DNA of 33,093 nt. It comes from Neisseriaceae bacterium. Its GTDB lineage: Bacteria > Pseudomonadota > Gammaproteobacteria > Burkholderiales > Neisseriaceae. The notes below the pieces were generated by a model. That model saw nothing but the letters and a program-made list of their open reading frames with translations, was not told the DNA's origin and did not search any database. The stretch is taken from contig JAFWRB010000041.1 in assembly GCA_017508845.1 (NCBI GenBank), positions 1-33,093 on the forward strand, written 5' to 3'. Positions 1-33,093 of this stretch are shown one piece after another. Each line of letters starts with the position of its first letter. Position 1 is the first letter of the stretch. A program made the translations under genes and the position numbers.

Positions 1-211
1 CGTCATCTTTATCAAAAGGATAATTGTTATTTAATACCTGTTTGCTTAATTCTTCTTTTTTATTTTCTTCTTCATTTTCTGAAATTGTTTTAGAAAATAA
101 ATCAATATTTTTTTCAGTCAATTCAGATTCGATTTCTTTATCACTGCAAGCCGATATACCACAAATAATGGTAAGTAAAGAAAAAGCAAAGTTGAAAATG
201 CTCTTTTTCAT
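1..211 (-). CDS. putative lipoprotein, unknown function (N-terminal part; gene runs off window start)
   Basis: Absent from the ORF track because it is open at the window edge. Reverse-strand ATG at 211-209 is preceded by a GAAGGAAA Shine-Dalgarno. Translation MKKSIFNFAFSLLTIICGISAC-SDKEIESELTEKNIDLF... shows a signal peptide plus lipobox (ISA|C). This is preferred over the + strand ORF 24..236. Confidence 0.55.
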   Translation of the reverse strand, partial: MKKSIFNFAFSLLTIICGISACSDKEIESELTEKNIDLFSKTISENEEENKKEELSKQVLNNNYPFDKDD

Positions 212-309
212 TTTAAATATTTCCTTCAAAAAATAAACGATAAAAATTCCTAATTATCAAATATTATCGTAATAAAAATAACTTCAAAATGATTATGAGT
301 ACCACAAAT

Positions 310-350
310 GAATTTGATGTTTATTCTGAATTTGATGTTTATTCTGAATT
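310..350. repeat. 18-bp tandem direct repeat GAATTTGATGTTTATTCT, 2.3 copies
   Basis: Read directly: 310-327 equals 328-345, followed by partial copy GAATT at 346-350. It lies at and just beyond the stop codon of the 339..587 minus-strand ORF. Confidence 0.85.
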
Positions 351-587
351 GTTTGTATTTTCTCCTGTTCTCTCGTTGTCTCCTGAAGAAGAGGCAATTC
401 CGACAAAAAATGCAACAACCCAAACCCACCAAGGAACTGGAACATTACCTATTGACCATACAAAGGCTCGTCCCATATTTGCCGCCGTTGTATCGTATTT
501 GAAAATAAAATGAAAAAAATTGAGATGTACAAATTGTGCCACTGCTCCACCAATATATCCCGTAATCAAAAAACTTTTAATGCTCAT
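339..587 (-). CDS. small hydrophobic protein, unknown function
   Basis: 82-aa ORF with AGGA-type RBS (AAAGGAATAGAAAATG on the reverse strand). Two hydrophobic stretches (FLITGYIGGAVAQFV; VPWWVWVVAFFVGIA). No recognisable family. Confidence 0.4.
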   Translation of the reverse strand: MSIKSFLITGYIGGAVAQFVHLNFFHFIFKYDTTAANMGRAFVWSIGNVPVPWWVWVVAFFVGIASSSGDNERTGENTNNSE

Positions 588-618
588 TTTCTATTCCTTT
601 AATTTTTAATATATTTTT

Positions 619-1014
619 TTAGTTAGAGAAAATATCATTCATCAAATTTGAAAGTTCAAATTTTTTCTGTCCATGTATTTTTCTGCATTTGGAAGAATTA
701 AATGTTTTGACATAGATTTCAAATTGTTCAAATGAATTTATGCCATATATTCCCATTTCGTTTCTAACTTCTTGGGCTAAAAATGACATTTCCCTTGGTG
801 ATAGGTCATATTGTGTTTCTCGTACCCATTTTTCAAGTTTTATACCTATTTGTTTTTCTGCTTCGTATTGTTCTAACTGTGCAGCGGCAATACCACATTT
901 TAGAAATGTTTTAAATTGACTTTTTTGAGAACTACAAGAAGACAATAATACACATGATGATAAAATGAATACATAAGATATTATGTTTTTGATTTTGAAT
1001 TGAAACATACGCAT
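619..1014 (-). CDS. putative lipoprotein, unknown function
   Basis: 131-aa ORF with GAAAGGAA RBS directly upstream of the ATG. N-terminus MRMFQFKIKNIISYVFILSSCVLLSSC-SSQ is a signal peptide with lipobox LSS|C. Very low G+C. Confidence 0.55.
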   Translation of the reverse strand: MRMFQFKIKNIISYVFILSSCVLLSSCSSQKSQFKTFLKCGIAAAQLEQYEAEKQIGIKLEKWVRETQYDLSPREMSFLAQEVRNEMGIYGINSFEQFEIYVKTFNSSKCRKIHGQKKFELSNLMNDIFSN

Positions 1015-1061
1015 TTCCTTTCTTCATATATTTGAAGCATATCTATCATAAAAAATCAACA

Positions 1062-1103
1062 AAACAGGCTTTGTCAAGCCTGTTTAATAGGGTACCCTAT
1101 TAA
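1062..1103. promoter_or_regulatory. two abutting perfect palindromes in the divergent lipoprotein/acnD intergenic region
   Basis: Hairpin AAACAGGCTT-TGTC-AAGCCTGTTT (1062-1085; 10-bp stem, 4-nt loop). It overlaps a perfect 20-bp palindrome TTAATAGGGTACCCTATTAA (1084-1103) about 75 bp upstream of the acnD ATG. The sequence is certain; the function (operator?) is inferred. Confidence 0.35.
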
Positions 1104-1176
1104 ATTAAAAATAGCGGTACTCTCTCTAATCTGTTACAGTTACGGATTGACAATATCAAAAAAGGAAATACTAACC

Positions 1177-3777
1177 ATGCTCACCTACCGCAAACCGTTA
1201 CCCAACACAAATTTAGAATACTTTGACGCAAAGGCGGCGATTAACGCCATTAAACCTCATGCGTATGAAAAAATGCCGTATTGCTTACGCATTTTTGCGG
1301 AAAATTTACTGCGAAATGCCGAAAAAATCGACAATCCACAAATGGTGCAAACAGGCTTAAAACAGTTAGCCTTGCAGGAAAATACGGAAGATTTCGCTTG
1401 GTATCCTTATCGTGTGGTGTGCCACGATATTTTGGGGCAGACGGCTTTGGTTGATTTGGCAGGTTTGCGTGATGCCATTCATAACGCTGGCGGTAATCCG
1501 CATGAAGTCAATCCTGTGGTGAAAACGCAGTTGATTGTTGATCATTCTTTGGCGGTTGAGTTTGGCGGTTTTGATAAAGACGCATTTTCCAAAAATCGGG
1601 CTGTGGAAGAACGCCGCAACGCTGACCGTTTTCATTTTATCAACTGGACGAAAACGGCGTTTGAAAATATCGATGTTGTGTCTGCGGGCAACGGCATTAT
1701 GCACCAAATTAACTTGGAGAAACTCTCGCCTGTGATTGCGGTGGAAAACGGTGTGGCGTTTCCTGATTGTTGTGTTGGTACGGACAGCCACACGCCGCAT
1801 ACGGACGCTTTGGGCGTGATTTCAGTCGGCGTGGGCGGTTTGGAAGCGGAAAGTGTGATGTTGGGGCGAGCGTCTATGATGCGGCTGCCTGAAATTGTTG
1901 GCGTGGAAATAGTCGGCAGGCGAGCGGCAGGTATTACCGCAACGGATATAGTGCTACATTTAACCGAATTTTTACGCCGTGAAAAGGTTGTGGGGGCGTT
2001 TGTGGAATTTTTTGGGCAGGGTGTGGCAGATTTATCTGTGGGCGATAGAGCCACGATTAGCAATATGACACCCGAATACGGAGCAACCGCTGCCTTGTTT
2101 GCTATTGATAAACAAACCATTGATTATCTTAAATTAACTGGACGCGATAATGCGGATTTGGTTGAACATTACGCCAAAACCGCAGGCTTGTGGGCTGATG
2201 ATTTGGGCGAAGTGGTCTATCCACGCGTTTTGCGTTTTGATTTGTCGCAAGTGGTTCGCAGCATTGCGGGACCTTCACGCCCACATGCACGAGTGTCTGT
2301 TTCCGAATTAGCCGAAAAAGGTATTGCGAAAATAGATTTCAGGCTGCCTGAAACGAAGTTCGGCGTAAGCCAAAATAATGCACAAGAAATGCCTGACGGA
2401 GCAGTCATCATCGCCGCCATCACCAGTTGCACCAACACTTCCAACCCACGCAATGTGGTTTCTGCCGCACTCTTGGCACGCAATGCCAACCGCTACGGTT
2501 TAATGCGAAAAAAATGGGTGAAAACATCATTTGCACCAGGTTCCAAAGTGGCTGAATTGTATTTACAAGAAGCGAGACTACTGCCTGAATTAGAAAAATT
2601 AGGCTTTGGCATAGTCGCCTTTGCCTGCACCACTTGCAATGGTATGAGTGGTGCGTTAAATCCAAAAATCCAGCAAGAAATCATAGACCGAGATTTATAC
2701 ACAACCGCTGTTTTATCAGGCAATCGCAACTTTGACGGACGCATTCACCCCTACGCCAAACAAGCGTTTATTGCGTCTCCGCCTTTGGTTGTGGCGTATG
2801 CTTTGGCAGGCAGCATTCATTTTGATATTCAAAACGGCGTTTTGGGCGAGTATGGCGGTAAAGAAATTCGCCTGAATGATATTTGGGCAGATGATGACGA
2901 AATTGATGAAGTGGTATCGAAGTTCGTTAAGCCTGAACAATTTCGCAAGATTTATCTGCCAATGTTTGAACAAAAAACCGCAGAAAAATCAAACAGTCCC
3001 CTGTATGAATGGCGAGAACAATCCACTTACATTCGCCGTCCACCATACTGGGAAGGGGCTTTGGCAAAAGAACGCACGCTCAAAAACCTGCGTCCATTAG
3101 CCATTTTGCCAGATAATATCACCACAGACCACATTTCACCGTCTAATGCTATTTTGCCTAATTCTGCGGCAGGTGAATACTTGGCAAAAATGGGGCTGCC
3201 AGAAGAAGATTTTAATTCCTACGCAACCCACAGGGGCGACCACTTAACCACCCAGCGAGCCACTTTTGCTAACCCTAAACTGTTTAATGAAATGGTAGGT
3301 TTGCAAGGCTCATACGCACGCATAGAGCCTGACGGCAAAATCGTCAGAATGTGGGAAGCGATTGAAACCTATATGGGGCGAGAACAACCGCTGATTATCA
3401 TCGCAGGAGCGGACTACGGACAAGGTTCCAGCCGCGACTGGGCAGCCAAAGGCGTGCGTTTAGCAGGCGTAGAAGTGGTTGCCGCCGAAGGCTTTGAACG
3501 CATACACCGCACCAACTTAATCGGTATGGGCGTTCTGCCACTGCAATTTATAAACGGCAACAATCGCCACAGCCTAAAATTAGACGGCACAGAAACATAC
3601 AGCGTTTCAGGCGATCTCAAAGCACGCGGCGAAATGATTTTACACATTCAACGCCAAGACGGAAGTTCTGACGAAGTTAAAATGCAATGCCGATTAGACA
3701 CCGCCGAAGAAGTGTCCATTTACACCGCAGGCGGCGTGTTGCAACGCTTTGCACAGGATTTTTTGGCGAAGAAATAA
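1177..3777 (+). CDS. acnD: aconitase-family Fe-S hydro-lyase, AcnD-type (2-methylcitrate dehydratase-like)
   Basis: ORF track starts at TTG 1147. I prefer ATG 1177 (AAGGAAA RBS 8 nt upstream), giving 866 aa. N-terminus YRKPLPNTNLEYFDAKAAINAIKPHAYEKMPY and the block YRVVCHDILGQTALVDLAGLRDAI match my recollection of AcnD rather than AcnA/AcnB. Cys ligand regions ITSCTNTSNP and CTTCNG are present. Confidence 0.8.
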   Translation: MLTYRKPLPNTNLEYFDAKAAINAIKPHAYEKMPYCLRIFAENLLRNAEKIDNPQMVQTGLKQLALQENTEDFAWYPYRVVCHDILGQTALVDLAGLRDAIHNAGGNPHEVNPVVKTQLIVDHSLAVEFGGFDKDAFSKNRAVEERRNADRFHFINWTKTAFENIDVVSAGNGIMHQINLEKLSPVIAVENGVAFPDCCVGTDSHTPHTDALGVISVGVGGLEAESVMLGRASMMRLPEIVGVEIVGRRAAGITATDIVLHLTEFLRREKVVGAFVEFFGQGVADLSVGDRATISNMTPEYGATAALFAIDKQTIDYLKLTGRDNADLVEHYAKTAGLWADDLGEVVYPRVLRFDLSQVVRSIAGPSRPHARVSVSELAEKGIAKIDFRLPETKFGVSQNNAQEMPDGAVIIAAITSCTNTSNPRNVVSAALLARNANRYGLMRKKWVKTSFAPGSKVAELYLQEARLLPELEKLGFGIVAFACTTCNGMSGALNPKIQQEIIDRDLYTTAVLSGNRNFDGRIHPYAKQAFIASPPLVVAYALAGSIHFDIQNGVLGEYGGKEIRLNDIWADDDEIDEVVSKFVKPEQFRKIYLPMFEQKTAEKSNSPLYEWREQSTYIRRPPYWEGALAKERTLKNLRPLAILPDNITTDHISPSNAILPNSAAGEYLAKMGLPEEDFNSYATHRGDHLTTQRATFANPKLFNEMVGLQGSYARIEPDGKIVRMWEAIETYMGREQPLIIIAGADYGQGSSRDWAAKGVRLAGVEVVAAEGFERIHRTNLIGMGVLPLQFINGNNRHSLKLDGTETYSVSGDLKARGEMILHIQRQDGSSDEVKMQCRLDTAEEVSIYTAGGVLQRFAQDFLAKK
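2338..2352. repeat. DNA uptake sequence (DUS), perfect 15-mer TTCAGGCTGCCTGAA
   Basis: Exact match. Lies inside acnD, read in frame as F-R-L-P-E. Confidence 0.85.
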
Positions 3778-3798
3778 CAACACACAAGGAGAAACATA

Positions 3799-4644
3799 AT
3801 GCAATGGCAATGCGGACGATTTTCTATTGACTGCAACAGCCCCAAAATTATGGGCATTGTGAATTTAACGCCTGATTCGTTTTCGGACGGCGGCGTGTAT
3901 TCGCACAGCGTTAAGGCGGCTTTGCAACACGCCGAACAACTTGTGAAAGACGGTGCGGATATTTTGGATATTGGCGGCGAATCCACGCGTCCGAATGCTT
4001 TACCTTTGTCTGCCGCCGAAGAATGGCAAAGGGTGAGCGAAGTTTTGCAAGAAATCGCCACATGGCAAGTGCCAATTTCTTTGGATACGCGTCATACGCT
4101 TGTTATGCAAAAAGCATTAGAAAACAGCGTAGTAGATATAATTAACGATGTTGCGGCTTTAACCGATACAGGTGCGGTTAAATTATTATCGCAATATCCA
4201 AAGATTGGTATTTGCTTAATGCATATGCAGGGGCTGCCTGAAAATATGCAGCATAATCCGCAATATCACAGCGTGTGTGATGAAGTAAAATCCTTTTTAC
4301 AACAACGAATTAACGAATGTGTGGCAAATGGCATTGCAAAAAATCGCCTGCTGTTAGACCCAGGTATTGGCTTTGGCAAAACGGTTGAACACAATTTAGC
4401 CTTACTTGCTAATCCCACGAAGTGGCTGCCTGAAAACCTACCGTATTTAATTGGCGTTTCGCGTAAAAGCGTTTTGGGGGCAATTATAGGGGAAACCGAC
4501 CCGCAAAAACGAGAAGTAGCAAGCGTTGCCGCTGCTGTGGAAAGTGTTAGGCTGGGTGCGAATGTGGTGCGTGTGCATAATGTCAAAGCCACACGAGAAG
4601 CAATGCAGGTGATGAAAGCCTATCAGGATTTTCAGGCAACCTGA
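3799..4644 (+). CDS. folP: dihydropteroate synthase
   Basis: 281 aa. Canonical IMGIVNLTPDSFSDGG, ILDIGGESTRP, DPGIGFGK and VRVHNV motifs. Confidence 0.93.
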   Translation: MQWQCGRFSIDCNSPKIMGIVNLTPDSFSDGGVYSHSVKAALQHAEQLVKDGADILDIGGESTRPNALPLSAAEEWQRVSEVLQEIATWQVPISLDTRHTLVMQKALENSVVDIINDVAALTDTGAVKLLSQYPKIGICLMHMQGLPENMQHNPQYHSVCDEVKSFLQQRINECVANGIAKNRLLLDPGIGFGKTVEHNLALLANPTKWLPENLPYLIGVSRKSVLGAIIGETDPQKREVASVAAAVESVRLGANVVRVHNVKATREAMQVMKAYQDFQAT

Positions 4645-4688
4645 AAGGGAATAATTTATAATAAATTCAATGGTACGCCACAAAAAGG

Positions 4689-4886
4689 TTATGCACACGT
4701 CAAAAAAGCGGAAAAAAGTGAAGATAAAAAGCACATAAAAACCTGTGCCAAGCCTGATAAAATTTTGTAACTATTTAATTTATATAAAGAATATATAAAA
4801 TCCAAAAAAGCAAGTACAAAAAATCGGGCTCTTGATTTCAAAGGAAATTTTTTGTTGTAAAAAAGTTATCCACAAAGTTATCCACA
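4689..4886 (+). promoter_or_regulatory. cluster of three consensus DnaA boxes (TTATNCACA) in an A+T-rich intergenic region
   Basis: TTATGCACA at 4689-4697. Two perfect TTATCCACA boxes at 4866-4874 and 4878-4886, arranged as a 12-bp tandem AGTTATCCACAA. All three are on the same strand. The stretch between them (about 4765-4810) is very A+T-rich. Confidence 0.5.
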
Positions 4887-4931
4887 ATTTTAAGCGTCAT
4901 TTAGCAATGATGAATATTCGTTTTCAAATAG

Positions 4932-6584
4932 GTGTTTAAAGTGACAAAGGCAAACAATACAATCAACCCATTTTATCTATTTTTTCAACGCATTAGCCCA
5001 AAAAATGCCGAGTTAGCCACGCCTTTTTTGAACGCTGTTTTAGACGCTTGGGAAAACGGACATTCATTTATTGAATTAAATGAACAACAACAACAAGTTG
5101 CACGCCAGTGTTCGCCTTTAATTGCTTTTGCCTCCGATGATATCGCTCCTTTAATTTTGCAAGGTAACTATTTGTTTTTACATAAAATTTATCATTTAGA
5201 ATACAGCGTAGCACGCCGTTTGCACGATTTATGCACAACGCCCCCTGCTATTTACGCGTACAATGATTTATTGCAAACTTATTTTCAAGAAGATAACCCT
5301 TTGTTTTTAGAGAGTAATTTGCAACAAAAAGCCGCCGTTGAAAAGGCTTTGCGTTGTCGTTTTTCGCTAATTAGCGGCGGGCCAGGTACGGGCAAAACCA
5401 CGACTGTGGCAAAATTGTTAGCGTTATTGTGTCATCAAGAAAAAACGCTGCCCAATATTGCCTTAACGGCTCCCACAGGTAAGGCGGCGGCACATTTGCA
5501 ACAGTCGTTAATCAAAGGTTTGGAAAAACTTTCTTTCAGGCAGCCTGAAACAAAGGCACATTTATCGCAATTACAAGGAAAAACCTTACACCGCTTATTA
5601 AATATTCGTCCGCCTTTGAACCAATCAGAATATAATCAACAAAATCCATTACCTTATGATATTGTTATTGTTGATGAATCATCAATGATAGAATTGAATA
5701 TTGCTTATCAACTATTTAATGCGATTGGCAAAAATACACGCTTAATTTTATTGGGCGATAAAAACCAATTACCCAGTGTGGGAGCAGGGGCAGTTTTAGA
5801 GCAAATTAGCCAAATAGATAAAAACAATGTTTTAGCCGATTGTATTTCTCATTTAACTGTTTCACGCCGTTTTGATGAAAAAAGCGGTATTGGCGTTTTA
5901 GCGTCTGCCATTATTACCAATCGGCCACAACAAGCCTTAAATTGTTTTCAACAATTTTCAAATGAGATAATACAAAAAAACGATACCAAACAATTATATG
6001 AAGAATACTATTATTTACAAAAAGACTATTGGCAGGCGATTGAAGAAAAAAATATAAATAAAGCCTTTGAACATTTTTATAATGCAATGGTTTTATGTGT
6101 ATTACGATATGACGCACAACGCTTTAATCGACAATTTTTAGATTTTTTAATACAAAAAGGACACGGAAAAGGATTTTTTAACGGCAAAGCCATTATGATT
6201 ACAGAAAATAATGTAATATTAGATATTTATAATGGCGATATTGGTATTATATTGAATAATAAAGTATATTTCCCCAATCATCAAAATGGTATTGAGATAC
6301 CATGCATCAATCATTTTGAAGACGCTTTTGCCATTACCGTGCATAAAAGTCAAGGTTCAGAATATAACCATATATTTTTAATTACACCTAAAAAATATAT
6401 TGAAGACGAAGAACAAAACAGCGAAAAAATTTTTGACCGTTCTTTACTTTATACGGCGGTTACACGAAGTAAAAAAACATTTTGTTATATTGGCGATGAT
6501 TTATCGTTACAAAACGCCATTTTACGCCAAAATAAACGCCGAAGTTTATTGGGAAAAATGTTTAATACAATGAGCAATGAGTAA
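4932..6584 (+). CDS. recD: exodeoxyribonuclease V alpha subunit (RecD, SF1 helicase)
   Basis: 550 aa. Walker A SGGPGTGKTTTV, DESSMI, LLGDKNQLPSVGAGAVL, ITVHKSQGSEY and LLYTAVTRSKK motifs. The GTG start (4932 or 4941) is uncertain. Confidence 0.88.
   Translation: MFKVTKANNTINPFYLFFQRISPKNAELATPFLNAVLDAWENGHSFIELNEQQQQVARQCSPLIAFASDDIAPLILQGNYLFLHKIYHLEYSVARRLHDLCTTPPAIYAYNDLLQTYFQEDNPLFLESNLQQKAAVEKALRCRFSLISGGPGTGKTTTVAKLLALLCHQEKTLPNIALTAPTGKAAAHLQQSLIKGLEKLSFRQPETKAHLSQLQGKTLHRLLNIRPPLNQSEYNQQNPLPYDIVIVDESSMIELNIAYQLFNAIGKNTRLILLGDKNQLPSVGAGAVLEQISQIDKNNVLADCISHLTVSRRFDEKSGIGVLASAIITNRPQQALNCFQQFSNEIIQKNDTKQLYEEYYYLQKDYWQAIEEKNINKAFEHFYNAMVLCVLRYDAQRFNRQFLDFLIQKGHGKGFFNGKAIMITENNVILDIYNGDIGIILNNKVYFPNHQNGIEIPCINHFEDAFAITVHKSQGSEYNHIFLITPKKYIEDEEQNSEKIFDRSLLYTAVTRSKKTFCYIGDDLSLQNAILRQNKRRSLLGKMFNTMSNE
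5535..5549. repeat. DUS, perfect 15-mer TTCAGGCAGCCTGAA
   Basis: Exact match. Lies inside recD, read as F-R-Q-P-E. Confidence 0.85.
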
Positions 6585-6619
6585 AGGATGTTTCAGGCTG
6601 CCTGAAAACATTGCTCATT
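6569..6619. terminator. 11-bp inverted repeat enclosing a DUS between convergent recD and rhlE (probable bidirectional terminator)
   Basis: AATGAGCAATG (6569-6579, last recD codons) pairs with CATTGCTCATT (6609-6619). The perfect DUS 6592-6606 (TTCAGGCTGCCTGAA) sits in the loop. There is no clean U-tract. Confidence 0.4.
6592..6606. repeat. DUS, perfect 15-mer TTCAGGCTGCCTGAA
   Basis: Exact match, intergenic between recD and rhlE. Confidence 0.85.
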
Positions 6620-6628
6620 CCTAATTGT

Positions 6629-7957
6629 TCATTGAATACCATAATTCGGCAACAGCAAGGCACAGATTTCTCGTTTTCTGCCACGCAATAGGCGTTGTCG
6701 TCCAGGGATTTTTTCGCATTTTGACGCTGGGTCATTTTTGTCGGCGATTTTTTTGAACCCATTGTTTTTATTAGATTGTTTTTTATTATTATTCAAAGGA
6801 TTATCTAACCAAGAGGGTTCATAACCTTCAATTTGTTCTAATTTCAAATCTTGCGAAGTTAATTGCAAAATAGCGTCCAACAATTTCTGCTCGTTTTCTT
6901 CAACCAAAGACAACGCCACACCGTTTGCCCCCGCTCGTCCTGTTCTGCCTATGCGATGCACATAATCTTCCGCTTGCAAGGGCAATTCGTAGTTAATCAC
7001 AAACGGCAATTCGCTAATATCCAAGCCGCGTGCCGCCACATCTGTGGCAACCAAAATACGCACGCTTTCTGCTTTAAAATCCGCCAAAGTTTGCAGGCGT
7101 TCTGACTGCGATTTATCGCCGTGTAGGCTTGCGGCGGCAATTTTGCGTTTAAGTAATTCTTTTGTCACTTGGCTCACTGTAATTTTTTTATTACAAAAAA
7201 CAATCGCTTGCGGAATATTTAAGCCCGAAATTAACTGTTCTAATAAATCCTTTTTTTGCCAGTTATTTACCGCAATCAAATGCTGTTCCACACTTTCTGC
7301 CGTTGAGTTTTGCGGTGCGGTTTCAATAAGTTGCGGATTATTCATAAAATCTGCGGCTAATTTGCGAATTTCAGGAGCGAACGTGGCTGAAAATAAAAGA
7401 ATTTGCCTGTTTTCAGGGAGCATTTTGATGATTTTTCGCACATCATCAATAAAGCCCATATCCAACATTCTATCGGCTTCGTCTAATACCAAAATTTCTA
7501 CTTTATTCAAAGAGATACTTTTTTGCGACAAATGGTCTAATAATCGTCCGACTGTGGCAACCACAATTTCACAACCCTGTTGCAAGGCTGCTTTTTGCGG
7601 TTCGATATTTGTGCCGCCAAAAATCACCGTATGCCGCAGGGGGATATTTTTTAAGTAATTGTTATTATTGGAATAAATTTGGTCAGCGAGTTCTCGTGTC
7701 GGCGTTAAAACCAACATTCTGACAGGGTGCATGGCAGGCGAAACGCTGGTGTTGGCGTGGTGTTTTAAGCGTTCGATAGACGGCAACATAAACGCCGCCG
7801 TTTTGCCCGTACCCGTTTGAGCAGCGGCTAACATATCAAAACCCTTCATCGCACACGGAATGGCGGCGGCTTGAATATCAGTCGGCGTTTGATAACCGCA
7901 GTCAGTTAAGGCTTGAATAATGTCAAGAGATAAACCTAATTCATTGAATGTAGTCAT
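6629..7957 (-). CDS. rhlE: DEAD-box ATP-dependent RNA helicase (RhlE-like)
   Basis: 442 aa. Q-motif region, AQTGTGKTAAF, PTRELA, DEAD, SAT, HRIGRTGRAG, and a basic C-terminal tail. AAGGAT RBS. Confidence 0.88.
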   Translation of the reverse strand: MTTFNELGLSLDIIQALTDCGYQTPTDIQAAAIPCAMKGFDMLAAAQTGTGKTAAFMLPSIERLKHHANTSVSPAMHPVRMLVLTPTRELADQIYSNNNNYLKNIPLRHTVIFGGTNIEPQKAALQQGCEIVVATVGRLLDHLSQKSISLNKVEILVLDEADRMLDMGFIDDVRKIIKMLPENRQILLFSATFAPEIRKLAADFMNNPQLIETAPQNSTAESVEQHLIAVNNWQKKDLLEQLISGLNIPQAIVFCNKKITVSQVTKELLKRKIAAASLHGDKSQSERLQTLADFKAESVRILVATDVAARGLDISELPFVINYELPLQAEDYVHRIGRTGRAGANGVALSLVEENEQKLLDAILQLTSQDLKLEQIEGYEPSWLDNPLNNNKKQSNKNNGFKKIADKNDPASKCEKIPGRQRLLRGRKREICALLLPNYGIQ

Positions 7958-8014
7958 TTTTTAATAATCCTTTTTATTTTCAGGCAGCCTAACAAAAGCA
8001 ATTAGACAGTTATT

Positions 8015-8917
8015 TTACCGATTTTTCAGACTGCCTGAAATATCTGATGATGCTCTTTTTCTGTGTGAAAAATGTCCCCACGCCATAATGCCTAATCCCA
8101 ACCAAATCAGAGCGAAGCCGAATAGTTTAGATAAGGACAAAGGTTCATTGTATAAAAATACCGCAACCAACATACTGATAGTCGGGCTAATGTACTGCAT
8201 AAAGCCTAATGTGGAGAGCGGCAGAAAATGCGTGGCAGCGGTGTAAGTTAAAAGCGGCAAAATGGTAACCAAACCGCTTAAAACCAATAAAACGCCGTTT
8301 TTATTGAAAGCCAAACCGCTTTGTCCTGTTTTGGCTGACCAAATTAAAAACAGCAGGGCAAAGGGCATAATAATGGCGGTTTCAATCAATAATCCAGCAA
8401 AAGATGGTACATCAATTTTTTTACGAATAAAACCATATAAAGCAAAAGACACTGGTAAAATTAAAGAAATTAACGGCAATTTTCCCAAAGCATAAATCTG
8501 AATAGCAATAGAAACAAGCACTAAACCTGACGCAATTTTAGCCGTTGTACCTAATTTTTCGCCTAATAACAACGCCCCTAATAATATTGAAAAAAACGGA
8601 TTGACAAAATAACCCAAAGAAGTTTCTAATATCTGATTTTTGCCCACAGCATAAATAAAAACGCCCCAGTTAGTACTAATCAAAACGCCTGTGGTCATCA
8701 AAGCCAAAAGCGTTTTTTTATTGCGTAATAATAATTGCACAGAACGCAGACGGCGAGAAAACCATAAATAGAGAAACAACAAAACAAACGACCAAACAAT
8801 GCGATGAGCCAAAATCTGCACCGCATCCACACCGTCTATCCATTTGAAATAAATAGGAAAAACGCCCCACATAATAAAAGTGGCAAGCGATAAAACAAAA
8901 CCTTTTTGAGCGTCCAT
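8015..8917 (-). CDS. rarD: EamA/DMT-family transporter, RarD-like
   Basis: 300 aa, about 10 predicted TM segments. N-terminus KGFVLSLATFIMWGVFPIYFKW is typical of RarD. Confidence 0.8.
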   Translation of the reverse strand: MDAQKGFVLSLATFIMWGVFPIYFKWIDGVDAVQILAHRIVWSFVLLFLYLWFSRRLRSVQLLLRNKKTLLALMTTGVLISTNWGVFIYAVGKNQILETSLGYFVNPFFSILLGALLLGEKLGTTAKIASGLVLVSIAIQIYALGKLPLISLILPVSFALYGFIRKKIDVPSFAGLLIETAIIMPFALLFLIWSAKTGQSGLAFNKNGVLLVLSGLVTILPLLTYTAATHFLPLSTLGFMQYISPTISMLVAVFLYNEPLSLSKLFGFALIWLGLGIMAWGHFSHRKRASSDISGSLKNR

Positions 8918-8922
8918 TATTG

Positions 8923-8937
8923 TTCAGGCTGCCTGAA
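8923..8937. repeat. DUS, perfect 15-mer TTCAGGCTGCCTGAA
   Basis: Exact match. It is the inverted partner of the copy at 8993-9007 (55-nt spacer), in the divergent rarD/rplN intergenic region just upstream of the rarD start codon. Confidence 0.85.
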
Positions 8938-8992
8938 ATAAATTAGGCACTATTCTACCGAGTAATCATTGAATATGGGGCTAAAAATGGCT

Positions 8993-9007
8993 TTCAGGCA
9001 GCCTGAA
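8993..9007. repeat. DUS, perfect 15-mer TTCAGGCAGCCTGAA
   Basis: Exact match, intergenic. Confidence 0.85.
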
Positions 9008-9040
9008 AGATGATTTACGCAAAAAATTTTTCAAAGCCCC

Positions 9041-9069
9041 TTGCATTTTCTTTTATTTATTTATATAAT
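9041..9069 (+). promoter_or_regulatory. sigma70-type promoter for the spc ribosomal-protein operon
   Basis: TTGCAT (9041-9046), 17-bp A+T-rich spacer, TATAAT (9064-9069). It sits about 167 nt upstream of the rplN ATG. Confidence 0.6.
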
Positions 9070-9152
9070 CGCCGTCTTTCCCCTGAGTGGGGAGTTATTC
9101 TTATCCTTTCGGGAATCGGGACGAGTTGGCTTTAACCTTTGGTATTAAAGGT

Positions 9153-9167
9153 TTCAGGCAGCCTGAA
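9153..9167. repeat. DUS, perfect 15-mer TTCAGGCAGCCTGAA
   Basis: Exact match, located within the predicted rplN 5' leader. Confidence 0.85.
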
Positions 9168-9236
9168 AAGGTGCCAGTCTGAAAATGGTCGATTACGCCG
9201 ATTTAAGATATAAGATATTGTTTTAAGGTTAAAACT

Positions 9237-9605
9237 ATGATTCAAATGCAGACCATGTTAGATGTGGCTGACAATTCAGGTGCGCGTCGTGTGATGTGTA
9301 TCAAAGTGTTGGGCGGTTCTAAACGCCGCTACGCTTCTGTTGGCGACATTATTAAAGTAACGGTAAAAGACGCCGCTCCTCGCGGTCGTGTGAAAAAAGG
9401 TGATGTGTATAACGCTGTGGTTGTTCGTGTCGCCAAAGGTGTTCGCCGTGCAGACGGTGCGTTGATTAAATTCGACAATAATGCCGCCGTGTTATTAAAC
9501 AACAAATTAGAACCATTAGGCACGCGTATCTTCGGTCCTGTAACTCGTGAGTTGCGTACCGAACGCTTTATGAAAATCGTGTCTTTGGCACCCGAAGTGA
9601 TTTAA
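9237..9605 (+). CDS. rplN: 50S ribosomal protein L14
   Basis: [33 protein letters not shown]...; 122 aa. Confidence 0.97.
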
Positions 9606-9616
9606 GGGGACGGTTT

Positions 9617-9949
9617 ATGAACAAAATCATTAAAGGCGACAAAGTCATTGTCATTACTGGTAAGGACAAAGGTCGTACAGGCGAAGTGGTTCGTGTCTTG
9701 GACGGCAAAGTGATTGTGGAAGGTGTGAATGAAGTCAAACGCCATCGCAAACCTAATCCTGCTCGTCAAATTGAAGGTGGCATTGTAAGCAAAAATATGC
9801 CTGTGGATATTTCTAATGTGGCTATTTTCAATCCTGAAACAAATAAAGCCGACCGTGTGGGCATTAAAGTGATTGCCGAAGAAGGTCAAAAAGTACGCCG
9901 TGTTCGTGTGTATAAATCGAACGGTGCGGAAATTGCAAGGAGCAAATAA
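9617..9949 (+). CDS. rplX: 50S ribosomal protein L24
   Basis: [22 protein letters not shown] (KOW motif); operon position. Confidence 0.95.
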
Positions 9950-10488
9950 TGGCACGATTAAGAGAATTTTATAAGGAAACAGTGGTTCCTGAGTTGATGA
10001 AAAAATTCAACTACAAAAGCGTTATGGAAGTGCCTCGCATTGAAAAAATCACCTTGAATATGGGTGTGGGCGAAGCCGTTGCCGATAAAAAAGTAATGGA
10101 ACACGCTGTTTCGGATATGCAAAAAATCGCAGGTCAAAAACCTGTGGTAACGGTTGCTCGCAAGTCTATTGCTGGTTTCAAAATCCGTGATAACTACCCC
10201 ATCGGTTGTAAAGTAACTTTGCGTCGCGACAGAATGTTTGAATTTTTGGATCGTTTGATTTCGATTTCTCTGCCACGCGTTCGCGATTTTCGTGGTTTGT
10301 CTGCCAAGTCTTTTGACGGTCGTGGTAACTACAATATGGGCGTGCGTGAGCAAATTATTTTCCCCGAAATCGAATACGACAAAATTGACGCGTTGCGTGG
10401 TCTGAATATCACCATCACAACAACCGCAAAAACTGATGAAGAAGCGCGTGCGTTGCTTTCTTTATTCAAATTCCCTTTTAAAGGTTAA
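9949..10488 (+). CDS. rplE: 50S ribosomal protein L5
   Basis: 179 aa. [48 protein letters not shown] overlap with rplX. Confidence 0.96.
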
Positions 10489-10492
10489 TAGT

Positions 10493-10798
10493 ATGGCAAA
10501 AAAATCGTTAATCAATAGAGATGTCAAACGGGTGCGTTTAGCCAAAAAATATGCCGCTAAACGAGAAGCGATTTTCGCCGTCATCAACGACAGCAACGCT
10601 ACACCAGAAGATAAATTTCAAGCACGCTTGAAATTGCAAGCAATTCCTCGCAATGCAATGCCCACTCGTCAGCGTCGCCGTTGTGCATTGACTGGTCGTC
10701 CGCGTGGCACATTCCGCAAATTTGGTCTTGGTCGCACGAAAATTCGCGAAATCGCAATGCGTGGCGAAATTCCTGGCGTAATCAAGGCAAGTTGGTAA
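10493..10798 (+). CDS. rpsN: 30S ribosomal protein S14
   Basis: The track ORF begins at 10436; the real start is taken as ATG 10493 ([13 protein letters not shown]..., 101 aa). C-terminal [12 protein letters not shown]. Confidence 0.93.
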
Positions 10799-10814
10799 TA
10801 GGGAGTTAAAAATT

Positions 10815-11207
10815 ATGAGTATGCATGATCCTATTTCCGATATGCTGACCCGCATTCGTAACGGTCAAAGAGCAAACAAGGTGAGCGTTTCCATGCCTTC
10901 ATCTAAACTCAAATGCTCGATTGCTACCGTTTTGAAAGAAGAAGGTTATATCGAAGGTTTCTCTGTAAGTGCAGATGCAAAACCTGTTTTGAATATTGAG
11001 TTGAAATATTACGCAGGTCGCCCTGTGATTGAGCAAATCAAACGCGTTTCTCGTCCTGGTTTGCGTATTTACAAAGGTGCGGCAGAAATTCCTGCTGTGA
11101 TGAATGGTTTGGGTGTGGCTATTGTCAGCACTTCCAAAGGTGTTATGACTGACCGCAAAGCGCGTGCTAACGGTGTTGGCGGCGAATTGCTGTGTATTGT
11201 GGCTTAA
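10815..11207 (+). CDS. rpsH: 30S ribosomal protein S8
   Basis: [20 protein letters not shown]...; 130 aa. Confidence 0.96.
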
Positions 11208-11222
11208 TATTAGGAGGAAAAA

Positions 11223-11759
11223 ATGTCGCGTATTGCAAAAAATCCAGTGGCTATTCCTTCTGGTGTTGAAGTGAAATTAGCCGATAACGAAATTGTCGTT
11301 AAAGGTAAATTAGGCGAACTCAAACAAAGCATCAACAGCGAATTGGTCGAAATCAAAAACGATAACGGTCAAATTACATTTGCTGTAAAAAATGACAGCC
11401 GTGAAGCGAACGCATTATCGGGTACTTTCCGTGCTTTAATCGCGAATATGGTTAAAGGCGTGTCTGACGGCTTTGAGAAAAAACTGCAATTAGTGGGTGT
11501 GGGTTATCGTGCCCAAGCACAAGGCAAAGCGTTGAACTTGTCATTAGGTTTTTCTCACCCTGTGGTGTATAACCTGCCTGACGGTATTACCGCTCAAACC
11601 CCATCGCAAACTGAAATCGTTATTTCAGGTGCAGACCGCCAAAAAGTAGGTCAAGTTGCCGCCGAAATCAGAGGTTTCCGTCCGCCCGAACCTTATAAAG
11701 GTAAAGGTGTTCGTTATGCCGATGAAACGGTAGTATTAAAAGAAACCAAGAAAAAATAA
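11223..11759 (+). CDS. rplF: 50S ribosomal protein L6
   Basis: [19 protein letters not shown]...; GGAGGA RBS; operon position. Confidence 0.95.
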
Positions 11760-11773
11760 TTGAGGTTTTGAAA

Positions 11774-12121
11774 ATGAATAAGAAATTAGCCCGTCTGCGT
11801 AGAGCACGCAAAACCCGTGCCAAAATTGCGGATATGCAAGCCGTTAGATTGTGCGTTCATCGCTCTAACAATCATATTTATGCTCAAATTATTGGTGAAA
11901 AAGGTGTGTTAGCACAAGCATCATCAGTAGAAGCCGAAGTGCGTAGCAATGCAAAATATGGCAACAATGTGGCTGCCGCTGCCGTAATTGGCAAACGCAT
12001 TGCCGAAAAAGCGAAAGCCGCTGGCATTGAAGAAGTTGCTTTTGACCGTTCTGGTTTTAAATATCATGGTCGTGTCAAAGCATTGGCAGAAGCCGCTCGT
12101 GAAAACGGTTTGAAATTCTAA
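11774..12121 (+). CDS. rplR: 50S ribosomal protein L18
   Basis: Start taken at ATG 11774 (the track uses TTG 11768). [16 protein letters not shown]...[16 protein letters not shown]. Confidence 0.93.
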
Positions 12122-12134
12122 ACGGAGTTAAATA

Positions 12135-12653
12135 ATGGCAAAACACGAAACAGAAGAACGCGGCGACGGCTTGATTGAAAAAATGGTTGCTGTGAATCGC
12201 GTAACCAAAGTGGTTAAAGGTGGTCGCATTATGGCGTTCTCCGCTTTGACCGTAGTAGGGGACGGCGATGGTCGCATTGGTATGGGTAAAGGTAAAGCCA
12301 AAGAAGTGCCTGTTGCTGTACAAAAAGCAATGGATCAAGCACGCCGTAACTTGGTGAAAATTCCCTTGAAAGACGGCACCATTCACCACGAAGTCATCGG
12401 CAAACACGGTGCAACCAAAGTATTTATGCAGCCTGCCAAAGAAGGTAGTGGTGTGAAAGCGGGTGGTCCGATGCGTTTGGTATTTGACGCAATCGGCGTT
12501 CGCAATATTTCTGCCAAAGTGCATGGTTCAACTAATCCATACAATATTGTTCGTGCCACATTGAATGGCTTGGGCAAATTGTACACACCTGCCGAAATCG
12601 CAGCCAAACGCGGTTTGAGCGTAGAAGAAATTTTAGGAGCAGGCAATGAGTGA
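12135..12653 (+). CDS. rpsE: 30S ribosomal protein S5
   Basis: [47 protein letters not shown]. Confidence 0.96.
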
Positions 12654-12828
12654 GCAAAAGAAAATCAAAGTAACTTTGAAAAAAAGTTTGATTGGACGCA
12701 TTGAATCTCATCGTGCTTGTGCGAGAGGCTTGGGTTTGCGTCGTCGTGAGCATACTGTGGAAGTATTGGATACCCCTGAAAATCGCGGTATGATTAACAA
12801 AATCAGTTACTTATTAGAAGTGGAGTAA
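12646..12828 (+). CDS. rpmD: 50S ribosomal protein L30
   Basis: 60 aa. [14 protein letters not shown]...GLGLRR. 8-nt overlap with rpsE. Confidence 0.93.
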
Positions 12829-12832
12829 TAAT

Positions 12833-13267
12833 ATGTACTTGAATACTATTTCTCCTGCCGAGGGTGCCACACACGCACCTAAACGCGTTGGTCGCGGTAT
12901 CGGTAGCGGTATGGGTAAAACCTGTTGCCGTGGCGTGAAAGGTCAAAAAAGCCGTGCAGGTGGTTTCCACAAAGTAGGCTTTGAGGGCGGTCAAATGCCA
13001 TTGCAACGCCGTTTGCCTAAACGCGGCTTTAAATCGACAACGGCTCGTTTCAACGCACAAGTTACTTTGGGCGAATTGAATAATTTGCCGATTGAAGAAG
13101 TGGATATTTTGGCATTAAAACAAGCCCGTTTGGTTCCTGCAAACACTCAAAGCGTGAAAGTGATTCTTTCAGGCAGCCTGAACAAAGCAATTACCTTGCG
13201 TGGCGTTGCTGTTACCAAAGGTGCCAAAGAAGCCATTGAAGCGGCTGGCGGTAAGATTTCTGATTAA
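12833..13267 (+). CDS. rplO: 50S ribosomal protein L15
   Basis: 144 aa. [27 protein letters not shown]. Confidence 0.95.
13168..13182. repeat. DUS, perfect 15-mer TTCAGGCAGCCTGAA
   Basis: Exact match inside rplO, read as (L)-S-G-S-L-N. Confidence 0.85.
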
Positions 13268-13278
13268 GGTTATTTCGC

Positions 13279-14610
13279 ATGGCTAACTCGTCGTCCAAAA
13301 TATCGAGCATTTCTGTTGATTTGAAAAACAGAATTATGTTCTTGATTGGTGCGTTGTTTGTGTTCCGTGTCGGTTCGCATATTCCCGTACCAGGTGTTGA
13401 TGCTGTGGCATTAAATCGCCTATTTGAAAGTGCTAATAATGGCATTTTGGGTATGTTGAATATGTTTTCGGGCGGCTCACTTTCTCGGTTTTCGGTGTTT
13501 GCGATTGGCATTATGCCGTATATTTCTGCGTCCATTGTAATGCAGTTGGCAACCGAGATTATTCCGTCCTTGAAAGCCTTGAAAAAAGAGGGCGAAGCAG
13601 GGCGGCGAGTGATTACCAAATACACCCGTATTGGTACGGTGTTATTGGCAGGCGTGCAAAGTTTTGCCGCTGCTGTTATGCTTTTCAGGCAGCCTGGTTT
13701 GGTGGGTATTGCTCAATATGAGTTTTATTTATCAACCGTAGTGTGTTTAACCACTGGCACGATGTTCTTAATGTGGTTGGGCGAACAAATCACTGAACGC
13801 GGTGTGGGCAATGGCATTTCCTTGATTATCTGTGCGGGTATTGCCGCAGGTATTCCTGGTGCGATTGGTAAATTATTTACAATGACTGCCGAGGGTAGCC
13901 TGAATCCTTTGTTAGCCGTATTGATTGTCGCAGGTGCGTTGGCTTTGGTATATGCTGTGGTATATATTGAATCTGCACAACGCAAAGTGCCGATTCACTT
14001 TGCCAAACGCCAAGTGGGTAATCGTATGATGCAAGGGCAAAACACTGTTCTGCCATTCAAACTGAATATGGCAGGCGTGATTCCGCCGATTTTTGCGTCC
14101 AGTATTATTTTGTTCCCGACCACGATTATGAGTTGGGTTGGCGGACAAGGTATTGGCACACAAAGCAGTAGTTCGTTTTTAGGCAAATTAGCCTTGTATT
14201 TTCAACACGGACAGCCGTTATACATTATCTTTTTTGCGTCTGCTGTGATATTCTTCTGCTTTTTTTACACCGCTTTGGTATTTAGCCCACGCGAAATTGC
14301 AGAAAACCTGAAAAAACAAGGGGCATTTGTACCAGGTATTCGTCCTGGTGAAAACACCTCACGCTACATTGAAAGCGTGGTTTTGCGATTAACCTTTTAC
14401 GGTGCGTTATACATTACCATTGTGTGTTTGATTCCCGAATTATTGGTATCGTTTGCGAATATTCCCTTTTATTTAGGCGGTACATCGCTGTTGATTTTGG
14501 TTGTGGTGAGCATAGACTTTACTGCACAAGTGGCTTCATACCGTATGAGTCAGCAATATCAACAATATGAAGGCGATAAATACTTGGCAAACAAATTAGG
14601 CAAGAAATAA
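13279..14610 (+). CDS. secY: preprotein translocase subunit SecY
   Basis: 443 aa, multi-[32 protein letters not shown], and operon position after rplO. Confidence 0.96.
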
Positions 14611-14621
14611 GAGAAATCTTT

Positions 14622-14840
14622 ATGGCAAAAGAAGACACCATACAAATGCAAGGTGAAATCTTGGAAATGTTGCCAAACGCAACATTCAAGGTTAGATTAG
14701 AAAACGACCATGTGGTTTTAGGATACATTTCAGGCAAGATGAGAATGCACTATATTCGCATTTCGCCTGGTGATAAAGTAACAGTTGAGATGACTCCTTA
14801 CGATTTATCTCGTGCAAGAATTGTTTTTCGGACTAAATAA
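14622..14840 (+). CDS. infA: translation initiation factor IF-1
   Basis: 72 aa. [70 protein letters not shown]. Confidence 0.96.
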
Positions 14841-14861
14841 AGTTTTGAAAGGACTTTAATA

Positions 14862-14975
14862 ATGCGTGTGCAACCCTCTGTAAAGAAAATATGTCGCAAC
14901 TGCAAGATTATTCGCAGACATGGCATTGTCCGCGTTATCTGTACAGATGCTCGTCATAAACAAAAACAAGGTTAA
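14862..14975 (+). CDS. rpmJ: 50S ribosomal protein L36
   Basis: Too short for the ORF track; translated by hand as [37 protein letters not shown] (37 aa). GAAAGGA RBS upstream. Confidence 0.93.
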
Positions 14976-14991
14976 TAAAAGGAATTAAATT

Positions 14992-15354
14992 ATGGCTCGT
15001 ATTGCTGGTGTGAATATTCCCAACAATGCCCATATCGTGATTGGCTTACAAGCGATTTATGGCATTGGTAGCAGCCGTGCTCGTTTAGTTTGCGAGCAAG
15101 CAGGAATTGAATGTTCTGTGAAAGTCAAAGACTTAACAGAAGCACAGTTAGAAACCTTGCGTAGCAAAGTGGCTCAATTTGAAGTTGAAGGCGACTTGCG
15201 TCGTGAAGTAACTATGTCCATTAAACGCTTGATGGATATGGGTTGCTATCGTGGTTTCCGTCATCGCCGTGGTTTGCCCTGTCGTGGTCAAAGAACGCGT
15301 ACGAATGCTCGTACCCGTAAAGGTCCGCGTAAGGCGATTGCAGGCAAAAAATAA
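14992..15354 (+). CDS. rpsM: 30S ribosomal protein S13
   Basis: [26 protein letters not shown]...; 120 aa. Confidence 0.96.
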
Positions 15355-15379
15355 TGTTTATTTGAAATAAGGATTGATA

Positions 15380-15772
15380 ATGGCTAAAGCAAACACAGCT
15401 CGTGTACGCAAAAAAATACGCAAAACCGTGAGCGAAGGTGTGGTGCATGTACATGCATCGTTTAATAACACCATTATTACGATTACCGACCGTCAAGGCA
15501 ATGCGTTGTCTTGGGCTACTTCTGGCGGTGCAGGTTTTAAAGGTTCGCGTAAAAGTACACCTTTCGCTGCCCAAGTTGCAGCAGAAGCCGCTGGCAAAGT
15601 TGCCCAAGAGTATGGTGTCAAAAATTTAGAAGTACGCATCAAGGGTCCTGGTCCTGGTCGTGAATCTTCTGTTCGTGCATTAAATGCTCTGGGCTTTAAA
15701 ATTACTTCAATTACGGATGTTACCCCCGTTCCTCATAACGGTTGCCGTCCGCCCAAACGCCGTCGTGTTTAA
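15380..15772 (+). CDS. rpsK: 30S ribosomal protein S11
   Basis: Start taken at ATG 15380 (the track uses TTG 15374). [44 protein letters not shown]. Confidence 0.95.
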
Positions 15773-15787
15773 TAGGAGAAGATTAGA

Positions 15788-16408
15788 ATGGCTCGTTATA
15801 TTGGACCAAAATGTAAATTGGCTCGCCGCGAGGGTACAGATTTATTCTTAAAATCCGCTCGCCGCTCCATTGATTCAAAATGCAAAATTGATACCGCACC
15901 AGGTCAGCATGGTGCCAATCGTGGTCGCATTTCTGATTACGGTATTCAGTTGCGTGAAAAACAAAAAATCCGCCGCATTTACGGCGTGTTGGAACGCCAG
16001 TTCCGCCGTTATTTTGCCGAAGCAGAACGCAGACGCGGTTCAACAGGTGAATGGTTGTTGCAACTGTTGGAATCTCGTTTAGACAATGTGGTTTATCGTA
16101 TGGGTTTTGGCTCAACTCGTGCCGAAGCACGCCAGTTGGTTGGACACAAAGCCATCTCGGTAAATGGTCAAGTGGTGAATATTCCGTCTTACCAAGTGAA
16201 ACCTGGTGATGTGGTTTCTGTGTGCGAAAAAGCCAAAAAACAAGTTCGCATTCAGGAAGCATTAGGCTTGGCAGGACAAATCGGTTTTCCGTCTTGGGTT
16301 GAAGTTGATGCAACCAAAATGGAAGGCGTGTATAAAAACTTGCCCGATCGTTCCGAGTTAAGCAGCGACATCAAAGAGCATTTAGTAGTCGAATTGTACT
16401 CTAAATAA
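15788..16408 (+). CDS. rpsD: 30S ribosomal protein S4
   Basis: [23 protein letters not shown]...; 206 aa. Confidence 0.96.
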
Positions 16409-16438
16409 TGTTTGAATCTAAATTAAGGACGAGATGGA

Positions 16439-17425
16439 ATGCGAAACATCACTTCTGAACTTTTAAAACCAAGACAAATCAATGTCAATGCCTTGTCCGA
16501 CAGACAAGCCAAAATTTCGTTAGAACCTTTTGAACGCGGTTTTGGTCATACTTTGGGCAACGCATTACGGCGGATTTTGCTTTCTTCAATGACGGGCTTT
16601 GCACCCACAGAAGTTAAAATTGACGGTGTATTGCATGAATACTCTTCGATTGAACACATTGAAGAAGATGTGGTTGATATTCTGTTAAACATCAAAGGTA
16701 TTGTGTTTAAACTGTTCAATCGCGATTCTGTGGTGTTGAATATCAAAAAAGACACCAAAGGTGTGGTTACTGCCGCCGATATTGAATTGCCACATGATGT
16801 GGAAATTTTAAATCCGAATCATGTGATTTGTCATATCGCAGAAGGCGGTAGTTTCTCGGCTGAAATTAAGGTTGAATCAGGTCGTGGCTATTGCCCCGCA
16901 TCGCAATCTCGCAAACTGAAAGATGATACGCGTGAAATCGGCAGCATTCTGTTAGATGCCAGTTTCTCGCCTGTATTGCGTGTGTCGTTTGAAGTGGAAC
17001 CCGCTCGCGTAGAACAACGCACCGATTTAGACCGCTTGGTTTTAGACATCGAAACAGACGGCTCTGTGGATCCCGAAGAAGTGTTGCGTCAATCCGCACA
17101 AATTTTGATTAGTCAAATGGAAGTCTTCGTTGATTTGCAAAACACTAATGTACCTGAAGAAGAAGAACAAGCCCCAGTGGTGGATCCGATTCTTCTGTTG
17201 CCTGTCGATGATTTGGAACTCACCGTGCGTTCGGCTAACTGCTTGAAAGCCGAAGACATTTACTATATCGGTGATTTGATTCAACGCACTGAAACTGAAC
17301 TTCTAAAAACACCGAATTTGGGTCGTAAGTCGCTGACTGAAATCAAAGAAGTCTTGGCAGCCAAAGGTTTGACTTTGGGTTCTAAATTAGAAGGCTGGCC
17401 GCCTGCTAATTTGGTATCAAGATAA
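16439..17425 (+). CDS. rpoA: DNA-directed RNA polymerase alpha subunit
   Basis: 328 aa. LKPRQINV..., [21 protein letters not shown], and C-terminal domain [22 protein letters not shown]. Confidence 0.97.
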
Positions 17426-17474
17426 TCTTTCAGACAGCCTGAAAGCGTGTTTTTATTGATTAAGGATATTTAAT

Positions 17475-17876
17475 ATGCGTCATCGTAAGAGTAATCGTAA
17501 ATTAAACCGTACCAGCAGTCATCGTTTGGCGATGTTGCGTAATATGGCAAATTCTTTGCTGATTCACGAAAGCATTGTTACCACATTGCCCAAAGCAAAA
17601 GAGTTACGCCGCGTGGTTGAACCTTTGATTTCTTTGGGTAAAAAACCGTCTTTGGCAAATCGCCGTTTGGCATTTGACCGCACACGCAATCGTGATGTCG
17701 TGGTAAAATTATTTGGTGAGTTAAATGAACGCTTCGCCGCTCGCAATGGCGGCTATACTCGTGTGCTGAAATATGGCTTTCGTCAAGGCGACAATGCTCC
17801 TATGGCATTGATTGAATTAGTTGATGCAGCCGAAGTTCGTGAGAAAAAAGAAGCGGCAGAAACACAATCCGAATAA
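17475..17876 (+). CDS. rplQ: 50S ribosomal protein L17
   Basis: [46 protein letters not shown]. Confidence 0.96.
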
Positions 17877-17894
17877 TTTTAACGGTTGTTCCTA

Positions 17895-19079
17895 ATGAAT
17901 ATGCAAAGAAAACCCATTTTTGCCTTAAAAACTTGTTTGTTGTTGAGTTTGCTTGCCACTGTTACGGCGTGTGGCTGGTTGCCCCATTCAGGCCCTTCCA
18001 CAGGACAAGTTACTTCATTAGGACAAAGCAATAATCAGGCTGTTCCCGATGTCGCTTTGTTGGACATTGAACACAGCCTGATTCAAGATTTATCGCAACG
18101 CCACAAGGCAAACAGTTTTGCCGCATTAGAAAACACCGCACAAAGCCTTGATGTGGTGAGTCGTGGCGATGTATTAGACATTACCATTTGGGAGGCCGCT
18201 CCTGCCATGCTGTTTGGCGGAGCCTTGTCTGATAGTGGAGCAGGCACTGCCCATGTTACCAAATTGCCGCCACAAACCGTGAGTTCTAACGGCACGATTT
18301 CCATTCCTTTTGTCGGCAACCTGAAAGTAGTGGATAAATCGCTTGAAGACATTCAAAATCTCATTCGCAATCAACTTTCTCGTAAAGCCAATCAACCACA
18401 AGTGATTGTGAGTTTAGCTCAAAACAATTCTACTAATGTTTTGGTTGTGCGGGCAGGCAACAGCGTGCGTATGCCTTTGACGCCCGCCCGCGAACGCATT
18501 TTGGACGCATTAGCCGCTGTGGGCGGTTCCACCGCTAATGTGCAGGACACCACCATTCAAATCACACGCAATAAAAAAATCAGCAAAATTGCGTTAGAAG
18601 ATTTGGTTTCTGACCCCGCACAAAACATTTTATTGCATCGTGGCGATGTGGTAACCGTCATCACCAACCCTTACACATTCACTTCTATGGGTGCAGTAGG
18701 TAGAGCCCAAGAAATTGGCTTTTCCGCACGCGGTTTATCATTAGCTGAAGCCGTAGGCAGAATGGGTGGCTTGCAAGACCGCCGTTCAGACGCTCGTGGC
18801 GTATTTGTGTTTCGCTATACGCCTTTGTCCGAATTGCCCACAGCCGAACAACTTAAATGGACACAAAAAGGCTATCAAGGCAATACCGATGTACCTGTTG
18901 TTTATCGTTTAGATTTAACCAATGCCAATTCAATGTTGTGGATGCAAAAATTTCCTATTCACAATAAAGATGTGGTGTATGTTTCCAATGCACCGTTGGC
19001 AGAAGTGCAAAAATTCTTACAATTTGTTTTCTCACCTGTAACTTCTGGATTTAATAGCATTGATAATATTGTGCATTAA
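17895..19079 (+). CDS. ctrA: capsule polysaccharide export outer-membrane lipoprotein (OPX/Wza family, CtrA/KpsD-like)
   Basis: The track ORF starts at TTG 17886; ATG 17895 or 17901 is more likely. Signal peptide plus lipobox LLATVTA|C. CGWLPHSGPSTGQVTSLGQ resembles the CtrA mature N-terminus as I recall it. PES/SLBB-like GDVLDITIWE and GDVVTV blocks. It is followed by ctrBCD. Confidence 0.82.
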   Translation: MNMQRKPIFALKTCLLLSLLATVTACGWLPHSGPSTGQVTSLGQSNNQAVPDVALLDIEHSLIQDLSQRHKANSFAALENTAQSLDVVSRGDVLDITIWEAAPAMLFGGALSDSGAGTAHVTKLPPQTVSSNGTISIPFVGNLKVVDKSLEDIQNLIRNQLSRKANQPQVIVSLAQNNSTNVLVVRAGNSVRMPLTPARERILDALAAVGGSTANVQDTTIQITRNKKISKIALEDLVSDPAQNILLHRGDVVTVITNPYTFTSMGAVGRAQEIGFSARGLSLAEAVGRMGGLQDRRSDARGVFVFRYTPLSELPTAEQLKWTQKGYQGNTDVPVVYRLDLTNANSMLWMQKFPIHNKDVVYVSNAPLAEVQKFLQFVFSPVTSGFNSIDNIVH

Positions 19080-19125
19080 AAGCGTGTCATCGGTGCTATT
19101 TCGTTATATAATGTAGCTTGTTTTT

Positions 19126-19140
19126 TTCAGGCAGCCTGAA
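19126..19140. repeat. DUS, perfect 15-mer TTCAGGCAGCCTGAA
   Basis: Exact match; left arm of the ctrA-distal hairpin. Confidence 0.85.
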
Positions 19141-19148
19141 ACTTAATT

Positions 19149-19163
19149 TTCAGGCTGCCTGAA
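19149..19163. repeat. DUS, perfect 15-mer TTCAGGCTGCCTGAA
   Basis: Exact match; right arm of the hairpin. Confidence 0.85.
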
Positions 19164-19215
19164 AAATAAAAAAACCACTTTTTAGACTGTTTGAAACGAT
19201 TGATAAAAAATACTT

Positions 19216-19230
19216 TTCAGGCTGCCTGAA
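19216..19230. repeat. DUS, perfect 15-mer TTCAGGCTGCCTGAA
   Basis: Exact match, 32 nt upstream of the ctrB ATG. Confidence 0.85.
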
Positions 19231-19261
19231 AAATATATTCGATTGATATGGAACAAGAAGA

Positions 19262-20404
19262 ATGAGTAGATTATCTAAATTAAAGAAAAACCCCAAAGCA
19301 TTTTTTATTGATGCTTTAATCAAAAATTCTTTACGATTTATCACCGTAACATTGCCCGTTATTTTAGCATTATTGTATTTTGGTTTAATTGCCTCCGACC
19401 AATACATTTCCCAATCTTCTTTTGTGATTCGTTCGGCAAGTCAGCAAAATTCCTTAACAGGATTAGGGGCATTTTTACAAAATGTCGGCTTTTCTCGTTC
19501 GCAGGACGATACTTACAGCGTACGAGAATATATGACTTCGCGTGCTGCACTCAATAACTTGGAACAACAAGGCATTGCCGTGCGTTCTTTTTATGAAAAA
19601 AAGGGCGATTTAATTAGCCGTTTTAATACATTTGGTTTTAATGGCGAACAAGAATTGTTTTATCAATATTATAAAAAGAAAGTAACGGTTAATTTCGACC
19701 CTGTGTCGGGTATTTCTACATTAGATGTGGTGTCTTTTGACCCCAAAGATTCCTATGTTGTGAATGAGGCTTTACTCAAACAAGCCGAAGTTTTAATCAA
19801 TCAACTGAATGATAGGGCTTTAAAAGATACGGTCAAATACGCACAAGCACAAGTTGATGTGGCAGAAGAACGAGTGAAAAAAGCGTCCGAAGATTTAATT
19901 GTGTATCGCACCAAAAACGGCGTATTTGACTTAAAAGTGCAAGCCGAAGGCAAAATCGGTTTAATTTCTAAATTGCAAGACGAACTCATTTTACTGCAAA
20001 CGCAATTAGACCAAGTGCGAGCCATTACCCCTGACAATCCACAGATTTCAGGTTTGATGGCACGAGAACGCAGCCTGAAAAAAGAAATCGAAAAACAAAC
20101 CAATGCTATGTTAAGCGATGAAGACGGCTCAATGACCAAACAAGCGGCAGAGTATCAACGGGTTTATTTAGAAAACGAATTAGCTGAAAAACAATTAGCG
20201 GCGGCGATTACTGCATTAGAAAATGCCAAAGCCGATGCCACACGCCAACAACTTTATTTGGAAGTGATTTCAGCCCCCATTGAACCCGACTTTGCACTGT
20301 TGCCACGCCGTTTGTACAACATTATTGCCACCTTGTTTATCGGCTTAATGATTTATGGCGTTGCCGTGTTGTTACTCGCAGGCGTTAGGGAGCATAAAAA
20401 CTGA
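19262..20404 (+). CDS. ctrB: capsule export inner-membrane protein (PCP-3, CtrB/KpsE-like)
   Basis: 380 aa. N-terminal TM (ITVTLPVILALLYFGLIA), a long coiled-coil-like periplasmic region, and a C-terminal TM (IIATLFIGLMIYGVAVLLLAGV). Position between ctrA and the ABC transporter genes. Confidence 0.8.
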   Translation: MSRLSKLKKNPKAFFIDALIKNSLRFITVTLPVILALLYFGLIASDQYISQSSFVIRSASQQNSLTGLGAFLQNVGFSRSQDDTYSVREYMTSRAALNNLEQQGIAVRSFYEKKGDLISRFNTFGFNGEQELFYQYYKKKVTVNFDPVSGISTLDVVSFDPKDSYVVNEALLKQAEVLINQLNDRALKDTVKYAQAQVDVAEERVKKASEDLIVYRTKNGVFDLKVQAEGKIGLISKLQDELILLQTQLDQVRAITPDNPQISGLMARERSLKKEIEKQTNAMLSDEDGSMTKQAAEYQRVYLENELAEKQLAAAITALENAKADATRQQLYLEVISAPIEPDFALLPRRLYNIIATLFIGLMIYGVAVLLLAGVREHKN

Positions 20405-21273
20405 TGAGCGACAATGCCGAATTAACACCGCCGTCTATGCCTGATGATGGTTACCAAAATGCGTCCAAATTAGCGATGACGCAGACGCGGGAAACTACGC
20501 TTAAAGAATCATTCCAAATCCAAAAACGCGTGATAGGAGCGTTGCTGTTGCGAGAAATGATTACCCGTTATGGACGCAATAACTTGGGCTTTCTGTGGCT
20601 ATTTGTGGAACCGTTGTTGATAACGATGGTGATTACACTAGTATGGAAGTTTATTCGCGGTACACATATTACCGATTTAAATATTGTTGCTTTTGCAATT
20701 ACTGGTTATCCATTAGTGATGATGTGGCGTAAGTCTGCTAACAAAGCAATTGGAGCAGTTACTGCTAACAAGGGGTTGTTATATCATCGGAATGTACGCA
20801 TTATAGACTTGTTATTCTCACGAATTATTTTAGAAATTGCCAGTGTTACCGTAGCACAAATTGTTATCCTTATGGTACTTATTTTTATAGGTTGGATACC
20901 GCTACCATCTGATGTATTTTATATGTTGTTGGCTTGGATTCTGATGTCTTTTTTTGCTATAGGATTAGGATTATTGTTATATGCCTTATCAGAAAAATCG
21001 GAAATATTTGGTAGGGTATGGAAAGCGATGGGATTAGCAACTATGCTTGTTTCAGGAGTGTTTTATTTTGTTTCTGCCCTTCCAGTTTATGTGCAAGAAA
21101 TTTTATTATGGTTTCCAATGGTTCATGGGACAGAAATGTTCCGTCATGGTTATTTTGGTGCGACCGTAGTTACTATGGAGAATCCATGGTATTTAATCTT
21201 ATGGGATATTATCTTATTGTTGGTTGGTTTATTAGCAGTCAATGGTGTTATGCGACGAGGGGTATCTAAATAA
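20404..21273 (+). CDS. ctrC: capsule export ABC transporter permease (ABC-2 type, CtrC/KpsM-like)
   Basis: 289 aa, about 6 TM segments. [26 protein letters not shown] is typical of ABC-2 polysaccharide exporters. ATGA-type overlap with the ctrB stop. An internal Met (MTQTRE) is an alternative start. Confidence 0.82.
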
Positions 21274-21917
21274 TGTTGGCATTAGAACATGTTTATAAGT
21301 CCTATCCCACACGCAAGGGCATGCGTACGGTTTTGCACGACATTAACTTTACCCTAAAAAAAGGCGAAAAATTAGGCATTCTCGGACGCAATGGTGCAGG
21401 TAAGTCCACACTTATTCGTTTAATCGGTGGTGTTGAGTCTCCCAATTCTGGTCGCATCATTCGCAATATGAGTGTCTCTTGGCCATTGGCATTTTCAGGG
21501 GCATTTCAAGGCAGTTTGACAGGAATGGACAATTTGCGTTTTATCTGTCGTATTTACAATGCTAATATAGCGAAAGTAAAAAAATTTACCGAAGACTTTG
21601 CTGAATTAGGTTTATATTTAAATGAACCTATCAAAACCTATTCATCAGGTATGAAAGCAAGGCTTGCTTTCGCCCTATCACTTGCGATAGAATTCGACTG
21701 TTACCTTATTGACGAAGTGATTGCGGTGGGTGATGCTCGTTTGAATGCCAAATGTAAATATGAGCTATTTGAAAAGCGTAAGGATCGTTCTTTAATTTTG
21801 GTGTCGCACAATGAGAAAACAATTCAACAGTATTGCGATAAAGGAGCTGTGTTGAAAGATGGTTGCTTGTCTCAATTAGATAGTGTTGAGTGGTCGTTTG
21901 TGGAATATGACAAATAA
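21273..21917 (+). CDS. ctrD: capsule export ABC transporter ATP-binding protein (CtrD/KpsT-like)
   Basis: 214 aa. Walker [11 protein letters not shown], signature [12 protein letters not shown], Walker B CYLIDE, H-loop SHN. TAATG overlap with ctrC. Confidence 0.88.
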
Positions 21918-21935
21918 GTTGTTGAGGAAGTAACC

Positions 21936-23045
21936 ATGTCGAAAATGTCTAAACTTTTTGTTAATCCAATTCAATTTTGGAGAGATTTTTTTGGGAAAAA
22001 AGTTATTGGGTACTATGGAAAAACGATTTTTGCTTTTCATATCAATGACTGGAAAAGAAAGTTTGTGGAATCTATTTTCCCTGAATATGATTTTGTTTAT
22101 ATCCCATTTAAGGCAACTGATAAATGGTTGCATGATAATTGCATTGCTAAAATCGTTGATAATGTTGCACAGTCTAGAATTTTAGTTTGGGGTATGTGGT
22201 TGCCTAAAATTATTCAACAAAATGATTTTATTATGAGTAATATTCCCATTACCTGGGTTGAAGATGGTTTTATTCGCTCCATTGGATTGGGTTCAGGACA
22301 TGTGTTGCCTGCAAGTTTAAATTTTGATTCAAGAACTTGTTATTTTGATGCGAGAAAAGAGTCGGATTTGGAGCATATTCTCAATACTTATGATTTTGAT
22401 GCAGATGTTGCATTGATGCAAAGAGCGGTATCATTAAAACAAAGATTATTATCTACAGGTATCAGTAAGTATAACCATTCTAAAAAGGTAGATATTGCGA
22501 ATGTTTATGGACCGAAACGGCAAACGAGAATATTGGTTGTGGGTCAAGTTGAAGATGACGCGTCTATTGCTTATGGTTGTTTGAGTGCCTATAACAATAA
22601 TGATATTGTTCGTATTGCTGCTTATGAAAATCCAGATGCACAAATTATTTACAAACCGCATCCAGATGTTTTACACCAGAAACGAGAAAAATTATCAGAT
22701 CCGCGTGACGTTGCAGATATATGTCAAGTGTTAAACATTGATATTCCGTTATCTCAATCTTTTGAAACTATCGATCATGTTTATACTATTTCATCTCAAG
22801 CAGGATTTGAAGCCTTGTTAAGAGGGATATCTGTAACGACATTGGGATGTCCATTTTATTCTGGTTGGGGTTGTACGGATGATAGACAAAAAAATGATAG
22901 AAGAATCAGAAAGCTGACTGTTGAACAAATCTTGGCAGCGGCATACATTTTGTACCCTAAATACTATCATCCGTTGTATAAAAATGAAACGGATGTTGAG
23001 AGTGTTTTGCAATATTTTGAAACTGTTTTAAATGGAGATAAGTGA
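21936..23045 (+). CDS. single-module KpsC/KpsS-family (Capsule_synth) protein, putative beta-Kdo glycosyltransferase
   Basis: 369 aa; GAGGAAG RBS. Blocks WVEDGFIRSIGLG, ISKYN, ILVVGQVEDDASI, IIYKPHPDV, VYTISSQAGFEALLRG and GCPFYSGWGCTDDR match my recollection of conserved KpsC/LipA module motifs (EDGFLRS, KxHPDV, PFYAGWGLT). The size corresponds to one module, not the two-module KpsC. Confidence 0.6.
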   Translation: MSKMSKLFVNPIQFWRDFFGKKVIGYYGKTIFAFHINDWKRKFVESIFPEYDFVYIPFKATDKWLHDNCIAKIVDNVAQSRILVWGMWLPKIIQQNDFIMSNIPITWVEDGFIRSIGLGSGHVLPASLNFDSRTCYFDARKESDLEHILNTYDFDADVALMQRAVSLKQRLLSTGISKYNHSKKVDIANVYGPKRQTRILVVGQVEDDASIAYGCLSAYNNNDIVRIAAYENPDAQIIYKPHPDVLHQKREKLSDPRDVADICQVLNIDIPLSQSFETIDHVYTISSQAGFEALLRGISVTTLGCPFYSGWGCTDDRQKNDRRIRKLTVEQILAAAYILYPKYYHPLYKNETDVESVLQYFETVLNGDK

Positions 23046-24949
23046 GCATGAGCAGTATGTTTGAGTCTTATGTCAGAGAAAGAATTAGTCAATTTTTATC
23101 TAATTTTGATGCTAAAACATCATACGATGATGTCCGTAAATTGGGAGATCAGTATCAAAAAAGTGGTAACGCTTTTGACCTGTTGTCTATCGGCAGTTTT
23201 ATTAAACAAAAATATTCGAATAGAGAAATTGGTTATCGGTTTATTTGGCTTGGGTATCGCAAATTTCATATGAGAAATCAGATGGAAAGTGTTGAACAAG
23301 AATTTATGGATAAAGTTTTCCCAAGATATTGTGAGAAACAGATATTTCCGATTTTTTTTCGAGAGATTTTCGTGGAAGCGTTTTTAACGGGAAGATTCAC
23401 CAAGTGCTCTCGTCTGCTTGGTTTGTGTGATGAACAACTTTTGGACAAGTTTATGGCAGATAATAAGATGTTTTGTCATCGAGTGCAACAGTTTCGAGAG
23501 ATTTTTGGAGAGTATACAGCACATTCCGAAGGTGAAGCAAATGATGATATAAGTGAATTTATTAAACAGTACAACTTAGGGGAACGAAGATTAGAGTTTT
23601 TTGAACGCATAAGAAATTCAGATGTGATTGTTTCCCCATATACTAATAGGAAATTATTTTTAATTATGGAAATGTTAAAACATTGTCCTGAATTTACAAC
23701 AACAAAGTTATTGATTACTGTTTATAGGAGAAATTGCCGTCTAGCTTATAATTTATTGGATTATTTAATAACACATAACAAGGTGGAATACAATCTCATT
23801 TATTTTTTATTAAAGTTTTCCACGCTTGATTCTAACTTATTATCATATTTTGATAAAGTATCGAGTTCATTGGGTTTAGATCGTGATTGTAAAATTGCCA
23901 TTGGTGCTTTGGAAATGAGAAAAAAAGCCATAGTACTGAATCAAGATTGGTTACATTTTGATGAGAATAGAACTTTCTTCTTTAAAAAGACGAATGAACA
24001 GCCAATACATGTGGCAATTGAGGTTTCGGGACAAATTCGAGGTTCTATAGAAGACAATATTTCTAATATCCTTAATATTAGGGATAATATTACTGTTGGA
24101 GAAGTAGATGTTTTCCTAGATTCTTGGAGTATTGGCAACTTTTTCCCATTCAAACTTTCGGATTATAGAATTTGGGGTAAGGAGTTAGGTGCAATATACA
24201 AAGATGTATGTAAATTATCAGCAGAACAGTTTGTGTCTTTGTTTCCCGCAACTACTCAATTTCTTGAGAAATTAAATAAAGAGAAAAGTTTTGCCTTATC
24301 AGCAACTAATGAAATTTTCAAGGATTTTACTGATGTGAGATTTGAGAAAGAGGAGGACATATCTTTTCCAACAGTGTTGTCACATAAAAATAGTTTTAAT
24401 CAAGCAAAGATGTGGTATAAGATATTCCAGGCTCACCGATTAGCAACTGCTCATGGTTATAGGCATGGTTTTGAGTATGATGTTTCGATTAGAATCAGAC
24501 CAGACTTGAATATTTCTTCTCGAGATGTTTCTGAAATGGTATCTGTGGTGAGTAAATATAAAAATATTGTATTCACTCATTACAACAATAATGATGGTTT
24601 TGGCGATCAATTTTTGATTTGTTCCAAAATGGCAATGGATAGAATTGCCTCGTTATGGTGTCAATTAACTCGTAAGCGTTCTTTTCGACATATTCCAGAA
24701 CTGCATAGGACATATCAAGCTGAAAGTTTTATTACTCAAAATTGTGCCTTATTGGGATTGGAAGTGGTTGTATTTAGAGCGGATTCATATCAGTTAGGTA
24801 GTTCTCAATCGGAATTGTTGGTGAATACGATTACTGATGATATTACGCCGTTTCTTCAGTTAGATCTTGCCAATCAACCTAATCAGGAAGGCAGGTTGTT
24901 TGTTGAAAAATATATAGAAAACAAGAAAAACGGTATTATTTTTAAGTGA
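23042..24949 (+). CDS. hypothetical protein, candidate capsule polymerase or transferase (no assignable motif)
   Basis: 635 aa. GTG 23042 (GTGA overlap with the upstream stop) or ATG 23048 (GGAGA about 9 nt upstream). Very A+T-rich, co-oriented and tightly packed within the capsule cassette. The N-terminal ~300 aa look helical. The C-terminal ~300 aa have alternating beta/alpha-like blocks (VAIEVSGQIRG, DVFLDSW, YDVSIRIRPDL, GFGDQFLICS). Confidence 0.5.
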   Translation: MSMSSMFESYVRERISQFLSNFDAKTSYDDVRKLGDQYQKSGNAFDLLSIGSFIKQKYSNREIGYRFIWLGYRKFHMRNQMESVEQEFMDKVFPRYCEKQIFPIFFREIFVEAFLTGRFTKCSRLLGLCDEQLLDKFMADNKMFCHRVQQFREIFGEYTAHSEGEANDDISEFIKQYNLGERRLEFFERIRNSDVIVSPYTNRKLFLIMEMLKHCPEFTTTKLLITVYRRNCRLAYNLLDYLITHNKVEYNLIYFLLKFSTLDSNLLSYFDKVSSSLGLDRDCKIAIGALEMRKKAIVLNQDWLHFDENRTFFFKKTNEQPIHVAIEVSGQIRGSIEDNISNILNIRDNITVGEVDVFLDSWSIGNFFPFKLSDYRIWGKELGAIYKDVCKLSAEQFVSLFPATTQFLEKLNKEKSFALSATNEIFKDFTDVRFEKEEDISFPTVLSHKNSFNQAKMWYKIFQAHRLATAHGYRHGFEYDVSIRIRPDLNISSRDVSEMVSVVSKYKNIVFTHYNNNDGFGDQFLICSKMAMDRIASLWCQLTRKRSFRHIPELHRTYQAESFITQNCALLGLEVVVFRADSYQLGSSQSELLVNTITDDITPFLQLDLANQPNQEGRLFVEKYIENKKNGIIFK

Positions 24950-24956
24950 GGTTTCT

Positions 24957-26099
24957 ATGTTCCTAATCCCCATGTGTGGCTTATCTTCCCGTTTTTTTAA
25001 GGCGGGTTATGATAAACCGAAATATATGTTAGACCTTAACGGAGAAACAGTTTTTTCTTGGTCGGTGAAATCTTTTGAGCGTTATTTTTTAACGGATAAG
25101 TTTGTTTTTATTTACCGTGATATTTATGGCACGAAATCGTTTTTAGAGCAAGAGATTAAAAAACTTGGTATAAGAGATTTTGCTTTCATTTGTTTAGACC
25201 ATGAAACCGAGGGGCAGGCTGAAACGGTTTATTTGGGTTTAGAGCAAATTGTAGAAGATGATGCGTTATATATTTTTAATATCGACTCCAAAATTGTGGA
25301 TTTCAGACAGCCTGAATGGGTGAAAGATTGTGATGCTTATTTGGAGGTTTTTCAAGGAGAAGGTGACCACTGGTCTTTCGCTTTGCCTGATACAGACGGT
25401 AGAACCGTATTAAAAACCACCGAAAAAGAACGCATTTCTGATTTATGTTCGGACGGTTTATATTACTTCAAAAGTAAATCTTTGTTTATAGATTTATTTC
25501 AAGAAGTTAAAGAAAAAGGCGAGAAAACTAAATCGGAATATTATATTGCACCTTTGTATAATTATTTAATTCAACAAGGCAAAAAAGTTTATTATGATTT
25601 AATTGATAAGAATAACATTCTTTTTTGTGGTACGCCTGATGAATATTTAGCATTGTTGTCTTTCAAGCAGCCTGAAAAAGTTAATCATGGTTCAAGTACC
25701 ACTCAAAAGGTGCGAGTGAAGAAAATTGTGATTGATTTAGACAATACCATTTCAATGACTAAAAATCGAGATTATGCAAATGCCGAGCCGATTATGGAAG
25801 TGGTCGAAAAAATCCGTGAATACAAACAAATGGGTTTTGATATTGTGATTTATTCTTCTCGCAATATGAAAACTTATCAAGGCAATATCGGTAAAATTAC
25901 GGCGAATACGCTGCCGATTATTATTGACTGGCTAAAGCGGCACAATATTCCTTTTGACGAAATTTATATCGGCAAGCCTTGGTGCGGAGAAGATGGTTTT
26001 TATGTTGATGACCGTGCCATTCGTCCAAGTGAATTTACACAACTGTCGTATGAAGAAATACAAAAAATCACCAGTGAAGGGCAGGGGGAAACACAATGA
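24957..26099 (+). CDS. bifunctional sugar-phosphate nucleotidyltransferase-like / HAD-superfamily phosphatase (capsule biosynthesis phosphatase type)
   Basis: 380 aa. The N-terminus LIPMCGLSSRFFKAGYDKPKYML...TEGQAETV...EKERISDLCSDGLYYF...YYIAPLYNYLI...GTPDEY has the NTP-transferase (GT-A-like) pattern. The C-terminus carries HAD motifs: I VIDLDNT, II YSSRN, IV YVDDRA. Confidence 0.65.
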   Translation: MFLIPMCGLSSRFFKAGYDKPKYMLDLNGETVFSWSVKSFERYFLTDKFVFIYRDIYGTKSFLEQEIKKLGIRDFAFICLDHETEGQAETVYLGLEQIVEDDALYIFNIDSKIVDFRQPEWVKDCDAYLEVFQGEGDHWSFALPDTDGRTVLKTTEKERISDLCSDGLYYFKSKSLFIDLFQEVKEKGEKTKSEYYIAPLYNYLIQQGKKVYYDLIDKNNILFCGTPDEYLALLSFKQPEKVNHGSSTTQKVRVKKIVIDLDNTISMTKNRDYANAEPIMEVVEKIREYKQMGFDIVIYSSRNMKTYQGNIGKITANTLPIIIDWLKRHNIPFDEIYIGKPWCGEDGFYVDDRAIRPSEFTQLSYEEIQKITSEGQGETQ

Positions 26100-27643
26100 T
26101 TCTCATCAATTCCGCGGCTTTCGGTTCTTCTTCTTTACGCAATGAATTAGGCAATGTGCCGCCTGTGTTTTTGCCTTTGGGCAATAAAAAATTGCTGGTT
26201 TATCAGGTTGAATATTTGCGCCGTTTTTTTGATGAGCAGATTGTGGTTTCTTTGCCACAATCTTATCAACTCTCCATAATGGAGAAAAAACTGTTGGATA
26301 GATTGCAAGTATCCATTTGTCCCGTGCCTGATGGTTTAAAGTTAGGTGCGGCTATTTTGTATGTTTTGAATACAATAGAAGAGTTTTCTGTTTCAGAGCC
26401 TCTGCGAATGTTGCACGGTGATACTTTACTGACAACTTATCAGCCCAATCCAAATGCTTTGGGTTTGGGTAAGACAGTTTATGATTATCACTGGGAAAAT
26501 GAAGCCAATACACAAGGTAAAGTCTGGTGTGGTTATTTTTCTTTTGAAATGCCGCGTTTATTGATTGCAAATTTAGCACGCACACAAGGCGATTTTGTGC
26601 AAAGCGTTCGGCAATATCATCAAAAAAATCCTTTGGACTTAATTGATTGTGAAGACTGGTTTGACTTTGGTCATATCAATACCTATTTTCGTTCGCGGGC
26701 TATGGTGACCACGCAACGTTCTTTTAATGAATTGAACATTGCCGATGGTGTGGTAGAAAAGCAATCTGTGCAAAACCGCAAAATCGAAGCTGAAGGAAAC
26801 TGGTTTTTCAAGCTGCCTGAACATTTAAAAATTTACATTCCGCAGTTAATCAGTTGGGAGCATACGCCAGAAAAAAGCTGTTATTGTTTAGAATACTTAA
26901 ATTGTATGCCCGTAAACGAGCTCTTTGTGCATGGACGTAAAATTAAATCGTTTTGGTTGCATTTGTGTACTTTGTTGGCAGATTTTATGGGCAAAACAAG
27001 GCAAGTGGTATTAAGTGATGACGAAAACAAGTGCATTGTTGCGGACGCACAAAAACTTTATCACGATAAAACCATTAGTCGTTTAACACAGTATGCCGAA
27101 ACAACAGGGCTATTGTTAGATGCACCTGTCAAATATGCAGGCAAAGATTTAGGTTCGATTATGCATATTGCTCATGATTGTATCCAACGCACACAACAGT
27201 TACCCATTATTTCTTGCTATTTGCACGGTGATTTGTGTTTTTCGAATATTTTGTATGATTCGCGTAGCGACAATATTAAAGTAATTGACCCACGCGGCAT
27301 TAATGCTGATAATGAATTAACCTTATTAGGTGACCAAAAGTATGATTTGGCCAAATTGTGTCATTCTATGGTTGGTTTATACGATTTTATTATTGCCGAC
27401 AATTTTGAATTGCTTGAAGATGACGAAGTAGGTGTAGTGTTAAGTTTTGATTGTGATGATTCGGTTTTGGCATTAGCAGATATTTTTTGGCAAACACCAT
27501 TTATTCCCAAACTAAGCAATCGTGCTATTTTGCCACTTACCATTTTGTTGTTTTTATCCATGTTGCCATTGCACAGCGATAAACCTTTACGACAAAAAGC
27601 AATGCTCGCCAATGCATTAAGGCTTTATGCGATGATGAAATAA
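26096..27643 (+). CDS. nucleotidyltransferase-like N-domain fused to APH/choline-kinase-family phosphotransferase domain
   Basis: 515 aa; ATGA overlap with the upstream gene. The N-terminus (VPPVFLPLGNKKLLVYQVEYL...MLHGDTLL) looks like a degenerate NTP-transferase fold. The C-terminus has the catalytic loop LHGDLCFSNILYD followed by IKVIDPRG (Brenner-type HxDxxxxN ... D). Confidence 0.6.
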   Translation: MILINSAAFGSSSLRNELGNVPPVFLPLGNKKLLVYQVEYLRRFFDEQIVVSLPQSYQLSIMEKKLLDRLQVSICPVPDGLKLGAAILYVLNTIEEFSVSEPLRMLHGDTLLTTYQPNPNALGLGKTVYDYHWENEANTQGKVWCGYFSFEMPRLLIANLARTQGDFVQSVRQYHQKNPLDLIDCEDWFDFGHINTYFRSRAMVTTQRSFNELNIADGVVEKQSVQNRKIEAEGNWFFKLPEHLKIYIPQLISWEHTPEKSCYCLEYLNCMPVNELFVHGRKIKSFWLHLCTLLADFMGKTRQVVLSDDENKCIVADAQKLYHDKTISRLTQYAETTGLLLDAPVKYAGKDLGSIMHIAHDCIQRTQQLPIISCYLHGDLCFSNILYDSRSDNIKVIDPRGINADNELTLLGDQKYDLAKLCHSMVGLYDFIIADNFELLEDDEVGVVLSFDCDDSVLALADIFWQTPFIPKLSNRAILPLTILLFLSMLPLHSDKPLRQKAMLANALRLYAMMK

Positions 27644-27660
27644 TGGCTTTGTCTTGAGTA

Positions 27661-27680
27661 CAGCCAAAATGTTTTGGCTG
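27661..27680 (+). terminator. hairpin CAGCCAAAA-TG-TTTTGGCTG downstream of the 515-aa gene
   Basis: Perfect 9-bp inverted repeat 18 nt after the stop. The T-run (27690-27694) is displaced by 9 nt, so this is a weak terminator candidate. Confidence 0.3.
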
Positions 27681-27813
27681 TCTGAAGGATTTTTGTAAGT
27701 TAAGAAAGGTATTGCAATGAGTTTGATTTGTGAAATAAGGTCTGATATTGTCGGGGGGAGGGATTACTTCTTCTCATCTAAACAAAGCAAGTTCTGTTGT
27801 GCGTACAACATTA

Positions 27814-27837
27814 TTTTGCTCTAATAAAGGAGCAAAA
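27814..27837 (+). promoter_or_regulatory. 8-bp stem hairpin occluding the acetyltransferase Shine-Dalgarno
   Basis: TTTTGCTC (27814-27821), TAATAAAG, GAGCAAAA (27830-27837). The SD AAGGAG (27827-27832) is partly in the 3' arm. ATG at 27840. Confidence 0.3.
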
Positions 27838-27839
27838 TA

Positions 27840-28607
27840 ATGGCGAAATATAAATTTGTGATGACAGAGGAAATTTGTCTTTTATTACAACAGGAAGGAT
27901 TGTTGTTTTGTCGAGGATTGGAACAGGATTCTGGTAAAACCCACTTAATGGGTAAGGATGTACTCTTTTCTGAGCTTTCATCTTTTTATAACACTGCCTA
28001 CAGAAAAGGAAATGTTGTATATCCTATGGGAGCATACTCTTATTCTTCTGTGCAATTTCCTTTGGATATTAGAGTAGGCAATTATTGTTCTATTGCAGGA
28101 AATATTCATTTTCGTGGCTGGGAACATCCGATTACTGCTTTTACTACTAACCATATTGCTTATGATGCGATAACACTCAATCTAATGCACACTCAATTAG
28201 TTAAGAATTCGACTAATTTGAAACCTAAAAGAGCCAAATTTCATATGGGTGATGATGTGTGGATTGCAAATGATGTTTTACTACCTCGGCATATTACAAT
28301 CGGAACAGGAGCGATTATTGCTGCTCGTGCGAATGTAACCAAAGATGTTCCGCCGTATGCCATTGTTGGCGGTAATCCTGCAAAAATTATCAAATATCGT
28401 TTTGAAGAAAAAATTATTGAAAAACTATTAGCAACAGGTTGGACGGAATACGATATTGCCCCAATGGAAATTCGTGGTGATATTCCTGTGGAGAACTTTA
28501 TTGAAGAGTTTTATAACTACCGTGATAAGGGATTGATTAAACCGATTGTGTTGAAAAACTTAAAAGAAGTTTTGGATAAACACGGTATTGTTTATGAGCG
28601 GGTATAG
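27840..28607 (+). CDS. hexapeptide-repeat acyltransferase, XAT (CatB/Vat-like) class; possible capsule O-acetyltransferase
   Basis: 255 aa; AAGGAG RBS. IRVGNYCSIAGNIHF...EHPITAFTTNHIAY, then GDDVWIANDVLLPRHITIGTGAIIAARANVTKDVPPYAIVGGNPAKIIKYRF, typical of left-handed beta-helix xenobiotic-type acetyltransferases. Confidence 0.7.
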   Translation: MAKYKFVMTEEICLLLQQEGLLFCRGLEQDSGKTHLMGKDVLFSELSSFYNTAYRKGNVVYPMGAYSYSSVQFPLDIRVGNYCSIAGNIHFRGWEHPITAFTTNHIAYDAITLNLMHTQLVKNSTNLKPKRAKFHMGDDVWIANDVLLPRHITIGTGAIIAARANVTKDVPPYAIVGGNPAKIIKYRFEEKIIEKLLATGWTEYDIAPMEIRGDIPVENFIEEFYNYRDKGLIKPIVLKNLKEVLDKHGIVYERV

Positions 28608-28774
28608 AATGCAAAAAGGGTTTCAGGTTGCCTGAATATGCACATAACTTTGTTAAAATTCCTTGTAATAAATTGTTTTATAAAGATTTTGATATGCTAA
28701 AAACTTTTCTTTGATTTTGTCAAGGTTTTATTCCATTGAGTGCATTTTTTCAAAGGAAAATTTAAGTAGCATAG

Positions 28775-29662
<888 letters not shown>

Positions 29663-29665
29663 GTT

Positions 29666-29680
29666 TTCAGGCAGCCTGAA
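29666..29680. repeat. DUS, perfect 15-mer TTCAGGCAGCCTGAA
   Basis: Exact match, 4 nt after the kdsA stop. Confidence 0.85.
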
Positions 29681-29690
29681 AGATAAAAAA

Positions 29691-29715
29691 GACTTGTTTG
29701 AACAGGTCTTTTTTT
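29691..29715 (+). terminator. rho-independent terminator after kdsA
   Basis: GACTTGTT-TG-AACAGGTC stem (one G.U pair) followed by T7 (29709-29715). Confidence 0.65.
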
Positions 29716-29903
29716 ATAGTCATTCCATTTCAAAACTAATCAGCGTTGGTTCGCCTTGCCGTATTCCCTATACTGTCGCAGGCAAAGCCGCCTTGGTTAT
29801 TCCTGAACTGAAACAACTATATTTCAAAAACGATATACAAGGACATTCAGGCAGGTGCAAACATAGTGATACAATACGTCCATATTTTTATTTTCATCGC
29901 ACT

Positions 29904-30701
29904 ATGGCAACGCAACGCATTTTATTGAACATTCGTTATCTTGGACACGCTTTTTGTGGCTGGCAGAATCAGCCGAATGGTTTGCCGACTGTTCAGGCAG
30001 CCCTTGAAAATGCGGTGGCACAGATTGCGGGGCACAGTGTGGAAGTGCTTGCCGCTGGGCGGACGGATAGGGGCGTGCATGCTTTAAATTTGACTGCCCA
30101 TTTTGACACTACTGCACGCCGACCGCTTCATGCGTGGGTAGCGGGGGTGAATAGTCATTTACCCGAACAGATTGCGGTGTTGTCTGCCCAAGAAGTGCCG
30201 CCTGATTTTCACGCACGCTTTAACGCCTGCCGCCGCGAATATCGTTATGTATTAAGCAATTCCCCTGTGCGACCTGTTATTTTAAAAGGCTTGGTGGGTT
30301 GGACATTTGTGCCGTTGTCGGTGGAAAAAATGCAAACAGCCGCTCAACTTTTATTGGGCGAGCAAGATTTTTCGTCTTTTCGGTCAAGCGAATGTCAGGC
30401 AAAAACGCCTATAAAAACAATGTATTCCGCCCACATTTTTCATCAAAACGATTTTATTTGTTTTGATTTTGCTGCGTCTGGATTTTTGCATCATCAAGTG
30501 CGTAATATGGTGGGTGCCTTGATATATGTGGGCAATGGCAAATTGTCGCAAGACGATTTTGCACAGATAATCAACGCTCGCAATCGGCAATTTGCACCGC
30601 CCACTTTTATGGCAGACGGCTTATATTTAACGGGCGTAGATTATCCGAGTGTGTGGCAAATACAAAAACCGCCTATGCCGAAATGGTTTTTTGGAGAGTA
30701 A
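29904..30701 (+). CDS. truA: tRNA pseudouridine(38-40) synthase
   Basis: The track ORF (29652..) is over-extended across the kdsA terminator. ATG 29904 gives 265 aa: MATQRILLNIRYLGHAFCGWQNQPN...AAGRTDRGVHA...FLHHQVRNMVG. Confidence 0.9.
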   Translation: MATQRILLNIRYLGHAFCGWQNQPNGLPTVQAALENAVAQIAGHSVEVLAAGRTDRGVHALNLTAHFDTTARRPLHAWVAGVNSHLPEQIAVLSAQEVPPDFHARFNACRREYRYVLSNSPVRPVILKGLVGWTFVPLSVEKMQTAAQLLLGEQDFSSFRSSECQAKTPIKTMYSAHIFHQNDFICFDFAASGFLHHQVRNMVGALIYVGNGKLSQDDFAQIINARNRQFAPPTFMADGLYLTGVDYPSVWQIQKPPMPKWFFGE

Positions 30702-30704
30702 TCA

Positions 30705-31334
30705 ATGGCTTATATTCGTACAAAAATTTGTGGCATAACTTGCGTAGAAGATGCGGTTTGTGTTGCCGAAAATGGTGCGGACGCAATCGGTTTGGTGTTT
30801 TTTGCAAAAAGCCCACGCTGTGTGTCGATTGAAACCGCCCAAAAAATAGTAGAAAAATTGCCTGCCTTTGTGAGTGTAGTGGGTTTATTTGTTAATCAAT
30901 CGGTTGATTTTATTAAAGAAATTATTTCCGCCGTGCCTTTGGATTATCTGCAATTTCACGGCGATGAAACGCCTGAATTTTGCGAGCAATTTAATCGCCC
31001 TTACATTAAAGCAATACGCGTGCGTGGCGAAGACGATATTCAGGCAGCCTTAAATTCATACAAATCCGCACGAGCCTTGCTGTTTGACGCATATCACCCA
31101 AACACTTACGGCGGTACAGGGGACGCATTCGACTGGTGTATGCTACCTGAAAAAATCAACCACTCATGGATTTTGGCAGGCGGCTTAAACCCTGATAATG
31201 TGATTGCTGCCATAAGTCAAACAAACGCTGTTGCGATTGATTTATCATCAGGTGTAGAAAAAGACAAAGGTATTAAAGACCACAATAAAATCAAACAGTT
31301 AATGCACAATGTAAAAGGCTTTCAGGCTGCCTGA
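30705..31334 (+). CDS. trpF: N-(5'-phosphoribosyl)anthranilate isomerase
   Basis: 209 aa. KICGIT...EDAV...GADAIGLVFFAKSPRCV, LQFHGDE, GGTGDAFDW, ILAGGLNPDNV. Confidence 0.9.
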   Translation: MAYIRTKICGITCVEDAVCVAENGADAIGLVFFAKSPRCVSIETAQKIVEKLPAFVSVVGLFVNQSVDFIKEIISAVPLDYLQFHGDETPEFCEQFNRPYIKAIRVRGEDDIQAALNSYKSARALLFDAYHPNTYGGTGDAFDWCMLPEKINHSWILAGGLNPDNVIAAISQTNAVAIDLSSGVEKDKGIKDHNKIKQLMHNVKGFQAA

Positions 31335-31335
31335 A
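31321..31335. repeat. DUS, perfect 15-mer TTCAGGCTGCCTGAA
   Basis: Exact match. It encodes the last trpF codons (F-Q-A-A) and its TGA stop. Confidence 0.85.
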
Positions 31336-31350
31336 AAATTGAAATGGATA

Positions 31351-31395
31351 AAATGACAAAAATAAGTCATTTAATTATTCCTTTTAAGTTATAAT
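31351..31395 (+). promoter_or_regulatory. candidate TA-module promoter/operator
   Basis: 7-bp inverted repeat AAATGAC-N8-GTCATTT (31351-31372), then TATAAT (31390-31395) only 9 nt before the toxin ATG, implying a near-leaderless mRNA. There is no convincing -35 and no SD. Confidence 0.35.
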
Positions 31396-31404
31396 TAAAG
31401 CACT

Positions 31405-31770
31405 ATGAAATGCGAAGTTGAATATACGGACGAGTTTAACGACTGGTGGAATGCTTTATCCGAAGACGAGCAAGAAGATGTTTATGCTTCGGTGAGTATG
31501 TTGGAAGTTTGGGGAACAAATTTGAAGTTTCCACACAGCACTTCGATTACTTCGTCCAAACACGGCAATATGCGTGAATTGCGTGTTCAAAGTAGTGGTA
31601 GACCTCTGCGAGTGTTGTATGCGTTCGACCCACGCCGTTGTGCGATTTTGTTAATCGGCGGTGATAAAACAGGTGATAAGCGTTGGTACGACAAGTTTGT
31701 GCCGATTGCCGACCGTTTATACGATGAACATTTGTTGATTTTGGAGCAGGAAGATGGCAAAAAAATTTGA
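31405..31770 (+). CDS. type II toxin, RelE/ParE superfamily (HigB/Gp49-like)
   Basis: 121 aa. Pattern FNDWWNAL...ML...G..L.FPHS...MRELRV...RPLRVLYAFDPRRCAILLIGGDKTGDKRWYDKFVPIADRLYDEHL is typical of Gp49/HigB-like toxins. The toxin-first order and 17-nt overlap with an XRE gene support this. Confidence 0.7.
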   Translation: MKCEVEYTDEFNDWWNALSEDEQEDVYASVSMLEVWGTNLKFPHSTSITSSKHGNMRELRVQSSGRPLRVLYAFDPRRCAILLIGGDKTGDKRWYDKFVPIADRLYDEHLLILEQEDGKKI

Positions 31771-32071
31771 TGAATTGCGAGCCAAAATGTCGCCTGAATC
31801 GCGTGCCAGAGCGGAAATGAAATTCCAAAAATTGTTGGCAGAAATGCCTTTGCACGAGTTGCGTCAGGCACAGGGTTTGTCGCAAACTGAATTGGCGGAA
31901 AGATTGCATATCAATCAGGCTGCGGTATCGAAAATGGAAAGACGCACGGATATGTATATCAGTTCGCTACGCAAAACCATTCAAGCAATGGGCGGTGATT
32001 TGGAAATTATCGCTAAATTTCCACACGGTTCAGTCAAAATCAGTCATTTTGCGAACGGTGCAACGGAATAA
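31754..32071 (+). CDS. XRE-family helix-turn-helix antitoxin (HigA-like)
   Basis: 105 aa. HTH LRQAQGLSQTELAERLHINQAAVSKMERR. Confidence 0.7.
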   Translation: MAKKFDELRAKMSPESRARAEMKFQKLLAEMPLHELRQAQGLSQTELAERLHINQAAVSKMERRTDMYISSLRKTIQAMGGDLEIIAKFPHGSVKISHFANGATE

Positions 32072-32073
32072 GC

Positions 32074-32100
32074 AAACCTGCATCATGCAGGTTTTTTATT
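32074..32100 (+). terminator. rho-independent terminator after the TA module
   Basis: AAACCTGCA-TCA-TGCAGGTTT followed by TTTATTTT. Confidence 0.7.
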
Positions 32101-32101
32101 T

Positions 32102-32116
32102 TTCAGGCTGCCTGAA
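32102..32116. repeat. DUS, perfect 15-mer TTCAGGCTGCCTGAA
   Basis: Exact match. Same orientation and same 17-mer (TTCAGGCTGCCTGAAAA) as the copy at 31321. Confidence 0.85.
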
Positions 32117-32124
32117 AATCATCT

Positions 32125-32153
32125 CTTGATATTTTCCCATTCTGCCCACATAT
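32125..32153 (+). promoter_or_regulatory. possible sigma32 (heat-shock) promoter for dnaJ
   Basis: CTTGAT (32125-32130), 14 bp, CCCACATAT (32145-32153), compared with consensus CTTGAA-N13-15-CCCCATNT. It overlaps the perfect inverted repeat CTGCCCAC-N6-GTGGGCAG (32142-32163). Confidence 0.35.
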
Positions 32154-32190
32154 TGGTGGGCAGTTTATATTTTATTTTGGCACATACAAA

Positions 32191-33093
32191 ATGAGTAAAG
32201 ATTTATACGAAACGCTGGGCGTGAGCAAATCGGCGAGTGAAGACGAAATCAAAAAAGCCTACCGCAAATTGGCGATGAAATATCACCCTGACCGCAATCC
32301 TGATAATAAGGAAGCCGAAGAAAAATTTAAGGAAATTCAAAAGGCTTACGATGTTTTATCGGACAGTCAAAAACGAGCCCAATACGACCAGTTTGGTGAA
32401 GCAGGCATTGACCCGAACCAAATGGGCGGCGGCGGTTTTGGCGGGGGCTTTGGCGGATTTGGCGGCGGCTTTGATTTTGGCGATATTTTCAGCCAAATGT
32501 TTGGGGCAGGCGGAGCCGGTCGGCAACAGAATTTTCAGGGAGCCGATTTGCGTTATGATATTCAAATTTCTTTGGAAGAAGCCGCGAATGGCTTGAAAAA
32601 GCAAATCAATATTCCATCGCACGAAGAATGTGATGTGTGTCACGGAACGGGTGCGAAAGCAGGCACGAGTGCGGAAACTTGCCCTGATTGTCGTGGCACA
32701 GGTACCATTCACATTCAGCAAGCCATTTTTCAGTTAAAACAAACTTGTCCGCGTTGTCGAGGGGAGGGCAAAATCATTAAAGAGCCTTGTGTGAAATGTC
32801 GCGGACAGGGCAAACTGAAAACTTCTCGCACGATTGAAATTTCTATCCCGGCGGGCATTGATGACGGTCAAGCCATTCGTTTGTCAGGGCAAGGCGAAAT
32901 GGGGTCGCACGGTGCTCCTGCGGGCGATTTGTTGGTATATGTTTCGGTTAAACCGCACGATATTTTTGAACGCGACGGACGCGATTTACATTGTGAATTG
33001 CCGATTTCCTTTACCGTGGCGGCATTAGGCGGCGAAGTGGAAGTGCCGACATTAAACGGCAGAGCCAAAACAACCATTCCAGCAGGCACGCAA
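32191..33093 (+). CDS. dnaJ: molecular chaperone DnaJ (N-terminal 301 codons; continues past window end)
   Basis: Absent from the ORF track (no stop in the window). [38 protein letters not shown]-domain, G/F-rich [22 protein letters not shown], and four CxxCxGxG zinc-finger repeats. Confidence 0.95.

Follow-up and report, generated by a model that had tools for sequence, protein, structure and literature searches.

The closest described systems are region 2 of the Pasteurella multocida type B/E capsule loci (bcbD-bcbE-bcbF-bcbG), with which we group the Haemophilus influenzae type e and Neisseria sp. S1 loci. In P. multocida, BcbABC make a GlcNAc-ManNAcA backbone, and bcbE and bcbG mutants of type B lose the fructose side chain (PMC13552107). 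The authors of that study proposed that BcbD, rather than being a fructosyltransferase, acts as a linker or transition transferase (PMC13552107). Escherichia coli K4 and K11 carry the same D/E/F/G set, and in K4 fructose is a side branch on a chondroitin backbone. Deletion of kfoE in K4 yields unfructosylated chondroitin (PMC7925653); the literature names KfoE a fructosyltransferase, whereas its sequence is that of a kinase carrying a degenerate nucleotidyltransferase-like domain. A further relative is the phage UDP-D-arabinofuranose pathway (DLP3 gp81-83, RB69 gp51-55). Here AfhE, which has kinase and pyrophosphorylase activities, and AfhF, a HAD protein resembling 1XPJ, convert arabinose-5-phosphate to UDP-arabinofuranose, in an order of steps established by biochemistry (PMC13326640).

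The locus studied here lies in a window of 33,093 nucleotides (the whole stretch of DNA that was analysed) from an uncultured ruminant-gut Neisseriaceae bacterium known from metagenomes alone. It contains five intact, co-directional ORFs on the + strand, flanked by ctrABCD-type export genes and kdsA:

17886-21917, + strand: export region (context), ctrA/B/C/D-type, with Pfam and NCBIfam matches
17886-19079, + strand: ctrA-like outer-membrane export protein (Poly_export and SLBB_2)
19262-20404, + strand: ctrB/KpsE-like (TIGR01010 BexC/CtrB/KpsE, 459 bits, cutoff 437.5)
20404-21273, + strand: ctrC/KpsM-like permease (ABC2_membrane)
21273-21917, + strand: ctrD/KpsT-like ATPase (ABC_tran)
21936-23045, + strand: gene 1, 369 aa, single-module KpsC-like (GT107-type) retaining beta-Kdo transferase
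23042-24949, + strand: gene 2, 635 aa, TPR-like half plus GT-A-like half
23042-23974, + strand: gene 2 N-terminal half, aa 1-311, all-alpha TPR-like helical repeat domain
23975-24949, + strand: gene 2 C-terminal half, aa 312-635, divergent GT-A-like, BcbD/KfoD (DUF7796-related) family
24957-26099, + strand: gene 3, 380 aa, BcbE-BcbF fusion
24957-25682, + strand: gene 3 N-terminal domain, aa 1-242, BcbE-type sugar-phosphate nucleotidyltransferase
25716-26072, + strand: gene 3 C-terminal domain, aa 254-372, BcbF/EcbF-type HAD "capsule biosynthesis phosphatase"
26096-27643, + strand: gene 4, 515 aa, BcbG/KfoE-type, with an NTP-transferase-like N-terminal domain of degenerate signature (about aa 1-200) and an APH-like sugar-phosphate kinase C-terminal domain (about aa 203-515)
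27840-28607, + strand: gene 5, 255 aa, hexapeptide-repeat (XAT-like) O-acetyltransferase
28823-29662, + strand: kdsA (Kdo-8-phosphate synthase; NF009109, 524 bits), right boundary of the cassette (context)

This cassette forms type-specific region 2 of a capsule locus of the ABC-transporter-dependent (group 2-like) kind; the P. multocida B/E loci likewise use an ABC transporter. A preliminary description of this DNA had placed five co-directional genes between ctrABCD and kdsA, with the first four tightly packed or overlapping, and we recovered that layout: genes 1 and 2 overlap by 4 nt, as do genes 3 and 4, genes 2 and 3 are separated by 7 nt, and a gap of 196 nt precedes gene 5. Its reading of gene 1 as a one-module KpsC-like protein, gene 3 as an NTP-transferase-HAD phosphatase fusion, gene 4 as an NTP-transferase-like/APH-kinase fusion and gene 5 as an XAT acetyltransferase also stood. 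It had further noted that the usual building blocks are missing, and our domain search of the cassette gave no matches to GT4, TagF-like, Stealth or sialic-acid families. As it had stated, the window contains no kpsC/kpsS (lipA/lipB) gene outside the cassette; its remaining large ORFs encode an aconitase, FolP, a RecD-like helicase, a DEAD helicase, EamA and ribosomal proteins.

Four of the five genes have counterparts in the P. multocida type B/E region 2, in the same order. The cassette lacks genes for the GlcNAc-ManNAcA backbone and has only one KpsC-like Kdo transferase instead; its E and F genes, unlike those of P. multocida, are fused. The N-terminal domain of gene 3 matched PDB 4EVW (E 7e-69) and TIGR01208 rmlA_long (E 5e-7), and shares 63% identity with P. 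multocida BcbE and 70% with its B. trehalosi counterpart. Its C-terminal domain carries a DLDNT (DxDxT) motif, matched PDB 1XPJ (E 8.5e-48), scored 208.5 bits against TIGR01689 (EcbF-BcbF; cutoff 162) and is 66% identical to P. multocida BcbF. Phage records with a homologue of this HAD domain number 319; in Serratia phage 4S, which is among them, the homologue belongs to the arabinosylation cluster. In gene 4, the domain search identified a weak NTP-transferase N-terminus and a kinase-like C-terminus, whose HGDLCFSN and IDPRG motifs are invariant. Gene 4 shares 48.5% identity with P. multocida BcbG along its entire length; with B. trehalosi BcbG the figure is 52%. It also matched both halves of the IS-split K4 KfoE. 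Its phage homologues include RSL1 ORF236 (E 2e-38) and "GlmU" of Serratia phage 4S, which adjoins an arabinose-5-phosphate isomerase. The earlier view that the set maps to no known capsule locus does not hold: genes 3 and 4 are clear orthologues of BcbE plus BcbF and of BcbG (63%, 66% and 48%), gene 2 belongs to the BcbD/KfoD family, and the set is tied genetically to the addition of fructose side chains. We found no characterised locus with the same overall gene content. The novelty lies in the combination; the modules themselves are known.

The D-E-F-G set occurs together in more than 15 loci, including E. coli K4 and P. multocida B. A gene 2-type domain adjoins E/F/G homologues in Aeromonas sobria, an Enterobacterales MAG, P. 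putida, six Variovorax genomes, Methylovulum, B. trehalosi, P. multocida, Neisseria sp. S1, several E. coli loci and cyanophage S-SKS1; in one E. coli locus carrying E/F/G (L028), a D-like gene was undetected. Across loci, E, F and G are 35-70% identical to the window proteins, and the D-like domain is 23-30% identical, with variable N-termini. This pattern fits conserved donor-synthesis enzymes working with an acceptor-specific transferase. The K4 locus encodes KfoD, a HAD protein, KfoE and a BcbE-like protein, while the fructose-containing K11 locus encodes a TIGR01689 phosphatase and a 536-aa kinase-like protein; identities to the K4 and K11 sets, at 31-55%, are lower than those to P. multocida. 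The solved polysaccharides of E/F/G-bearing loci (P. multocida B and E, K4 and K11) all contain fructose. The fructose assignment for the cassette rests on mutant phenotypes in other species.

The 635-aa product of gene 2 had been described as having no assignable motif. At the sequence level this holds, with zero matches in Pfam, NCBIfam and PDB, but the fold can be assigned as TPR-like plus GT-A-like. The AlphaFold2 model (pLDDT 85, pTM 0.87) contains exclusively helices up to residue 301; family members matched TPR Pfam models, and the family profile matched TPR/PPR chains in PDB. For the C-terminal half, Foldseek returned the GT-A enzymes COLGALT1, BoGT6a and GnT-I from PDB as weak matches (E about 1e-2, prob about 1). 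Foldseek also matched viral DUF7796 and cyanophage proteins (E 1e-7; TM-score up to 0.71, normalised to target length). This domain is common to 139 representative proteins and has the conserved motifs A.C.SGQ.RG, D.F..TW, NQ.KMFYK, R.RPD and G.GDQF; PF25072 DUF7796 was matched by 15 of 42 family proteins. The domain HMM matched KfoD of K4 (7e-21) and, in B. trehalosi, the ORF that lies upstream of bcbE (7e-56), and also detected P. multocida BcbD. The TPR-like N-terminal domain of about 310 aa is missing from KfoD/BcbD-type proteins, which are shorter: those of K4 and Neisseria sp. S1 have 477 aa, and the P. multocida record shows a split protein. The gene 2-like proteins of loci L007-L010 and L035 share the gene 2 architecture. 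We propose that the C-terminal domain is a fructofuranosyltransferase, and infer that gene 2 supplies this activity in the cassette. Since gene 2-like proteins lack nearby E/F/G genes at 6 of 17 loci, the family is not restricted to a fructose donor.

On balance, we favour a model in which a Kdo transferase, a fructose module and an acetyltransferase act stepwise to produce an O-acetylated Kdo/fructofuranose polymer. The kinase, nucleotidyltransferase and phosphatase domains would activate the second sugar within the locus, as the preliminary description had predicted. First, the APH-like kinase domain of gene 4 would phosphorylate a furanose sugar phosphate at its anomeric hydroxyl; the likeliest reaction is the conversion of fructose-6-phosphate to fructofuranose-2,6-bisphosphate. 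Fructose-6-phosphate is the hexulose analogue of arabinose-5-phosphate, with the arabino configuration. The HAD domain of gene 3 would then remove the distal 6-phosphate to give fructofuranose-2-phosphate, which the fused BcbE domain would join with an NTP to form NDP-fructofuranose; the gene 4 N-terminal domain, which lacks the signature, may be a non-catalytic partner. This order (kinase, phosphatase, nucleotidyltransferase) is proposed by analogy with the phage AfhE/AfhF route, and the fusion of E and F is the expected arrangement because their steps would be consecutive. Next, the GT-A-like domain of gene 2 would move fructofuranose onto the nascent polymer, with the TPR-like domain coupling it to the assembly machinery. 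Gene 1 would add beta-Kdo from CMP-Kdo, gene 5 would O-acetylate the polymer, and CtrABCD would export it. Fructose may either alternate with Kdo in the backbone or decorate a poly-Kdo chain; to our knowledge it is a side branch in every known structure, so in-chain fructose would be without precedent. The prediction from the cassette is a Kdo/fructose capsule of a kind not yet described, and its genes hint at the route by which bacteria activate the fructose of their capsules.

The roles could also be divided differently, with the BcbE domain as the fructosyltransferase (GT2/GT-A), gene 4 alone as kinase and pyrophosphorylase, and gene 2 as either a third-sugar (housekeeping-derived) glycosyltransferase/polymerase or a non-catalytic scaffold. 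NCBI and CDD (GT2_BcE_like) do label BcbE proteins as GT family 2, AfhE shows that one nucleotidyltransferase-kinase fusion can perform both steps, and the fructose loss in bcbE mutants is compatible with either role. Nevertheless, we regard this division as unlikely. BcbE proteins bear the canonical sugar-1-phosphate nucleotidyltransferase signature AGxSSRF...PK, kept as PMCGLSSRF...KPKY by every BcbE homologue examined, and match rmlA_long and PDB 4EVW, named a pyrophosphorylase. The N-terminal domain of gene 4 and BcbG has lost the GxGxR/PK signature, whereas phage AfhE-type proteins, which have no BcbE partner, retain it. Moreover, BcbE is highly conserved regardless of the acceptor polymer while the D-like protein varies, and the tight linkage of the D-like gene to E/F/G extends even to a cyanophage.

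Our assignment of BcbE as nucleotidyltransferase and gene 2 as transferase would also accommodate another sugar, such as NDP-D-arabinofuranose made from arabinose-5-phosphate, or another furanose, giving a Kdo/arabinofuranose-type capsule. Arabinose-5-phosphate is already on hand as the Kdo precursor, and the sole biochemically characterised relatives act on it (PMC13326640). Like the window, the phage route combines a nucleotidyltransferase-like/APH-like kinase fusion with a 1XPJ-like HAD phosphatase, and both gene 4 and the HAD domain match the phage arabinosylation cluster. In addition, the sister-lineage cassette L035 has a differently built activation set in the same slot, so sugar diversity exists in this cassette family. 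We nonetheless consider arabinofuranose quite improbable. Homology between the phage enzymes and the window proteins is detectable at 24-29% identity, and gene 4 is just 24-28% identical to the phage enzymes against 48-52% to BcbG proteins; gene 3 exceeds the cutoff of the curated EcbF-BcbF subfamily, and fructose is present in all four solved polysaccharides named above. The phage clusters also add an arabinose-5-phosphate isomerase, which the cassette lacks, and GT-B transferases that act on DNA.

The Kdo component of the favoured polymer is assigned to gene 1, which matched PF05159 Capsule_synth (E 7e-31) and the PDB KpsC modules 6MGD (E 3e-43), 6MGB, 6MGC and 8FUW. Its motifs VEDGFIRSIGLG and KPHPD and the Capsule_synth fold are common to KpsC (GT107) modules, but KpsC has two modules and gene 1 only one. 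Identity to two-module KpsC proteins of other loci is 37-41% for C-terminal and 29-35% for N-terminal modules. A further comparison is with the Kdo-containing capsule polymerases, such as E. coli K13 KrkA and the Kingella kingae Csa type; KrkA is a GT140 enzyme, whereas gene 1 is neither GT140 nor fused to a second glycosyltransferase. Because the type-specific region has one KpsC-like module, Kdo is probably a polymer constituent, in line with the earlier prediction. Loci L007-L010 and L035 all encode a dedicated Kdo-containing polymerase, either KrkA/Bcs3-like (Kdo/ribose) or GT1 plus Capsule_synth, which suggests Kdo in the polymer with the gene 2 family acting alongside. In related loci the D/E/F/G module is thus accompanied by an enzyme of one of these two types. 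Gene 1 could extend the linker instead of building the polymer. Capsules exported by the ABC-transporter pathway are typically anionic. It therefore seems very doubtful that gene 1 is an extra linker/transition Kdo transferase and gene 2 the sole polymerase of an acetylated fructofuranose homopolymer on a poly-Kdo anchor, since a neutral fructan would be unusual for this pathway and the loci sharing the gene 2 architecture encode dedicated Kdo polymerases. In favour of that reading, gene 1 is closest to the C-terminal modules of KpsC, whose acceptors are Kdo residues, and no other glycosyltransferase was found in the cassette. Moreover, TPR domains are a mark of capsule polymerases, which need them for elongation from the linker (PMC11666461).

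Gene 5 matched PF00132 Hexapep, while every score against the NCBIfam Vat/CatB/phn_thr models was below cutoff. It is 40% identical to a B. trehalosi acetyltransferase whose gene is inserted between bcbE and bcbF.

The cassette was probably acquired by horizontal transfer. Its GC content is 35.1%, against 43.6-44.3% in the flanks, and returns to 44% at kdsA. The identical arrangement is present in a Neisseriaceae MAG from roe-deer abomasum and in several metagenome contigs. A DUS-like hairpin is located at 28622-28636, between gene 5 and kdsA.

The five intact, co-directional ORFs reported in the preliminary description were confirmed in the window:

21936-23045, + strand, gene 1, a putative one-module KpsC-like Kdo transferase
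23042-24949, + strand, gene 2, a protein with a BcbD/KfoD-like C-terminal domain and a TPR-like N-terminal half
24957-26099, + strand, gene 3, a BcbE-BcbF fusion
26096-27643, + strand, gene 4, a BcbG/KfoE homologue
27840-28607, + strand, gene 5, a hexapeptide acyltransferase

Genes 1 and 2 overlap by 4 nt, as do genes 3 and 4; a 7-nt gap separates genes 2 and 3, and 196 nt lie ahead of gene 5. Export genes of the ctrA, ctrB, ctrC and ctrD types directly precede the cassette and kdsA lies downstream. With KpsM/T-, KpsE- and KpsD/Wza-type export genes adjacent, the cassette is probably the type-specific region of an ABC-transporter-dependent (group 2-like) capsule locus. As that description had also noted, the window lacks the lipid-linker genes kpsC and kpsS, neither of which was found across the 33 kb. 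The remaining content comprises aconitase, FolP, helicases, an EamA transporter and a ribosomal-protein/rpoA cluster, with no tRNA in the window.

The preliminary description could not map the gene set to a capsule type known in detail. It can, however, be mapped to known capsule loci: bcbD-G/kfoD-E have counterparts in four of the five genes, and every component falls in a recognisable family. The N-terminal 242 residues of gene 3 resemble the V. cholerae "NDP-sugar pyrophosphorylase" of PDB 4EVW (E 7e-69; the rmlA_long match is weak), and are 63% identical to BcbE, a 4EVW-similar protein of ~236 aa, from the P. multocida type B-like locus (L031). Residues 254-372 match PDB 1XPJ (E 8.5e-48) and the TIGR01689 model "EcbF-BcbF capsule biosynthesis phosphatase" (208.5 bits, cutoff 162), and this HAD half is 66% identical to BcbF of the same locus. 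Database homologues of the BcbE part are mostly stand-alone proteins of ~236-240 aa from Pasteurellaceae and other bacteria, named BcbE or "GT family 2"; BcbE-BcbF fusions like gene 3 are rare among them. Gene 4 aligns over its full length with P. multocida BcbG from L031 (48.5% identity), which places it with the BcbG/KfoE proteins (~520 aa), and its APH-type kinase motifs, HGDLCFSN and IDPRG, are invariant. BcbE proteins retain the nucleotidyltransferase signature PM(A/C)GLSSRF...KPK, the gene 3 N-terminus included; in the BcbG/KfoE proteins, gene 4 among them, it is lost, and INSAA...R..G.(I/V)PP.FLP stands in its place. These motifs suggest a division of labour in which nucleotidyl transfer would fall to BcbE and not to the BcbG/KfoE N-terminus. 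The BcbE-BcbF fusion in gene 3 fits two consecutive steps.

Sequence searches of Pfam, NCBIfam and the PDB gave no match for gene 2. Among 5.8 billion proteins, a word-index search returned a near-identical MAG orthologue as its sole match, and looking up the exact sequence of the GTG-start form gave none. By exhaustive HMMER search, we recovered 139 representative proteins sharing gene 2 residues ~312-635, mostly 600-700 aa long and with variable N-termini. PF25072 (DUF7796) was matched by 15 of 42 gene 2-family proteins, and several have N-terminal TPR repeats; a PDB profile search with the family gave matches limited to TPR/PPR repeats in the N-terminal half. In the AlphaFold2 model of gene 2 (pLDDT 85, pTM 0.87), the N-terminal half is all-helical and the C-terminal domain is alpha/beta. 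Foldseek comparison of this domain with the PDB returned weak matches to GT-A glycosyltransferases (E about 1e-2, probability about 1). Uncharacterised viral proteins, among them DUF7796 proteins and three from cyanophage S-SKS1, were matched more strongly (E 1e-7 to 1e-5; TM-score, normalised to target length, up to 0.71). The family conserves the motifs A.C.SGQ.RG, D.F..TW, NQ.KMFYK, R.RPD and G.GDQF.

Proteins detected with an HMM built on the C-terminal domain of gene 2:
E. coli K4 KfoD, 7e-21
Bibersteinia trehalosi ORF directly upstream of bcbE, 7e-56
829-aa acetyltransferase fusion from another E. coli capsule locus, where it lies upstream of a BcbE homologue, 1e-56
P. multocida BcbD
A protein of Neisseria sp. 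S1

Thus, the C-terminal domain of gene 2 represents the BcbD/KfoD family in the cassette; its N-terminal domain differs. We do not claim a relationship to WavE, since hhalign gave ~1% probability against an E. coli WavE-family protein. Comparisons of the domain with a 456-aa ORF of an E. coli group 2 locus (L028) and with KfoB also gave ~1% each; in all three, the overlaps in motifs were no more than suggestive. The last ~30 aa of gene 2, DLANQPNQEGRLFVEKYIENKKNGIIFK (window 24857-24946), are about 85-90% identical in two gene 2-like proteins (P0122 and P0123) that are just 35-37% identical to gene 2 overall, P0123 coming from a different cassette; this conserved tail may be a docking motif.

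The genome scan for gene 2-like loci was based on a 10-sequence alignment. Homologues of BcbE, BcbF and BcbG adjoin the gene 2-like protein in 11 of 17 loci from species-representative genomes (Aeromonas sobria, an Achromobacter MAG, an Enterobacterales MAG, P. putida, six Variovorax genomes and Methylovulum), a count that includes the Achromobacter MAG, where an early contig end leaves a BcbG fragment alone visible. Across loci, the E, F and G proteins are 35-70% identical to those of the window and the D-like domain 23-30%, with differing N-terminal domains. Cyanophage S-SKS1 (L037, 6762-12802) carries contiguous genes for a HAD protein, a kinase, a BcbE-like protein and three D-like paralogues, with a transaldolase gene adjacent. 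Ralstonia phage RSL1 (L034, 3492-5650) has a BcbG-like and BcbE-like pair near an APS kinase and a sulfotransferase-like gene. Phages may thus produce related activated furanoses. Of 5426 complete E. coli genomes, 131 also have BcbE/F/G homologues, and their contexts vary (L027 and L028 being group 2 loci). These include an ABC-type O-antigen locus with a WavE-family gene (L026/L030), a capsule locus of the TagF-like kind in which a D-like domain is fused to an acetyltransferase, and a KrkA-like locus in which no D-like similarity was detected for the 456-aa neighbour.

Several of these genes have been linked to fructose. The P. multocida type B capsule consists of GlcNAc-ManNAcA with fructose and glycine side chains; fructose is lost in bcbE and bcbG mutants, and a role for bcbF is predicted (PMC13552107). 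When kfoE is deleted in E. coli K4, the chondroitin produced is unfructosylated (PMC7925653). Besides KfoD and KfoE, the K4 locus has a HAD gene and a gene for a BcbE-like protein. The E. coli K11 locus has a TIGR01689 phosphatase and a kinase-like 536-aa protein, and K112 is another TIGR01689 carrier. No description of the fructose donor or its enzymology was found in the literature searched, where papers on fructofuranose in capsules and O antigens say only that genes are "involved in" or "required for activation and transfer". Bacteria with fructofuranose on capsules or O antigens include E. coli K4/K11/K52, P. multocida B/E, H. influenzae e and C. jejuni HS:1, and its addition has no known biochemical explanation.

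A possible answer comes from phages, in which AfhE, a nucleotidyltransferase-kinase fusion, and AfhF, a 1XPJ-like HAD phosphatase, convert arabinose-5-P through the 1,5-bisphosphate and the 1-phosphate to UDP-D-arabinofuranose (PMC13326640). Gene 4 and the HAD domain of gene 3 match phage genes of this pathway; in Serratia phage 4S, to name one, the homologues adjoin genes for arabinose-5-P isomerase and a dCMP-modifying enzyme. However, the phage 4S 'GlmU' keeps the nucleotidyltransferase signature (VGAGLATRL...IPK) and has no BcbE partner, whereas the gene 4 N-terminus lacks GxGxR...PK; judged by this motif, gene 4 does not join a catalytically competent nucleotidyltransferase domain to its kinase as AfhE does. 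A 1XPJ-like HAD domain is present in gene 3; no arabinose-5-P isomerase gene lies in the cassette or the window, though a chromosomal KdsD is expected elsewhere in the genome.

Fructose-6-P is the 2-hexulose analogue of arabinose-5-P, and we therefore drew a route to NDP-fructofuranose by analogy. In this model, an anomeric kinase would convert fructose-6-P to fructofuranose-2,6-bisphosphate, a 6-phosphatase would release fructofuranose-2-P, and the BcbE pyrophosphorylase would form NDP-fructofuranose, from which a D-type, GT-A-like protein would transfer fructose to its specific acceptor. The variable D-type protein is the natural candidate for this acceptor-specific transferase. A PRPP-dependent ribofuranosyltransferase (Bcs3/KrkA, or CriT/gPRT with PRP) had first been suspected because gene 3 carries a capsule HAD phosphatase, and was rejected: gene 3 has no Bcs3 or 7SHG match, its N-terminus is RmlA/4EVW-like and its HAD belongs to TIGR01689. 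Enzymes of the Bcs3/KrkA type do exist in comparison loci L007-L010, and the L010 protein matches Bcs3/7SHG.

Under the NDP-fructofuranose route with a BcbD-family transferase, the K4 'fructosyltransferase' KfoE would have been assigned the wrong role, the true transferase being KfoD/BcbD. In sequence, KfoE is a kinase with a degenerate nucleotidyltransferase-like domain, and the GT-A-like domain is found in KfoD and BcbD (E. coli K4-type locus L029, 9427-14348; P. multocida L031, 9669-13771); the role names published for KfoE and BcbD may need revision. The comparison thus yields a testable four-enzyme model, with the BcbD/KfoD family as transferase. If true, it would define the fructose donor, reassign KfoE and BcbD, and provide useful enzymes for K4 chondroitin engineering and glycoconjugate synthesis. 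This model of fructose activation and transfer is the main value of the analysis, and the window illustrates it without being its unique source, offering a compact instance with an informative BcbE-BcbF fusion in a minimal context of one Kdo transferase, other backbone genes being absent.

Gene 1 matches PF05159 (Capsule_synth, E 7e-31) and the KpsC module of PDB 6MGD (E 3e-43), and lies nearer the C-terminal than the N-terminal modules of two-module KpsC proteins. Because it is a single 369-aa module, and not two in tandem (~680 aa), it is best described as a putative KpsC-like (GT107-type) beta-Kdo transferase and not as KpsC itself. Gene 5 is a hexapeptide acyltransferase sharing only its superfamily with the Vat/CatB xenobiotic acetyltransferases (best equivalog score 93 bits, NCBIfam cutoff 300); it is 40% identical to the acetyltransferase embedded in the B. 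trehalosi module. Since the cassette holds only the Kdo transferase, the fructose module and the acetyltransferase, the simplest product would be an O-acetylated polymer of Kdo and fructofuranose, with fructose in the chain or as a branch.

The cassette is not categorically new. What is new is the combination, in which a lone KpsC-like module takes the place of any hexosamine backbone machinery, together with the fusion of E to F and a D-like protein that bears a TPR domain. Where D-like proteins have the same TPR architecture as gene 2, the locus also encodes an enzyme for a Kdo-containing polymer, in some cases a KrkA/Bcs3-like protein of about 1150 aa and in L035 a GT1+Capsule_synth enzyme; capsule polymerases need TPR domains for elongation from the linker (PMC11666461). 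We consider it rather doubtful that the boldest reading is right in full, namely a complete NDP-fructofuranose route (anomeric kinase, 6-phosphatase and BcbE pyrophosphorylase), a new glycosyltransferase family (BcbD/KfoD/DUF7796-related, here with TPR) and main-chain fructose alternating with Kdo in an all-ketose capsule. No Kdo/fructose capsule was found in the literature searched, and such a polymer would be new capsule chemistry, in an uncultured commensal host without known medical importance.

In a sister lineage (L035, metagenome contig SRR14209398_33786; ctrD 86% and kdsA 94% identical to the window), the slot between ctrD and kdsA is filled by another cassette. Besides its GT1+Capsule_synth enzyme and a gene 2-like protein (33% identical), this encodes an APH kinase that stands alone, a HAD of another kind, an epimerase and a protein distantly resembling BcbE, and it looks like an alternative capsule type. 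The arrangement of the window itself recurs in several metagenome contigs and in a roe-deer abomasum MAG, "Neisseriaceae bacterium RGIG3783", which points to an uncultured ruminant-gut member of the Neisseriaceae as the source.

GC content is 35.1% in the cassette versus ~44% in the flanks; the window start (1-1100) is also very low (28-33%), with two small minus-strand ORFs (339-587 and 619-1014) without Pfam match. The 12-mer AGGCAGCCTGAA, which we take to resemble the Kingella/Simonsiella-type dialect of DNA uptake sequence (DUS), has 13 exact sites between 2338 and 32116 and 38 matches when one mismatch is allowed (0.07 expected), often in palindromic, terminator-like intergenic hairpins (17427-17445, 19125-19236 and 28622-28636). 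No exact copy occurs from 19231 to 29668, across ctrB-D, the cassette and kdsA. Low GC and the lack of exact copies of this DUS-like 12-mer fit a horizontal acquisition of the cassette. Between window 17886-29662 and the roe-deer MAG (L006), identity is a mosaic (gene 2 99.2%, gene 3 91%, ctrC 89.7%, gene 5 86.5%, gene 4 81.4%), suggesting recombination inside the locus.

Follow-up and report, generated by a model that had tools for sequence, protein, structure and literature searches.

The window, by which is meant the whole stretch of 33,093 nucleotides that was analysed, carries an ABC-transporter capsule cassette on its forward strand, and the gene under study (the target) lies in it between a KpsC-like gene and a gene for a fused nucleotidyltransferase and phosphatase (Table 1). 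The export genes were called from Pfam matches (Poly_export/SLBB; ABC2_membrane and ABC_tran in a sister locus). The gene upstream of the target, which the sequence-only reading had called KpsC-like, is indeed of KpsC type (3e-43 to the KpsC structure 6MGD, with the QxxxD motif retained as GQVEDD and the HP motif as KPHPDV), but its product falls short of a full KpsC, consisting of a single module nearest to the C-terminal one, with 39% identity to residues 366-647 of a full KpsC. It is probably the partner of the target and the maker of the Kdo part of the polymer.

Table 1. Features of the capsule cassette and of the target gene
Feature	Position	Strand	Basis
DNA-uptake-sequence-like 12-mer AGGCAGCCTGAA, three copies in the wza-kpsE spacer	19129..19227	.	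sequences read
Export genes: Wza/KpsD-like (17886-19079), KpsE-like (19262-20404), KpsM (20404-21273), KpsT (21273-21917)	17886..21917	+	Pfam
Single-module KpsC-like (GT107-type) retaining beta-Kdo transferase, 369 aa	21936..23045	+	PF05159, 7e-31
Recombination tract	22165..25165	.	sliding identity: 99.5-100% nucleotide identity to sister genome L001, background ~85-92%
Target gene	23048..24949 (ATG, 633 aa) or 23042..24949 (GTG, 635 aa)	+	ORF; GGAG at 23034-23037; sister-genome call of 633 aa
Target N-terminal domain, ~residues 1-315, all-helical, TPR-like repeat	23048..23992	+	AlphaFold2: 17 helices, pLDDT 50-85
Target C-terminal KfoD-like alpha/beta domain, ~residues 316-633	23993..24946	+	139 relatives, conserved columns, pLDDT mostly >90
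Fusion of BcbE/KfoH-like nucleotidyltransferase (1-240) and BcbF-like HAD phosphatase (254-374)	24957..26099	+	PDB, TIGR01689
KfoE-like protein, 515 aa: nucleotidyltransferase-like N-domain, APH/fructosamine-kinase-like C-domain	26096..27643	+	weak Pfam Fructosamin_kin and APH
Hexapeptide-repeat O-acetyltransferase	27840..28607	+	Vat/CatB/WcaF-type NCBIfam and Hexapep matches
KdsA (Kdo-8-phosphate synthase), last cassette gene	28823..29662	+	DAHP_synth_1 call in sister loci

Downstream of the target the 380-aa fusion matches PDB entries 4EVW (7e-69) and 1XPJ (8e-48), and its HAD part scores 208 bits against TIGR01689 (EcbF-BcbF), where the cut-off is 162. The BcbE-like domain has the G-x-S-S-R...K-P-K nucleotidyltransferase signature, and the N-terminal part of the KfoE-like protein, which matches eIF2B-gamma and G1P-thymidylyltransferase, is homologous to it (hhalign probability 91). 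These two nucleotidyltransferase-like domains are thus mutually related, and by hhalign the C-terminal domain of the target is related to neither. The BcbE-like, BcbF-like and KfoE-like proteins are referred to below as the trio. The hexapeptide-repeat protein probably O-acetylates the polymer. When 52 other loci, none from Neisseriaceae, were scanned with a KdsA probe, 5 proved to hold a KdsA gene, and all 5 are Kps capsule loci (those named are L006, L009, L012 and L015, with L009 and L015 on one contig).

The open frame of the target runs without interruption and codes for 635 aa when begun at the GTG, as had been read. The ATG is however favoured because of the GGAG, which it follows by 10 nt, and it is also the start called in sister genomes. 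The proposed GTGA overlap with the stop of the KpsC-like gene thus holds only for the GTG start; from the ATG the target begins 2 nt past that stop, and the genes are tightly packed. The target exceeds every other gene of the cassette in length and lies in its lowest-GC kilobases (0.316 and 0.343, against 0.43-0.46 for the flanking housekeeping genes), so that its description as the largest and most A+T-rich gene is accurate. That it has no recognised motif also agrees with the searches made: Pfam gave no match, the sole NCBIfam match was GlyBetbindOsmF at E 0.066 and the sole PDB sequence match Fur6 (8har) at E 2.7, both noise. The label of orphan, on the other hand, was wrong. A word-indexed search returns a 99% twin only, and an exhaustive HMMER search yields 139 representative proteins at E<=1e-3, 36 of them at E<=1e-10.

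Nearly all of these relatives match only residues ~312-635 of the target, and in most of them, which are 600-700 aa long, the domain is C-terminal. Five blocks define it, (S/T)GQxRG, DxFxxTW, NxxKMxY, (I/V)RxRPD and GxGDQ, and relatives from Pseudomonas and Aeromonas have the full set, as do KfoD of Escherichia coli K4 and the target, the latter as SGQIRG (327-332), DVFLDSW (354-360), NQAKMWYKI (451-459), IRIRPD (481-486) and GFGDQF (517-522). Columns G328, R331, D354, W360, N451, R482, R484, D486 and D520 show little or no variation, and the segments DVFLDSW, IRIRPDL and GFGDQF, picked out earlier as conserved-looking, prove to be conserved blocks of the family. A new family had been proposed; the family has no characterised member and is plausibly a new glycosyltransferase family, but the domain is already present in many genomes, that of E. 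coli K4 included. Pfam DUF7796 (PF25072) is touched by 15 of 43 relatives (best E 1.7e-8), the tested relatives scoring 17-21 bits, under the gathering threshold of 27, and it does not match the target even at E<=1. WavE (PF07507) resembles the family at an hhalign probability of ~10% only. One E. coli O-antigen locus holds a WavE protein and the trio together.

Several known enzyme classes were tried as the identity of the target and rejected. No PF05159 match to the KpsC/KpsS beta-Kdo transferases (GT107; QxxxD and HP motifs) is seen in it, and TagF-like, Stealth and LicD phosphotransferases give no Pfam, NCBIfam or PDB match with the single sequence or the family profile. PRPP-dependent ribofuranosyltransferases (CriT/gPRT of Bcs3, KrkA) fail likewise, as there is no PDB sequence or profile match to 8A0C or 7SHG and neither is among the top 50 Foldseek matches; by way of contrast, a 1176-aa Pseudomonas protein adjoining a relative matches 8A0C/7SHG at 5e-17. 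The sole match to the Campylobacter MeOPN transferase family (NF058596, CJJ1420_fam) is in one relative (P0051, residues 526-638, profile positions 9-121), beyond the part that is homologous to the target.

An AlphaFold2 model of the whole target made with an alignment (mean pLDDT 74.5) divides it as the sequence-only reading had, into a helical N-terminal half and an alpha/beta C-terminal half. No homologue of the N-terminal domain was found, members of the KfoD-like family included, and its sequence is unique to the lineage. The N-terminal half has no Pfam TPR match; signs of such a repeat are the paired helices of the model, Pfam TPR matches in about 9 of 43 relatives, and matches of the N-terminal part of the family profile to TPR/PPR proteins in the PDB. 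With the full-length model as query, the top Foldseek matches are all GT-A glycosyltransferases or sugar-1-phosphate nucleotidyltransferases, LARGE1, XXYLT1, glycogenin, BoGT6a (TM 0.53) and RmlA among them. They are weak (E 1e-3 to 1e-2, 6-14% identity), with nucleotidyltransferases scoring almost level with glycosyltransferases, and the target-normalised TM of 0.17-0.53 (0.3-0.5 for single-domain enzymes) is diluted by the N-terminal domain of the query. Such likeness to GT-A enzymes (GT8 glycogenin, XXYLT1 and LARGE1; GT6 BoGT6a; GT2 hyaluronan synthase) as Foldseek suggests would be one of overall alpha/beta nucleotide-sugar-binding architecture. In contrast to these enzymes the family is marked by an invariant RxRPD and by a GDQF block, and it has no conserved DxD or variant after strand 4, where a YDVxIRxRPD block with invariant R482, R484 and D486 is found instead. 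Sequence profiles gave no link to any family of CAZy type.

Relatives consistently lie in polysaccharide loci, either capsule or O-antigen, and the closer relatives examined all occupy region 2 of Kps-type capsule loci. The trio directly adjoins the target. In ~17 of 46 independent genomes, drawn from alpha-, beta- and gamma-proteobacteria and from Paenibacillus, it lies no more than 10 kb from the domain, and it accompanies the domain in E. coli K4, K52 and O-antigen loci. However many loci of the family have no trio within 10 kb, and a sister Neisseriaceae cassette pairs a KfoD-like protein with a different kinase, nucleotidyltransferase and HAD set, and so the family is not restricted to one donor. 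Most relatives also have a separate KrkA-like Kdo/ribose polymerase, and there the family resembles a side-chain transferase; of the earlier suggestion of a polymerase or transferase, the second is the best supported and the first is unsupported. The window differs in having no KrkA-like gene, KrkA/CriT-type proteins being the usual neighbours of the relatives. What is shared with the PRPP-dependent KrkA (GT140) and Bcs3 CriT-CrpP systems is a logic in which a central sugar phosphate supplies the furanose and a HAD phosphatase takes part (PMC12887879, PMC10299916); CriT/gPRT has no sequence similarity to the target and the HAD protein of the window is of a different subfamily (1XPJ/TIGR01689).

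The K4 locus, of the same ABC-transporter type as that of the window, has the order kfoD (477 aa), HAD, kfoE, nucleotidyltransferase. KfoD, listed as of unknown function (PMC3673904), has the same C-terminal domain (hmmsearch E 2.2e-28 to the family C-domain profile; hhalign probability 99.2, E 1.7e-19), and in a direct BLASTP comparison it matches the target at E 0.004 with ~25% identity. It differs in having another N-terminus of ~200 aa and in missing the last ~90 residues. Its neighbours are 55% (HAD), 50% (nucleotidyltransferase) and 31-38% (KfoE-like, over two kfoE fragments) identical to those of the window, where the first two are fused and not separate genes. The K4 acceptor is GlcA of chondroitin whereas that in the window is presumably Kdo. 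Capsules K4 and K52 are documented as fructose-containing, and that of K11 we take to contain fructose as well. Deletion of kfoE gives unfructosylated chondroitin (PMC8858990, PMC7925653), and the K4 literature names KfoE the fructosyltransferase (PMC8858990). In K52 the domain is found directly upstream of the trio in K52_10 (829 aa; E 1e-70 to the family profile), fused to a hexapeptide acyltransferase in place of the helical repeat, with the first motif degenerate (SGMMK) and NDGIF for GDQF; gene sizes and annotations there agree with K52_8, K52_9, K52_10 and K52_12 of PMC13171606. The trio is catalogued there for K4, K52, K11 and K112: the InterProScan table has at least four occurrences each of TIGR01689 and PIRSF028162 (the BcbE family), with K11, K112, K4 and K52 among the types named. 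In E. coli K112 (PCN033) the trio adjoins a 456-aa protein which matches the domain at an hhalign probability of only ~10%. Mutants of Pasteurella multocida in bcbE and bcbG lose the fructose of the type B capsule, a part in that step is predicted for BcbF, and only these three proteins are assigned to fructose (PMC13552107); the counterpart of BcbE and BcbF in the window is the fusion, a donor-side protein, and not the target.

Taken as a whole the trio is 44-63% identical between the window and K52/K112, and 31-55% between the window and K4. The fusion halves stand at 46-56% (nucleotidyltransferase) and 55-63% (HAD) to the separate K4, K52 and K112 genes, and the KfoE-like protein at 44-46% to the 525-aa K52 and K112 proteins. 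Across the same comparison the target domain is only 22-30% identical and its N-terminal fusions vary (TPR, acetyltransferase, none). A conserved trio beside a divergent and variously fused domain is what one would expect if the domain is an acceptor-specific transferase.

The reading we prefer, to which we would give about an even chance, is that the target is a KfoD-like acceptor-specific transferase for the sugar activated by the trio, most likely fructofuranose, and that it works with the adjacent KpsC-like enzyme. The guess that it adds the non-Kdo component is the best supported one, given the probably GT-A-like fold, the capsule and O-antigen loci and the paired sugar-activation genes, and the sugar is most likely beta-fructofuranose because the trio is tied genetically to fructose side chains in K4 and in type B of P. 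multocida and also occurs in the K52 locus, whose capsule contains fructose. By analogy with the heptose pathway, the KfoE-like kinase would phosphorylate fructose-6-phosphate at the anomeric O2, the BcbF-like enzyme would remove the phosphate at O6 and the BcbE-like nucleotidyltransferase would convert the product to NDP-fructofuranose; alternatively the 6-phosphate may stay in place until transfer is complete, in the way of PRPP-dependent ribofuranosylation. The target would then be a two-domain cytoplasmic enzyme whose C-terminal ~320 residues bind the nucleotide sugar in a GT-A-like manner, and which places a fructosyl unit, in the backbone or as a branch, on the Kdo-containing chain built by the single-module KpsC-like beta-Kdo transferase, with the helical domain perhaps holding the growing polymer or the partner enzyme. 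An O-acetylated Kdo/fructose capsule would result, exported by the KpsMT/KpsE/KpsD-like system. A bolder form, possible but on the unlikely side, is that the four activities make up an undescribed NDP-Fruf pathway (Fru-6-P to Fru-2,6-P2 to Fru-2-P to NDP-Fruf), that the KfoD-like domain founds a DxD-less glycosyltransferase family, that the target and the single-module KpsC-like enzyme form a two-protein polymerase of an unprecedented Kdo-fructose capsule, and that K4 KfoE is misnamed as the fructosyltransferase.

Placing transfer in the KfoD-like rather than the BcbE-like domain is an inference, and the KfoD-like domain might instead serve donor synthesis, as a nucleotidyltransferase or similar, with the BcbE-like protein or the KfoE-like N-domain as the real transferase. 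RmlA-type enzymes are among the Foldseek matches, the SGQxRG loop past strand 1 looks like one that binds NTP, the BcbE family is labelled GT2_BcE_like in CDD, KfoE is called a fructosyltransferase (PMC8858990) and P. multocida reportedly needs BcbE, BcbF and BcbG only (PMC13552107). Yet it is the BcbE-like domain that has the classical G-x-S-S-R...K signature, rmlA/IspD/MobA-type matches and a relative in the PDB entered as a pyrophosphorylase; a donor enzyme would be expected to be conserved to the level of the trio, when the KfoD-like domain has diverged much further, has acceptor-side fusion partners that vary and is multiplied in some genomes. We regard this assignment as quite unlikely. 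A KfoD-like glycosyltransferase that handles a sugar other than fructose in the window (some other ketose, or a furanose that derives from a sugar phosphate), with fructose confined to K4, K52, K11 and Pasteurella, is unlikely too, if somewhat easier to entertain. We know of no fructose-containing Kdo/ribose capsule. The family is broad, with its many loci lacking the canonical trio and the different set in the sister cassette, and in Aeromonas, Pseudomonas and E. coli K112 the relatives occur together with KrkA-like Kdo/ribose polymerases, none of whose known products has fructose (PMC12887879). The trio of the window is however canonical, its full-length identities to K52/K112 and K4 are of a level that usually preserves substrate, and its HAD domain lies above the equivalog-like TIGR01689 cut-off.

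Two further roles seem harder to reconcile with the data. Transfer of a sugar phosphate or polyol phosphate for a phosphodiester, teichoic-acid-like capsule, or action as a "transition transferase" between poly-Kdo anchor and polymer, would suit a TPR-like N-domain such as is met in the TagF-like capsule polymerases Cps3D/Cps7D (PMC11666461), the phosphodiester polymers of K52 and K11, and two invariant arginines that could bind phosphate; but the target has none of the TagF, Stealth, LicD or MeOPN-transferase similarity looked for, K4 has KfoD yet no phosphodiester, and K52 already has its own TagF-like enzyme, all of which makes this very unlikely. Least probable of all is a non-catalytic scaffold or chain-length regulator of the capsule assembly complex. 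The large helical repeat domain would fit such a part, as would the loss of most capsule in bcbE, bcbG and bcbH mutants, which suggests complex-level effects (PMC13552107), but invariant polar residues (R482, R484, D486, D520 and N451) in loops of a probable nucleotide-binding fold, kept across phyla, point to catalysis.

The recombination tract takes in the larger part of the Kdo-transferase gene, the target in full and ~200 nt at the start of the gene that follows. The exchange of the Kdo-transferase gene and the target in a single 3-kb tract counts in favour of the preferred reading. Between the window and the sister genome the target differs at 6 of 1902 nt, against 2.2% divergence in rpoA and 8-20% in neighbouring genes. 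The AGGCAGCCTGAA 12-mer occurs in 13 exact copies in the window where 0.02 are expected. After the three in the wza-kpsE spacer, the next copy lies at 29669-29680, just past kdsA, and none is found within 19228-29668.

Quite how fructofuranose is put onto cytoplasmically assembled capsules (E. coli K4, K11 and K52, Haemophilus influenzae type e, P. multocida B and E) has no biochemical answer in the literature searched, nor is a donor known there, and the sole named fructosyltransferase, KfoE, looks kinase- and nucleotidyltransferase-like. With transfer assigned, as is probable, to the KfoD-like domain, and activation by a heptose-pathway-like route to the trio beside it, the question reduces to a few direct assays and, if true, one more glycosyltransferase family would be gained. 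K4 is the industrial source of chondroitin from which the fructose must be removed, fructose branches change antigenicity, and in silico capsule typing depends on correct functions for the trio and the KfoD-like genes. For the source organism the prediction is of a Kdo/fructose capsule in a ruminant-gut member of the Neisseriaceae, a group in which the probable transferase pair has been exchanged between lineages.

The ribosomal-protein/rpoA/rplQ operon ends at 17876 and the capsule cassette follows directly, inserted right behind rplQ (9-nt gap, 17876-17886) and ahead of truA, with trpF also downstream. A gut-metagenome RNA-seq run assembles a 10.5-kb contig spanning 17400-27645, which is compatible with a single transcription unit, DNA carry-over being the alternative source of such a contig. 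The longest truA ORF (349 aa, start 29652) would run into the end of kdsA (29652-29662); the truA call in the sister Neisseriaceae genome is 263 aa, and the choice of ORF start may be what creates the overlap. Adjoining the capsule region lies a probable toxin-antitoxin pair (31405-32071), in which the 121-aa gene of a Gp49/HigB-like toxin (PF05973) overlaps a downstream 105-aa ORF.

Layout of the capsule cassette in the window
Feature	Positions
Wza/KpsD-like exporter	17886-19079
KpsE-like	19262-20404
KpsM	20404-21273
KpsT	21273-21917
Capsule_synth protein, 369 aa	21936-23045
Target ORF	23042-24949
380-aa protein (BcbE-like nucleotidyltransferase + BcbF-like HAD fusion)	24957-26099
515-aa protein (KfoE-like)	26096-27643
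Hexapeptide acetyltransferase	27840-28607
KdsA	28823-29662

Apart from the target, read here as a transferase, the sole transferase in region 2 of the window is the 369-aa protein, which matches KpsC crystal structures (PDB, 3e-43), retains both KPHPDV, its HP motif, and GQVEDD, its QxxxD nucleophile motif, and is nearest to the C-terminal KpsC module. The window holds no full-length kpsC or kpsS, and so the Kdo-linker genes must be located elsewhere; nor does it contain a KrkA-like gene. The target was described from its sequence as the largest and most A+T-rich gene of the cassette, and both points are borne out, by the ORF coordinates and by its location in the lowest-GC stretch (0.316-0.343 vs 0.43-0.46 outside). 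Its start is more likely ATG 23048 than the GTG, because a GGAG lies 10 nt upstream of the ATG and the same start is called in sister genomes. With this start the proposed GTGA overlap with the KpsC-like gene vanishes, but the spacing stays tight at a 2-nt gap. The observation of the ORF is thus real, except for this overlap and the description of the protein as an orphan.

No Pfam match is found for the target, and its only NCBIfam match (E 0.066) and only PDB sequence match (E 2.7) are noise. A word-indexed protein search returns a single match, a 99% identical protein of a 'Neisseriaceae bacterium' MAG, listed in a genome collection with a roe-deer abomasum as its source. Exhaustive HMMER searching gives 139 cluster representatives at E<=1e-3. 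Even with a 43-sequence family profile the word index yields just two proteins, so it is this index that makes the target look like an orphan; queried with K4 KfoD it gives unnamed hypotheticals only. Nearly all of the 139 representatives align to residues ~312-635 only, and since most relatives are of 600-700 aa with the matching part C-terminal, the architecture is one shared with the target. For the N-terminal ~310 residues no relative is detectable, family members included. Pfam TPR repeats occur in the N-part of about nine of the 43 relatives, and the family profile matches TPR/PPR structures. The conserved blocks of the family are (S/T)GQxRG, DxFxxTW, NQAKMxYKI, YDVxIRxRPD and GxGDQF, among which fall the three blocks picked out beforehand by eye (DVFLDSW, IRIRPDL, GFGDQF). 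The Pfam domain DUF7796 is touched by 15 of the 43 relatives; the target has no match to it, the relatives tested individually score below gathering, and a literature search on the domain found nothing relevant.

Some genomes (loci L045, L046 and L033) array KfoD-like C-terminal domains on proteins of more than 1000 aa, one 1933-aa ORF carries two such domains, and Methylovulum miyakonense has at least four separate copies (L024, L030, L049, L053). Such cases show that the family has undergone a large and still unexplored expansion away from capsule loci. One 643-aa relative from a low-GC, Campylobacter-like source (P0051) has a KfoD-like domain at 152-480 and, beyond it, a stretch (526-638) matching the N-terminal part of the model for the MeOPN-transferase family; fusion of adjoining capsule genes, or read-through between them, may account for this protein. 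A link of the target to MeOPN (phosphoramidate) transferases, raised by this NCBIfam match, was rejected as the match lies in another region of P0051 than the shared domain.

Structure prediction agrees with the early impression of a helical N-terminal half and a strand/helix C-terminal half. With a 127-sequence alignment AlphaFold2 reaches a mean pLDDT of 74.5 (just 38 when run without an alignment), and predicts 17 helices in residues 1-300 (pLDDT 50-85), then a disordered linker, and an alpha/beta domain over residues 320-633 with pLDDT mostly above 90. Foldseek finds no strong match to the model in the PDB. Its best 50 matches are all GT-A glycosyltransferases or RmlA-type nucleotidyltransferases (E 1e-3 to 1e-2, 6-14% identity), the former including LARGE1, XXYLT1, glycogenin, BoGT6a, hyaluronan synthase and B3GNT2, and this weak fold match points to a nucleotide-sugar-binding fold that would have no close solved relative. 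As was noted from the sequence, a DxD is absent from the domain; the conserved block there is RxRPD, with two invariant arginines.

The genome scan for the domain was run with 11 closer sequences. The closer relatives examined, from Aeromonas, Pseudomonas, an Enterobacterales MAG and other sources, are without exception found in region 2 of a capsule locus of the Kps type, with kpsM/T/E/D, full-length kpsC and kpsS, and often kdsA. Their usual neighbour is a protein of ~1150 aa whose middle part matches the Bcs3/7SHG ribofuranosyltransferase-phosphatase, a match that identifies it as a KrkA-like Kdo/ribose polymerase (PMC12887879). Directly 3' of them, almost always, are three genes of ~237, ~120 and ~520 aa, with products 35-63% identical to the 380-aa and 515-aa proteins of the window, the 380-aa protein being a fusion of the ~237-aa and ~120-aa counterparts. 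This trio of a BcbE-like nucleotidyltransferase, a BcbF-like HAD phosphatase and a KfoE-like nucleotidyltransferase-kinase lies within 10 kb of the domain in about 17 of the 46 independent genome loci retrieved with it, and many other family loci have no trio nearby. Trio-bearing loci come from alpha-, beta- and gamma-proteobacteria and from a Paenibacillus, and many of them lack Kps genes altogether; therefore the four activities, KfoD-like and trio, form a mobile functional module. In E. coli an ABC-transporter O-antigen locus between the wca genes and gnd (L058/L060) has the trio with a 707-aa KfoD-like-domain protein and a WavE-family protein, so the module is not restricted to capsules. 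In a sister Neisseriaceae cassette (L064), whose KpsT is 86% identical, the KfoD-like protein P0003 comes with another nucleotidyltransferase/kinase/HAD set, and so the KfoD-like family is not tied to a single sugar.

The HAD part of the 380-aa protein reaches 208 bits with the TIGR01689 model ('EcbF-BcbF capsule biosynthesis phosphatase'); the nucleotidyltransferase part has a G-x-S-S-R...K-P-K signature and aligns at 7e-69 with PDB 4EVW, a structure deposited as an NDP-sugar pyrophosphorylase. In E. coli K4/K52/K112, Pseudomonas, Aeromonas and others each of the two parts has a gene of its own; the sister-genome copy of the fusion is 372 aa, with an indel-rich stretch at ~25680-25710. Among 5426 complete E. 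coli genomes 130 match the trio stretch, many of them in part of the HAD gene only. One K4-type locus (L063, E. coli NZ_AP022069, 9427-14348) has kfoE split by IS1; the K4 order is galE/kfoA, kfoB, kfoC (686 aa), an IS, a 477-aa gene at the kfoD position, a 126-aa HAD, kfoE, a 241-aa nucleotidyltransferase, kfoF and kfoG. The K11 capsule reportedly contains fructose, in work by Rodriguez, Jann and Jann (1990). The K4 capsule is fructosylated chondroitin (PMC8858990), and a cited reference names 'the fructose-containing K52' in its title. The InterProScan table of PMC13171606 has at least four occurrences each of TIGR01689 and of the BcbE family (PIRSF028162), entries among them naming K4, K11, K52 and K112, and the K52 locus was recognised by proteins of 829, 1248, 248 and 123 aa, corresponding to K52_10, K52_12, K52_9 and K52_8 of its supplement. 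Deletion of kfoE abolishes fructosylation (PMC8858990, PMC7925653, PMC3673904), and mutation of bcbE or bcbG costs the P. multocida type B capsule its fructose branch, with BcbF assigned to the same step (PMC13552107); thus genetic evidence ties the trio to the addition of fructose.

A donor route may be proposed on the model of the heptose pathway and of PRPP-dependent ribofuranosylation, in which Fru-6-P would be converted to Fru-2,6-P2, the HAD phosphatase would remove the 6-phosphate, and the nucleotidyltransferase would then yield NDP-Fruf; alternatively the 6-phosphate might be lost only after transfer. A literature search for NDP-, UDP-, CDP- or GDP-fructose or fructose-2-phosphate in capsule synthesis found nothing relevant.

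The family C-domain profile matches K4 KfoD (E 2e-28, hhalign 99.2%), listed as of unknown function (PMC3673904), which keeps every family motif (TGQSRG, DVFISTW, NAEKMYY, IKIRPD, GIGDQL); it also matches the C-terminal half of K52_10 (1e-70) and the 707-aa O-antigen-locus protein (6e-20). The fructose-bearing E. coli loci inspected therefore hold both the trio and a KfoD-like domain. The trio has two nucleotidyltransferase-like domains, and while these are relatives of one another (hhalign 91%), the KfoD-like domain is unrelated to both. At 22-30% identity, vs 44-63% (K52/K112) and 31-55% (K4) for the trio, it diverges much faster, and it bears varied N-terminal fusions (TPR-like, acyltransferase, a short unrelated region) and has several copies in some genomes, a pattern resembling that of an acceptor-specific transferase rather than a donor-making enzyme. 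Our reading of these comparisons is that the target would be the glycosyltransferase of the module, and KfoE a kinase/nucleotidyltransferase rather than a fructosyltransferase.

The K4 literature calls KfoE (522 aa) the fructosyltransferase; the protein has a nucleotidyltransferase-like and an APH-like kinase part, and the published name is probably a misassignment, kfoD being the GT-A-like candidate. CDD labels the BcbE family GT2-like, and P. multocida is described as needing BcbE, BcbF and BcbG only (PMC13552107). The K112-type locus of E. coli PCN033 (L062, 5775-13296) has a KrkA-like gene, the fructose-type trio and a 456-aa protein without a family match, which shows marginal similarity only to the KfoD-like family and WavE (hhalign probability to the family ~10% for both it and WavE). 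A CriT/gPRT ribofuranosyltransferase, suggested by helical bundles and an alpha/beta core beside a HAD phosphatase, was set aside for the target, there being no sequence, profile or top-50 fold match and the HAD of the window being of the BcbF type.

Between the window and the sister genome (L001) the target differs at 6 of 1902 nt, with rpoA differing by 2.2% and the neighbouring genes by 8-20%. The near-identical tract (window ~22165-~25165, L001 9110-12120, 99.5-100% identical, the rest of the cassette 60-96%) takes in the target in full, most of the KpsC-like Kdo-transferase gene before it and ~200 nt at the start of the gene after it. The target proteins of the two genomes are 99.2% identical; purifying selection is ruled out as the reason by synonymous sites being identical too (one synonymous and five non-synonymous changes), and therefore the 3-kb tract is a recent recombination that moved the Kdo transferase and the putative transferase together. 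The 12-mer AGGCAGCCTGAA, which looks like a Neisseriaceae DNA uptake sequence of the Kingella-type dialect, has 13 exact copies in the window (2338-32113) vs 0.02 expected; the copies often stand in spacers between genes, paired in inverted orientation. Copies stand at both edges of the cassette (19129-19140, 19149-19160, 19216-19227 and 29669-29680) and none within its 10.4-kb interior (19228-29668); this low-GC interior looks imported. Contigs from two public sequencing runs (X1 and X14) have ~4x depth and many loose ends at 19045-19234 and 29658-29665, with joints linking ~19150-19234 straight to ~29660 and bypassing the 10.5-kb cassette; probably these are assembly through the repeated 12-mer, but they could be strains without the cassette or with a replacement. 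The target 3' end (24863-24958) shares a 96-bp island of 91.7% nucleotide identity with that of P0003 (L064 5601-5696), the last 28 residues being nearly identical while the remainder stays at ~28-36% (28% full length, 36% C-domain); two explanations offer themselves for the island, a recombination junction and an interaction peptide conserved at the C-terminus.

The simplest prediction for the polymer of the window is O-acetylated Kdo plus fructose, which could either alternate in the backbone or form a poly-Kdo chain that bears the fructose as branches, and the PCN033 locus predicts a decorated Kdo-ribose capsule not yet described. The sequence-only proposal that the target adds the non-Kdo component is the best-supported, though still putative, reading, from fold, loci and trio linkage. 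Its proposal of a new family needs recasting, since KfoD-like proteins are already in databases, but they are functionally uncharacterised, and are probably a new, putative glycosyltransferase family linked to capsule fructosylation.
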